This document shows positions 1 to 38,278 of a stretch of DNA of 38,278 bases, piece by piece (the stretch's first letter is position 1; the number at the start of each line of letters is the position of its first letter). Where the stretch lies: the IMG/VR virus record IMGVR_UViG_3300038520_001418, positions 1-38,278 of that record. One strand, given 5' to 3'. The stretch is from a virus. Lineage: Duplodnaviria; Caudoviricetes. Under the pieces are notes generated by a model. That model saw nothing but the letters and a program-made list of their open reading frames with translations, did no database searches and had not been told where the DNA came from. A program made the position numbers and the translations under genes.

Positions 1-93
1 CTATACAAGGAGCAACAAATCATCCTTTAATGTTTGTAACTAATAACAGTGAAAAAATGAGGTTAGATAGCTCTGGTAATTTAGGAATTGGCA
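1..93 (+). repeat. 93-bp exact direct repeat of 34662-34754
   Basis: Direct comparison: ctatacaagg...ggaattggca is identical in both places. Confidence 0.95.
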
Positions 94-2162
94 TAACTTC
101 GCCAAGTTCTTATAATAGTGGATCAGATAATTTAGTTGTTGGTGGGACAAGTGGTGACAACGGAATAACAATAGCTACAGGTACAACCAATGGTGGTTTG
201 CTCGCATTTGCTGACGGAACTTCTGGCAATGCTGCATATCGTGGTTACATACAATACGATCATAATACTGACTTTTTAGCTGTAGGATCTGCTGGCTCAG
301 AACGCATGAGGATTGATAGCTCTGGACATCTATTAGTGGGTACAACTGATAACAATGTAGCAGATAATTCTGGTACATCTAACAGTGGTTTTAACGTAAG
401 AAGTTCAGGTCGTGTTCTTATTGCTGAACCACAAAATGCAGGGCTTTGGGTAAATCGTTTAGGAGATGATGGTGATATTGCAGTTTTTCGTAAAGATGGT
501 ACTACTGTAGGGAGTATTAGAGGTGATTCAGGTGAAATATCAGTATCTTCAAGTGGTGGGGCGCATTATACATTTGAAGGCAGTGCATTTTATGGTTCAG
601 ATGAAGATAGAGATTTAGGAAAATCTAACAAGCGTTTTAAAGACCTCTACCTTACTGGAAAAATTACTGGAGCAACTCAAGTTACCCAAGATGTGAATAC
701 ATCTAGCCTTGCACTTGCTGGTGGCACAGACAGTAATGTTGGTGCAAACATGATAGTATATGGTGGTTCGCATTCATCATTAGCTAGCGTTGTAAGGTTT
801 CGTAATGGTAGCACAGACACTGCTAGGATAGATAGTTCTGGTAATGTATTGGTGGGTACTACATCATTAACTACAGGTACATTAGGTAGTTCAAATACGT
901 TTTTAGAACTTTCGGCTGGTACAAATAATGGCTCTGGAACTTTAATTTTATCAAGAAACACAACTACAGATGATAACGAAGTAGGTGGGGTAAGATTTGC
1001 TAATCAAAACAATGGAGATGATGATGGATTAGATGCAGACGGTAAATTGATTGCTGCAATTAGTGCAAGATTACAAACAAGTGATAGTAATGCTGGTGAT
1101 GATAGTGGAGGACATTTAGTTTTTTATACAAAACCTGAAGCTGGTAATTATGCAGAACGCATGAGGATAGATAGCAATGGTGACGTTCAAATTGGAACAA
1201 ATCTCAGTAGTGGTGCAAAGCTAACACTATATGGGTCAGATGCTGCTACAACTTTTCAGGGTTCAACAACTGGTACAGGATCGGCTAATGGTTTTACAGT
1301 TGGAAATAATGGTATTGTGAATACTTTTGTTTGGAACTATGAAAATGGACACATGCAATTTGCTACCAATAACACAGAACGCATGAGGATAGATAGCTCT
1401 GGTAATTTATTGGTGGGTACGACCGATACAAGTCTTTACAACAATTCTGGTTCTGGAGAAGGTTTATCATATTTTCCAAGTCAATTTTTAACAGTTGCCA
1501 CATATCAGCAAGAAACAGCTATTTTTAATAGATTATCAAATGATGGAACGATTGTTCAGTTTCGCAAAGATGGTGCTACTGTGGGGATTATTGGGGTGGG
1601 TGGCTCATCTGCACAGCCAGTAATAGGCAGTAACAATGCAACTGCAGGTGGAACTGCGGCAGGTCTTAGATTTGATCGTGCAAACAATTCTATTCAACCT
1701 TGGAATGTTGTGTCAAATGCTTCAGCTGACGACACCATTGACCTTGGATATTCTTCTATTCGTTTTGATGACATATACGCTACTAACGGAACAATCCAAA
1801 CATCAGACGAGAATGAAAAACAAGATATAGCATCTATGACTACAGCAGAATTAGCTGTGGGTAAGCGTTTATCAACATTATTTAAGACCTTTAGATGGAA
1901 AAGCAAAGTCACAGAAAAGGCAGACAAAGCTAGAACACACTCTGGTATTGTTGCTCAAGAAGTTAAGGCAGCTTTTGAAGCAGAGGGTTTAGATGCTACT
2001 AAGTATGCTTTGTTTTGCAGTGACACTTGGACAAATGATGATGGTAAAGAACAAACAAGGATGGGTGTTAGGTATCCAGAATTATTAAGTTTTATTGCAA
2101 GTTATAATGAAAGCAGATTTACAGCAATAGAAGCAAGATTAGCTAAATTAGAAGGAGGATAG
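3..2162 (+). CDS. Tail fibre, C-terminal part (5'-truncated), ending in an intramolecular chaperone (peptidase S74-like) domain
   Basis: Frame is open to the window edge. Repeated ERMRIDSSGNxxVGTT motifs; DDIYATNGTIQTSDENEK cleavage-type motif; HSGIVAQEV, GVRYPEL and a terminal coiled coil. Confidence 0.9.
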   Translation: MQGATNHPLMFVTNNSEKMRLDSSGNLGIGITSPSSYNSGSDNLVVGGTSGDNGITIATGTTNGGLLAFADGTSGNAAYRGYIQYDHNTDFLAVGSAGSERMRIDSSGHLLVGTTDNNVADNSGTSNSGFNVRSSGRVLIAEPQNAGLWVNRLGDDGDIAVFRKDGTTVGSIRGDSGEISVSSSGGAHYTFEGSAFYGSDEDRDLGKSNKRFKDLYLTGKITGATQVTQDVNTSSLALAGGTDSNVGANMIVYGGSHSSLASVVRFRNGSTDTARIDSSGNVLVGTTSLTTGTLGSSNTFLELSAGTNNGSGTLILSRNTTTDDNEVGGVRFANQNNGDDDGLDADGKLIAAISARLQTSDSNAGDDSGGHLVFYTKPEAGNYAERMRIDSNGDVQIGTNLSSGAKLTLYGSDAATTFQGSTTGTGSANGFTVGNNGIVNTFVWNYENGHMQFATNNTERMRIDSSGNLLVGTTDTSLYNNSGSGEGLSYFPSQFLTVATYQQETAIFNRLSNDGTIVQFRKDGATVGIIGVGGSSAQPVIGSNNATAGGTAAGLRFDRANNSIQPWNVVSNASADDTIDLGYSSIRFDDIYATNGTIQTSDENEKQDIASMTTAELAVGKRLSTLFKTFRWKSKVTEKADKARTHSGIVAQEVKAAFEAEGLDATKYALFCSDTWTNDDGKEQTRMGVRYPELLSFIASYNESRFTAIEARLAKLEGG

Positions 2163-2163
2163 C

Positions 2164-2499
2164 ATGGCGGCAAAATGGACAATCGTAAACACAGAGTATG
2201 ACGTTAAAGGGTCAAAAGGTACTAATCAGATTACCACTCTTCATTGGGAATGCACAAACAGTGAGGATGTTACAACGGATGGCGAAACTGTAACGCATAG
2301 TGGTAGAGTTTATGGCTCAATAGGTATACCAGAACCATCAGGTACGTTTATTGAATACGCAAAAGTTACAGAGGAGCAAGCGAAAAAATGGTTACTTGCA
2401 GTGATCGGTGATGAACAAGTTAAAGTTTATGAGGATAGCGTAGCTAATCAAATTGCCTTAAGCAAAACTCCCACACAAGGAAGTGGTAAACCCTGGTGA
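2164..2499 (+). CDS. Small tail-fibre-associated (assembly/chaperone-type) protein; paralog of 36390-36701
   Basis: MAAKWTIVNTEYD...GSGKPW is shared with the paralog; both directly follow a fibre gene. Confidence 0.75.
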   Translation: MAAKWTIVNTEYDVKGSKGTNQITTLHWECTNSEDVTTDGETVTHSGRVYGSIGIPEPSGTFIEYAKVTEEQAKKWLLAVIGDEQVKVYEDSVANQIALSKTPTQGSGKPW

Positions 2500-2669
2500 C
2501 AGAAATAGATGACATAAGACGATTGCGCTCCGATTTCGAGATGTATCGAGCCGTCAATGATGAAAGACTTGAAACTTTAACGAAAGCTATCAAACGCTTA
2601 GAAATGATCCTAATCGGTTCAGCTGGCTCAACAATCCTATTATTAATCTCCCTAGTTATTAGATCTTAA
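2496..2669 (+). CDS. 57-aa coiled-coil protein with C-terminal TM helix (lysis-cassette membrane protein); not in ORF track
   Basis: GTG start overlaps the upstream TGA; MTEIDDIRRLRSDFE...MILIGSAGSTILLLISLVIRS; fills the gap exactly. Confidence 0.7.
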   Translation: MTEIDDIRRLRSDFEMYRAVNDERLETLTKAIKRLEMILIGSAGSTILLLISLVIRS

Positions 2670-2670
2670 A

Positions 2671-3159
2671 ATGCTAGATCCAGCTACCATTGCAGCTGCT
2701 GTAAGCGTTAGTACAGCAGCCTTTAATAATTTGAAAAAAGCTTTTGCAATGGGGCGCGATATTGAGCAGATGGGGTCTGATCTTTCAAGATGGATGAAAG
2801 CATCAAGTGATATAGATAATGCAGTAAAGTCTTGTAAAAACCCACCTTTTTACAAAAAGATGTTGAGTGGTGATAGCGTTGAAGAAGCTGCCATGAAAAG
2901 TTTGGTTGCACAAAAGAACTTAGAAAAGCAACGATATGAATTGCAACAATATGTAAAGTTTAAATTTGGTGTTAAAGCCTGGGATGATTTGCTTAAGATG
3001 GAAGGTACCATAAGAAAGCAAAGACAAGAATTAATTTACAAAAGACAAGAGCTACAACAAAAAATTATTGAAGGTTTATTTGTAGTTATTCTTTTTTGCT
3101 CAATCATAGGCTTAATCTTTTTTGCTATCTGGCTAAAGAAACAACAGAGCCAAACATAA
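2671..3159 (+). CDS. Membrane-anchored helical protein
   Basis: Helical/coiled-coil body with C-terminal hydrophobic segment GLFVVILFCSIIGLIFFAIWL. Confidence 0.75.
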   Translation: MLDPATIAAAVSVSTAAFNNLKKAFAMGRDIEQMGSDLSRWMKASSDIDNAVKSCKNPPFYKKMLSGDSVEEAAMKSLVAQKNLEKQRYELQQYVKFKFGVKAWDDLLKMEGTIRKQRQELIYKRQELQQKIIEGLFVVILFCSIIGLIFFAIWLKKQQSQT

Positions 3160-3248
3160 TGCACATTCTTATCATCATTCTTTTAGTATTTTTAGCCTAC
3201 TATGAGGTTGCCCATTGGTGGAAACCTTGGTGGTTGCATTTGGAGTAA
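3159..3248 (+). CDS. 29-aa hydrophobic peptide; not in ORF track
   Basis: TAATG overlap with the upstream gene; MHILIIILLVFLAYYEVAHWWKPWWLHLE. Confidence 0.5.
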   Translation: MHILIIILLVFLAYYEVAHWWKPWWLHLE

Positions 3249-3251
3249 ATT

Positions 3252-3449
3252 ATGGCACAGACGTTTATAGATAATTACAAGATTTTTCCTAGGCTTATGA
3301 TGCTTGTGGTTACTATTCTTACTTACCAGAGCGTTCATTGGTATATGGCATTAGAAGATCCAACCATACAACAAAGTGGATTAGTATCTGTTTGTATGGG
3401 TGCTTTAACTGGTTGCTTTGGTATTTGGATGAATGGTGAAAAGAAATGA
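3252..3449 (+). CDS. Two-TM small membrane protein (holin-like)
   Basis: Two hydrophobic helices, GGAG RBS, lysis-cassette position. Confidence 0.65.
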   Translation: MAQTFIDNYKIFPRLMMLVVTILTYQSVHWYMALEDPTIQQSGLVSVCMGALTGCFGIWMNGEKK

Positions 3450-3802
3450 TACTTACAGCTATAAAAATGATTGGCTCTCTTGCTACATCTTGGATGGATG
3501 GCAAAGTACAAACACAAAAGATAAAAGCAGAGATACAAAAGAAGCAACTAACAGGTGAAATAGATTGGGATATAGAAGCTATCAAAGCTACACAATCAAG
3601 CTGGAAAGATGAATGGATTACCATATTGCTATCAATACCTTTTCTTCTTTGCTTTATAAATGACACGACAAGAGAGATGGCATTTGCTGGTTTCCAAGCA
3701 TTAGAACAAGCACCAGCATGGTATACATATTCTTTTGGAGTTGTGATAGCTGCATCATTTGGTATTCGATCAGTAACTAAATTTTTTGGAGGTAAAAAAT
3801 AA
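3446..3802 (+). CDS. Putative holin (3TM, GTA-holin-like)
   Basis: SSWKDEW...SFGIRS pattern, TM segments, basic C-terminus, directly upstream of the endolysin. Confidence 0.7.
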   Translation: MILTAIKMIGSLATSWMDGKVQTQKIKAEIQKKQLTGEIDWDIEAIKATQSSWKDEWITILLSIPFLLCFINDTTREMAFAGFQALEQAPAWYTYSFGVVIAASFGIRSVTKFFGGKK

Positions 3803-4311
3803 TGAAAGAAAACTTTGATAAATGTTTAGAAATGATTTTGCATCACGAAGGAGGATATGTAAATCACCCAAAAGATCCAGGTGGCGAAACAAATCTTGGC
3901 GTAACTAAAAGAGTTTATGAAGAGTGGGGCGGTCAAAAAAATATGAAAGATTTAACAGTAGAAGATGTTGCGCCCATCTACGAAAAAAATTATTGGGGTC
4001 GTGCTAAGTGTGATCAACTTCCATCTGGATTAGATTTAGCTGTATTTGATTGGTCAGTTAACAGCGGTGTAGGCAGAGCAGTTAAAAAATTACAAAAGAT
4101 GATTGGCACTGTAGCAGATGGTGGTATTGGGCCTAACACATTAAAAACACTTGAAGAGTATATACGCCATCATGGATTAGAAACAACGATTGAAAATTAC
4201 AAAGATATTAGACAGGCGTTTTATCGTAGTTTATCTACTTTTAATACTTTTGGAAAAGGCTGGACAAGAAGAAACAACGAAACATTGGAAGCTGCATTAA
4301 AGATGATTTAA
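3802..4311 (+). CDS. Endolysin, glycoside hydrolase family 108 with peptidoglycan-binding C-terminus
   Basis: HEGGYVNHPKDPGGETNLGVT catalytic motif; FDWSVNSG; ADGGIGPNTL; FGKGWTRR. Confidence 0.93.
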   Translation: MKENFDKCLEMILHHEGGYVNHPKDPGGETNLGVTKRVYEEWGGQKNMKDLTVEDVAPIYEKNYWGRAKCDQLPSGLDLAVFDWSVNSGVGRAVKKLQKMIGTVADGGIGPNTLKTLEEYIRHHGLETTIENYKDIRQAFYRSLSTFNTFGKGWTRRNNETLEAALKMI

Positions 4312-4331
4312 TTATTTTCTACATCCCAACT

Positions 4332-4359
4332 AGAGCCACTTATGTGGCTCTTTTTTTTT
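4332..4359 (+). terminator. Intrinsic terminator after the endolysin; the hairpin also borders the array transcript arriving from the other side
   Basis: AGAGCCAC-TTAT-GTGGCTCT followed by a T run. Confidence 0.85.
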
Positions 4360-4363
4360 ATGC

Positions 4364-4643
4364 AAAACGAAACTCAACACAACGAAACGGAACCTAACCG
4401 AACAGAACATACCATTACCGACTTAACGGAACTAAACACTACGCAACTGAACCCAACTTTACATAACATAACCGCCTCAACAAAACACATCGAAACTGAA
4501 CGCAACTTAACGTAACATAACCGCCTTAACACAACTCAACTCAACCAAACCTAACGGAACACAACGGTACTCAACGTGACCGACTTAACAGAACGTAACT
4601 GAACCGAACCTAACGAAACGCAACATAACGTAACATAACCGAC
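4364..4643 (-). ncRNA. Pentamer-repeat array: five units of G(T/G)CG-(GTT-NN)9-11; putative guide-RNA array
   Basis: 52 pentamers counted by hand, 45 with exact GTT. Units 4643-4585, 4584-4526, 4525-4477, 4476-4423, 4422-4364. The repeat structure is directly visible; the RNA role is inferred. Confidence 0.8.
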
Positions 4644-5162
4644 TTACGCTGCTTCTTCCTTAACTGTTTTAGCTTTTAGTTCTTGAAGGATGCTATCTAT
4701 TTCACTAACATCGACATTTAATAAAGAACAAGTTCCTAAATATCTTTTTTGCCAAGATTTTAAATCACGCAAAGCTTGTAAAGCTAATTCTGTCATTGTA
4801 TCTGTTTCTTTAACATCAACCGATACGTAACCACCACCATTGGCTCTATTATTAATAGGAGAAATAAGTGATGGTACATCAACGACTTCAACTTTTAAGT
4901 TTTCTATTTTAGATGGTTCAGGTATTTCAGATATATTAATTTTAATTCTAAGACCTGTAACAAACTGTCTAGCCATATTTTCTCTATGTTTGTCTGCCAT
5001 TTCTTCATCAGACGCACCAAAAAAAAGATTGTAAACTTTATGATCTGTTTGATTTCTTAACCAATCTACAAATTCGGAAGGAACATAGATGTTCCTCCCT
5101 GTTTTATTTAGATAGTCATCAATAATATCTTGCCTATCTTGCTTTGTAAAACGAAGTGACAT
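4644..5162 (-). CDS. 172-aa protein of unknown function, coupled to the RAMP gene
   Basis: TAATG overlap at 5162; its stop codon abuts the array. Confidence 0.85.
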   Translation of the reverse strand: MSLRFTKQDRQDIIDDYLNKTGRNIYVPSEFVDWLRNQTDHKVYNLFFGASDEEMADKHRENMARQFVTGLRIKINISEIPEPSKIENLKVEVVDVPSLISPINNRANGGGYVSVDVKETDTMTELALQALRDLKSWQKRYLGTCSLLNVDVSEIDSILQELKAKTVKEEAA

Positions 5163-5917
5163 TATGCAGCCCTCCTTATAACTTCTTCTTTATAAAAGTC
5201 ATAAAGTTCTTGGGTTTCTGCATCATTTATAATGATGTCTTTCATCGCTTTTTCTTGAGCTTTTCTACCAATCTTAGTTCTAGTTTGCCAAACATCTTTA
5301 AATTGGTCATTACCTTCAAAATCAACAAACCAAGATCCAAAGTTTCCTTTACCTTTTTCTTGCCTGTTATCACCAATACCGCAAATCATCCCTGCATTTT
5401 GCAACAGAGCTACAATAGAATGCTGTGAAAGTGTTGGGGTAACAAATGCAATGTCAACTTCTGCACACCATTCATTGACAATAGCTCTTGTACGAATGTC
5501 AGGTGTTTTATTCATATCACTAGACCTGACAACATCCATATAAAGCTTTGGGGTTCCCCAAATAGATATTTTTTGTTGAGGTAAAAAAATCAAACGATTA
5601 ACAGATGTTTTGTTTACACCACTTGTTTCAAGGGCAGCCGTTGCCATAGCCCCCTTTACACCAGAAGCAGGAAAACCTAATAGGGTATCTCCATCTGCCA
5701 TCTTATGAATAGATGATCTAAACTCTAGTTCTGGATTATGCTTTATGTCTTTCTTCTGTGCAGCTGTCTTACGACCAGCACCAATAAGCAAATCTCTCTT
5801 AGCTTTTTCAGCCATACGATTAAAAATAATAGGGGTATGCCCTATCATTCTTAAAGTAATTCTACCTTGCTTGAGCGCATCAATAGTTACATTTGTATTT
5901 GTATTTTTTTTAATCAT
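5162..5917 (-). CDS. RAMP-superfamily (Cas7/Csm3-like) RNA-binding protein
   Basis: N-terminal strand ITLRMIGHTPII; FPASGVKGAMATAA (compare the RAMP motif IPGSSLKGALR); C-terminal Gly-rich loop GIGDNRQEKGKGNFG. ATG at 5917 preferred because of the GGAG RBS. Confidence 0.75.
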   Translation of the reverse strand: MIKKNTNTNVTIDALKQGRITLRMIGHTPIIFNRMAEKAKRDLLIGAGRKTAAQKKDIKHNPELEFRSSIHKMADGDTLLGFPASGVKGAMATAALETSGVNKTSVNRLIFLPQQKISIWGTPKLYMDVVRSSDMNKTPDIRTRAIVNEWCAEVDIAFVTPTLSQHSIVALLQNAGMICGIGDNRQEKGKGNFGSWFVDFEGNDQFKDVWQTRTKIGRKAQEKAMKDIIINDAETQELYDFYKEEVIRRAA

Positions 5918-6143
5918 TTTCTTCTCCAAAATATTTATGTTTTTCCAGACTATTTTCTTTAATAATAAACCTCTCTGGAATATAAGGCAGTGTAATACCG
6001 CAAGGTTTATTATTTTTTTTCTTTTTTAAGTCATTGTATGACCATCGACATTCAGGTGAACAAAATTTTTTATTACTGTTAATATAAGTAAAAAAAAATC
6101 CACAAGATACACAAGCTTTTTTACTCATAATGTTTACTTTCAA
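5910..6143 (-). CDS. Small Cys4 zinc-finger protein
   Basis: CVSC...KFCSPEC. Confidence 0.65.
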   Translation of the reverse strand: MKVNIMSKKACVSCGFFFTYINSNKKFCSPECRWSYNDLKKKKNNKPCGITLPYIPERFIIKENSLEKHKYFGEEND

Positions 6144-6408
6144 TCATTTCTCTTGCAGCTTCTAAAGCTTTTTGTGAAATATAAAGAAGTTCTTTTGAAT
6201 TACATTCACGAATAATTGCCTTGCCAAAAGTAAGTATAGTAATTCTACCTGGTGTAATCCCTATGGTCAGTTCGCAAGAACTTTTCAAGATCAGCGGCCT
6301 TGACATAACGTTTTCGCCCATCGCCCACTGATGGAATTTGTCCTGACTTGATAATTCGGATTGTTCTTTTATAATATTTTTCTTCACAACTACCCCATAA
6401 TTTTTCAC
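6121..6408 (-). CDS. Hypothetical protein (true start probably internal)
   Basis: Fills the operon gap, but the 5' part overlaps 6245-6460. Confidence 0.4.
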   Translation of the reverse strand: MKNYGVVVKKNIIKEQSELSSQDKFHQWAMGENVMSRPLILKSSCELTIGITPGRITILTFGKAIIRECNSKELLYISQKALEAAREMIESKHYE

Positions 6409-6460
6409 AAACTTCTTTGGCGTCTAATAAATTTTTATTGATTAAATCTGCTTGCATCAA
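6245..6460 (-). CDS. Excisionase/MerR-type HTH DNA-binding protein
   Basis: LLDAKEVCEKL...IKSGQIPSVGDGRKRYVKAADLEKFL pattern; GAGGAG RBS. Confidence 0.7.
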   Translation of the reverse strand: MMQADLINKNLLDAKEVCEKLWGSCEEKYYKRTIRIIKSGQIPSVGDGRKRYVKAADLEKFLRTDHRDYTR

Positions 6461-6749
6461 ATTTCTCCTCTTTAACTGGTTTTATTTCTTCTTGTCCAGG
6501 CAATTTATTTGCAAAAAGGTTAAAGCTGGCAATCAATTGATGATCAGTGTAGTTATCAGAATGATTAGTATCGCTTAACCTTACACTTACAACAATTCCA
6601 TTTTCTTGCATAAGTTTATGAATTTTGGTTACAATAGGCATAGCTATTTCTGCATTTTGTTTCTTAGCAGAGTTTAACCAGGCACTTGCTACAAGTTTTT
6701 TGTTATCGTGATTAATGTTTCCATTTCCTAGATGTGGTCTTTTACTCAT
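6435..6749 (-). CDS. Hypothetical protein
   Basis: Coupled ORF in the leftward operon. Confidence 0.65.
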   Translation of the reverse strand: MSKRPHLGNGNINHDNKKLVASAWLNSAKKQNAEIAMPIVTKIHKLMQENGIVVSVRLSDTNHSDNYTDHQLIASFNLFANKLPGQEEIKPVKEEKFDASRFNQ

Positions 6750-7477
6750 TACATATTCCTTTCATTAAAGTTTTTTTGTTTGTTTTCCATTGTAGACATG
6801 ATGCGAGAAACGCTCTCGCTTTCTTTCTCATTTAAAGTTTTTAAAATTGGCATCCAACGACTTGCAAATTTTGATAGCTGTGGATTGCTTTCGACACGAT
6901 GAAGCTCTTGCGACATTTGACCAAAAATTTCCATCGTATTATTTTCATCGGCAACATTAGGTATAGGCTCTAAATCTTCAACCTGTTTTTTAGGTGCCGT
7001 TGATTCAATAACCTTATTATATTCGGCAATGCCATCATCAGGTCTTGGCGTAATGTCTTTCATATTACGATTTGGTGATTTGTCAGGTTGACTTTCTTTA
7101 AAATCGTCCGCTTCTTCTTCAGAATAAACATCCCCTGCAATATCAATAAGCTTTAATATAACCCTATCTTTAGCTCTTTTTTCTGCCATAGCGTATGGGT
7201 AACTGTTCTTATTATTGTAAGGTGTGGCTTCACCAATTGACCATTCACTGCGATCACCAATAGAGCCTGACACATTCAATATACAAATTTTTTCTTTTGG
7301 ATCAGAATGAATAATCGTTGGTTCGCTAAATGTTATTCTTTTGTATAAAGCTATTTTTTCTAAAGCTTTGTGCAATACCACAGGCGTACCATGACAATCC
7401 CACAGACTTTCTTTTTCTGATAAGCCTATTTCTTTTAAAAGAGATAAAAGCTTTTCTGGAACTTGCCTTTTAGCCAT
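6749..7477 (-). CDS. Putative single-strand annealing recombinase (Rad52/Erf/RecT-like)
   Basis: YPYAMAEKRAKDRVILKL...VYSEEEADDF motif; neighbours a nuclease gene; start reset to MAKRQV with an RBS. Confidence 0.6.
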   Translation of the reverse strand: MAKRQVPEKLLSLLKEIGLSEKESLWDCHGTPVVLHKALEKIALYKRITFSEPTIIHSDPKEKICILNVSGSIGDRSEWSIGEATPYNNKNSYPYAMAEKRAKDRVILKLIDIAGDVYSEEEADDFKESQPDKSPNRNMKDITPRPDDGIAEYNKVIESTAPKKQVEDLEPIPNVADENNTMEIFGQMSQELHRVESNPQLSKFASRWMPILKTLNEKESESVSRIMSTMENKQKNFNERNM

Positions 7478-7826
7478 CCTTATTCTCCAAACTTGCAAGG
7501 CCCATAGGCGTAATTCCCCACACAGTTTCAGAGTTTCCACGACTATTTTTCCTACGAAGCTTTGTTTTTTGCAAAGCACCAGCATTAAAAAGTTCGGTAA
7601 TTCTAGGCTTAATTGTAAACACATCATGACTTAAAGCCTCACAAACCTCATGTCCTGTTAAACCTTGTAAATCATAATTGCTTGTTGCGTCAGATACTGC
7701 AATTAAAATCTTTTGATGTAACCCACGCTCTTTGTTAAGATAAGTCATAATTTTTTTGTAAGCTAATTGCTCAGTGTCACTTGCGTTATTACGAAGTGAT
7801 TTGCTTATTTCTAAATTAAGTTGCAT
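7470..7826 (-). CDS. Winged-helix DNA-binding protein
   Basis: GLTGHEVCEAL...IKPRITELFNAGAL...RRKNSRGNSETVW. Confidence 0.7.
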   Translation of the reverse strand: MQLNLEISKSLRNNASDTEQLAYKKIMTYLNKERGLHQKILIAVSDATSNYDLQGLTGHEVCEALSHDVFTIKPRITELFNAGALQKTKLRRKNSRGNSETVWGITPMGLASLENKDG

Positions 7827-8814
7827 TTATTTCTCCCATTATTTTTTGCAATTTAATGTTTTGCTCCAATGCCTTTTCTTTTATTTTTTTAATATAATCA
7901 ACATACACTGGAGGTTCTTTCCAATCGATTGATTGAAAATCTGGTGTTTCCATGCGTATAAGATCATAACGATCTTTTGCCACACGAAGTTTAAATTCTA
8001 TGCTTTGTAGCTTTTCAATAATGACTTGTGATAAATCATCAAGATATTCTTTTGTAAGTTGGTGACAGTTATCAGCGTTTAGTATGCGATAGTCAGATTT
8101 GTTTACATAGAGTAACGAAGGCAACCTTCCTGATAACATGTAAAATCCACAAATCTGATAAACGTTTCTCTGGTCAAATATTCCATTTAAAGTTTTAGGA
8201 AGTGATGCAGCTCTTACCCCTGATTTTGTTTCAGCTGGTTTTGACCATTTTGTTTTTAAATCAAGAAAATTATTAAAATCTGGATAGGTTAGGTATGGAA
8301 TTTCTAAGCCAGGAATCTTGCCAAACAATTCTCGTTCACCAAATATGCGATTTTCCTGTGAAAGTGTCTCTTGAACGCCTTTAACAGCATTTTTAACTAA
8401 GTCTGAAAACTCTTCCTTACAGACGGCTTTTTTAGCCTCGTCTGAGCCTTGATCCCATGTTCGGCTACGATAGGATTCTAAAGCCTCAATACCCTCTTCT
8501 ATGGCCTTCTCTGAAGGCCAATTTTCTAGCAGTATACGATTCACAGCTGATTGAACTAAAATACCACTAATCATAACTGCTGATTGGCTACCATTGCGCT
8601 TTTGATCTAATATATCCAATAATGCAAAAGCATCTTGCTTTTGATCATGGGTAGTTTCTTTTGATTGTATTACACCCCATGCCGCATCAACCTTTGGTCT
8701 AATAAAAACTTTTTCAATAAAAACTTTTGATAAATCTTTGCTAGCATTACTATGGTGATAATAATGAAATCTTGTTGACCATGATGGAGCTAACGGTATG
8801 TCTTTTAAACTCAT
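7816..8814 (-). CDS. PD-(D/E)XK exonuclease-like protein
   Basis: YPDF...LDLKTK motif followed by YQICGFY; upstream of the annealing protein. Confidence 0.6.
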   Translation of the reverse strand: MSLKDIPLAPSWSTRFHYYHHSNASKDLSKVFIEKVFIRPKVDAAWGVIQSKETTHDQKQDAFALLDILDQKRNGSQSAVMISGILVQSAVNRILLENWPSEKAIEEGIEALESYRSRTWDQGSDEAKKAVCKEEFSDLVKNAVKGVQETLSQENRIFGERELFGKIPGLEIPYLTYPDFNNFLDLKTKWSKPAETKSGVRAASLPKTLNGIFDQRNVYQICGFYMLSGRLPSLLYVNKSDYRILNADNCHQLTKEYLDDLSQVIIEKLQSIEFKLRVAKDRYDLIRMETPDFQSIDWKEPPVYVDYIKKIKEKALEQNIKLQKIMGEINAT

Positions 8815-8902
8815 AAAAATCCCTGTAAAACTAATTTGTCCTACGAAGATCATAATTCAGCTTTTTGTCTTTTGCAAGTGTTTTTTATTTTGATCTAAAA
8901 AC

Positions 8903-8931
8903 TTGACGTTTAGCGCATATTTTTGTAAAGT
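8903..8931 (+). promoter_or_regulatory. Sigma70-like rightward promoter overlapping a 17-bp operator-like site
   Basis: TTGACG-17 bp-TAAAGT in the divergent intergenic region. Confidence 0.55.
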
Positions 8932-8983
8932 AATCAAAACAATATGCTTGTCTTATTACGTCAAATAATTATGGAAACAAATA

Positions 8984-9202
8984 ATGACTTTAGAAGAATA
9001 CAGAAACAACGCTAAGCTTAATTATTCTCAGTTGGCAAGAAAACTAGGGCTTACAGAAGCTACGATGGTTCGTAGATGGTGTTTGTCACCTAATCATAAA
9101 ACTGGCTCAAAACGTCATATCCCAAGTTATCGGCATATGCTGACCATTATTCAAGCGACAGATGGTGCTGTTCAGCCAAATGATTTCTATCGACATGATT
9201 AA
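8984..9202 (+). CDS. Cro-like HTH regulator
   Basis: MTLEEY...YSQLARKLGLTEATMVRRW...TDGAVQPNDF. Confidence 0.85.
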   Translation: MTLEEYRNNAKLNYSQLARKLGLTEATMVRRWCLSPNHKTGSKRHIPSYRHMLTIIQATDGAVQPNDFYRHD

Positions 9203-9710
9203 GATTTATTCTTCAGAAACAGATTTACAAAAGAATGTCGTTAAGTGGTTGCGTTTAGTTTTGCCAGAACCTTACTTGTTTCATCATTCACCAGGAGAGG
9301 GAAAGAACAAAGTTCAGTGGTATCAAAAGTTAAAAACAATGGGATTTTGCACAGGCTGGCCTGATCTTGAGATCTTTGTAATGGGCCACAAACCAATCTT
9401 TATTGAGTTAAAACAACCTAACAATTCACTGAGCATCTATCAAAAGGAAGTCAAGGAAAAGCTGGAGAACTTTGGATACTTTTTTGTTTGTAAAAGCTTG
9501 AGTGATTGCCATGCATCTTTATCAAGGGTCATTCCTTTATCACCTAATAAGTTTGCAGCATCGATGATCAAGGCTGAAGATATAATTTTACAGCAGATGA
9601 TCAAAGACAAAGCTAAAGAAAAAGAGCGCAAAAAAAAACTCCAAAATCTTATCCCATTAGAACCTTGGGAATACAGGAAATATAGATGGAATTTAGCCAG
9701 CCTATTCTAG
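9195..9710 (+). CDS. VRR-NUC domain nuclease (resolvase-like)
   Basis: ETDLQ...GWPDL...FIELK...Q motif. Confidence 0.8.
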   Translation: MIKIYSSETDLQKNVVKWLRLVLPEPYLFHHSPGEGKNKVQWYQKLKTMGFCTGWPDLEIFVMGHKPIFIELKQPNNSLSIYQKEVKEKLENFGYFFVCKSLSDCHASLSRVIPLSPNKFAASMIKAEDIILQQMIKDKAKEKERKKKLQNLIPLEPWEYRKYRWNLASLF

Positions 9711-9910
9711 CTTTTGTATTGCTTGAGTTTAATTCAATGAGCCAATGCATGACGATTGTAGAGCGTTTAATCACCATTGCACACCATGATTTGTACATTC
9801 CTTGTTCGGATCACGATGAGAGCTATGCCTTTTATTTTGAGCATTGGGCTAGGCACAACCATTACAGCAAGCCACCATTGCCAAGACCAGAGATAATCAA
9901 TGAGATGTGA
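9686..9910 (+). CDS. Hypothetical protein
   Basis: Overlapping ORF in the rightward operon. Confidence 0.5.
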   Translation: MEFSQPILAFVLLEFNSMSQCMTIVERLITIAHHDLYIPCSDHDESYAFYFEHWARHNHYSKPPLPRPEIINEM

Positions 9911-10073
9911 AAACTGTGATAGTTGTGTGAATTGGCAAGGCGATAGAGATGCTCTTGATATGGATTTTGACCAAGAGAAATGGATGTTTGTAAGAGTTTA
10001 TATTTGTGTGAAATGCGGTTGTGTTACCCATGTTTATTATCCCAAGGATCAATCTGATGAATCTATGCAGTAA
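9900..10073 (+). CDS. 57-aa zinc-ribbon protein; not in ORF track
   Basis: MRCENC...YICVKCGC. Confidence 0.6.
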   Translation: MRCENCDSCVNWQGDRDALDMDFDQEKWMFVRVYICVKCGCVTHVYYPKDQSDESMQ

Positions 10074-10191
10074 ATGCCATAAAAAAGAAGCACAAAAGGT
10101 TATTGAGGATAGGCCATATTGCGATAAATGTGCATTGCTTTTAATGCAACAGATTAGAGAAATGTTTAGCTATAATAAAAAAGGGGCTTGA
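10057..10191 (+). CDS. 44-aa zinc-finger protein; not in ORF track
   Basis: MNLCSKC...PYCDKCA. Confidence 0.6.
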   Translation: MNLCSKCHKKEAQKVIEDRPYCDKCALLLMQQIREMFSYNKKGA

Positions 10192-10231
10192 CATGATACG
10201 CAACAATAATTTACCTATTAAAGCAATCCCC

Positions 10232-10380
10232 TTAATAGCATATAATATTATTAGCTATAAATTATTAGCTGATAATTTAAGAGTCCATAAGAGCCAAAAA
10301 ACCTTCCCAAAAGGTTTTTTTGGCTTCTTTATTAGCATGCTATTAATAGCATTATTAGCATATAATATTATAGCATATAA
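10232..10380. repeat. AT-rich TAGC/ATAT repeat patch around an inverted repeat (10292-10325)
   Basis: tagcatataatatta occurs twice, many ttagc/tagc; agccaaaaaacctt...aaggtttttttggct. Confidence 0.65.
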
Positions 10381-10391
10381 GGTGATTTGCC

Positions 10392-10580
10392 ATGAGTGAT
10401 GAGCAATTCACTGCGTTTAAAAAAGTATATATTCAGAAATTAGAGAGCATAACGCAGCATTTAAAGTCAAAGGATCGCAATAAGATTCTGGCATACTTTG
10501 ATCAATTCACGACCATTGATGGTTGCAAACAATTTATTCAACAAATGGAGAAAACACTTGGAAGAGCCAAGCGATATTGA
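10392..10580 (+). CDS. Hypothetical protein
   Basis: AAGGTGA RBS; helical 62-aa ORF. Confidence 0.6.
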   Translation: MSDEQFTAFKKVYIQKLESITQHLKSKDRNKILAYFDQFTTIDGCKQFIQQMEKTLGRAKRY

Positions 10581-10980
10581 GCAGTTTGATGATTGGGTAC
10601 AGGAAGCGGCTGAAACAGAGCGAAGATTGCCTCCTGCAATCAGAAAGCAGAAACTTGCCAGCTGGCCTGAATATCAGCAAGCATGGGTAAGTTATGGCTA
10701 CGAAGCATTCACTCCGCGTTTGGCTAGGGCTACAACTCTGCAAATTGATCGTTATGAGTACATTCTTGATTGTTTGATTTCGCATGGTACTGAAAAGGAA
10801 AGAAAGATTATTTGGGCTTGCGCTCACTCTGGAGCATTTCGTCATAGGGGCATTCAATGGTCAAAGATTGGCAAGTTGTTTCATTGTGATCGAAGAACCA
10901 TGAAAAAGCTTTATATTGATAGCTTAATAAGAGTTCACTACAAGTCAAAAAAAAAGCACCCGAAAGTGCTTTATTCTTGA
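10558..10980 (+). CDS. DUF6362-like phage protein with C-terminal HTH (possible late regulator)
   Basis: EAAETERRLP...SWP...WSKIGKLFHCDRRT; TTG start with GGAG RBS. Confidence 0.6.
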   Translation: MEEPSDIEQFDDWVQEAAETERRLPPAIRKQKLASWPEYQQAWVSYGYEAFTPRLARATTLQIDRYEYILDCLISHGTEKERKIIWACAHSGAFRHRGIQWSKIGKLFHCDRRTMKKLYIDSLIRVHYKSKKKHPKVLYS

Positions 10981-11283
10981 TTAATTATTATCCATTTTCA
11001 TATAATTATTGTAACCAATAGCTTCATTGTCTGTTAAGCAATCTTCACATATAAACCTAAAGCCATCACTAAAATGGTCATCATCTTCAATGCCACAATA
11101 TTCTGGTGTAATATCGCAATCAATGTACATTCTTTTATCGCACCTATCGCATTCCATGCCAGCACATATTGCACATTTATAACCATCATCAGTTGGTATT
11201 CTATCAACAAAATTACCAGAACCAAATGCAGTAGATAGTCCGCATTCAACACATGGGTCTATCAAATTTTGTGCTTTCATCAT
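10981..11283 (-). CDS. Cys-rich zinc-binding early protein
   Basis: Four CxxC pairs. Confidence 0.7.
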   Translation of the reverse strand: MMKAQNLIDPCVECGLSTAFGSGNFVDRIPTDDGYKCAICAGMECDRCDKRMYIDCDITPEYCGIEDDDHFSDGFRFICEDCLTDNEAIGYNNYMKMDNN

Positions 11284-11408
11284 TGATTCTCCATCATTTT
11301 TAACTCATTCTCCATCATTTCTAATAAAAGTTTTGCTTTATGGTCTCCTCGCTCCGCCATGTCTCGCAAGTAACTAAGGAGCATATCTTCAAGAATAGAA
11401 GTTTGCAT
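11280..11408 (-). CDS. 42-aa hypothetical protein; not in ORF track
   Basis: MQTSILEDMLLSYLRDMAERGDHKAKLLLEMMENELKMMENQ; ATGA overlap with the next gene. Confidence 0.6.
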   Translation of the reverse strand: MQTSILEDMLLSYLRDMAERGDHKAKLLLEMMENELKMMENQ

Positions 11409-11413
11409 TATTA

Positions 11414-11644
11414 TTATCCTTCTAATTCTTCATCAGTAACATAGCTATAATATTCTTTAAGGTCAGCTAATGTTGCAAAATCTCCATTTTTGCCAATAAC
11501 ATAATATCCATGCCATCCATCCATTGCATTTATTCCAAGTATAAAAGCATCTAATTCAGCTTTTGTATTAAAGGAATATTGTTTTAATTCATAATCAGAA
11601 TTATGAGGATTTTCTCCCCATACTATGCCTATTTTGTGTTTCAT
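11414..11644 (-). CDS. Hypothetical early protein
   Basis: GAGGGG RBS; tight packing. Confidence 0.7.
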   Translation of the reverse strand: MKHKIGIVWGENPHNSDYELKQYSFNTKAELDAFILGINAMDGWHGYYVIGKNGDFATLADLKEYYSYVTDEELEG

Positions 11645-12001
11645 TTAATTACCCCTCTTTTTCTTTTTCTTCTTCTTTATTTCAAAAGACCAAAGGGATT
11701 GACCACGATCACCTCGACAATGGTAACCATCTCTGTCGTAGCATTCTATAACTTCACAATGCCACTTGTTATCATCAGAGATTAATCTGCCGTCCCAAAT
11801 ATCTATATCAAAAATGTGGTCATCAATTTCAAATCCACAGATATAGTTTTCGTCTACTTGATTGTCTCTGTCTTTCTTTGTTTCCTTAAACCACTTTTTA
11901 GATTGAGCAATAATCTTATCTAAAATAGGATAAATTTCTTCACCATAGTCAGACAATTCACCATTATCTTTAAGGCTTTTTGCAGTTGGGTATTTACTCA
12001 T
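11645..12001 (-). CDS. Hypothetical early protein
   Basis: RBS present; similar to 12247-12513. Confidence 0.7.
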   Translation of the reverse strand: MSKYPTAKSLKDNGELSDYGEEIYPILDKIIAQSKKWFKETKKDRDNQVDENYICGFEIDDHIFDIDIWDGRLISDDNKWHCEVIECYDRDGYHCRGDRGQSLWSFEIKKKKKKKRGN

Positions 12002-12067
12002 CTTAGGTTCCTTTCTCCGCTGTTAAACCTACAATTGGCAATGAATAATTCACTGCCAATAATGGGG

Positions 12068-12250
12068 CTAACTAAGCTCCTTTTTAAGAGTCATAGAGGG
12101 GCCATAATCAATTCTGAGTACTTTGTAACCCCATTCTGGATTATAGAACTTCTCGTGGCTTAAAATGGCTCTATAAGCTTTGTTTTCGCTTGTGGCTGAT
12201 ATGTTGTAGATTGTTTGACCTACATTTAATTGGATAAGATATTTATTCAT
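12068..12250 (-). CDS. Hypothetical early protein
   Basis: ATGA overlap with the upstream gene; GGAG RBS. Confidence 0.6.
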   Translation of the reverse strand: MNKYLIQLNVGQTIYNISATSENKAYRAILSHEKFYNPEWGYKVLRIDYGPSMTLKKELS

Positions 12251-12513
12251 TGGTGTAGCTCCCATATAAAAGCTGATTTGCTTGTGTCTGTTTCATTGTA
12301 ACCGTTGCATGTTTTAAAAACTTCATAAGCGTAACAAGTTGTTACGTTTTCTAAATCATCTGTATAAATATTAATATCAAATGTTCTGTTGTTTATATCT
12401 ATTTCATGCCAAGTATCTTCTTCATCATGGTCATATTGAAAACAATTTTCACTAAACTTGTTAATTTTATTGTATTCATCTTTTGATAATTTAACGCCAT
12501 CAAATGTGTTCAT
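12247..12513 (-). CDS. Hypothetical acidic early protein
   Basis: AGGA RBS; similar to 11645-12001. Confidence 0.7.
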   Translation of the reverse strand: MNTFDGVKLSKDEYNKINKFSENCFQYDHDEEDTWHEIDINNRTFDINIYTDDLENVTTCYAYEVFKTCNGYNETDTSKSAFIWELHQ

Positions 12514-12601
12514 GTCAAAATTCCTAAAAATAAAATGATTAGATAGATGGAGATTACGAGCATTATTGCGCTGGCAATCTCCATAATGATTTCAAGCTTA
12601 T

Positions 12602-13030
12602 TCATCTTTCTATTTCTAAGAATTGCTCAATTAAGTCTATAACGATGTTATCGGTTACAATGATTGAAGCTCCATCATACCAATCAAGATACCAATATTC
12701 GATATGATCAATATTTAGGTCTTTATCAGTGTAAATCCTAAACTCTGTTGATGGGCCTCCCCAGGATAATTGCAAACGAAAATAACCAGTTTTTTGATCA
12801 TTAAATGTATTAGCTTTTACAAAATCCCAAGATAAAGCAGTTTGATTTACATAATCATATAAACTGTCATATTGAATATAATCTTCAACAACTTCTATAT
12901 CATAGCCTTGATCTTCCAATTGCTCTATTGTTTGTCCACAATAAACTGAGGCAACTAACCAATCATCTAGCAAGTTTTGGAAGCTGTCTTTTACTTTATC
13001 TTTGCATGTTAATTTTTCTTTTACTGTCAT
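12602..13030 (-). CDS. Acidic early protein with LSWGGPS motif
   Basis: GCGGAG RBS before MTVKEK; first gene of the leftward cluster. Confidence 0.75.
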   Translation of the reverse strand: MTVKEKLTCKDKVKDSFQNLLDDWLVASVYCGQTIEQLEDQGYDIEVVEDYIQYDSLYDYVNQTALSWDFVKANTFNDQKTGYFRLQLSWGGPSTEFRIYTDKDLNIDHIEYWYLDWYDGASIIVTDNIVIDLIEQFLEIER

Positions 13031-13077
13031 TGTATTATTCTCCGCTGTTAAATTGACAATAACCTCATTATGCATAA

Positions 13078-13094
13078 TTGACGTTTAACGTCAA
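13078..13094. promoter_or_regulatory. Perfect 17-bp palindrome TTGACGTT-T-AACGTCAA; operator and -35 of a leftward promoter
   Basis: On the minus strand, TTGACG-16 bp-CATAAT precedes the gene at 13030. Confidence 0.65.
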
Positions 13095-13670
13095 GTGTTA
13101 ATTATAAGCTATCTATTATAAGCATATTATGCAATTATATTATTAGCTATTAATTATATGCTATTAATAAGAGCAAATAATATTTAAAGCATTTATCTAT
13201 TTTTAGCATTTGTTGTTTATTAGCTTTAATCATTTGGTGCATATAACTGCTGTTATTGCTTGCCATATCATGCATGCGTGTATGCTTATTATAGCTATTA
13301 TTAGCTTGTAGACTTATAAGCTATTGATTTTATTGCAATGATCACAGGCTTATTAGCTACGAACATTACAGCAATGCATTATTTGCTAGGCTTTTGTTGC
13401 TTTTATTTTACAAGCAGTCAATAACCCCACCCTCGCTACATGCAGCGCGTTACATATGTCATATATGCTATCAAAACTAGCATCACCCACACACACAGTC
13501 CCACTTACATAAAAGCAACACACCGCTGCAAAATAAAATAATTGACGTTATACGCATAAAAGATCTTGCGCTATGTACTCAAATAAGCTATATGTTGTGT
13601 ATAATAGCATTTTCTTCTCCAATGATTGACAATGAGGATATGCAGAATGCTATTCATATTATTTGTCCAA
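13095..13670. other. Long non-coding region between divergent early and late arms (candidate origin, genome end or pac region)
   Basis: No ORF; AT-rich TAGC/GCTA repeats. Confidence 0.5.
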
Positions 13671-13672
13671 CT

Positions 13673-13702
13673 AGGCAGCTTGTAATGAGCTGCCTTTTTT
13701 TT
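13673..13702 (+). terminator. Intrinsic terminator-like hairpin upstream of the late operon
   Basis: AGGCAGCT-tgtaatg-AGCTGCCT followed by a T run. Confidence 0.75.
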
Positions 13703-13712
13703 GGAGTTTGCA

Positions 13713-13868
13713 ATGCAGCTAACCAAGAGACAGGAATCTTTGCTATCGAAGCATGGTGATCATCATAGCAAGAAGCATATGGATGAAATGAGAAAAGCTA
13801 TGACGAAGAAGAATCCCTTATCTTTCAGTGAAGCGCATAAGATGGCAATGAGGAAGGTTGGCAAGTGA
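13713..13868 (+). CDS. 51-aa basic His/Lys-rich protein; not in ORF track
   Basis: GGAG RBS; MQLTKRQ...HHSKKHM...AHKMAMRKVGK; GTGA overlap. Confidence 0.7.
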   Translation: MQLTKRQESLLSKHGDHHSKKHMDEMRKAMTKKNPLSFSEAHKMAMRKVGK

Positions 13869-14152
13869 GTTCACCAGCTTGGACAAGGAAAGAGGGCAAG
13901 TCACCGACTGGTGGATTGAATCAGAAAGGCAGGGATAGTTACAAGGGTAATTTGAAACCGCCTGTACGTTCTGGTGACAATCCAAGACGAGCTTCTTTTT
14001 TAGCCAGGATGGGTAATATGCAAGGGCCAGAATATAAGGATGGCAAGCCCACAAGGTTGTTGCTCTCTCTGAGAAAATGGGGAGCCAGCAGCAAGGAGGA
14101 TGCCAGGAAGAAGGCAAAGAATATATCGAAACGAAATGAAGCGAAAGGATAG
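13865..14152 (+). CDS. Basic phage protein (DUF6321-like)
   Basis: AWTRKEGKSPTGGLN...RRASFLARM...SLRKWG. Confidence 0.7.
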   Translation: MSSPAWTRKEGKSPTGGLNQKGRDSYKGNLKPPVRSGDNPRRASFLARMGNMQGPEYKDGKPTRLLLSLRKWGASSKEDARKKAKNISKRNEAKG

Positions 14153-14155
14153 GAC

Positions 14156-14197
14156 ATGCCAGGAAAGAAAAAAGGTAAAGGCGGCAAGAGATACTAA
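14156..14197 (+). CDS. 13-aa basic peptide MPGKKKGKGGKRY
   Basis: AGGA RBS; TAATG coupling to the next ORF. Confidence 0.45.
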   Translation: MPGKKKGKGGKRY

Positions 14198-14331
14198 TGA
14201 TGACGCCAAAGAAAAAGAAATTAGCGGCTATGTATGGCGATCCCAATAAGATTACGAGGGGTGATGTGATTACGGCTGCTAAGAAAAACCAGGAAAAGAA
14301 GAAAAAGAAATCAATGATAGGTGCCGCATGA
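14197..14331 (+). CDS. 44-aa basic protein
   Basis: MMTPKKKKLAAMYGDPNKITRGDVI...KKKSMIGAA; coupled at both ends. Confidence 0.65.
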   Translation: MMTPKKKKLAAMYGDPNKITRGDVITAAKKNQEKKKKKSMIGAA

Positions 14332-14486
14332 GTTTGTATGAGAATATTAACAAGCGCAGAAGGGCTGGTACATCCAGGCCGAAAAGTGAATCGACCATTA
14401 CCGATAAGGCATATGCAAATATGAAGGCTGGTTTTCCAAATTCAAAGAAGAACAAGGCAAAGCGCAAGTCATTGATGAGTTCCTAA
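14328..14486 (+). CDS. 52-aa basic protein
   Basis: MSLYENINKRRRAG...KAKRKSLMSS; coupled at both ends. Confidence 0.7.
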   Translation: MSLYENINKRRRAGTSRPKSESTITDKAYANMKAGFPNSKKNKAKRKSLMSS

Positions 14487-14905
14487 TGCCAAGGCATGCC
14501 AAGGGTACATCAATTGTGACGATGGATATGATGGCATTGGTTTGTGATCGTCTATCTGATGGTGAGAGTTTAACAAGTATTTGCGCGAATACTGAGAACC
14601 TACCTCATCGAAAAACGATTATGGCGTATGTGCAGAATAATGAAGATGCCTGGGAGATGTACAGCAAGGCCAGGGCGATACAGGGCGAGCATATTGGCGA
14701 TCAGATGCGTGATATTATGGATGCCCCTATGCCGACAGATCCAAAGATGGCAATGGCAGAAGTTCAGTGGAGAAGGGTAAAGCTGGATAATCTGGATAAG
14801 CTGCGAAGGCAATTGCAGCCATTAGGCGGTGTGCGGAATAATCCGAATGATAGCAAGGCCACCAGTGGCAGTATTACGCTGAGTTGGGATGGTAATGCAA
14901 ATTAA
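14486..14905 (+). CDS. terS: Terminase small subunit
   Basis: VCDRLSDGESLTSIC...P.RKT HTH pattern; directly upstream of terL. Confidence 0.8.
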   Translation: MPRHAKGTSIVTMDMMALVCDRLSDGESLTSICANTENLPHRKTIMAYVQNNEDAWEMYSKARAIQGEHIGDQMRDIMDAPMPTDPKMAMAEVQWRRVKLDNLDKLRRQLQPLGGVRNNPNDSKATSGSITLSWDGNAN

Positions 14906-16175
14906 AATACCTTATAACCCTAGGCCATTGCAGCGTGAGTTGCATGCCAAGCTTAAAGATAAACGCTGGGGTGTTGTGGTTTGTCATCGAAGGTTTGGTA
15001 AGACGGTCATGGCGATCAACCACCTTCTGCGAGATGCGATATTAAGCGATAAGCCCAATCCAAGGTTTGCCTATATTGCACCAACGTATCGGCAAGCCAA
15101 AGCAGTAGCATGGGATTATTTAAAGCAATTTAGTTCTGCGATACCGACAACGAGGTTTCACGAAACAGAATTGCGGTGTGATTTGCCTAATGGTGCTAGA
15201 ATACAGCTTTTGGGTGCGGAATCGCCAGATAGCTTGCGTGGGATCTATTTAGATGGTTGTGTGCATGATGAGTATGCACAAATGCCAGCATCTTTATTTC
15301 CTGAGATCATCAGGCCAGCGTTAAGTGATCGCAAGGGATATGCGATATTTATGGGTACGCCACAAGGCATGAATAGCTTTTTTGAGCTACATGAGATGGC
15401 GAAGGATTCAGAAGATTGGATTACCGCGACTTACAAAGCGAGTGAAACAGGTATTCTGGATGATGAGGAATTGGACAGTGCCAAGAAAAGCATGTCTGAG
15501 GATCAGTTTAATCAGGAATATGAATGCAGTTGGGTTGCGAATGTTCCTGGTGCAATATGGGCTAAAGAATTAGAAAAAGCAAGCCAGGCTGGGCGTATGA
15601 CCAATGTTCCTTATGATGAGGGGCAAAAGGTTGATACCTGGTGGGATCTAGGGGTGAATGATAGCACGAGCATCTGGTTTACGCAGAATGTTGGTCGTGC
15701 CATTCATGTGATTGATTATTATGAAAATCGTGGTGAGGGATTGAATTTTTATGCAAGAATATTGCAAGAAAGAGGGTACTTGTACGGTACACACAATGCC
15801 CCCCATGACATCGAAGTGCGAGAGTTGGGTTCTGGTAAGTCCAGAAGGGAAGCGGCCTATGATCTGGGAATTAATTTCAGAGTGGTGCCGAAACTGCCCT
15901 TGGAGGATGGCATCCATGCCGCCAAGATGATTTTGGCTAAATGTTATTTTGATCGTGATCAATGCAAAGTAGGGCTGGAAGCTCTTAGGCATTATCACAG
16001 GGCATACAATGAAAGAATGAAAACTTTTCGCTCTACGCCTGTACATGATTGGTCATCTCATGCCAGTGATGCTTTTCGGTATTTTGCCGTTGGTCACAGG
16101 GATGTAAGCCATGCCATTAGACCGCCGCAAAGACAGGCAGAAATGAATTATAATCCTTTTGAAGTGAGGGCATAA
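14895..16175 (+). CDS. terL: Terminase large subunit
   Basis: HRRFGKT Walker A; LRG...DE Walker B; GTP motif; WDLG nuclease; SHASDAFRY. Confidence 0.95.
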   Translation: MQIKIPYNPRPLQRELHAKLKDKRWGVVVCHRRFGKTVMAINHLLRDAILSDKPNPRFAYIAPTYRQAKAVAWDYLKQFSSAIPTTRFHETELRCDLPNGARIQLLGAESPDSLRGIYLDGCVHDEYAQMPASLFPEIIRPALSDRKGYAIFMGTPQGMNSFFELHEMAKDSEDWITATYKASETGILDDEELDSAKKSMSEDQFNQEYECSWVANVPGAIWAKELEKASQAGRMTNVPYDEGQKVDTWWDLGVNDSTSIWFTQNVGRAIHVIDYYENRGEGLNFYARILQERGYLYGTHNAPHDIEVRELGSGKSRREAAYDLGINFRVVPKLPLEDGIHAAKMILAKCYFDRDQCKVGLEALRHYHRAYNERMKTFRSTPVHDWSSHASDAFRYFAVGHRDVSHAIRPPQRQAEMNYNPFEVRA

Positions 16176-16684
16176 TGGGATTCTTTACAGATTTTGTAAA
16201 CAATTTAAAGCGTAATTTTACCAATCCTGTTGAATTGGCGCAGGATATGGGCGCAGCGGAAGAAGCTAGTAGAATTAAAGAAAGCGAGAGACGTTTTAAA
16301 CGCGCTGAATCGGATATGAACAAAGAAATAAAAGAAGGTATGTTTTACACAAAGCCTATGGACATATCCAAATCTGAAGGTGAACAAAGGCGTGATGATC
16401 GTGATGCGGCTAAAGCTGCACAAGCAACAACAGCGGCAGCTGCTGCACCAGCAACAGCGGCTACGACAACAGCAGCAGCGGCAACGCCAGTAGAAACAGC
16501 TCAATCTGCTATGACACAATTAGCTGATACGACACAATCAACAAGTTCAGCAACGGTTGAAGAGGCAAAAAAAGATAAAAAAAGAGGTTTAAAAGGTGGC
16601 ACGATAGCAACATCAGCGCAAGGATTGCTATCGAGTGATATGACAGGACTTAGGCCTAAAAGGTCGTTATTGGCTGGTGCGTAA
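16175..16684 (+). CDS. Putative virion protein with Ala/Thr-rich linker
   Basis: Between terL and portal; low-complexity middle; TIATSAQGL...RSLLAGA. Confidence 0.7.
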   Translation: MGFFTDFVNNLKRNFTNPVELAQDMGAAEEASRIKESERRFKRAESDMNKEIKEGMFYTKPMDISKSEGEQRRDDRDAAKAAQATTAAAAAPATAATTTAAAATPVETAQSAMTQLADTTQSTSSATVEEAKKDKKRGLKGGTIATSAQGLLSSDMTGLRPKRSLLAGA

Positions 16685-16875
16685 TGGCTTATGGTAAAAA
16701 AAGGAATATGGCTGGCATGATGGGGGCCTTATCATCCCAGCCATTGCAAAATATGCGGTTTTCTATGAATTTTAATCCATTAGAGCGATTAAATCAGCGT
16801 ATGGCTGGTAAGTCACAAGGCCGAAGTATGGCTGGTGTCAAAAAGAAAAAGCAATCATTGTTAGGAATGTCTTAA
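16684..16875 (+). CDS. Small basic protein
   Basis: TAATG coupling on both sides. Confidence 0.7.
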   Translation: MAYGKKRNMAGMMGALSSQPLQNMRFSMNFNPLERLNQRMAGKSQGRSMAGVKKKKQSLLGMS

Positions 16876-18494
16876 TGACGAAACCAAATAAAATGGTCGA
16901 TCAGCTGAATCGAAAGCATGAAAAGCTTTTAGGTCAGAGATCAAATTGGGAAAAACATTGGCAAGAGCTTGCTGATTATTTATTGCCAAGAAAAGCCGAT
17001 ATTACCAAGAAAAGAACGCAAGGTGATAAAAGGACAGAGCTAATTTACGATAGCACAGGTATACACTCTGTTGAATTACTTGCCAGTAGTTTGCATGGCA
17101 TGTTGACAAGTCCAGCAAACCCCTGGTTTTCCATGCGGTATAGAGATTTACAGCTGGATCAGGATGATGAAGCGAATGAATGGCTAGAAGGTTGTACCCA
17201 GTTATTAAACAAGGCTTTACAGCGGTCTAATTTTCAACAGGAAATCCATGAATTGTATTATGACTTAGTGGTATTTGGTACGGCATGTCTGTTTATTGAA
17301 TATGATGCAGATGGATTACGTTTTTCCGCAAGGCATATTGGTGAATTAGCCATATCTGCAAATGCGGAAGATCGCATTGATACGGTGTATCGGTCTTTTG
17401 ATCTGACAGCAAGACAGATTGCACAGCGTTTTGGAAAAGATAATTTGCCAGATAGAGTGCAGAAAGACCTAGATAAAAACCCTTATAACGAGCATGAGAT
17501 TGTGCATGTTGTTTATCCAAGAGAAGATGGTACGGCAGGGCCTATCAACAAGCCTGTTATCTCTATTTACTATCATAAAGAAACCAAAACACTGCTAGGT
17601 GAAGGTGGATTTGATGAGTTTCCTTTTTGTGTTCCTCGTTTTAACAAGGACAGCACAAGTAATTATGGTCGTTCCCCTGGAATGAGTTGTCTAAGCGATG
17701 TCAAAATGGTCAATCGTATGTCTGAAGTGAGCATACGATCCGCGCAAAAGCAACTTGATCCTCCCTTAATGGTTCCTGACGATGGGTTTCTTCTCCCTGT
17801 GCGTACCACCCCTGGTGCGCTAAATTTCTATCGTACTGGAACTAGAGATCGTTTAGAGCCTTTACAGGCTGGAGCGACCAACCCTATTGGTCTGAGTATG
17901 GAGGAACAGCGTAGAAACTCTATTCGTTCTGCTTTTTATGTTGATCAACTACAATTAAACCAAAGCCCAAGTATGACGGCAACCGAAGTGTTGCAGCGTA
18001 ATGAAGAGAAAATGCGTCTTTTAGGGCCTGTTATGGGGCGATTGCAAAGCGAATTACTGCAACCGCTTATTCAGCGCAGCTTTAAATTATTGTTAAGAAA
18101 TGGTGAATTGCCTGTACCTCCAGAAAGCTTGCAGGGACAGGATATTGATATTGAATATGTATCGCCATTAGCCAAAGCGCAGAAAATGACCGATTTGCAA
18201 TCCATGATGCGTGGTTTGGAAATTATGTTGCAATTGGCAGAAGTTGCGCCTGTTATGGATTATCTGGATGAAAATGGCCTTGTGAAGTATTTAATTGATG
18301 TAGCTGGTATTCCAGCAAGAGTTATACGGTCTGATGATCAAGTGGCAGAAATTCGAGAGGCAAAAGCAGAACAGCAACGCATGATGGCAGAGCAACAGCA
18401 AGATATGCAAGCTGCGGATCAAATGCAGAAAACAGCCCCTATGATGAAAGTCTTGGCTGAAGCGTCTAACGCAGAAACACCGCCAGCTGCATGA
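16875..18494 (+). CDS. Portal (head-tail connector)
   Basis: LASSLHGMLTSP..PWF; YGRSP; MTATEV; IEYVSPLA. Confidence 0.95.
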   Translation: MTKPNKMVDQLNRKHEKLLGQRSNWEKHWQELADYLLPRKADITKKRTQGDKRTELIYDSTGIHSVELLASSLHGMLTSPANPWFSMRYRDLQLDQDDEANEWLEGCTQLLNKALQRSNFQQEIHELYYDLVVFGTACLFIEYDADGLRFSARHIGELAISANAEDRIDTVYRSFDLTARQIAQRFGKDNLPDRVQKDLDKNPYNEHEIVHVVYPREDGTAGPINKPVISIYYHKETKTLLGEGGFDEFPFCVPRFNKDSTSNYGRSPGMSCLSDVKMVNRMSEVSIRSAQKQLDPPLMVPDDGFLLPVRTTPGALNFYRTGTRDRLEPLQAGATNPIGLSMEEQRRNSIRSAFYVDQLQLNQSPSMTATEVLQRNEEKMRLLGPVMGRLQSELLQPLIQRSFKLLLRNGELPVPPESLQGQDIDIEYVSPLAKAQKMTDLQSMMRGLEIMLQLAEVAPVMDYLDENGLVKYLIDVAGIPARVIRSDDQVAEIREAKAEQQRMMAEQQQDMQAADQMQKTAPMMKVLAEASNAETPPAA

Positions 18495-18742
18495 AGAATA
18501 TTAACGAAATAAGGACAGAAGATCTAAAACGCAACTATCGTTTTCTGTTTGAAACAAATGACGGCAAGGTTGTGCTGGAGCATTTAAAAAGATGTTTTGG
18601 CTTTTATCAATCAACATATGCCAAGGGTGAGCCTTATGATACGGCCTTTTACGAAGGGCAAAGGTCTGTTGTGCTTAATATTCTTAGAATGATGGAACCG
18701 CAAAAGAAAATAGAACAGCAAAAGGAAGTCAACAATGAGTGA
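18491..18742 (+). CDS. Small conserved post-portal protein (Bbp19-like)
   Basis: F.T.DGKVVLEHL...EGQRSVV. Confidence 0.7.
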   Translation: MKNINEIRTEDLKRNYRFLFETNDGKVVLEHLKRCFGFYQSTYAKGEPYDTAFYEGQRSVVLNILRMMEPQKKIEQQKEVNNE

Positions 18743-19541
18743 AACAGAGACAACTCAGGCAACTGAATCTCAGGAGGTCGCAGCCCCAGCAGAAGCTGCA
18801 CCAGTAAGTTTTATCGAAACTCTGCCAGAAGATATACGCATGGAACCAAGTTTAAGAAACTTTACAGATGCCGCTGGATTAGCAAAATCCTATGTGCAAG
18901 CACAAAGAATGATTGGTGTTGATAAGATACCAATCCCAGGACAATCAGCAACAGATGAGGAATGGAACAATGTTTATGAAAGGTTGGGAAGGCCTAATGC
19001 GCCTGATCAATATGATTTTAATGCCGTTGATGGTTTTGAAGAAGGTGATTTGGCTTCTTTTAAGCAAATTGCTCACGATACTGGTCTTAATGGAAAGCAA
19101 GCTCAACGTATGGCGAAGTCGCTTGCCGAAAAAGCCAGTGCGGAAATCGAAGCCAGAGAAGCGCAAGCCACAACGCTCATCGGTGAAACGAAAGCAGAGC
19201 TCGAAAGAGAATACGGCAAAGCGTTTGACCAAAAAATGAAAATGGCAAAAAATGCTGCTGTGCAGTTGTTGGGTTCAACAGAGCCTTTAGACAATATTGT
19301 TTTAGAAGATGGTCGTTTGCTTGGCGATCATCCAGCAATTGTAAAATTGTTTGTACAGTTAGCAGATGCGATGGGTGAGGATTCTCTGGAAGGAGAGCCG
19401 CAAGAGCTTATCATGACGCCACAAGAAGCCAATCGTAAGATTATGGAGCTTATGGCAAAAGATACGCCTTATTGGGATAAGTCGCACCCACAACACGATT
19501 TTTATGTTAAGGAAGCCCTTGCGCTGAGAGAACATATGTAA
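18735..19541 (+). CDS. Capsid scaffolding protein
   Basis: Acidic and helical; LGRP, GDHP motifs; between portal and capsid. Confidence 0.8.
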   Translation: MSETETTQATESQEVAAPAEAAPVSFIETLPEDIRMEPSLRNFTDAAGLAKSYVQAQRMIGVDKIPIPGQSATDEEWNNVYERLGRPNAPDQYDFNAVDGFEEGDLASFKQIAHDTGLNGKQAQRMAKSLAEKASAEIEAREAQATTLIGETKAELEREYGKAFDQKMKMAKNAAVQLLGSTEPLDNIVLEDGRLLGDHPAIVKLFVQLADAMGEDSLEGEPQELIMTPQEANRKIMELMAKDTPYWDKSHPQHDFYVKEALALREHM

Positions 19542-19675
19542 TTTAGGGCAACCGTTTATCGATCCTGATGCAAGTTGTAAGTCAACAGTATAGCGCGGCT
19601 CAAGACGCAAGAATGATCTCGCAAGAGGTAATCAGACGCAAAACATAGTGAAACTTTAGATACAGGAGGTGTGCT

Positions 19676-20533
19676 TTGAGTACGCAAATAACCACCGCCT
19701 TTGTCCAGCAGTATTCTGCTAACGTACAGATGCTATCACAGCAAATGGGTTCCCTTTTGCGTGATACTGTAGATTCAGAATCTGTAAATGGAGATAAGGC
19801 ATTTTTTGAGCAAGTGGGGCAAGCAGCTGCACAAGCTCGAACAACCAGACATGGGGATACTCCCTTAATGGAAACGCCACATAGCCGTAGAATGGTAACA
19901 TTAACGGATTATGAATATGCGGATCTTATTGACGATCAGGATAAACTACGCATGTTGATTGATCCAACATCAACCTATGCAAGGGCAGCCGCCGCTGCCA
20001 TTGGTAGAGCGATGGATGATACAATTATTTCTGCTATGGGTGGTACCGCTAAGACAGGTACAACTGGCTCAACATCAACAGCTTTACCGTCAGCACAAAA
20101 AATTGCTCATGGTAGTACAGGTCTTACCATTGCAAAGCTTGTAACGGCTAAGAAAAAGCTAGATGCGAAATCAGTTGATCCATCTATCCCTAGATACATT
20201 GTTGTATCGCCAGAGCAAATTGAAGATCTGCTTAATAGCACTACTGTAACAAGTGCTGACTTTAATACGGTCAAAGCTTTAGTACAGGGTGATATTGATA
20301 CATTTGTCGGTTTTAAGTTTATTACCAGCAACAGACTAACAGACGATGGTACAAGCCGTTTATGTTATGCCTGGGCGCAAGATGGTATGAAGCTTGCCAT
20401 TGGCAAAGAGCCGACAGCTAAGATCGATGAACGCTCTGATAAATCATATGCAACGCAAGTCTACTACTGTTCTTCTTTTGGTTCGACCAGAATGGAAGAA
20501 GAAAAAGTAGTTGAAATTGCTTGTAACGAATAA
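19676..20533 (+). CDS. Major capsid protein
   Basis: FVQQYSANVQMLSQQMGS.LR; AIGRAMDD; TTG start with AGGAGG RBS. Confidence 0.9.
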   Translation: MSTQITTAFVQQYSANVQMLSQQMGSLLRDTVDSESVNGDKAFFEQVGQAAAQARTTRHGDTPLMETPHSRRMVTLTDYEYADLIDDQDKLRMLIDPTSTYARAAAAAIGRAMDDTIISAMGGTAKTGTTGSTSTALPSAQKIAHGSTGLTIAKLVTAKKKLDAKSVDPSIPRYIVVSPEQIEDLLNSTTVTSADFNTVKALVQGDIDTFVGFKFITSNRLTDDGTSRLCYAWAQDGMKLAIGKEPTAKIDERSDKSYATQVYYCSSFGSTRMEEEKVVEIACNE

Positions 20534-20546
20534 GGAGGGCTGATTT

Positions 20547-21005
20547 ATGGGTACTGTTTATTCAGATCAAAAAACAAAGTGGGATCAAAATGTTCCAAAA
20601 GAGATGATCAAGCCAAACGAGCTTGGTGGTCGAATGAGGATTGCATATGGTTCTTACACTGCCTCTGCTGAGCAAAGCGATATACACATGTTTAACTTGC
20701 CCAATGGCGCAAGAATTTTACATGGTGAGCTTGTTCATGCAGCTTTAGGCTCTTCAACAACGCTTAGTGTTGGTCATGCAGAATATAAAGATGTAGATGG
20801 CACAACAGTAGCAGCTGATGTTGATGAGTATAAGGCAGCAGCGGCATCAACGTCTATAACAACTGTATCAATCGCAGCAACAGCTGCACTTGGCAAAAAC
20901 AGTGTAGTGAATGCTGATAAAGATGGCATTCCTATAACAGTGAGCCTTGCTGGAGCTAACGGCTCTGGATTGATAGAGTTAACAATGTATTACGTTGTTG
21001 ATTAA
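20547..21005 (+). CDS. Putative capsid decoration/minor structural protein
   Basis: Beta-rich, LPNGARI; follows the capsid gene with a strong RBS. Confidence 0.6.
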   Translation: MGTVYSDQKTKWDQNVPKEMIKPNELGGRMRIAYGSYTASAEQSDIHMFNLPNGARILHGELVHAALGSSTTLSVGHAEYKDVDGTTVAADVDEYKAAAASTSITTVSIAATAALGKNSVVNADKDGIPITVSLAGANGSGLIELTMYYVVD

Positions 21006-21009
21006 TATA

Positions 21010-21040
21010 AAGGGGGGAGCAATCCCCCCTTCTTTTTTTT
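21010..21040 (+). terminator. Intrinsic terminator after the head genes
   Basis: AAGGGGGGA-GCAA-TCCCCCCTT, then c and a T run. Confidence 0.9.
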
Positions 21041-21051
21041 AGAGGGAACAA

Positions 21052-21657
21052 ATGGCATCAAAAGTTGATATTGCAAACTTTGCGTTAAATAGCATTGGCG
21101 CAAGCACAATCAGTTCTTTAACAGAAAACACAAAAGCTGCGATTGTCATCAATCAAAGGTTTGATAGTGTTCGTGATGCTGTTTTTCGCTCTCATCCTTG
21201 GAATAGTCTTATAACAAGAGCAACTTTATCCAAAGATAGTTCCTCCCCTACTTTTGGCTACGAAAATCAATTTATCTTACCTACCGATCCTTTTTGCTTG
21301 CGTGTATTAGAATTTAGCAATGGCACATTAACATATCCTATGGATAACATGACAAGTATTGATGGTTCGCCTGTATTTGTCATTGAAGGCAGAAAACTGC
21401 TTACGAATGAAGGAACGGTAAAAATCAAATATGTTGGTCAGGTTACAGACACAACGCAATACGACAGCAATCTAACAGAAACATTATCGGCTAGATTAGC
21501 CCATGAGATTTGTTATGCGATTACAGGAAGTACATCGCTTATGACGCAAACGTATCAATTGTATCAGGAAAAACTAAAAGAAGCGCGGTTTGTTGATGCA
21601 ACTGAAGGCGCACCACAACGCATTGAGGCTTCTGACTTTATCGAAGCGAGATTCTAA
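21052..21657 (+). CDS. Tail tubular protein A / adaptor (T7 gp11-like)
   Basis: IAN.AL..IG; HPWN; LP.D..CLRV; position. Confidence 0.85.
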   Translation: MASKVDIANFALNSIGASTISSLTENTKAAIVINQRFDSVRDAVFRSHPWNSLITRATLSKDSSSPTFGYENQFILPTDPFCLRVLEFSNGTLTYPMDNMTSIDGSPVFVIEGRKLLTNEGTVKIKYVGQVTDTTQYDSNLTETLSARLAHEICYAITGSTSLMTQTYQLYQEKLKEARFVDATEGAPQRIEASDFIEARF

Positions 21658-24024
21658 ATGGCAAAGTCGGCTCCAGCTTTATCGTCTTTTACAGGCGGTG
21701 AATTATCGCCAAAGCTAGAAGGCAGGGTAGGATTACAAAAGTATCGTGAGGGTCTTTCTGAGCTTACGAATTTTGTTGTTTTACCGCAAGGTGGCGTTAC
21801 GAGAAGGCCAGGCACAGAATATCTAGGGGAAGTTAAGGATAGTGATGACATAACTCGATTGATCCCTTTTCAGTTTAAAACAAGTGATACGTATATTCTT
21901 GAATTTGGTGATCAGATTATGCGTGTGTATCGAAGTGGTCAGCAAATCTTAACAGGATCTGCTAAAACACTTACAGCCATTACAAAGGCTAATCCTGGCG
22001 TTTTAACAACAAGCACAAGTCATGGATTTAGCAATGGTGATGAAATATTTTTGTCGATGGTATCAAGCGGTACAACAATACCATTAGACAGCAATACTAT
22101 GAACGAATTGCATGGTCGTAATTATCTGGTGGCAAATGTTACATCAACGACATTTACATTGACAGATTTACATGGTGTAGCAATTGATACAACAAATTTC
22201 TCAACATTTACTGCTGGTGAATCTCAAACAGTTGATAAGATCTTTGAGGTAGCAACGCCTTATAGCTCATCAGAATTAGCGGATGTCAATTTTGCACAAT
22301 CTGCTGATACGATGTACTTAGTGCATCCTAGTCATGCGATAAGAACATTAACACGATCGGCGAATAATAACTGGACTTTTGCAACTCCAAGTTTAACAAG
22401 CCCACCTAGTAGTCTAAATGCAAGCTCTGACAATTACCCTTCTGTGGTAACATTTTTTGAACAAAGGTTAGTGTTTGCAGCGACAAATAACAATCCGCAG
22501 ACATTGTTTTTTAGTAAGAACGGTGATTATACAAATTTTACAGTGGGAACGAATGCAGACGATGCGTTAAGTTATACAATAGCTTCCAATACAGTTAATG
22601 AAATACGCTGGATGTCGGCAACGAGAGTATTAACAATTGGCACATCTGGTGGTGAATATGTGCTTACCACTGATTCAAACGGCCCTATTACGCCTACATC
22701 AACACTTATAAGAAAATATAGCAACTACGGCAGTGCTAAAGTTGCGCCAGTACAGGTTGCAGATGTAACGCTTTTTCTTCAGAGAAATCAACGCAAGGTG
22801 CGTGAGTTTCGTTACGTTGGAGATGTAGATGAAAGCGGTTATTCAGCCCCTGATATGACCATATTGAGTGAACATATTACAGATGGCGGCATAACAGAGT
22901 TTGCATATCAGCAAGAACCAGATTCAATTGTGTGGTGCTTGAGATCAGATGGTACGTTGTTAGGAATGACTTATCGCAGGGAAGAACAGGTTGTTGCCTG
23001 GCATAAGCATGTCATAGGCGGTTATTTTGGATCACCAACAATAACTGTAGCTAATTATGCATCTATTACTGCTGGTAGCACAGTTACGCTTACAAAAGAT
23101 GATGGAACGAGCGTTGTGTTTACAACAGATGCTGTGGGTAGTGGTGCTGCATCATCAGCTTTGCATTTTAGGCCAAACACAAGCAACAACGCGACAGCAA
23201 CATTATTAGCAACAGCTATTAATAATCATAGTGATTTTGCAGCAAGTGCAACAGGTGCTGTTGTAACAGCAAGAGATAGTTCTGGAGGAGCTTTAACTAT
23301 TACTTCTTCACAGAGTAATTTTTTTGCCGTTACATCACAGGCGCAATCAGTTGTAGAAAGCATTGCAACTTTGCCAAGTGAATCTGGTGAAGATGAATTG
23401 TATTTAATTGTCAAGCGAACAATAAAAGGTTTGACAAAAAGATATGTCGAGCGATTGCAATCTATTGATTTTGGCAATTCGACAGAAAAAGGTTTTTTTG
23501 TTGATAGCGGCCTTGCTTATCCGACAGATTGGCCTACTGCTGGAACAAGTACGACAGCCATGACAGGGTTGTATCATCTTGAAGAAGAAGTTTTAGAAAT
23601 TATGGCAAATGGGGCGGCCCATGCTAATCGAACCGTCTCAAGTGGTAATGTTACTTTAAGTTTTAACGCAACAACAGCTGTTATGGGATTTCCTTATAAT
23701 AGCGTTATGCAGACATTGCGTTTGGAAAGCGGTAGTGCAGACGGCACCTCACAAGGTAAACCAAAACGTTTGCATGGCATTACAATACGATTATTTCGTT
23801 CTGTTGGATTAGATGTTGGGGCAAGTTCTGATTCATTAGAAACTCTTAATTTTAGAGATAGTTCAATGGCAACAGATACAGCTGTTCCATTGTTTACTGG
23901 CGATAAAGAAGTCGAGTTTACAGGCGGTTTTTTTGAAGATGATCGTGTCTTTATTCGTCAAACACAAGCTTTACCATTAACCGTCTTGGCTGTTTATCCA
24001 AGACTTAACACATTCGATATATAA
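21658..24024 (+). CDS. Tail tubular protein B / nozzle (T7 gp12-like)
   Basis: SFTGGELSP; GGVTRRPGT; FFEQRL; VVAWHKH. Confidence 0.9.
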   Translation: MAKSAPALSSFTGGELSPKLEGRVGLQKYREGLSELTNFVVLPQGGVTRRPGTEYLGEVKDSDDITRLIPFQFKTSDTYILEFGDQIMRVYRSGQQILTGSAKTLTAITKANPGVLTTSTSHGFSNGDEIFLSMVSSGTTIPLDSNTMNELHGRNYLVANVTSTTFTLTDLHGVAIDTTNFSTFTAGESQTVDKIFEVATPYSSSELADVNFAQSADTMYLVHPSHAIRTLTRSANNNWTFATPSLTSPPSSLNASSDNYPSVVTFFEQRLVFAATNNNPQTLFFSKNGDYTNFTVGTNADDALSYTIASNTVNEIRWMSATRVLTIGTSGGEYVLTTDSNGPITPTSTLIRKYSNYGSAKVAPVQVADVTLFLQRNQRKVREFRYVGDVDESGYSAPDMTILSEHITDGGITEFAYQQEPDSIVWCLRSDGTLLGMTYRREEQVVAWHKHVIGGYFGSPTITVANYASITAGSTVTLTKDDGTSVVFTTDAVGSGAASSALHFRPNTSNNATATLLATAINNHSDFAASATGAVVTARDSSGGALTITSSQSNFFAVTSQAQSVVESIATLPSESGEDELYLIVKRTIKGLTKRYVERLQSIDFGNSTEKGFFVDSGLAYPTDWPTAGTSTTAMTGLYHLEEEVLEIMANGAAHANRTVSSGNVTLSFNATTAVMGFPYNSVMQTLRLESGSADGTSQGKPKRLHGITIRLFRSVGLDVGASSDSLETLNFRDSSMATDTAVPLFTGDKEVEFTGGFFEDDRVFIRQTQALPLTVLAVYPRLNTFDI

Positions 24025-24025
24025 T

Positions 24026-24544
24026 ATGTTTTGGCAAGCCGTAACAGCAGGGGCTGCACTTTACAGTGCTTTTTCACAAAAAGCAGCGTATGATGATGCA
24101 GCAGACGCAGCAAAAGAAGTTGGCGAGAAAAACGCACAACTTATTGAGCGTGATATTGATTTGTTAGAAAAGCAAAGAAATATCATTAATACCAATAATA
24201 ATATTTTTAAAACTAGACGAAAAATAAGTTTAGATGAGGTGCAAAGCCAAGTTAGGGCAAATACAGCCTTTGCTGGCATTGACATCGCGAGCGACACTAC
24301 TTTTGAGAATTTAGCACGAAATGCAAGGGAATATGATTTTGAAATAGCAACAGCTGATTTTAATAACGAAGTAGCTAATATGCAAATAACAGACGCACAG
24401 GAAGATAAGCGATTATCCGCTGAGCTATCGCGCATGGAAGGAGGAATGCAAGCGGCAAGTTTGCGTTCTCAAGGCACGACATCGTTAATTAGTGGCCTAG
24501 GCCAAACAGCAAGAATGATTGATCAATATGGGTTTTTTAGCTAA
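24026..24544 (+). CDS. Internal virion (ejection) protein, gp14-like
   Basis: Ala/Gly-rich termini, helical; position. Confidence 0.65.
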   Translation: MFWQAVTAGAALYSAFSQKAAYDDAADAAKEVGEKNAQLIERDIDLLEKQRNIINTNNNIFKTRRKISLDEVQSQVRANTAFAGIDIASDTTFENLARNAREYDFEIATADFNNEVANMQITDAQEDKRLSAELSRMEGGMQAASLRSQGTTSLISGLGQTARMIDQYGFFS

Positions 24545-26979
24545 TGAGAATACCAACATATAGAGCGCAAGTATCACCGACAGGTGAAGCACCTGGTCAA
24601 CCAATTAGAACAAGGTATAATGCGAATATAGCTGTGCAAAGCCAGCTAGATAAAGCAAAGCCCTTAAATGCCGCCTTACAAGAAATAGGTGAATTTGCAA
24701 GAGTGCGTTATGAGATGGCAAGGGATAACTTGCTTAATGAAGCAACACTTGCTGCTGATGAAAAGATTTTTGAAGCTTATAGAGACTTAAAAGATAGCAA
24801 AGACTTTAATCGTGTTTTAGATGGTGACAATCCTCTTTGGAACCAACGTATGCAAAAAGTCAAAACAGACTTGCAAAAGACATTAGGCAAGGACAAATAC
24901 AGCAACAGCAAATTTAATGCGTATTTTAATCAATCTGAATTGCGTAATCGTTTTAAGCTTAGAGGTGTTATTGATACAAAAGTAAAACAAGCTGCTGTTC
25001 AATATCGCAATATGCAAAATCAAAATTTTGCAAAAACACATGGAAACAAAGACGGCAACATTAATGATGTAAAAAATGACCTTGTTTTGCTTGACGTCAA
25101 CGCATCAAGGTTGGCTTCTCACAAAGTAAAAAATCAATCTTTTTTTGATTATAGCAAAATGAGTAAGCAATCGAGATCTACTCTTATGTTTACGGCAGAA
25201 AGAGCTTTAGTAGATTATGCTTTTAATGCTGACAATTTAAGCTCTATGCAAGTTATTGAGAATGTTGTTGATGCTGTAGTTAATAATCAAAAAACAGCAG
25301 ATAATAGCTACACGACACAATTATTAAGTCTAATAGCGCAAACCGAAGGTAAAGATGCAGCTATAAATATTATTAGAAAAGTAGCTTCTGATTCACAGTT
25401 TGTCGACAAAATAACTAATAATTTGCCATCTGATATACGAAAAGCAAAAATAAATGAATTAGAAGTAAAAACAAACGAATATCAAGACACAGTTGATAAT
25501 TTAGGTAATTACCAATTATTAGATGAGAATGTTTTAGAGGAGTTAATAGATAAAGGATCAGCATTTAAAGAGATTGCAACAGGATTAGGCAGCAAAAGCA
25601 TTGTGAATGATATTGATCGCTCCTTAAATAAAATAAATAGAAAAATTACAGACAAGGCGATTTTTAATGAATTTAATCAAATAATGCCAGTTAACCATCA
25701 AGCTTTTTATGAAAAATATGAAAAAGATCAAAAAACAGCAAATGGTGTAGCTAATTTTGAAACAGCAAAAAAAATTGTTGAAAATTACAATAAAGAATTA
25801 TCACAAAACGAAAATAATGTTGTTGGTTTTTCTTTAGAAAAGTTTGGTGAAGATTATCAACTTGCAACTAACCAAGTCATGCCTAACATTTCATTTGATG
25901 AATTATCACAGCCACCTACAGATGCAACTAGAGCAAAAGTACAATCATTAAAAAACTTTGCTGTTTGGACACAAAATAATGTTAAGCGTTCAGAAAACAT
26001 GCAAGTATTGCCTAGGAGCATAATTAATAAATTTACTGATGTACAAGCGCGAAGCAACCGACTTGGTGATTTAACGTCTTTCCAAAATTTATTTGATCAT
26101 TTTCAATCTGTTGATTTGTACGATGAAATACTTATGCAATTAGGAGAAAGCCCAGCTTTGTTAGCTGTTGGAGATTTGATACAAAGAAATAAAACAGAAG
26201 ATGCTAATTTAATACTTTCTGGCGTCAATAAATTATCAGATTCAAAAGATCTTGTTGTAAGTGATTTACGAAATTCTGAAATACATTCAAATATATTATC
26301 ACAAGTTTTTGATACAAATACTGATGTTGGTCGATCAACTGTAAGAGCCTACAGTCAAGCAGCGCAAGCTCATCAAATAGCTAAATTTGACGCAAAAATT
26401 TATGACATAGATAATTATGATGGAAATAAAGATTTAAGAAAAGAACGCATAAAATTAGATGCTTTAAATTCAATAAATGCAGTTTTAGGAATATCTTTAG
26501 GGCCAGATAGCAATCAATATGGTGGCATACAGGAAATTAACAACAGCTTAATGTTAGTGCCTGATGCTTTTACAGCGGATGATGTCGAGCATTTTATATC
26601 TAATTTAAATAATGGCGACATTATTAATAGTGATGAAAGCATGGGTCTAACAGTTGATCCAAACACACTTAGAGATATTAGAGGTGGTGGTGATTTTGAA
26701 TTTAAACCTATTTCAGCAAGTGAGGGCAGTAATTTATATGTTGCTTTTAAAAGAGAGCAAGACGGTCAATTAACGCTTGTTTCATTATTTCGTGATAAAG
26801 TTGAAACAGATGTTCATGCTGTATTTGATTTTAATACTATAAATTTAGGTATTAAATATACAGAAAATCCAGAAAATAATTTGTCAGTTATTCAAGAGCA
26901 GCCAATTGAAGGTCTTGAAGATTTTGATTTAAGAAATCAACAGCAACAATTTGAATTGCCGTCTTTTACAGGTAATTAA
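24544..26979 (+). CDS. Internal virion protein (gp15-like position)
   Basis: MRIPTY start; large and helical; position. Confidence 0.65.
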   Translation: MRIPTYRAQVSPTGEAPGQPIRTRYNANIAVQSQLDKAKPLNAALQEIGEFARVRYEMARDNLLNEATLAADEKIFEAYRDLKDSKDFNRVLDGDNPLWNQRMQKVKTDLQKTLGKDKYSNSKFNAYFNQSELRNRFKLRGVIDTKVKQAAVQYRNMQNQNFAKTHGNKDGNINDVKNDLVLLDVNASRLASHKVKNQSFFDYSKMSKQSRSTLMFTAERALVDYAFNADNLSSMQVIENVVDAVVNNQKTADNSYTTQLLSLIAQTEGKDAAINIIRKVASDSQFVDKITNNLPSDIRKAKINELEVKTNEYQDTVDNLGNYQLLDENVLEELIDKGSAFKEIATGLGSKSIVNDIDRSLNKINRKITDKAIFNEFNQIMPVNHQAFYEKYEKDQKTANGVANFETAKKIVENYNKELSQNENNVVGFSLEKFGEDYQLATNQVMPNISFDELSQPPTDATRAKVQSLKNFAVWTQNNVKRSENMQVLPRSIINKFTDVQARSNRLGDLTSFQNLFDHFQSVDLYDEILMQLGESPALLAVGDLIQRNKTEDANLILSGVNKLSDSKDLVVSDLRNSEIHSNILSQVFDTNTDVGRSTVRAYSQAAQAHQIAKFDAKIYDIDNYDGNKDLRKERIKLDALNSINAVLGISLGPDSNQYGGIQEINNSLMLVPDAFTADDVEHFISNLNNGDIINSDESMGLTVDPNTLRDIRGGGDFEFKPISASEGSNLYVAFKREQDGQLTLVSLFRDKVETDVHAVFDFNTINLGIKYTENPENNLSVIQEQPIEGLEDFDLRNQQQQFELPSFTGN

Positions 26980-26980
26980 C

Positions 26981-28972
26981 ATGGTAGTTTTTACAGGCAA
27001 AACAGATACTTCTATTTACAAATTTGCGCCTAAAACAGCAAGAGGTGCATATTCATTTGTTGATAATTATAGTATGTCAAAAAAACTTTTTGATGTTTTA
27101 AATGCAAGTGATGCCGCTGGGAATGCCTATACAGAAGTATTAGATCCTATTGTCGCAACTATTAATAAACGAGCTAAAGAAAACAATTTAGATATTCCTG
27201 ATAATCCTGATGCATCAGCAGCTTCAAGATGGTCGGATATAGACATTAAAAAAACTTTAACTGAGCCTGGCATATCTTATAAAAAACAGATTGTTAATCC
27301 TGGTTTAGCAATGGTGGGTTATTCGTCTATTGATGAAATTTACGGAAATGATAGCGAAGCTAAGTTTAGCAATAGCTTAAATATCATGCTTGATTTTATA
27401 CAACAATATCCAGATATATATCCAGAATATCAAAAGCTTACAAAAGAAAGTTTAGCTGAAGAAGTAAAAGCACATGTATTGTCTATTAAAGAAGAAGCAG
27501 AAGATATAGAAACTTTATCTCCTGGTTTATCTAAAATGATTGCAAGGTTTAGCGGTTCTGTTGGAGGTGCCGTTGGCGACCCTATTGTTCAAGGTTCGTT
27601 ATTAGCTGGTATAGGCACATTAGGAATTGCAAGATTAAGCACAGTTATGCTTACAGAAGCAGTTATTGGTGCAGGTTCAGAAGCTGTAATTCAGCAAGAC
27701 GTTAAAGATTGGCATGAATCATTAGGATTAGAAATATCGTTAGGCGATATGTTAACAGCAATAGCAGCAGCTGGTGTTGGCGGTGCAGCTATTCCAGGCC
27801 TTTTTTATGTTGGTGGTAAGGCTATTACTTTAACAGCTAAACAAATGACATCAGGCTATGAAGCATTTAGAAAAGGTGGTTTGTTAAAAAGAAACGCTGT
27901 TAGAGATCAGCAAGAAGTACAACTACAAGCACAAAAAGCACAAGAAGAAAACAATAATATTTACAAAGATGTAAGAGAAAAAACTGCTAAAGCTAATGAA
28001 GCAAGGGCAGAAAACATAGCTAAAGAAAAAGAAGCACTAAACGCACAATTTGAATTTAGGCCAAGTAATGTTCCTAATAGGCCAAAAAATATTGTTGCTG
28101 ATGAGGTAAAGCTTGAAAATATAAAAAAGTTACAAGGTAAAATAAAAACACTTGCTGAAACTTTGCCAAAGGGAAAAGCTCGTAAAGAGATTGAAAGCCT
28201 AAATGAAATTGTTTCAAAAGATGTTATTCAGCAAATAGAAAAAGCTATAGCTCAAAAACAATCAGCTGATATTTTTCCTTGGGCTAAAACAGAAATTAAT
28301 CGTGCAGAAGCAACGCCAGAAGAATTATTAGCATCAGATTTGACTAATATTAAAGTAGAAGAAGCTCTTAATGTTATTGAAGAAGCTAAGTTATTTCCTT
28401 GGATAAAAAGTGAGTTAGGTCGTAGAACACAGCAAATAAAAAATATTGAGCTTGAAACAGCAAAGCCAACGCCTGTTAAACCTTTAACAAGCGAAAAAGT
28501 TAACAAAATTGTTAAAAATAATCCAAAAGTTTTAACTATGTCTGAAAAAGAATGGGGGGAATATAATCCTTTTAATCCTGACGGCACTAAAAACATGAAG
28601 GAATTAGGTATTTCTGATGATGATACTTTTTTAGATGTAGCTCTTTTAAGACAGCAAGCTACTTCTAAAACCAAACAAGTTGTGCGTGAAAATGAAATAG
28701 TACCGTCTAGTCAGGCAACAGGAAATAAATTTACTGACGATGCTGATAGTTCAGAAGCTTTTGATGATGTTAGTGAAGGCATTGAAAAAGAATATCCTGA
28801 TTTAGAGAGAGAAGTTTTAGAAAACCAAGAAAATCCAGATGAAATTTTTCCGCTTACAGAAACATTAGAAGATGGAACGGAAGTTACTAGAGAGGTTTCT
28901 CTTAGCACAATAAAAAAAGAAAAAGAAACTGATGACATTTTAGAAAAGATAGTAAGTGAGTGTGCTAGATGA
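26981..28972 (+). CDS. Internal virion protein with hydrophobic Gly/Ala segments
   Basis: Position; membrane-spanning-like central region; start reset to MVVFTG. Confidence 0.6.
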   Translation: MVVFTGKTDTSIYKFAPKTARGAYSFVDNYSMSKKLFDVLNASDAAGNAYTEVLDPIVATINKRAKENNLDIPDNPDASAASRWSDIDIKKTLTEPGISYKKQIVNPGLAMVGYSSIDEIYGNDSEAKFSNSLNIMLDFIQQYPDIYPEYQKLTKESLAEEVKAHVLSIKEEAEDIETLSPGLSKMIARFSGSVGGAVGDPIVQGSLLAGIGTLGIARLSTVMLTEAVIGAGSEAVIQQDVKDWHESLGLEISLGDMLTAIAAAGVGGAAIPGLFYVGGKAITLTAKQMTSGYEAFRKGGLLKRNAVRDQQEVQLQAQKAQEENNNIYKDVREKTAKANEARAENIAKEKEALNAQFEFRPSNVPNRPKNIVADEVKLENIKKLQGKIKTLAETLPKGKARKEIESLNEIVSKDVIQQIEKAIAQKQSADIFPWAKTEINRAEATPEELLASDLTNIKVEEALNVIEEAKLFPWIKSELGRRTQQIKNIELETAKPTPVKPLTSEKVNKIVKNNPKVLTMSEKEWGEYNPFNPDGTKNMKELGISDDDTFLDVALLRQQATSKTKQVVRENEIVPSSQATGNKFTDDADSSEAFDDVSEGIEKEYPDLEREVLENQENPDEIFPLTETLEDGTEVTREVSLSTIKKEKETDDILEKIVSECAR

Positions 28973-31488
28973 GTTATAAAAAATGTGTAACAGATAATCT
29001 TTCTAAGGAAACAGAGGGTGTTACAGAGCAACAGCGCATACAGTACAGAGATGATCTATTATCTAAATATGATCAGTATTATGATGAGTTTGTGCAAACA
29101 ATGAACCCTGCACGCGCTTCTGCTAAAGCCGCAGAAAAAACAGCTAAACAAAAAGCGTATGAGAAAAGACTAAGGCAATACCGTAAATTATTACAATATT
29201 CTGCTTGGTCGCAAATTAAAAAAGACATGAATAGTTTTCGCACATTAATAAAAGGCGAAAAAGATATTTATGAGGGGGCTAAAGCTATCTTTACATATGA
29301 TCAAGCTTCTAAATTTACTGATTTGCACACAATGACAATGACAGTAGAGCAAGATGCTTTAAGACGTTTAGATGGTTTTTTAGGTGAGTTTAAGCGCGAT
29401 ATTCTTACAAGGGTTAGAAACAAAGAAGAGTTAGATGATGTTGTTCGTAGAATATTAGGAGATAATGCTGCTGGTACAAAAGAAACAGCAAAATTTGCAG
29501 ATGCAGTTACTAAAGTTTTTGAAGATTTACGTAAGCGATATAATCGCGCTGGTGGCACAATTGGCAAAATAGATAATTATTTTCCAGTAACGCACAACAC
29601 TTTAGCTGTAAGAAATGTAGATTTTAAAGATTGGTATGAATTTATTGCGCCAAAACTTGATCCTCATAAAATGATTAACAATAAAACAAACGAGGCTTTT
29701 GGCAATGATAAACAGGCACTGTATGAAGCTTTAGAAGCAGTTTATGAAAGTATTAGTACAAATGGTATGAATCAAGTTAATCCTGGTCAAAGCGGATTTG
29801 CAAAATCTATTGCAAATAGAAGGGCCGACCATCGCTTTTTAGCTTTTAACAATGCTAATGATTTTTTAGATTATAATGAAAAATATGGAGAAGGTAATCC
29901 ATTTGATATTATTTTAGGTCACATTACGAGCATGTCTAAAGACATTGCTATAATGGAAAGATTAGGCCCAAATCCTAATGCCACTGTTAAGTATATACAG
30001 CAAACCTTAGAAAAAAATACGCAACTATCTAAAACTAAAAAAGGTGAGTTTCAAAAATTAGATCAAAAATCAAAAAAGGCAATTCAGCGTGTTAGTGATT
30101 ATTACGAATATATTACTGGCGATGCTAACAACCCTGTTAATTCTGTTATGGGTAATTGGTTCGCTGGTTTAAGAAATTTATTAACGTCTGCACAATTAGG
30201 TGGTGCGTTTATATCAGCTATAACAGATCTTAATAGTTCAAGAGTTACAAGAGCGCATATCGGTTTATCTCAATGGAATACATTAAGAGATGTTGTACGC
30301 TTAATGGCCGTTGGTCAAAAAGGTATAGATAGGGGTAAGGTAGCTGTACGTTTAGGTCTTATATCTGAAGGCTGGACAGCATTGGCAAGTCATCAAATGA
30401 GAATGGTTGGTGAGTTTACAGGGCCAGAGCTAACAAAGCGTATTTCAGATATTGTGATGAAAACATCTTTACTATCTCCCTGGACACAAGCAAATAGATG
30501 GGCTTTTGGTCAGGAATTTCTTGGATTTATGGCAGATAGTGCTGGCAAAACATTTGACCAGTTAGACGAGCCGTTTCGTAAAACATTAGATGCTTATGGG
30601 TTTGATAGTCAATTATGGGATACCATTAGAGTTACTAAAAAATATATTGAGCCTGACAGTAAAGCTGATTTTTTTAGCATAGAAAATTTAAGACAAAGAA
30701 CAGATTTATCTGCAAGACAAAAAGATCAATTAGTAAATCGTGTATTAGGCATGATTAATACTGAAACAAACTTTGCTGTTCCTAGCTCATCGCTCAAGGG
30801 TCGTACATTTTTTGCTGCAAACACAAGGCCAGGAACGATACCAGGTGAGTTAGCAAGATCTGTTCTTATGTATAAGAATTTTGGCGTAACCGTTATTAAT
30901 ACGCATATTATGCGTATGATTTCGCAAGCTGGCTTTATGAACAAAGGTGCTTATTTTGCAAACTTTATTGTGGCTTCTACTATTTTGGGTGGTGTTGCCT
31001 TGCAAATGAAAGATGTAGCTAGAGGTCGCGATCCTAGACCTATTAATGAAAAATTTATTATTGCAGCTATGGCTCAAGGTGGAGGATGGGGAATCTTTGG
31101 AGATTTTTTATTTTCAGACATGAATAGATATGGCAGAGGCGGCATGTCAACATTATTAGGCCCTATTTATGGCTTTGGAGAAGATACTTTTCGGCTAACG
31201 CTTGGAAACATTCAACAGCTTTTTAAGAGAGAAGATACTAAATTTGCTTCTGAGCTTGTTGATATGTTTTCTAAATATTCGCCTGGCAGTTCTCTTTGGT
31301 ACACAAGGCTTGCATTGGAGCGAATGGTTTTAGACCAAATGAAAAAACTTACAGACCCTGATGCTCAAAAGAAAATGAACAGATATATGAAAAAACGTAA
31401 GAAAGAATACGATCAATCTTTTTGGTGGAAAAGAGGTAAAATGTCACCAGATCGCGCACCTCAATTTGAAAATATAATAGGAAGATAG
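28969..31488 (+). CDS. Large internal virion protein
   Basis: Large helical ORF before the fibre gene; QGGGWGIFGDF. Confidence 0.7.
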   Translation: MSYKKCVTDNLSKETEGVTEQQRIQYRDDLLSKYDQYYDEFVQTMNPARASAKAAEKTAKQKAYEKRLRQYRKLLQYSAWSQIKKDMNSFRTLIKGEKDIYEGAKAIFTYDQASKFTDLHTMTMTVEQDALRRLDGFLGEFKRDILTRVRNKEELDDVVRRILGDNAAGTKETAKFADAVTKVFEDLRKRYNRAGGTIGKIDNYFPVTHNTLAVRNVDFKDWYEFIAPKLDPHKMINNKTNEAFGNDKQALYEALEAVYESISTNGMNQVNPGQSGFAKSIANRRADHRFLAFNNANDFLDYNEKYGEGNPFDIILGHITSMSKDIAIMERLGPNPNATVKYIQQTLEKNTQLSKTKKGEFQKLDQKSKKAIQRVSDYYEYITGDANNPVNSVMGNWFAGLRNLLTSAQLGGAFISAITDLNSSRVTRAHIGLSQWNTLRDVVRLMAVGQKGIDRGKVAVRLGLISEGWTALASHQMRMVGEFTGPELTKRISDIVMKTSLLSPWTQANRWAFGQEFLGFMADSAGKTFDQLDEPFRKTLDAYGFDSQLWDTIRVTKKYIEPDSKADFFSIENLRQRTDLSARQKDQLVNRVLGMINTETNFAVPSSSLKGRTFFAANTRPGTIPGELARSVLMYKNFGVTVINTHIMRMISQAGFMNKGAYFANFIVASTILGGVALQMKDVARGRDPRPINEKFIIAAMAQGGGWGIFGDFLFSDMNRYGRGGMSTLLGPIYGFGEDTFRLTLGNIQQLFKREDTKFASELVDMFSKYSPGSSLWYTRLALERMVLDQMKKLTDPDAQKKMNRYMKKRKKEYDQSFWWKRGKMSPDRAPQFENIIGR

Positions 31489-31489
31489 C

Positions 31490-34400
31490 ATGACAGTTTC
31501 ATCATCAACAAACTCTGTGATACTCAGTGCCAATGGTACAGACCATAGTTTTGCTTTCACTTTTAAGATTTTTGCAGCAAGCGATCTTAAAGTCATTGTA
31601 AGAAGTGCGGCTGGCGTTGAAACGGTCAAAACATTAAACAGTGAATATATTATTGCTGATAGCTCTGTGGGAAATGCCAATGGGGGCAATGTTCTATTTA
31701 AGTTTAATACTGGCACCTCAAGCGATGCTCATTACAGCACAACTGATTTTCGCCCTGCAAATGGTGAAAAGGTTATTTTAAGAAGAGAGCAGCCACAAAC
31801 ACAAGGTTTAGACCTTGTTGCTAATGATCCTTTTCCAGCAGAAAGTTTTGAAGAAAGCTTAGATAAATTGACCTTTATGGTTCAAGATGTACAAGAAGCT
31901 GTTGACAGATCTTTAAAATTTAGTCGTTCTAATTTATTAGATAGTTCTGGATCTCAAATAAGTTCTACTTATGTCGATATTGAAGAAGATACCACAGCTA
32001 GGGCAAACAAATTATTATCGTTTGACAGCACAGGTACACCCATTGCTACACAAGAGGTAGGTACGGCTAAAGGAGATTGGGCTGCTAGCACTGTTTATCA
32101 AGAGCGTGATATTGTAAGAGATACATCAACTAATAATTTGTTTATTGTAAATACGGCTCACACAAGTAGTGGTTCAGAACCATTAACAAGTAACGCAAAT
32201 AGCTCAAAATATACTATAATTCTTAATAATGGAGCTTACACCAACATAACTGCTTCTGGTGTTATCACTGGATCAACTATTGAGCCAACTGGAGATACAT
32301 CCTCTGGAGATAATGCTGCAATTGGTTATACAAGTGATGAAGGTTTGATTTTAACAGGTCAAGGGGCTGTTTCTGATATTACATTTAAAAATGATGTTGA
32401 TGTAACAGTTTTTACTATTCCAACAGGCACAGATGATATTTTATTTCCAGATAATGCAAAAATATTAATTGGAAGTGGTAGTGATCTAAGAATTTATCAC
32501 GAAAGTGATAATTCTTATATTGATGAAAGGGGTTCTGGTAGGCTCTATATTTTGTCAGATACACAAGTTGAGATAGGTAATGCTGGAAATGCAACAAATG
32601 CTAGGTTTAATTCTGGTGGCTCTTCAATTCTTCATTACAACAACAGCAATAAATTTGAAACATCAGACACAGGAGCTACACTTACAGGTGCATTAACTGT
32701 TTCAAGTCATGTTGTAACAAGTGAAATTCAACTTACATCTGGGCCACAACCAGATGTGAGATTTGAAAGCACATCAGGTGGAGATAGATTTGATCTTGGT
32801 ATTGATGCAACTAGTGTTTTCCGATTAAGAAATATCAATGATAGTCGAGATGATTTAAAATTCGATGGAAGTGGTGTTGCTACTTTTGGTGGGGCTGTAA
32901 ATGTTACAGGCGCATTAACTGTAACAGGTGGGATTGCAGATAGTAATCTTAACACAATTACAACAGCTGACAAAGTATCTGGTGCTGCTATTCAGATTGA
33001 TGGTGCAACAGATGGAACAAGTATCACTATAGTTGATGCTGACAAGCTTTTAATTGATGATAATGGTACAACAAAATATATTAATGCAAGTCAATTAAAT
33101 AGTTATATTTCCGCTGCTGCAAGTGCTGTTGCTGCTGATAACATTACAGCTGGTGATGCAGCAGTAACAATTACAACTACATCAGGTAATATTACAATAG
33201 ATGCTCAAGCTAATAATAGTAATATTATTTTTAAAGGTACAGATGGTTCTGTTGATACCACTTTCTTAACTATTTCTGGTGCTGATGCTGGGCAAGCAAC
33301 ATTTAATGGTAAAATTGTAGCAGATGCTGGTATTGATGTTGATGATTTTAACATTCATAATGATGCTATAACTAAATCCGCTGGTAATTTTTCATTAAAT
33401 GCAGATAGTAATATTTTATTGAATACGCACTATGATGGCTCTACATCTGGTGGCATAATTGCTTTAAAAGAAAATAATACAAATTTTGGTCAGCTTCGTA
33501 ACAACAGTGGCGAGTTACAAATAAAATCAGGGGCTTCAGATACGACAGCTTTATCATTTTCTGGTGCTGATGCTACTTTTTCTGGTACAATAAATACAAC
33601 AAGTACTAATAAACTACAATTTGGTGATAGCGGCACATATATTCATCAATCTGCTGATGGTGTTTTAGATTTAGTTTCAGATACAGAAATTGAGATTAAT
33701 GCTACGACAATTGACGTAAATGGTAATTTAGATGTAAGTGGAAGTGCTACTATTGGTAGTGATGTAACATCTGCAAGTGGTAACTTTGTTACAACAGGTT
33801 CTAATATTGCTCTAAAACATTCAAGCGGAGAAAACTTTTTTACAGCTACCAAAGATGGTGCTTCTTTCATATATCACGACGCTTATGGTATTTTAGGTAC
33901 AGTAGCTACAAATGCTGTTGCTATAGGCACGACAAACGGTAATACATTTACATTAGATACTCAAAGTACCTTTTTGGAAATAGGTAATAGTGGAATTGGC
34001 GGTGGTACAGATGCTGGTACTTTAGTTCTTTCCGCAACATCTAATGCAAATGATGAAAGAATTGGTGATATACGTTTCGCTAATGTAGCAAATGCTGATG
34101 ATGATGGCACAGATGCTGATGGTAAAATGGTTGCTAGAATCCAGACTAAATCTGTTACCTCTGACAGTAATGCTGGTGATGATAGTGGTGGTACGATTGT
34201 CTTTAGCACCAAACCTGAAGCTGGCAGCATTGCTACTGCTTTGACACTTGGATCAGATCAATCAGCTACTTTTGGTGGTGATGTAACTTTTACTGGTGCA
34301 AACTACAATGTTGTTTGGGATAAGTCTGATAATGCCCTAGAGTTTGGAGATAATGCTAAAGCTATTTTTGGTGCAGGTGGTGACTTAGAAATTTATCACA

Positions 34401-36388
34401 GTGGAAGTCATAGCATAATTAAAGATGGAGGAACTGGTAATTTACAGATTAATGCAGGAAACTTTAATGTTAATAATGTTGCAAATTCTGCTAATATAAT
34501 TGTTGGAAACGATGGAGGTGCAGTTAAGCTTTTTCATAATGGTAACAACAAACTAGAAACAGCATCTTTTGGTGCTACTCTTAGTGGTTATGCTTATATT
34601 ACGGAAAATTCAGGCACTACACAACTTTATCTAAGATCAAATTACAATAGCACTGGGCCAGCTATACAAGGAGCAACAAATCATCCTTTAATGTTTGTAA
34701 CTAATAACAGTGAAAAAATGAGGTTAGATAGCTCTGGTAATTTAGGAATTGGCACAACTTCTCCACAACAACTTCTACATGTAAGTGCAAATAATCCGGG
34801 TGGTAAGATTAGACTTGAGATGGGTCAAAGTGGTGTAGCAAATGGAGATGTTACAGGTGAAATTCAGTTCTATCATAATGACTCTAGTGGTGCAGGTGTT
34901 AACGCTGATATTAAAGGTATTTGTACGAGTGCCATAGGTGCAGGTGCTTTGACATTTGGCACAGGAACAACTTCTACAACAGAACGCATGAGGATAGATA
35001 GTAATGGAAGAGTTGGTATTGGAGAAAGTAGCCCAGATACTCTTTTGCACATTTCCGATTCTGTTTCTCCAACAATACGAATTACAAACACTGATCCAAC
35101 AGCGAGTGTGGATCAAACTATTTCAGAGATTCAGTTTGAAGGATCAGATAGTTCTACAAATGCTGATGGTATTAGAGCAAAAATTACTGCCTTATATGGT
35201 GGGGTTGGTGGATTTACTTCATTGCAGTTTTTTACAGCAGGGGAAAACACTGAAACCCTTTCAAGAATTTTAGATTTACATTCAAATAGAGCAACCATCA
35301 ATGAAGATGGTGCAAATATTGACTTTCGTGTTGAGAGTAGTGGCAGTGAAAATATGCTATTTGTGGATGCAGGTAATGACAGAGTTGGTATTGGCACGAA
35401 CAGTCCTACTTTTAATTTAACTGTGCAAAGAAATGATAATGAAACTTATAGCACAACAGGTTTTCCTAATGGCACAGGACATTTTTTTAAAAAGAATAAT
35501 TCTGGTACTGCCAATCAATATAGCAGTATTAGACTGCAAGTTACGAATGATAATGGTTCTTCAAATGCTCAAGCGTGTATCACAGCTATAAAGACTTCTG
35601 CTAGTACTCATGCAACTACACTAGCATTTCAAACAAGACAATCAGGAGGGTCTGTTGCTGAAGCTTTTAGAGTGGATGATAGCCAAAGAGTAATTGTTGG
35701 TAAGACTAGTAATTCAAGCTCTACAGCAGGTACAACACTTTATAGCAATGGTAAAATAGAAGGAGTTAGAGATGGTGATGTAGTGCATTCATTTAATAGA
35801 CTCAGCTCAAATGGCACTATTCTATCTTTTCAAAAAGACGGAACTACTGTGGGAAGTATTAATTCACGGGCAAGTTTAGTAACTACTATTATACTTGATC
35901 CTAGAAGTAGTGGATTTGGAATTACTGGAACAGGTAACGCCTTTTTTCCCACCGACGAAACAGGAAATAGCACTGATGGCACGAAGGATGTTGGTACATC
36001 TGGAAACCGCTTTGATGACATTCACGCAACCAACGGCACAATTCAAACATCAGATAAAAACGAAAAAAATACTATAGTAGACAGTGATTTAGGTTTAGAT
36101 TTTATAAAAAGACTTTCTCCAAAAAGTTATAAATTTAATAATAAAACTAGAACGCACTATGGATTAATTGCTCAAGATGTTGAAACTGTATTATCTGACA
36201 TAAGTAAATCAAGTACCGATTTTGCAGGTTTTATTAAAGATGATATTAGTGAAGACAAAGATGGTAGTCATTATCGTTATGGTCTTAGGTACACTGAATT
36301 AATTGCACCTATAATTAAAGCATTGCAAGAAGCAAATGCAAAAATAGAAACACTAGAAATTGAAGTTGCAAAGTTAAAAGGAGAATAA
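31490..36388 (+). CDS. Main tail fibre with T7 gp17-like N-terminal anchor and C-terminal S74-like chaperone
   Basis: NG...F.F.F.IF...DL; LDKLT..VQ anchor; GIGT.SP repeats; QTSD, YGLIAQDVE, LRYTELIAP. Confidence 0.92.
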   Translation: MTVSSSTNSVILSANGTDHSFAFTFKIFAASDLKVIVRSAAGVETVKTLNSEYIIADSSVGNANGGNVLFKFNTGTSSDAHYSTTDFRPANGEKVILRREQPQTQGLDLVANDPFPAESFEESLDKLTFMVQDVQEAVDRSLKFSRSNLLDSSGSQISSTYVDIEEDTTARANKLLSFDSTGTPIATQEVGTAKGDWAASTVYQERDIVRDTSTNNLFIVNTAHTSSGSEPLTSNANSSKYTIILNNGAYTNITASGVITGSTIEPTGDTSSGDNAAIGYTSDEGLILTGQGAVSDITFKNDVDVTVFTIPTGTDDILFPDNAKILIGSGSDLRIYHESDNSYIDERGSGRLYILSDTQVEIGNAGNATNARFNSGGSSILHYNNSNKFETSDTGATLTGALTVSSHVVTSEIQLTSGPQPDVRFESTSGGDRFDLGIDATSVFRLRNINDSRDDLKFDGSGVATFGGAVNVTGALTVTGGIADSNLNTITTADKVSGAAIQIDGATDGTSITIVDADKLLIDDNGTTKYINASQLNSYISAAASAVAADNITAGDAAVTITTTSGNITIDAQANNSNIIFKGTDGSVDTTFLTISGADAGQATFNGKIVADAGIDVDDFNIHNDAITKSAGNFSLNADSNILLNTHYDGSTSGGIIALKENNTNFGQLRNNSGELQIKSGASDTTALSFSGADATFSGTINTTSTNKLQFGDSGTYIHQSADGVLDLVSDTEIEINATTIDVNGNLDVSGSATIGSDVTSASGNFVTTGSNIALKHSSGENFFTATKDGASFIYHDAYGILGTVATNAVAIGTTNGNTFTLDTQSTFLEIGNSGIGGGTDAGTLVLSATSNANDERIGDIRFANVANADDDGTDADGKMVARIQTKSVTSDSNAGDDSGGTIVFSTKPEAGSIATALTLGSDQSATFGGDVTFTGANYNVVWDKSDNALEFGDNAKAIFGAGGDLEIYHSGSHSIIKDGGTGNLQINAGNFNVNNVANSANIIVGNDGGAVKLFHNGNNKLETASFGATLSGYAYITENSGTTQLYLRSNYNSTGPAIQGATNHPLMFVTNNSEKMRLDSSGNLGIGTTSPQQLLHVSANNPGGKIRLEMGQSGVANGDVTGEIQFYHNDSSGAGVNADIKGICTSAIGAGALTFGTGTTSTTERMRIDSNGRVGIGESSPDTLLHISDSVSPTIRITNTDPTASVDQTISEIQFEGSDSSTNADGIRAKITALYGGVGGFTSLQFFTAGENTETLSRILDLHSNRATINEDGANIDFRVESSGSENMLFVDAGNDRVGIGTNSPTFNLTVQRNDNETYSTTGFPNGTGHFFKKNNSGTANQYSSIRLQVTNDNGSSNAQACITAIKTSASTHATTLAFQTRQSGGSVAEAFRVDDSQRVIVGKTSNSSSTAGTTLYSNGKIEGVRDGDVVHSFNRLSSNGTILSFQKDGTTVGSINSRASLVTTIILDPRSSGFGITGTGNAFFPTDETGNSTDGTKDVGTSGNRFDDIHATNGTIQTSDKNEKNTIVDSDLGLDFIKRLSPKSYKFNNKTRTHYGLIAQDVETVLSDISKSSTDFAGFIKDDISEDKDGSHYRYGLRYTELIAPIIKALQEANAKIETLEIEVAKLKGE

Positions 36389-36389
36389 A

Positions 36390-36701
36390 ATGGCAGCAAA
36401 ATGGACAATTGTAAATACAGAGTATGACATCAAAGGGTCAAAAGGTGATAATCAGATAACCACTCTTCATTGGGAGTGCAAAGATCAAGATGGTGATCAC
36501 TCTGGTAGAGTTTATGGGTCAATAGGTATACCTGAACCAAGTGGAGATTTTATTGAGTACTCAAAGGTAACACATGAGAACTGTGTGACATGGGCAAAAG
36601 CTATAATTGGAAGTGACGAAATTAAGGCTTGTGAGGATAATGTAGCCAACCAGATTGCATTAAGTAAAGCACCCACACAGGGTAGTGGAAAGCCTTGGTA
36701 A
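36390..36701 (+). CDS. Tail-fibre-associated protein; paralog of 2164-2499
   Basis: High visible identity to the paralog. Confidence 0.75.
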   Translation: MAAKWTIVNTEYDIKGSKGDNQITTLHWECKDQDGDHSGRVYGSIGIPEPSGDFIEYSKVTHENCVTWAKAIIGSDEIKACEDNVANQIALSKAPTQGSGKPW

Positions 36702-38278
36702 ATGAGTAGAGCCAGAGACATTGCTAATCTACAAAGTAGTAAAATTACTGCTGATTTTGGTATAGATATTGATAATATCACTATTGATGGCACAGAGATA
36801 GATTTATCTAGTGGTAATCTTACAATAGATGTGGCAGGAGACATCATACTTGATGCTGATGGTGGTGATATTTTCTTTAATGATGCAGGTGTTACTTTTG
36901 CTAAATTTAGTAATGTTTCAACAGATTTTGTAATTAAATCAATCGCACAAGATAAGGACTTGATATTTAGAGGTAATGATGGTGGTTCTGAAATAACTGC
37001 AATGACTATAGATATGTCGGAAGGTGGTAAAGTAGGTATTGGCACAACTAGTCCTACAGTTCCCCTTCATATTGATATAGGTTCAGACAATAATGCAATT
37101 TATGCACAATCCTCTGACCAATTCTGTAATATAGGGTTAATAGATGGCAGTGGTTCTGGAAAAATTATTATGGACAGTGGTAAATTATTGTTTACGACTG
37201 GTGGTGATAGTTCTACAAGTTTTACTGGCTCATCTACGAGAGTAACAATTGATACATCTGGTAAAGTAGGTATTGGCACAACTAGTCCTACCTATGCTTT
37301 AGACGTTGAATCAAACAACTCTGGTGGTCTTGTTGCCGAGTTTGTAAATACAGCAACTAGTATACCTCAAGGCGTTCTAATAAATTTTCCAAACAACACA
37401 CCAAACGTAACCAATCGTTTCTTCTTAAAAATGGAAGATAGCACCAGTGTTAAAGCTGAAATAAACACTACTGGTGGTGGCTACTTTATGGGTAATGTTG
37501 GTATTGGCACAAGTAGTCCTATTGCTGATTTATCAATTGTTGATAGTAGCACTGGTACTGGAATTGAAATTCAACCAGAAATAGCAACAGGCGAAAACAG
37601 AATTACAAATTACGACAGGGTTGAAAGTGCTTACAAAAAATTTCGTTTAGATGCAAGTGAACATAATTTTTATATTAGTGGTAGTAATAAAGTAACAATA
37701 GATAGCTCTGGTAATTTATTGGTGGGTACAACTTCTGTTGGTGTTGCATCCTCAAGTAGTGTAGAGGGTATTCAAATTGCACCTACCACATTATCTGTTG
37801 CAAGAAGTGGAGCTAGTGTTGCTTTTTTTAATAGACAAACAAATAATGGTAGTATTGTTGAGTTACGCAAAGATGGCTCTTCTATAGGTAGTATTGGAGT
37901 TAACACTAGTGATTATCCATTTATTGCTAATCCTGCAAGTGGTGGTGCAGGTATTGCAATGGGTGCAGGCACTGCAGTTATTCCAACAGACAACACTGGA
38001 CAGCATTCTGACAACACAAAGGATGTAGGAGCGTCAAGTGTTCGTTTTGATGATGTATTTGCAACTAATGGTACAATTCAAACATCAGATAAAAACGAAA
38101 AACAAGACATAGCATCTATGACCACAGCAGAACTAGCTGTAGGTAAGCGTCTATCAACTTTATTTAAAACTTATAGATGGAAAGATAAAGTTACAAAAAA
38201 GGCAGACAAAGCTAGAACACACTCTGGTATTATTGCTCAACAAGTCAAGGAAGCTTTTGAAGCAGAGGGTTTAGATGC
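36702..38278 (+). CDS. Second tail fibre (3'-truncated); missing from ORF track
   Basis: MSRARDIANLQ...; VGIGTTSP repeats; RFDDVFATNGTIQTSD; runs off the window end inside the chaperone domain. Confidence 0.85.
   Translation, partial: MSRARDIANLQSSKITADFGIDIDNITIDGTEIDLSSGNLTIDVAGDIILDADGGDIFFNDAGVTFAKFSNVSTDFVIKSIAQDKDLIFRGNDGGSEITAMTIDMSEGGKVGIGTTSPTVPLHIDIGSDNNAIYAQSSDQFCNIGLIDGSGSGKIIMDSGKLLFTTGGDSSTSFTGSSTRVTIDTSGKVGIGTTSPTYALDVESNNSGGLVAEFVNTATSIPQGVLINFPNNTPNVTNRFFLKMEDSTSVKAEINTTGGGYFMGNVGIGTSSPIADLSIVDSSTGTGIEIQPEIATGENRITNYDRVESAYKKFRLDASEHNFYISGSNKVTIDSSGNLLVGTTSVGVASSSSVEGIQIAPTTLSVARSGASVAFFNRQTNNGSIVELRKDGSSIGSIGVNTSDYPFIANPASGGAGIAMGAGTAVIPTDNTGQHSDNTKDVGASSVRFDDVFATNGTIQTSDKNEKQDIASMTTAELAVGKRLSTLFKTYRWKDKVTKKADKARTHSGIIAQQVKEAFEAEGLD

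Follow-up and report, generated by a model that had tools for sequence, protein, structure and literature searches.

Our analysis has shown that three abutting elements lie on the minus strand of the window, which here means the whole stretch of viral DNA analysed (38,278 nucleotides; IMG/VR record IMGVR_UViG_3300038520_001418). From the sequence and its ORFs, they were read as a vipr ORF, a vap ORF and a pentamer array (Table 1). The coordinates, 5917 to 4364, agree with the gap-free layout given in the initial annotation (a RAMP-like ORF, TAATG, a 172-aa ORF and an array after its stop codon). The two ORFs share a TAATG overlap at 5162 and, judging from this overlap, vap is translationally coupled to vipr. 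The context of the vap stop codon (GCG-TAA-GTCG) itself resembles the unit boundary GTT-AA-GTCG.

Table 1. Features of the VIPR locus and its flank in the window
Feature	Position	Strand	Basis or remark
vipr gene, 251-aa RAMP	5162..5917	-	ATG 5917 to TAA 5162; PDB 36pp match, model, Foldseek, PHROG 4652
vap (accessory) gene, 172 aa	4644..5162	-	ORF reading; mostly helical; no known family
Pentamer array, five back-to-back units	4364..4643	-	starts at 4643, the base after the vap stop
Unit 1, GTCG + 11 pentamers	4585..4643	-	predicted target: antisense strand of a 60-70 aa phage gene, HMO-2011 gp26 homologue
Unit 2, GTCG + 11 pentamers	4526..4584	-	no target found
Unit 3, GGCG + 9 pentamers	4477..4525	-	weak candidate: T7-like scaffolding-protein-like gene
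Unit 4, GGCG + 10 pentamers	4423..4476	-	guide family in 6/10 close loci; family target likely T7-type SSB gene start
Unit 5, GTCG + 11 pentamers	4364..4422	-	no secure target
Hairpin (8-bp) + T-run	4332..4360	+	terminator-like for convergent endolysin gene
Endolysin gene, convergent with array	3802..4311	+	Glyco_hydro_108 E 2e-31

The window record is 100% complete by CheckV and belongs to a podovirus with a capsid gene 66-67% identical to those of HTVC010P-type pelagiphages. No Cas1 or tyrosine integrase was found in its genome, PADLOC gave no Cas match in the 37 ORFs scanned, and neither an Rfam match nor class 1 CRISPR features (repeat-spacer array, Cas1/Cas6/large subunit) were found in the window. 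The earlier statement that cas genes and canonical CRISPR are missing from this genome was thereby borne out. Three tail-fibre-like genes of the window (30-2499, 31490-36701 and 36702-38278) have common C-terminal and internal blocks, and a small gene downstream of them is duplicated; 1-104 is 98% identical to 34662-34765. These repeats may represent either a fibre-variation cassette or an assembly effect.

The initial annotation also let the array end at a hairpin, and here a correction is needed. Since the T-run of this hairpin (4332-4351) is on the plus strand, the element is better seen as resembling a terminator for the convergent endolysin gene; relatives L001, L002, L004, L005 and L007 lack it 3' of their arrays. 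A role as conserved guide tail was ruled out by the strand of the T-run and by the absence from these five relatives; the hairpin may additionally bound the array transcript. An SF2 helicase gene lies 3' of the array in L001, L002, L004 and L005, but not beside the array in the window, L003 or L006. Just past the arrays of L003 and L006, on the opposite strand, is an ORF (190 aa, partial, and 393 aa, respectively) that we take by eye to be integrase-like. With an endolysin gene as array neighbour in the window, a helicase gene in other relatives and an integrase-like ORF in L003 and L006, the module appears to occupy a variable junction.

VIPR, an RNA-guided system related to CRISPR, has been known since 2026 (10.64898/2026.04.26.720920), and its mechanism is taken here from two preprints (10.64898/2026.04.26.720920; 10.64898/2026.04.26.720927). 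By sequence and model, the 251-aa product is a stand-alone RAMP homologous to Vipr. Its sequence matched one PDB entry, the SUSP1 Vipr 36pp (E 9e-4; by profile, E 5e-4), and PHROG 4652 (E 9e-14). The fold check proposed in the initial annotation, structure prediction plus Foldseek, came out in favour of a RAMP: the model (pLDDT 81.8) had Cas7/Csm3 subunits of types VII and III as its best matches (E 2e-5). The protein consists of an RRM, a thumb with R142/R144, a G-loop (CGIGDNR, 179-185) and C-terminal helices. In the 36pp sequence alignment, SUSP1 residues R138, C173, D177 and R179 correspond to R144, C179, D183 and R185 of the window protein, while W178, the Trp that stacks on G2, corresponds to N184. 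According to the available part of the structural report, D177 of SUSP1 reads G1, R138 together with W178 keeps G2 in place, and the pocket for Y3 is lined by C173/R179 (10.64898/2026.04.26.720927). The Vipr family comprised 1242 proteins among 1547 candidates, with 31 viral and 36 genome loci, and R144 was invariant in 63/63 aligned proteins. One Sphingobium contig carries two separate vipr loci (L055 and L064), ~34 kb apart.

Searches of Pfam, NCBIfam, PADLOC and the PDB gave no match for Vap, and a fold search with its model (pLDDT 68.6) found nothing at E<=0.001. Its 20 homologues and its Atlas look-alikes, viral proteins without names, add no family. SUSP1 Vap and the window Vap were unrelated in every search run.

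The array consists of five units of 59, 59, 49, 54 and 59 nt, each formed by a 4-nt step, G(T/G)CG, and 9-11 pentamers. GTT begins 45 of the 52 pentamers, in line with the proposal that GUU-NN is a variant of GGY-NN, and the canonical GGY is not what this array carries. Of the motif GTTNNGTTNNGTTNNGTT, in which GTT recurs four times at 5-nt spacing, 22 copies were counted, every one within 4366-4639; 100 shuffles gave none. No other scaffold of the set is as clean: T makes up 96% at pentamer position 2. Unit lengths follow 5n-1 in the window and in nine close loci, meaning that guides overlap by 1 nt. Folding of the RNA of units 1-4 was no better than that of shuffles (z -1.0 to 0.6), and a conserved structured 3' tail per guide was not found, as the units abut with a 4-nt step and the terminal hairpin is not conserved. 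Low-depth contigs from two marine metatranscriptomes covered only short vap and vipr pieces and nothing of the array, although such contigs cannot reveal small RNAs.

Nine viral loci with Vipr proteins 83-98% identical to that of the window share its layout but carry mostly other guides, and guides differ even among relatives that are 94-98% identical. Across the 56 units of the 10 close loci, internal pentamers have G in 459/479, T in 426/479 and T in 438/479 cases at positions 1-3, with positions 4-5 near-even and all 16 dinucleotides in use. Homologous loci had been named as the place to look for 5-nt arrays, and an array was indeed found beside a Vipr homologue in 57 loci. More distant loci form a continuum from GGC through GGT/GTC to GTT, and from this the register can be set to G1-U2-U3-N-N. 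In 43/56 units the first NN begins with A, yet it still matches the target, and the last NN is AA or GA in 37/50 closed units; such a boundary constraint may bias the choice of target. A guide common to L004, L005 and L007 (L004:271, L005:340 and L007:340) contains an internal step of 6 nt; a 4-nt step after it brings the pentamers back into register.

This common guide spells what we take to be the catalytic motif of tyrosine integrases, with each NN giving codon positions 1-2. The 1-nt-skip pattern of its L005/L007 form (19 fixed bases) had 24 exact matches in IMG/VR, all 24 at TTMRYAHLAP of tyrosine integrases, where by our estimate under one would be expected by chance. PF00589 was found in two of the matched integrases. 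Many of the integrase-bearing targets are marine T7-like phages with RNA polymerase, T7 SSB, primase, polymerase A and T7 terminase genes. In the available part of a survey, integrases are common in marine Autographiviridae (625/1143 populations; PMC12361551).

A further test used 644 kb of loci picked solely through the integrase, with 1000 shuffles and skips of 0-3. Four unrelated guides matched the T7-type terminase gene, antisense, at 21/22, 20/22, 27/30 and 19/20, each with 0/1000 shuffles, while their best scores at other skips were 18/22, 16/22, 20/30 and 16/20. Guide L001_45 matched the terminase at 17/20 (11/1000 shuffles) and L001_266, the L001 form of unit 4, matched the SSB start at 17/20 (23/1000). 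Among 45 distinct guides, seven matches of at least 90% occurred at skip 1 (three by construction) versus 0, 1 and 0 at skips 0, 2 and 3, and at all of these skip-1 sites the skipped base is the codon wobble position. Leftover mismatches mostly decode to conservative changes (I/V, M/V, M/L). The resemblance to VIPR proposed in the initial annotation thus holds on several counts: the SUSP1 Vipr match, the RAMP fold, arrays at 57 loci and phage genes found when NN is decoded at skip 1. Evidence for this code is strong for guides of relatives and moderate for unit 1 of the window. Targets are matched unevenly by the last NN, which is mostly AA, and not by the boundary GG, and a unit would therefore encode ~16-20 nt across a 24-30 bp footprint. 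The idea of a discontinuous guide was upheld in this way, with its length of about 16-22 nt amended.

In the window itself, unit 1 gave the best result. It matched a 67-aa gene, antisense, at 17/20 on G007, a score that 13/1000 shuffles reach; the resulting p of ~0.013 fails correction for 45 guides when taken alone. Scores of 16/20 were obtained on G006 and on HMO-2011, a SAR116 phage whose gp26 (56%) is the only cultured-phage copy of the gene. The gene family has the motif R[LM]WRLEAM[IV]M, and 71/120 fetched family sites score 17-18/20. A relaxed pattern found about 470 stretches, but since it was relaxed after two family members were known, these indicate a widespread motif and not an independent match. 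Of 80 unit-1 loci with long flanks, 52 were nearest HMO-2011 and 23 nearest a T7-like genome. The terminase targets turned up once more in loci fetched via unit 1 (21/22, 21/22, 19/20 and 28/30). No exact 20/20 target of unit 1 was found in the metagenome scan.

The other units of the window gave less. Unit 4 scored 14/18 on the integrase-picked loci, at chance (866/1000 shuffles); it had no match in 5 phage records, and its relaxed form had 50 matches in metagenomes, none in SSB. Unit 3 matched a T7-like scaffolding-protein-like gene at 15/18 in 2/47 records, not significant given one match for the control pattern. Unit 5 had a single 17/20 site, on L239, that was not repeated elsewhere, and with up to 3 mismatches there was no match for unit 2 in 50 phage records or for unit 5 in 47. 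Altogether, no significant target was obtained for 35/45 close-clade guides, window units 2, 3 and 5 among them. Self-targets were not found, the best match to the own genome being 13-14 of 16-20, and guides compared with their own and sister VIPR loci gave no skip enrichment.

Several candidates were set aside. Exact 16-base cores of units 1, 2 and 5 had 1, 19 and 7 matches, none above 19/22 or in a fitting phage, and single matches of 20/20 (L035) and 18/18 (L037) were judged to be chance. The unit-4 family pattern had 21 IMG/VR matches, eight of them on a single conserved intergenic hairpin that resembles a terminator and occurs in AT-rich phages whose genes are unrelated; these were dropped since no other guide matched the 3-kb flanks beyond chance. 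The hairpin, a near-identical 45-nt intergenic element after a 300-450 aa gene, is found in L038, L039, L044, L045, L048 and L051-L053, AT-rich phage contigs that are otherwise diverged. Guide L006_487 decodes to LRHTFATNLL, presumably integrase-like, and in 401 Alphaproteobacteria it had 4 matches versus 4 for the control. L006_246 and L003_124 decode to candidate integrase-like motifs.

Other observations concern the phages involved. The T7-like target L135 carries, at 2584-3651, a Rieske monooxygenase gene 74% identical to HMO-2011 gp61, and we infer that a SAR116-like host may be common to the window phage and its T7-like and HMO-2011-like targets. A GGC-type guide of a Microvirga prophage VIPR (L075:4776) matches the vipr 3' end at L074:4720 (17/18, skip 1), which is likely a case of VIPR against VIPR. 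Two guides of the marine W184 clade, L026:3853 and L023:4411, spell a DEAH helicase motif when decoded. Their matches to the SF2 helicase 3' of the array in L001, a close relative of the window phage (L001:11936-11972), are 17/20 and 15/18; one VIPR phage may here target another.

Based on the RAMP fold, the Vipr homology, the array, the guide turnover, the 1-nt-skip code and the target classes, all established by computation, we consider it very probable that this is a phage VIPR with a staggered, tail-less GUU-NN array, whose guides are predicted to lead a Vipr filament to core genes of its T7-like and HMO-2011-like rivals. These genes would likely be silenced, with the filament blocking transcription and Vap as helper. 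By analogy with SUSP1, the operon would be transcribed together with early genes. One Vipr subunit would then sit on each pentamer, bury G1 (D183), U2 (R144, with N184 in place of the stacking W178) and U3 (C179/R185), and present NN. The 4-nt G(U/G)CG step puts the pentamers out of register and would for this reason mark where one filament stops and the next begins, with or without cleavage. The filament would wrap target dsDNA into an R-loop triplex that blocks transcription, the gapped dsDNA site lying in a co-infecting or resident rival phage. Vap would be a helper, a non-catalytic DNA-binding factor as in SUSP1. At the integrase, terminase and SSB motifs a guide reads nothing but codon positions 1-2, so that many rival genomes would come within reach of a single guide. 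The initial annotation had named rival phages or host genes as what might be silenced; the predicted targets belong to rival phages, and the host genes have, as far as found, dropped out.

With this in mind, we weighed other outcomes of target recognition. It seems unlikely that Vipr merely locates DNA and Vap cuts or nicks it, so that the target is destroyed and not repressed. VIPR types III-V do encode predicted nucleases or helicases (10.64898/2026.04.26.720920), some targets fall within late genes such as the terminase, where a roadblock may be weak, and an SF2 helicase lies 3' of the array in four relatives; Vap, however, has no nuclease family or fold match, and the helicase gives the impression of a common phage gene, as neither the window nor L003 or L006 has it next to the array. 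That the complex targets RNA, as Csm3/Cas7 filaments do, is highly improbable. The top structural matches are type III and VII backbone subunits, and SUSP1 Vipr is able to pair with ssRNA according to the available part of its report (10.64898/2026.04.26.720927), but matches occur on both strands: terminase and unit-1 guides are antisense, whereas integrase and SSB guides are mRNA sense and cannot pair with mRNA, which counts against RNA targeting. A decaying window copy, in which an inherited VIPR keeps guides that have drifted off target, would fit a supported target for unit 1 only and a unit 4 that has diverged from better-matching versions in relatives. We regard this as quite unlikely, as both ORFs are intact and 94-98% identical to those of relatives, the scaffold is the cleanest in this set, and the databases hold few of the rival genomes.

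We were also curious about the origin of the GUU scaffold. In the 43 loci with F/W/Y at position 184, the T fraction at pentamer position 2 falls as locus GC rises (Spearman -0.86). With 85-96% T, eight N184 loci exceed this trend by 3-4 residual SD, but they form one clade and are not independent; two further N184 loci stay on the trend (L008, 63%, z 0.8; L009, 72%, z 1.8). L081, an alphaproteobacterial locus of 65% GC with E184, has a GTC-NN array at 4690-4810, directly after vipr, with 83% T at position 2 versus 14% expected. In a quick tree of 51 loci, L081 (a long branch) and the N184 clade lie on separate branches. The count leaves aside loci without a parsed array, L010-L012 (copies of L013), and L074 and L088 (<8 pentamers), and the array parser favours G-K-Y pentamers. 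With two independent events only, these sequence comparisons are suggestive of a link between changes of residue 184 and U2, and AT drift accounts for part of the effect. Recognition of the keto group, be it that of G or of U, by the invariant R144 would explain the G-K-Y continuum.

It is conceivable, at somewhat less than even odds in our judgement, that GUU reflects neutral AT drift within a G-K-Y scaffold, with R144 reading either keto group and the protein binding GGY guides equally. The GC trend itself, an AT-rich W184 clade that already has 55-66% T, the modest T of L008 and L009 and the invariance of R144 are all in keeping with this, while the eight N184 loci of a single clade and L081 argue against it. 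We more tentatively, and with considerable doubt, consider a joint reading in which loss of the G2-stacking aromatic re-coded GGY to GUY at least twice and produced an orthogonal, tail-less VIPR; the register-breaking 4-nt step alone would delimit guides, and HTVC010P-like marine podoviruses would silence integrase, SSB and terminase genes of T7-like and HMO-2011-type phages while being immune to hijack by GGY solo guides.

The window locus is a VIPR member of the staggered kind, with neither the canonical GGY nor the type II tail. The RNA-guided nature put forward initially is supported, but 'candidate new system' would say too much, as VIPR, the staggered layout and non-canonical motifs are already known from 2026 preprints. 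Staggered arrays with 1-nt overlap are described in the founding preprint, which also lists the alternative consensus NNNGG, YNNNG and NNNNG; the target searches in it concern types II, III and V, with none named for staggered arrays (10.64898/2026.04.26.720920). Similar to staggered VIPR, the window has vipr and one vap, no CRISPR, 5n-1 units and a phage carrier; guides of 9-16 pentamers there compare with 9-11 here, with a fixed trinucleotide and hypervariable NN, and the constant is GGY there and GUU here. As the founding preprint admits 'related consensus' motifs, GTT marks a variant and not an exclusion from VIPR, and as YNNNG formally fits T-T-N-N-G, the GTT motif may already sit in its fig. 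S17. With type II SUSP1 VIPR the window shares RRM, thumb and G-loop with R138, C173, D177 and R179 kept, and, from the available parts of the sources, a wobble-base 1-nt skip, both strands, no self-target and an integrase/recombinase target (10.64898/2026.04.26.720927; 10.64898/2026.10.15.759431). In contrast, SUSP1 Vipr has 202 aa and W178 whereas the window Vipr has 251 aa and N; SUSP1 guides are separated by a ~40-nt pseudoknot tail whereas window guides have none; and SUSP1 targets are satellites whereas those of the window group are full T7-like/HMO-2011-like phages (terminase, SSB, integrase). The available passages of the Evo-PIN/COMPASS preprint give 21 non-canonical clusters, naming GAC, CAC, WGT and TGH (10.64898/2026.10.21.760802). 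These share a fixed non-GGY trinucleotide beside a Vipr-like fold, and the passages contain no targets and no residue covariation. 'GTT' has 0 occurrences in the COMPASS main text (10.64898/2026.10.21.760802), and GTT/GUU as a VIPR motif was not found in the literature texts searched, although figures and supplements may hold it. Class 1 CRISPR Cas7/Csm3 of types III and VII share the RAMP fold, but have a repeat-spacer array, Cas1, Cas6, Cas10 and contiguous spacers; the window has none of these and a 5-nt gapped code.

In conclusion, VIPR tested so far is the GGY, tailed type II form only, and the present work adds sequence evidence that a non-GGY scaffold in a staggered layout keeps the 1-nt-skip code, with named natural targets. 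Residue 184 may set scaffold preference, which points to a possible route towards an orthogonal programmable repressor with guides of 50-60 nt. Fast guide turnover among 94-98% identical phages without Cas1 is useful for the question of how gapped guides are acquired. With these targets, VIPR biology is no longer confined to conflict between phages and satellites but takes in competition among widespread groups of marine phages. If the re-coding of GGY to GUY were true, phage groups that are the most abundant in the ocean would be at war with one another by RNA-guided means.

What the first reader, a model, noticed from the sequence alone, without database searches (positions are those of the whole stretch)
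4364..4643. Two-level periodic array: 5-nt GTT-NN pentamers grouped in five units with a conserved junction
On the minus strand each unit is G(T/G)CG followed by 11, 11, 9, 10 and 11 pentamers (59, 59, 49, 54, 59 nt). 45 of 52 triplets are GTT while NN varies widely. A slippage microsatellite would homogenise all five positions instead. The junction T(A/G)A-G(T/G)CGGT breaks the phase and looks like a processing or handle site. The stop codon TAA of the upstream gene supplies the first junction. The RNA would be G/U-rich and probably weakly structured.
Basis: seen in the sequence. Interest (0 to 1): 0.88.

Follow-up and report, generated by a model that had tools for sequence, protein, structure and literature searches.

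The report
Marine phage VIPR with GTT guides
The five-base repeat array is real and sits behind a Cas7-like gene in a marine phage, so it is very likely the guide-RNA array of a VIPR system (a CRISPR-related RNA-guided DNA silencer published in 2026), here with GTT in place of the usual GGY; its targets are not established.

Summary
Observation confirmed: five units (59, 59, 49, 54, 59 nt), 45 of 52 triplets GTT, NN near random; 22 four-repeat matches against 0 in shuffles. A 255-aa protein folds as a RAMP/Cas7, and its only solved sequence relative is SUSP1 Vipr; a conserved 172-aa partner follows it. This is a VIPR locus in the published 'staggered' layout, in an HTVC010P-like marine phage. 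Relatives keep the junction and the 5n+4 unit length and mostly carry different NN. Across 52 arrays of the family the triplet slides from canonical GGC to GTT as locus GC falls (rho -0.90), while NN composition barely follows. The almost pure GTT clade also has Asn where SUSP1 has the Trp that stacks on guide G2 (one event, correlation only). Targets are unproven. The best lead is unit 4, whose family spells a conserved HNH motif of phage HNH-helicase genes (18/20 for this copy). No RNA ends could be tested. This scan has found staggered VIPR loci in other genomes before. New variant of a known kind.

The parts
4364..4643 (-). Staggered guide (vrRNA-like) array: five units of G(T/G)CG + (GTT-NN)n
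   Evidence: same layout in relatives
4585..4643 (-). Unit 1, 11 pentamers; no close copy in relatives (best 11/20 NN); no convincing target
4526..4584 (-). Unit 2, 11 pentamers; inner 18 NN bases match, codon-aligned, an HTH replication-initiator gene of a marine podophage, but no other guide converges on that family
4477..4525 (-). Unit 3, 9 pentamers; 13/18 NN shared with a unit of L001; never scanned against a whole collection
4423..4476 (-). Unit 4, 10 pentamers; shared with L001, L002, L004-L006; under the 1-nt skip rule its family spells a conserved HNH motif (candidate target: phage HNH-ResIII helicase gene)
4364..4422 (-). Unit 5, 11 pentamers; no convincing target
4644..5162 (-). Partner gene (candidate vap), 172 aa, function unknown; its stop codon abuts the array
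   Evidence: homologue found in 50 of 68 Vipr loci; weak phrog_15946 hit; model pLDDT 49.5
5162..5929 (-). vipr gene, stand-alone RAMP/Cas7-fold protein, 255 aa (relatives start 4 codons later, 251 aa)
5336..5380 (-). Glycine-rich loop of Vipr (residues 184-198); Asn188 (5366-5368) aligns with SUSP1 Trp178
4332..4351 (+). Hairpin with a U-run on the + strand: terminator-like site of the convergent endolysin gene, just past the array's 3' end
   Evidence: endolysin 3802..4311

Best explanation
The array lies directly behind a stand-alone RAMP-fold gene and a conserved partner gene and is likely the guide-RNA array of a VIPR system: it would be transcribed with them and cut at or near each junction into five guides of 49-59 nt, which the protein would use to silence DNA of rival phages. 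By analogy with SUSP1 VIPR (published, not shown here), one Vipr subunit binds each pentamer, buries the GTT triplet and displays NN. The NN pairs then read double-stranded DNA two bases at a time, skipping every third base, and block transcription. GTT is the AT-rich end of a G(G/T)Y scaffold used throughout this family. The near-complete switch to T at position 2 coincides with loss of the aromatic residue that stacks on G2 in SUSP1. Shown here: array, gene order, fold, family-wide co-occurrence, composition trend. Inferred: transcription, processing, binding, skip rule, targets.
For: Only PDB sequence hit at E<=1 for the single protein is SUSP1 Vipr (E 0.00095); it is the best of 4 hits with the family profile (E 0.00062). 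AlphaFold model pLDDT 83.6 matches Csm3/Cas7/Cmr RAMPs (Foldseek best E 2e-5; VIA-align Z 8.7, rmsd 3.9, 155 aligned). It shares phrog_4652 with a Felixounavirus Vipr-like protein (E 9e-14 and 1e-96; hhalign probability 95%). SUSP1 D177, R179 and R138 align with D187, R189 and R148. Units are 5n+4 long in 49 of 51 junction-bounded units in the window and L001-L009, as a 1-nt stagger requires. High-GC relatives carry canonical GGY in the same layout: G at position 2 in 922 of 1241 pentamers. T at positions 2 and 3 tracks locus GC (rho -0.90, -0.87) but NN GC only weakly (0.31) over 52 arrays, as expected if NN answer to an outside target. No self-target signal.
Against: The triplet is not GGY, and in SUSP1 perturbing GGY abolished silencing (GTY is not among the substitutions listed). 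No target is established. Five of six guide-derived viral scans and the 401-genome scan gave only chance-like rows. The 1-nt skip rule showed no enrichment over skips 0, 2 and 3 in any pooled test. The sequence link to SUSP1 Vipr is weak and covers about 50 residues. The partner shows no detectable likeness to the Felixounavirus partner gene (probability 0.4%). The 52 arrays are related, so the correlations are not independent points.
Confidence: 0.9

Rival explanations
1. A decaying VIPR array: GTT comes from AT-biased drift of GGY and the guides no longer work.
For: The triplet follows genome GC; no firm target found; the window's copy of unit 4 fits its best candidate target less well (18/20) than relatives' copies (19/20).
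Against: G1 is invariant in the window (52 of 52) and phase is kept in 49 of 51 units. Both genes are intact. The clade is abundant (clusters of 14-95 members), and units turn over among relatives whose Vipr is 93-98% identical. T2 is more uniform here (419 of 464) than G2 is in the high-GC arrays (922 of 1241), which drift alone would not be expected to give.
Confidence: 0.05
2. A VIPR-type complex that reads targets by a different rule (other skip length, or RNA targets) because its binding pocket has changed.
For: No pooled enrichment for skip 1; Asn188 replaces the G2-stacking aromatic; the protein is about 50 aa longer than SUSP1 Vipr.
Against: The pooled tests almost certainly lacked the real target genomes, so they have little power. 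The two best leads (units 2 and 4) are codon-aligned under skip 1. Pentamer period and D187/R189/R148 are kept.
Confidence: 0.03
3. A non-guide DNA repeat (microsatellite, protein-binding iterons or a short repetitive ORF).
For: Short ORFs overlap the array (57 and 52 aa); the RNA is unstructured.
Against: NN are not homogenised. A period of 5 does not fit codons. The array travels with the RAMP gene into unrelated phage backbones. Arrays recur beside most relatives whose contigs extend far enough.
Confidence: 0.02

Closest known systems
VIPR systems with staggered vrRNA arrays (bioRxiv 10.64898/2026.04.26.720920 / PMC13142463, text and legend of fig. S18)
   Same: Lone RAMP gene plus one partner gene in a phage; units of 9-11 pentamers (published range 9-16); tail-less head-to-tail units offset by 1 nt; conserved triplet, hypervariable NN.
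   Different: The triplet is GTT. The paper's text gives GGY and the alternatives NNNGG, YNNNG and NNNNG and never mentions GTT or GUU. Its logos and data files could not be seen, so the type (I-VII) is not assigned.
Type II VIPR of Escherichia phage SUSP1 (PDB 36pp; bioRxiv 10.64898/2026.04.26.720927)
   Same: Homologous Vipr with G-loop D and R and thumb R aligned; same PHROG as its Felixounavirus counterpart.
   Different: SUSP1 guides are about 100 nt with a structured 3' tail; here there is no tail between units. Trp178 aligns with Asn188. The partner belongs to another family (phrog_15946 versus phrog_5926 for the Felixounavirus partner).
Non-canonical VIPR-like arrays of COMPASS/Evo-PIN (bioRxiv 10.64898/2026.10.21.760802)
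   Same: Fixed triplets other than GGY next to Vipr-like folds (21 clusters; examples GAC, CAC, WGT, TGH).
   Different: GTT is not named in the text but may be in fig. S10A, which could not be seen. The passages read do not link triplet to genome GC or to a pocket residue.
Class 1 CRISPR-Cas backbone proteins (Csm3, Cas7, Cmr)
   Same: RAMP fold.
   Different: No repeat-spacer array and no cas hit among the ORFs scanned; 8-16% sequence identity.

Membership tests
VIPR | Stand-alone RAMP protein with RRM core and glycine-rich loop, homologous to Vipr | tested here: met
VIPR | Minimal locus (vipr plus vap) with no CRISPR array or cas operon, mostly viral | tested here: met
   Phage genes around it and no cas family among 15-18 ORFs scanned; no CRISPR-like array and no Rfam match; partner homologue in 50 of 68 loci
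VIPR | Tracts of 9-16 pentamers, conserved triplet (GGY or a related consensus) alternating with hypervariable NN | tested here: met
   9-11 pentamers per unit; the same family uses GGY at high GC
VIPR | Discrete vrRNAs expressed and bound by Vipr | not testable with these tools
   Only assembled contigs of two RNA runs were available; they cannot show ends
VIPR | NN decode to natural DNA targets under the 1-nt skip rule | tested here: inconclusive
   One suggestive lead for unit 4, a weaker one for unit 2; no pooled enrichment
VIPR, staggered architecture | Units follow each other with a 1-nt offset and no tail | tested here: met
   49 of 51 units are 5n+4 nt; DNA level only
VIPR type II (SUSP1 / P. 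fulva) | Canonical GGY triplet | tested here: not met
   45 of 52 GTT, 1 GGT
VIPR type II (SUSP1 / P. fulva) | Structured 3' tail on each vrRNA | tested here: not met
   Units abut directly; array folding z 0.25
VIPR type II (SUSP1 / P. fulva) | vap1-type partner | tested here: inconclusive
   No profile match to the Felixounavirus partner, taken as a stand-in for vap1; different PHROG; model too poor for a fold search
CRISPR-Cas | Direct repeats separated by unique spacers, with cas genes (features recalled) | tested here: not met
Slippage microsatellite | Neighbouring units homogenised at all positions | tested here: not met
   3 of 47 adjacent NN identical, shuffled mean 2.9

The most novel reading that the evidence does not exclude
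A naturally re-coded VIPR: loss of the G2-stacking aromatic residue (Trp/Phe to Asn) has switched the protein's scaffold preference from GGY to GUU, giving an orthogonal guide format. The cassette moves between unrelated marine phages and keeps one shared guide aimed at the conserved HNH motif of an HNH-helicase replication gene of rival phages.
Probability: 0.3. Interest if true: 0.6.

Novelty: new variant of a known kind. Interest (0 to 1): 0.4.

Why it matters
The system class and the staggered layout are published, so this is not a new kind. It adds three things. First, a family-wide gradient showing that the guide scaffold follows genome composition while the targeting dinucleotides barely do. 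Second, a one-residue hypothesis for how Vipr reads scaffold position 2, testable with a single swap and useful for orthogonal programmable repressors. Third, evidence that a 98%-identical cassette sits in different phage backbones of an abundant marine phage group with mostly different guides, which makes guide acquisition and processing of tail-less arrays, both open questions, approachable in this clade.

Tried and rejected
Self or local targets: 52 guide rows against window plus 31 loci; >=80% matches in 8, 4 and 10 of 52 for skips 0, 1 and 2.

Unit 4, degenerate pattern, viral contigs: 21 rows. Eight are one intergenic hairpin beside a capsid region of an unrelated-looking phage family, and L034 matches the L001 copy 22/22 in a GC-0.49 phage; no other guide converged. 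Judged chance.

Unit 2: 13 rows; six reach 18/18 inner bases, three in a giant-virus gene and three in one marine podophage HTH replication initiator. Follow-up on 55 loci of that family with 47 guides gave no skip-1 excess (>=85%: 8, 7, 11, 8 for skips 0-3).

Unit 1: 6 + 6 rows, best 20/22 in a GC-0.61 contig. Unit 5: 7 rows, best 17/22. Unit 3 was not scanned in a collection.

Metagenome rows L180, L185 and L197 also fit the unit-4 majority 20/20, but out of frame in a chromosomal DnaJ-like gene. 401 genomes of G002's class (Alphaproteobacteria by the record title of L068): 4 matches at 2 mismatches, 0 for the reversed control, none in an HNH motif.

Expression: two metatranscriptome runs with small shares; one contig lies on 4708-4930 and one on 5439-5696 at depth 2-3, none on the array. 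Contigs cannot show ends or strand.

Host: not determined. The capsid is about 70% identical to pelagiphages of the HTVC010P group, the Vipr family in genomes is mostly alphaproteobacterial, and the integrase of L007 had no informative named relative.

Partner protein: no Pfam, PADLOC or PDB hit of note, unnamed Atlas clusters only, poor model. Promoter scan at chance level (19 against 17.7). No Rfam match.

Full report
Observation. The array is as described: five minus-strand units from 4643 to 4364, each G(T/G)CG plus 9-11 pentamers, 45 of 52 triplets GTT, NN entropy 1.93-1.94 bits. Four phased GTT occur 22 times, all here, and never in 100 shuffles. Adjacent NN are not homogenised (3 of 47, shuffled mean 2.9), and the RNA folds no better than shuffles.

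Context. The window is a whole 38-kb phage record with terminase, connector, capsid, tail fibres and endolysin; its capsid is about 70% identical to pelagiphages such as HTVC010P. The array closes the minus-strand block of genes that converges on the endolysin terminator. Directly upstream are a 172-aa ORF (4644..5162), whose stop codon abuts the array, and a 255-aa ORF (5162..5929).

The protein. The 255-aa protein has no Pfam hit. Its only PDB sequence match at E<=1 is SUSP1 Vipr (E 0.00095, residues 146-194), also the best of 4 with a 128-sequence profile. The model (pLDDT 83.6) matches Csm3, Cas7 and Cmr RAMPs; those libraries listed no Vipr structure. It shares phrog_4652 with a Felixounavirus protein whose aligned stretch is the same as SUSP1 Vipr's. 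It has 1626 homologues among 2161 candidates. The partner has a homologue in 50 of 68 Vipr loci, but its function stays unknown.

Literature, as seen. For 10.64898/2026.04.26.720920 I read parts 1-4 of 6 of the text and term passages, and for its PMC supplement a term search and part 5 of 5, legends only. It defines VIPR, the 1-nt skip rule, and staggered arrays whose guides overlap by 1 nt. For 10.64898/2026.04.26.720927 I read part 1 of 6: G2 is held by R138 and stacked by W178, G1 by H17 and D177, Y3 near R179. For 10.64898/2026.10.21.760802 I read passages and section 33: 21 clusters with non-canonical triplets. For 10.64898/2026.10.15.759431 I saw the listing and three passages. GTT/GUU as a scaffold was not found in the text of the three papers searched for it or in a further paper search; the structure paper was not searched for it. 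Figures and data files were not visible and may already contain it.

Relatives. One search gave 31 viral loci and one search gave 37 genome loci. In the window and L001-L009 (83-98% identity), 49 of 51 junction-bounded units are 5n+4 nt; over 48 distinct units, entropies are 0.23, 0.51, 0.48, 1.95 and 1.97 bits. Units are gained, lost and reordered, and only unit 4 has close copies (5 relatives, 17/20 NN at best). Among its six copies, read by eye, 2 of 30 triplet positions and 4 of 20 NN positions vary. First and last NN are biased and probably belong to the handle. The cassette is mobile: L001 has a 98%-identical Vipr among different neighbours (ATPase-like and helicase genes), while L007 has the window's neighbours plus an integrase.

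Why GTT. The family has three G-loop types: Asn (window, L001-L009, L066; 7 of the 120 listed homologues), Phe (112 of 120) and Trp. T at triplet position 2 is 419 of 464 in the Asn clade, 376 of 658 in a Trp clade of equal GC, and 95 of 260 in mid-GC Phe loci; genome loci have G in 922 of 1241. Those parsers kept only junction-bounded, in-phase units, and loci with under 18 pentamers were left out of the correlation (55 kept, 52 after removing duplicates). T2 and T3 track locus GC (rho -0.90, -0.87) and NN GC does so weakly (0.31). So GTT is mainly the AT-rich end of a G(G/T)Y scaffold, which ties this array to canonical VIPR. The extra step from 57% to 90% coincides with Asn at the W178-equivalent position; that is a single evolutionary event and only a hypothesis.

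Targets. Collection scans allow only exact patterns, so power was limited. Units 1, 2 and 5 gave chance-like rows, and the one follow-up, on a phage replication-initiator family matched by unit 2, showed no convergence. For unit 4, the metagenome scan gave 23 rows. L178 (GC 0.33) matches the majority of the guide copies 20/20, the window's copy 18/20 and the L001 and L004 copies 19/20. The match is codon-aligned in an HNH motif just upstream of a ResIII helicase. Seven fused homologues were inspected and five carry NGQALCP, so the copies' variants Leu/Val and Pro/Leu fall on natural alternatives. A pattern tuned afterwards hit this motif in 15 of 32 viral rows. All 5 checked are HNH-ResIII genes, two clearly inside phage replication or recombination modules. 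Against this lead: about 1.4 of 23 rows are expected at the majority combination by chance (my estimate), three other 20/20 rows are out of frame, and the tuning was post hoc. The window's copy matches the viral rows only 14-17 of 20, no second guide converged, and 401 genomes gave no HNH hit. I put this lead at about even odds.

Mechanism and verdict. Shown: array, fold, gene order, family-wide co-occurrence, scaffold gradient. Inferred from the published system: processing into 49-59-nt guides, one Vipr per pentamer, gapped DNA recognition, silencing of competing phages. It works like VIPR and meets every testable defining feature of the class, though not those of type II. Earlier scan notes report staggered VIPR loci in other genomes; they are unchecked and not counted as support. 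New variant of a known kind; interest 0.4.

Noticed in passing
L001:31-7813 versus L007:67-8367 and window 4644-8853: Nearly identical vipr-partner cassettes sit in different phage backbones (helicase/ATPase module in L001, L002, L004-L006; window-like early genes plus a tyrosine integrase in L007, and an integrase-like gene after the array in L003), so the cassette moves between phages.
   Followed up: partly
L010:4842-5601, L029:4841-5958: In the mid-GC Phe clade the array lies between vipr and the partner gene, behind a small hairpin, rather than after the partner.
   Followed up: partly
L007:5346-5624: The GTT array reads as a 92-aa open frame rich in V, R, F and Y; such spurious 'hypothetical proteins' may hide VIPR arrays in annotations.
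   Followed up: no
L009:5281-5400; L025 and L031 after the partner gene: A short extra ORF is inserted between the partner gene and the array.
   Followed up: no
hits H1-H30: Vipr homologues (28-34% identity) annotated as hypothetical proteins in Gordonia and Mycobacterium smegmatis phages, which are culturable and could serve as test systems; their arrays were not examined.
   Followed up: no
L067 and L076 (one contig, JAMHVU010000035.1): Two separate vipr loci about 34 kb apart on one Sphingobium MAG contig.
   Followed up: no
L178:1-1710: The helicase gene behind the HNH gene is split over two reading frames (real or assembly error); homologues are HNH-helicase fusions.
   Followed up: partly
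window 10232-10380 and 13128-13306: Short AT-rich repeats (TATTAGC-like) near divergent gene boundaries; possibly an origin or operator sites.
   Followed up: no
window 3-2162 and 31490-36388: Two tail-fibre-like genes, each with a C-terminal peptidase S74 chaperone domain.
   Followed up: no
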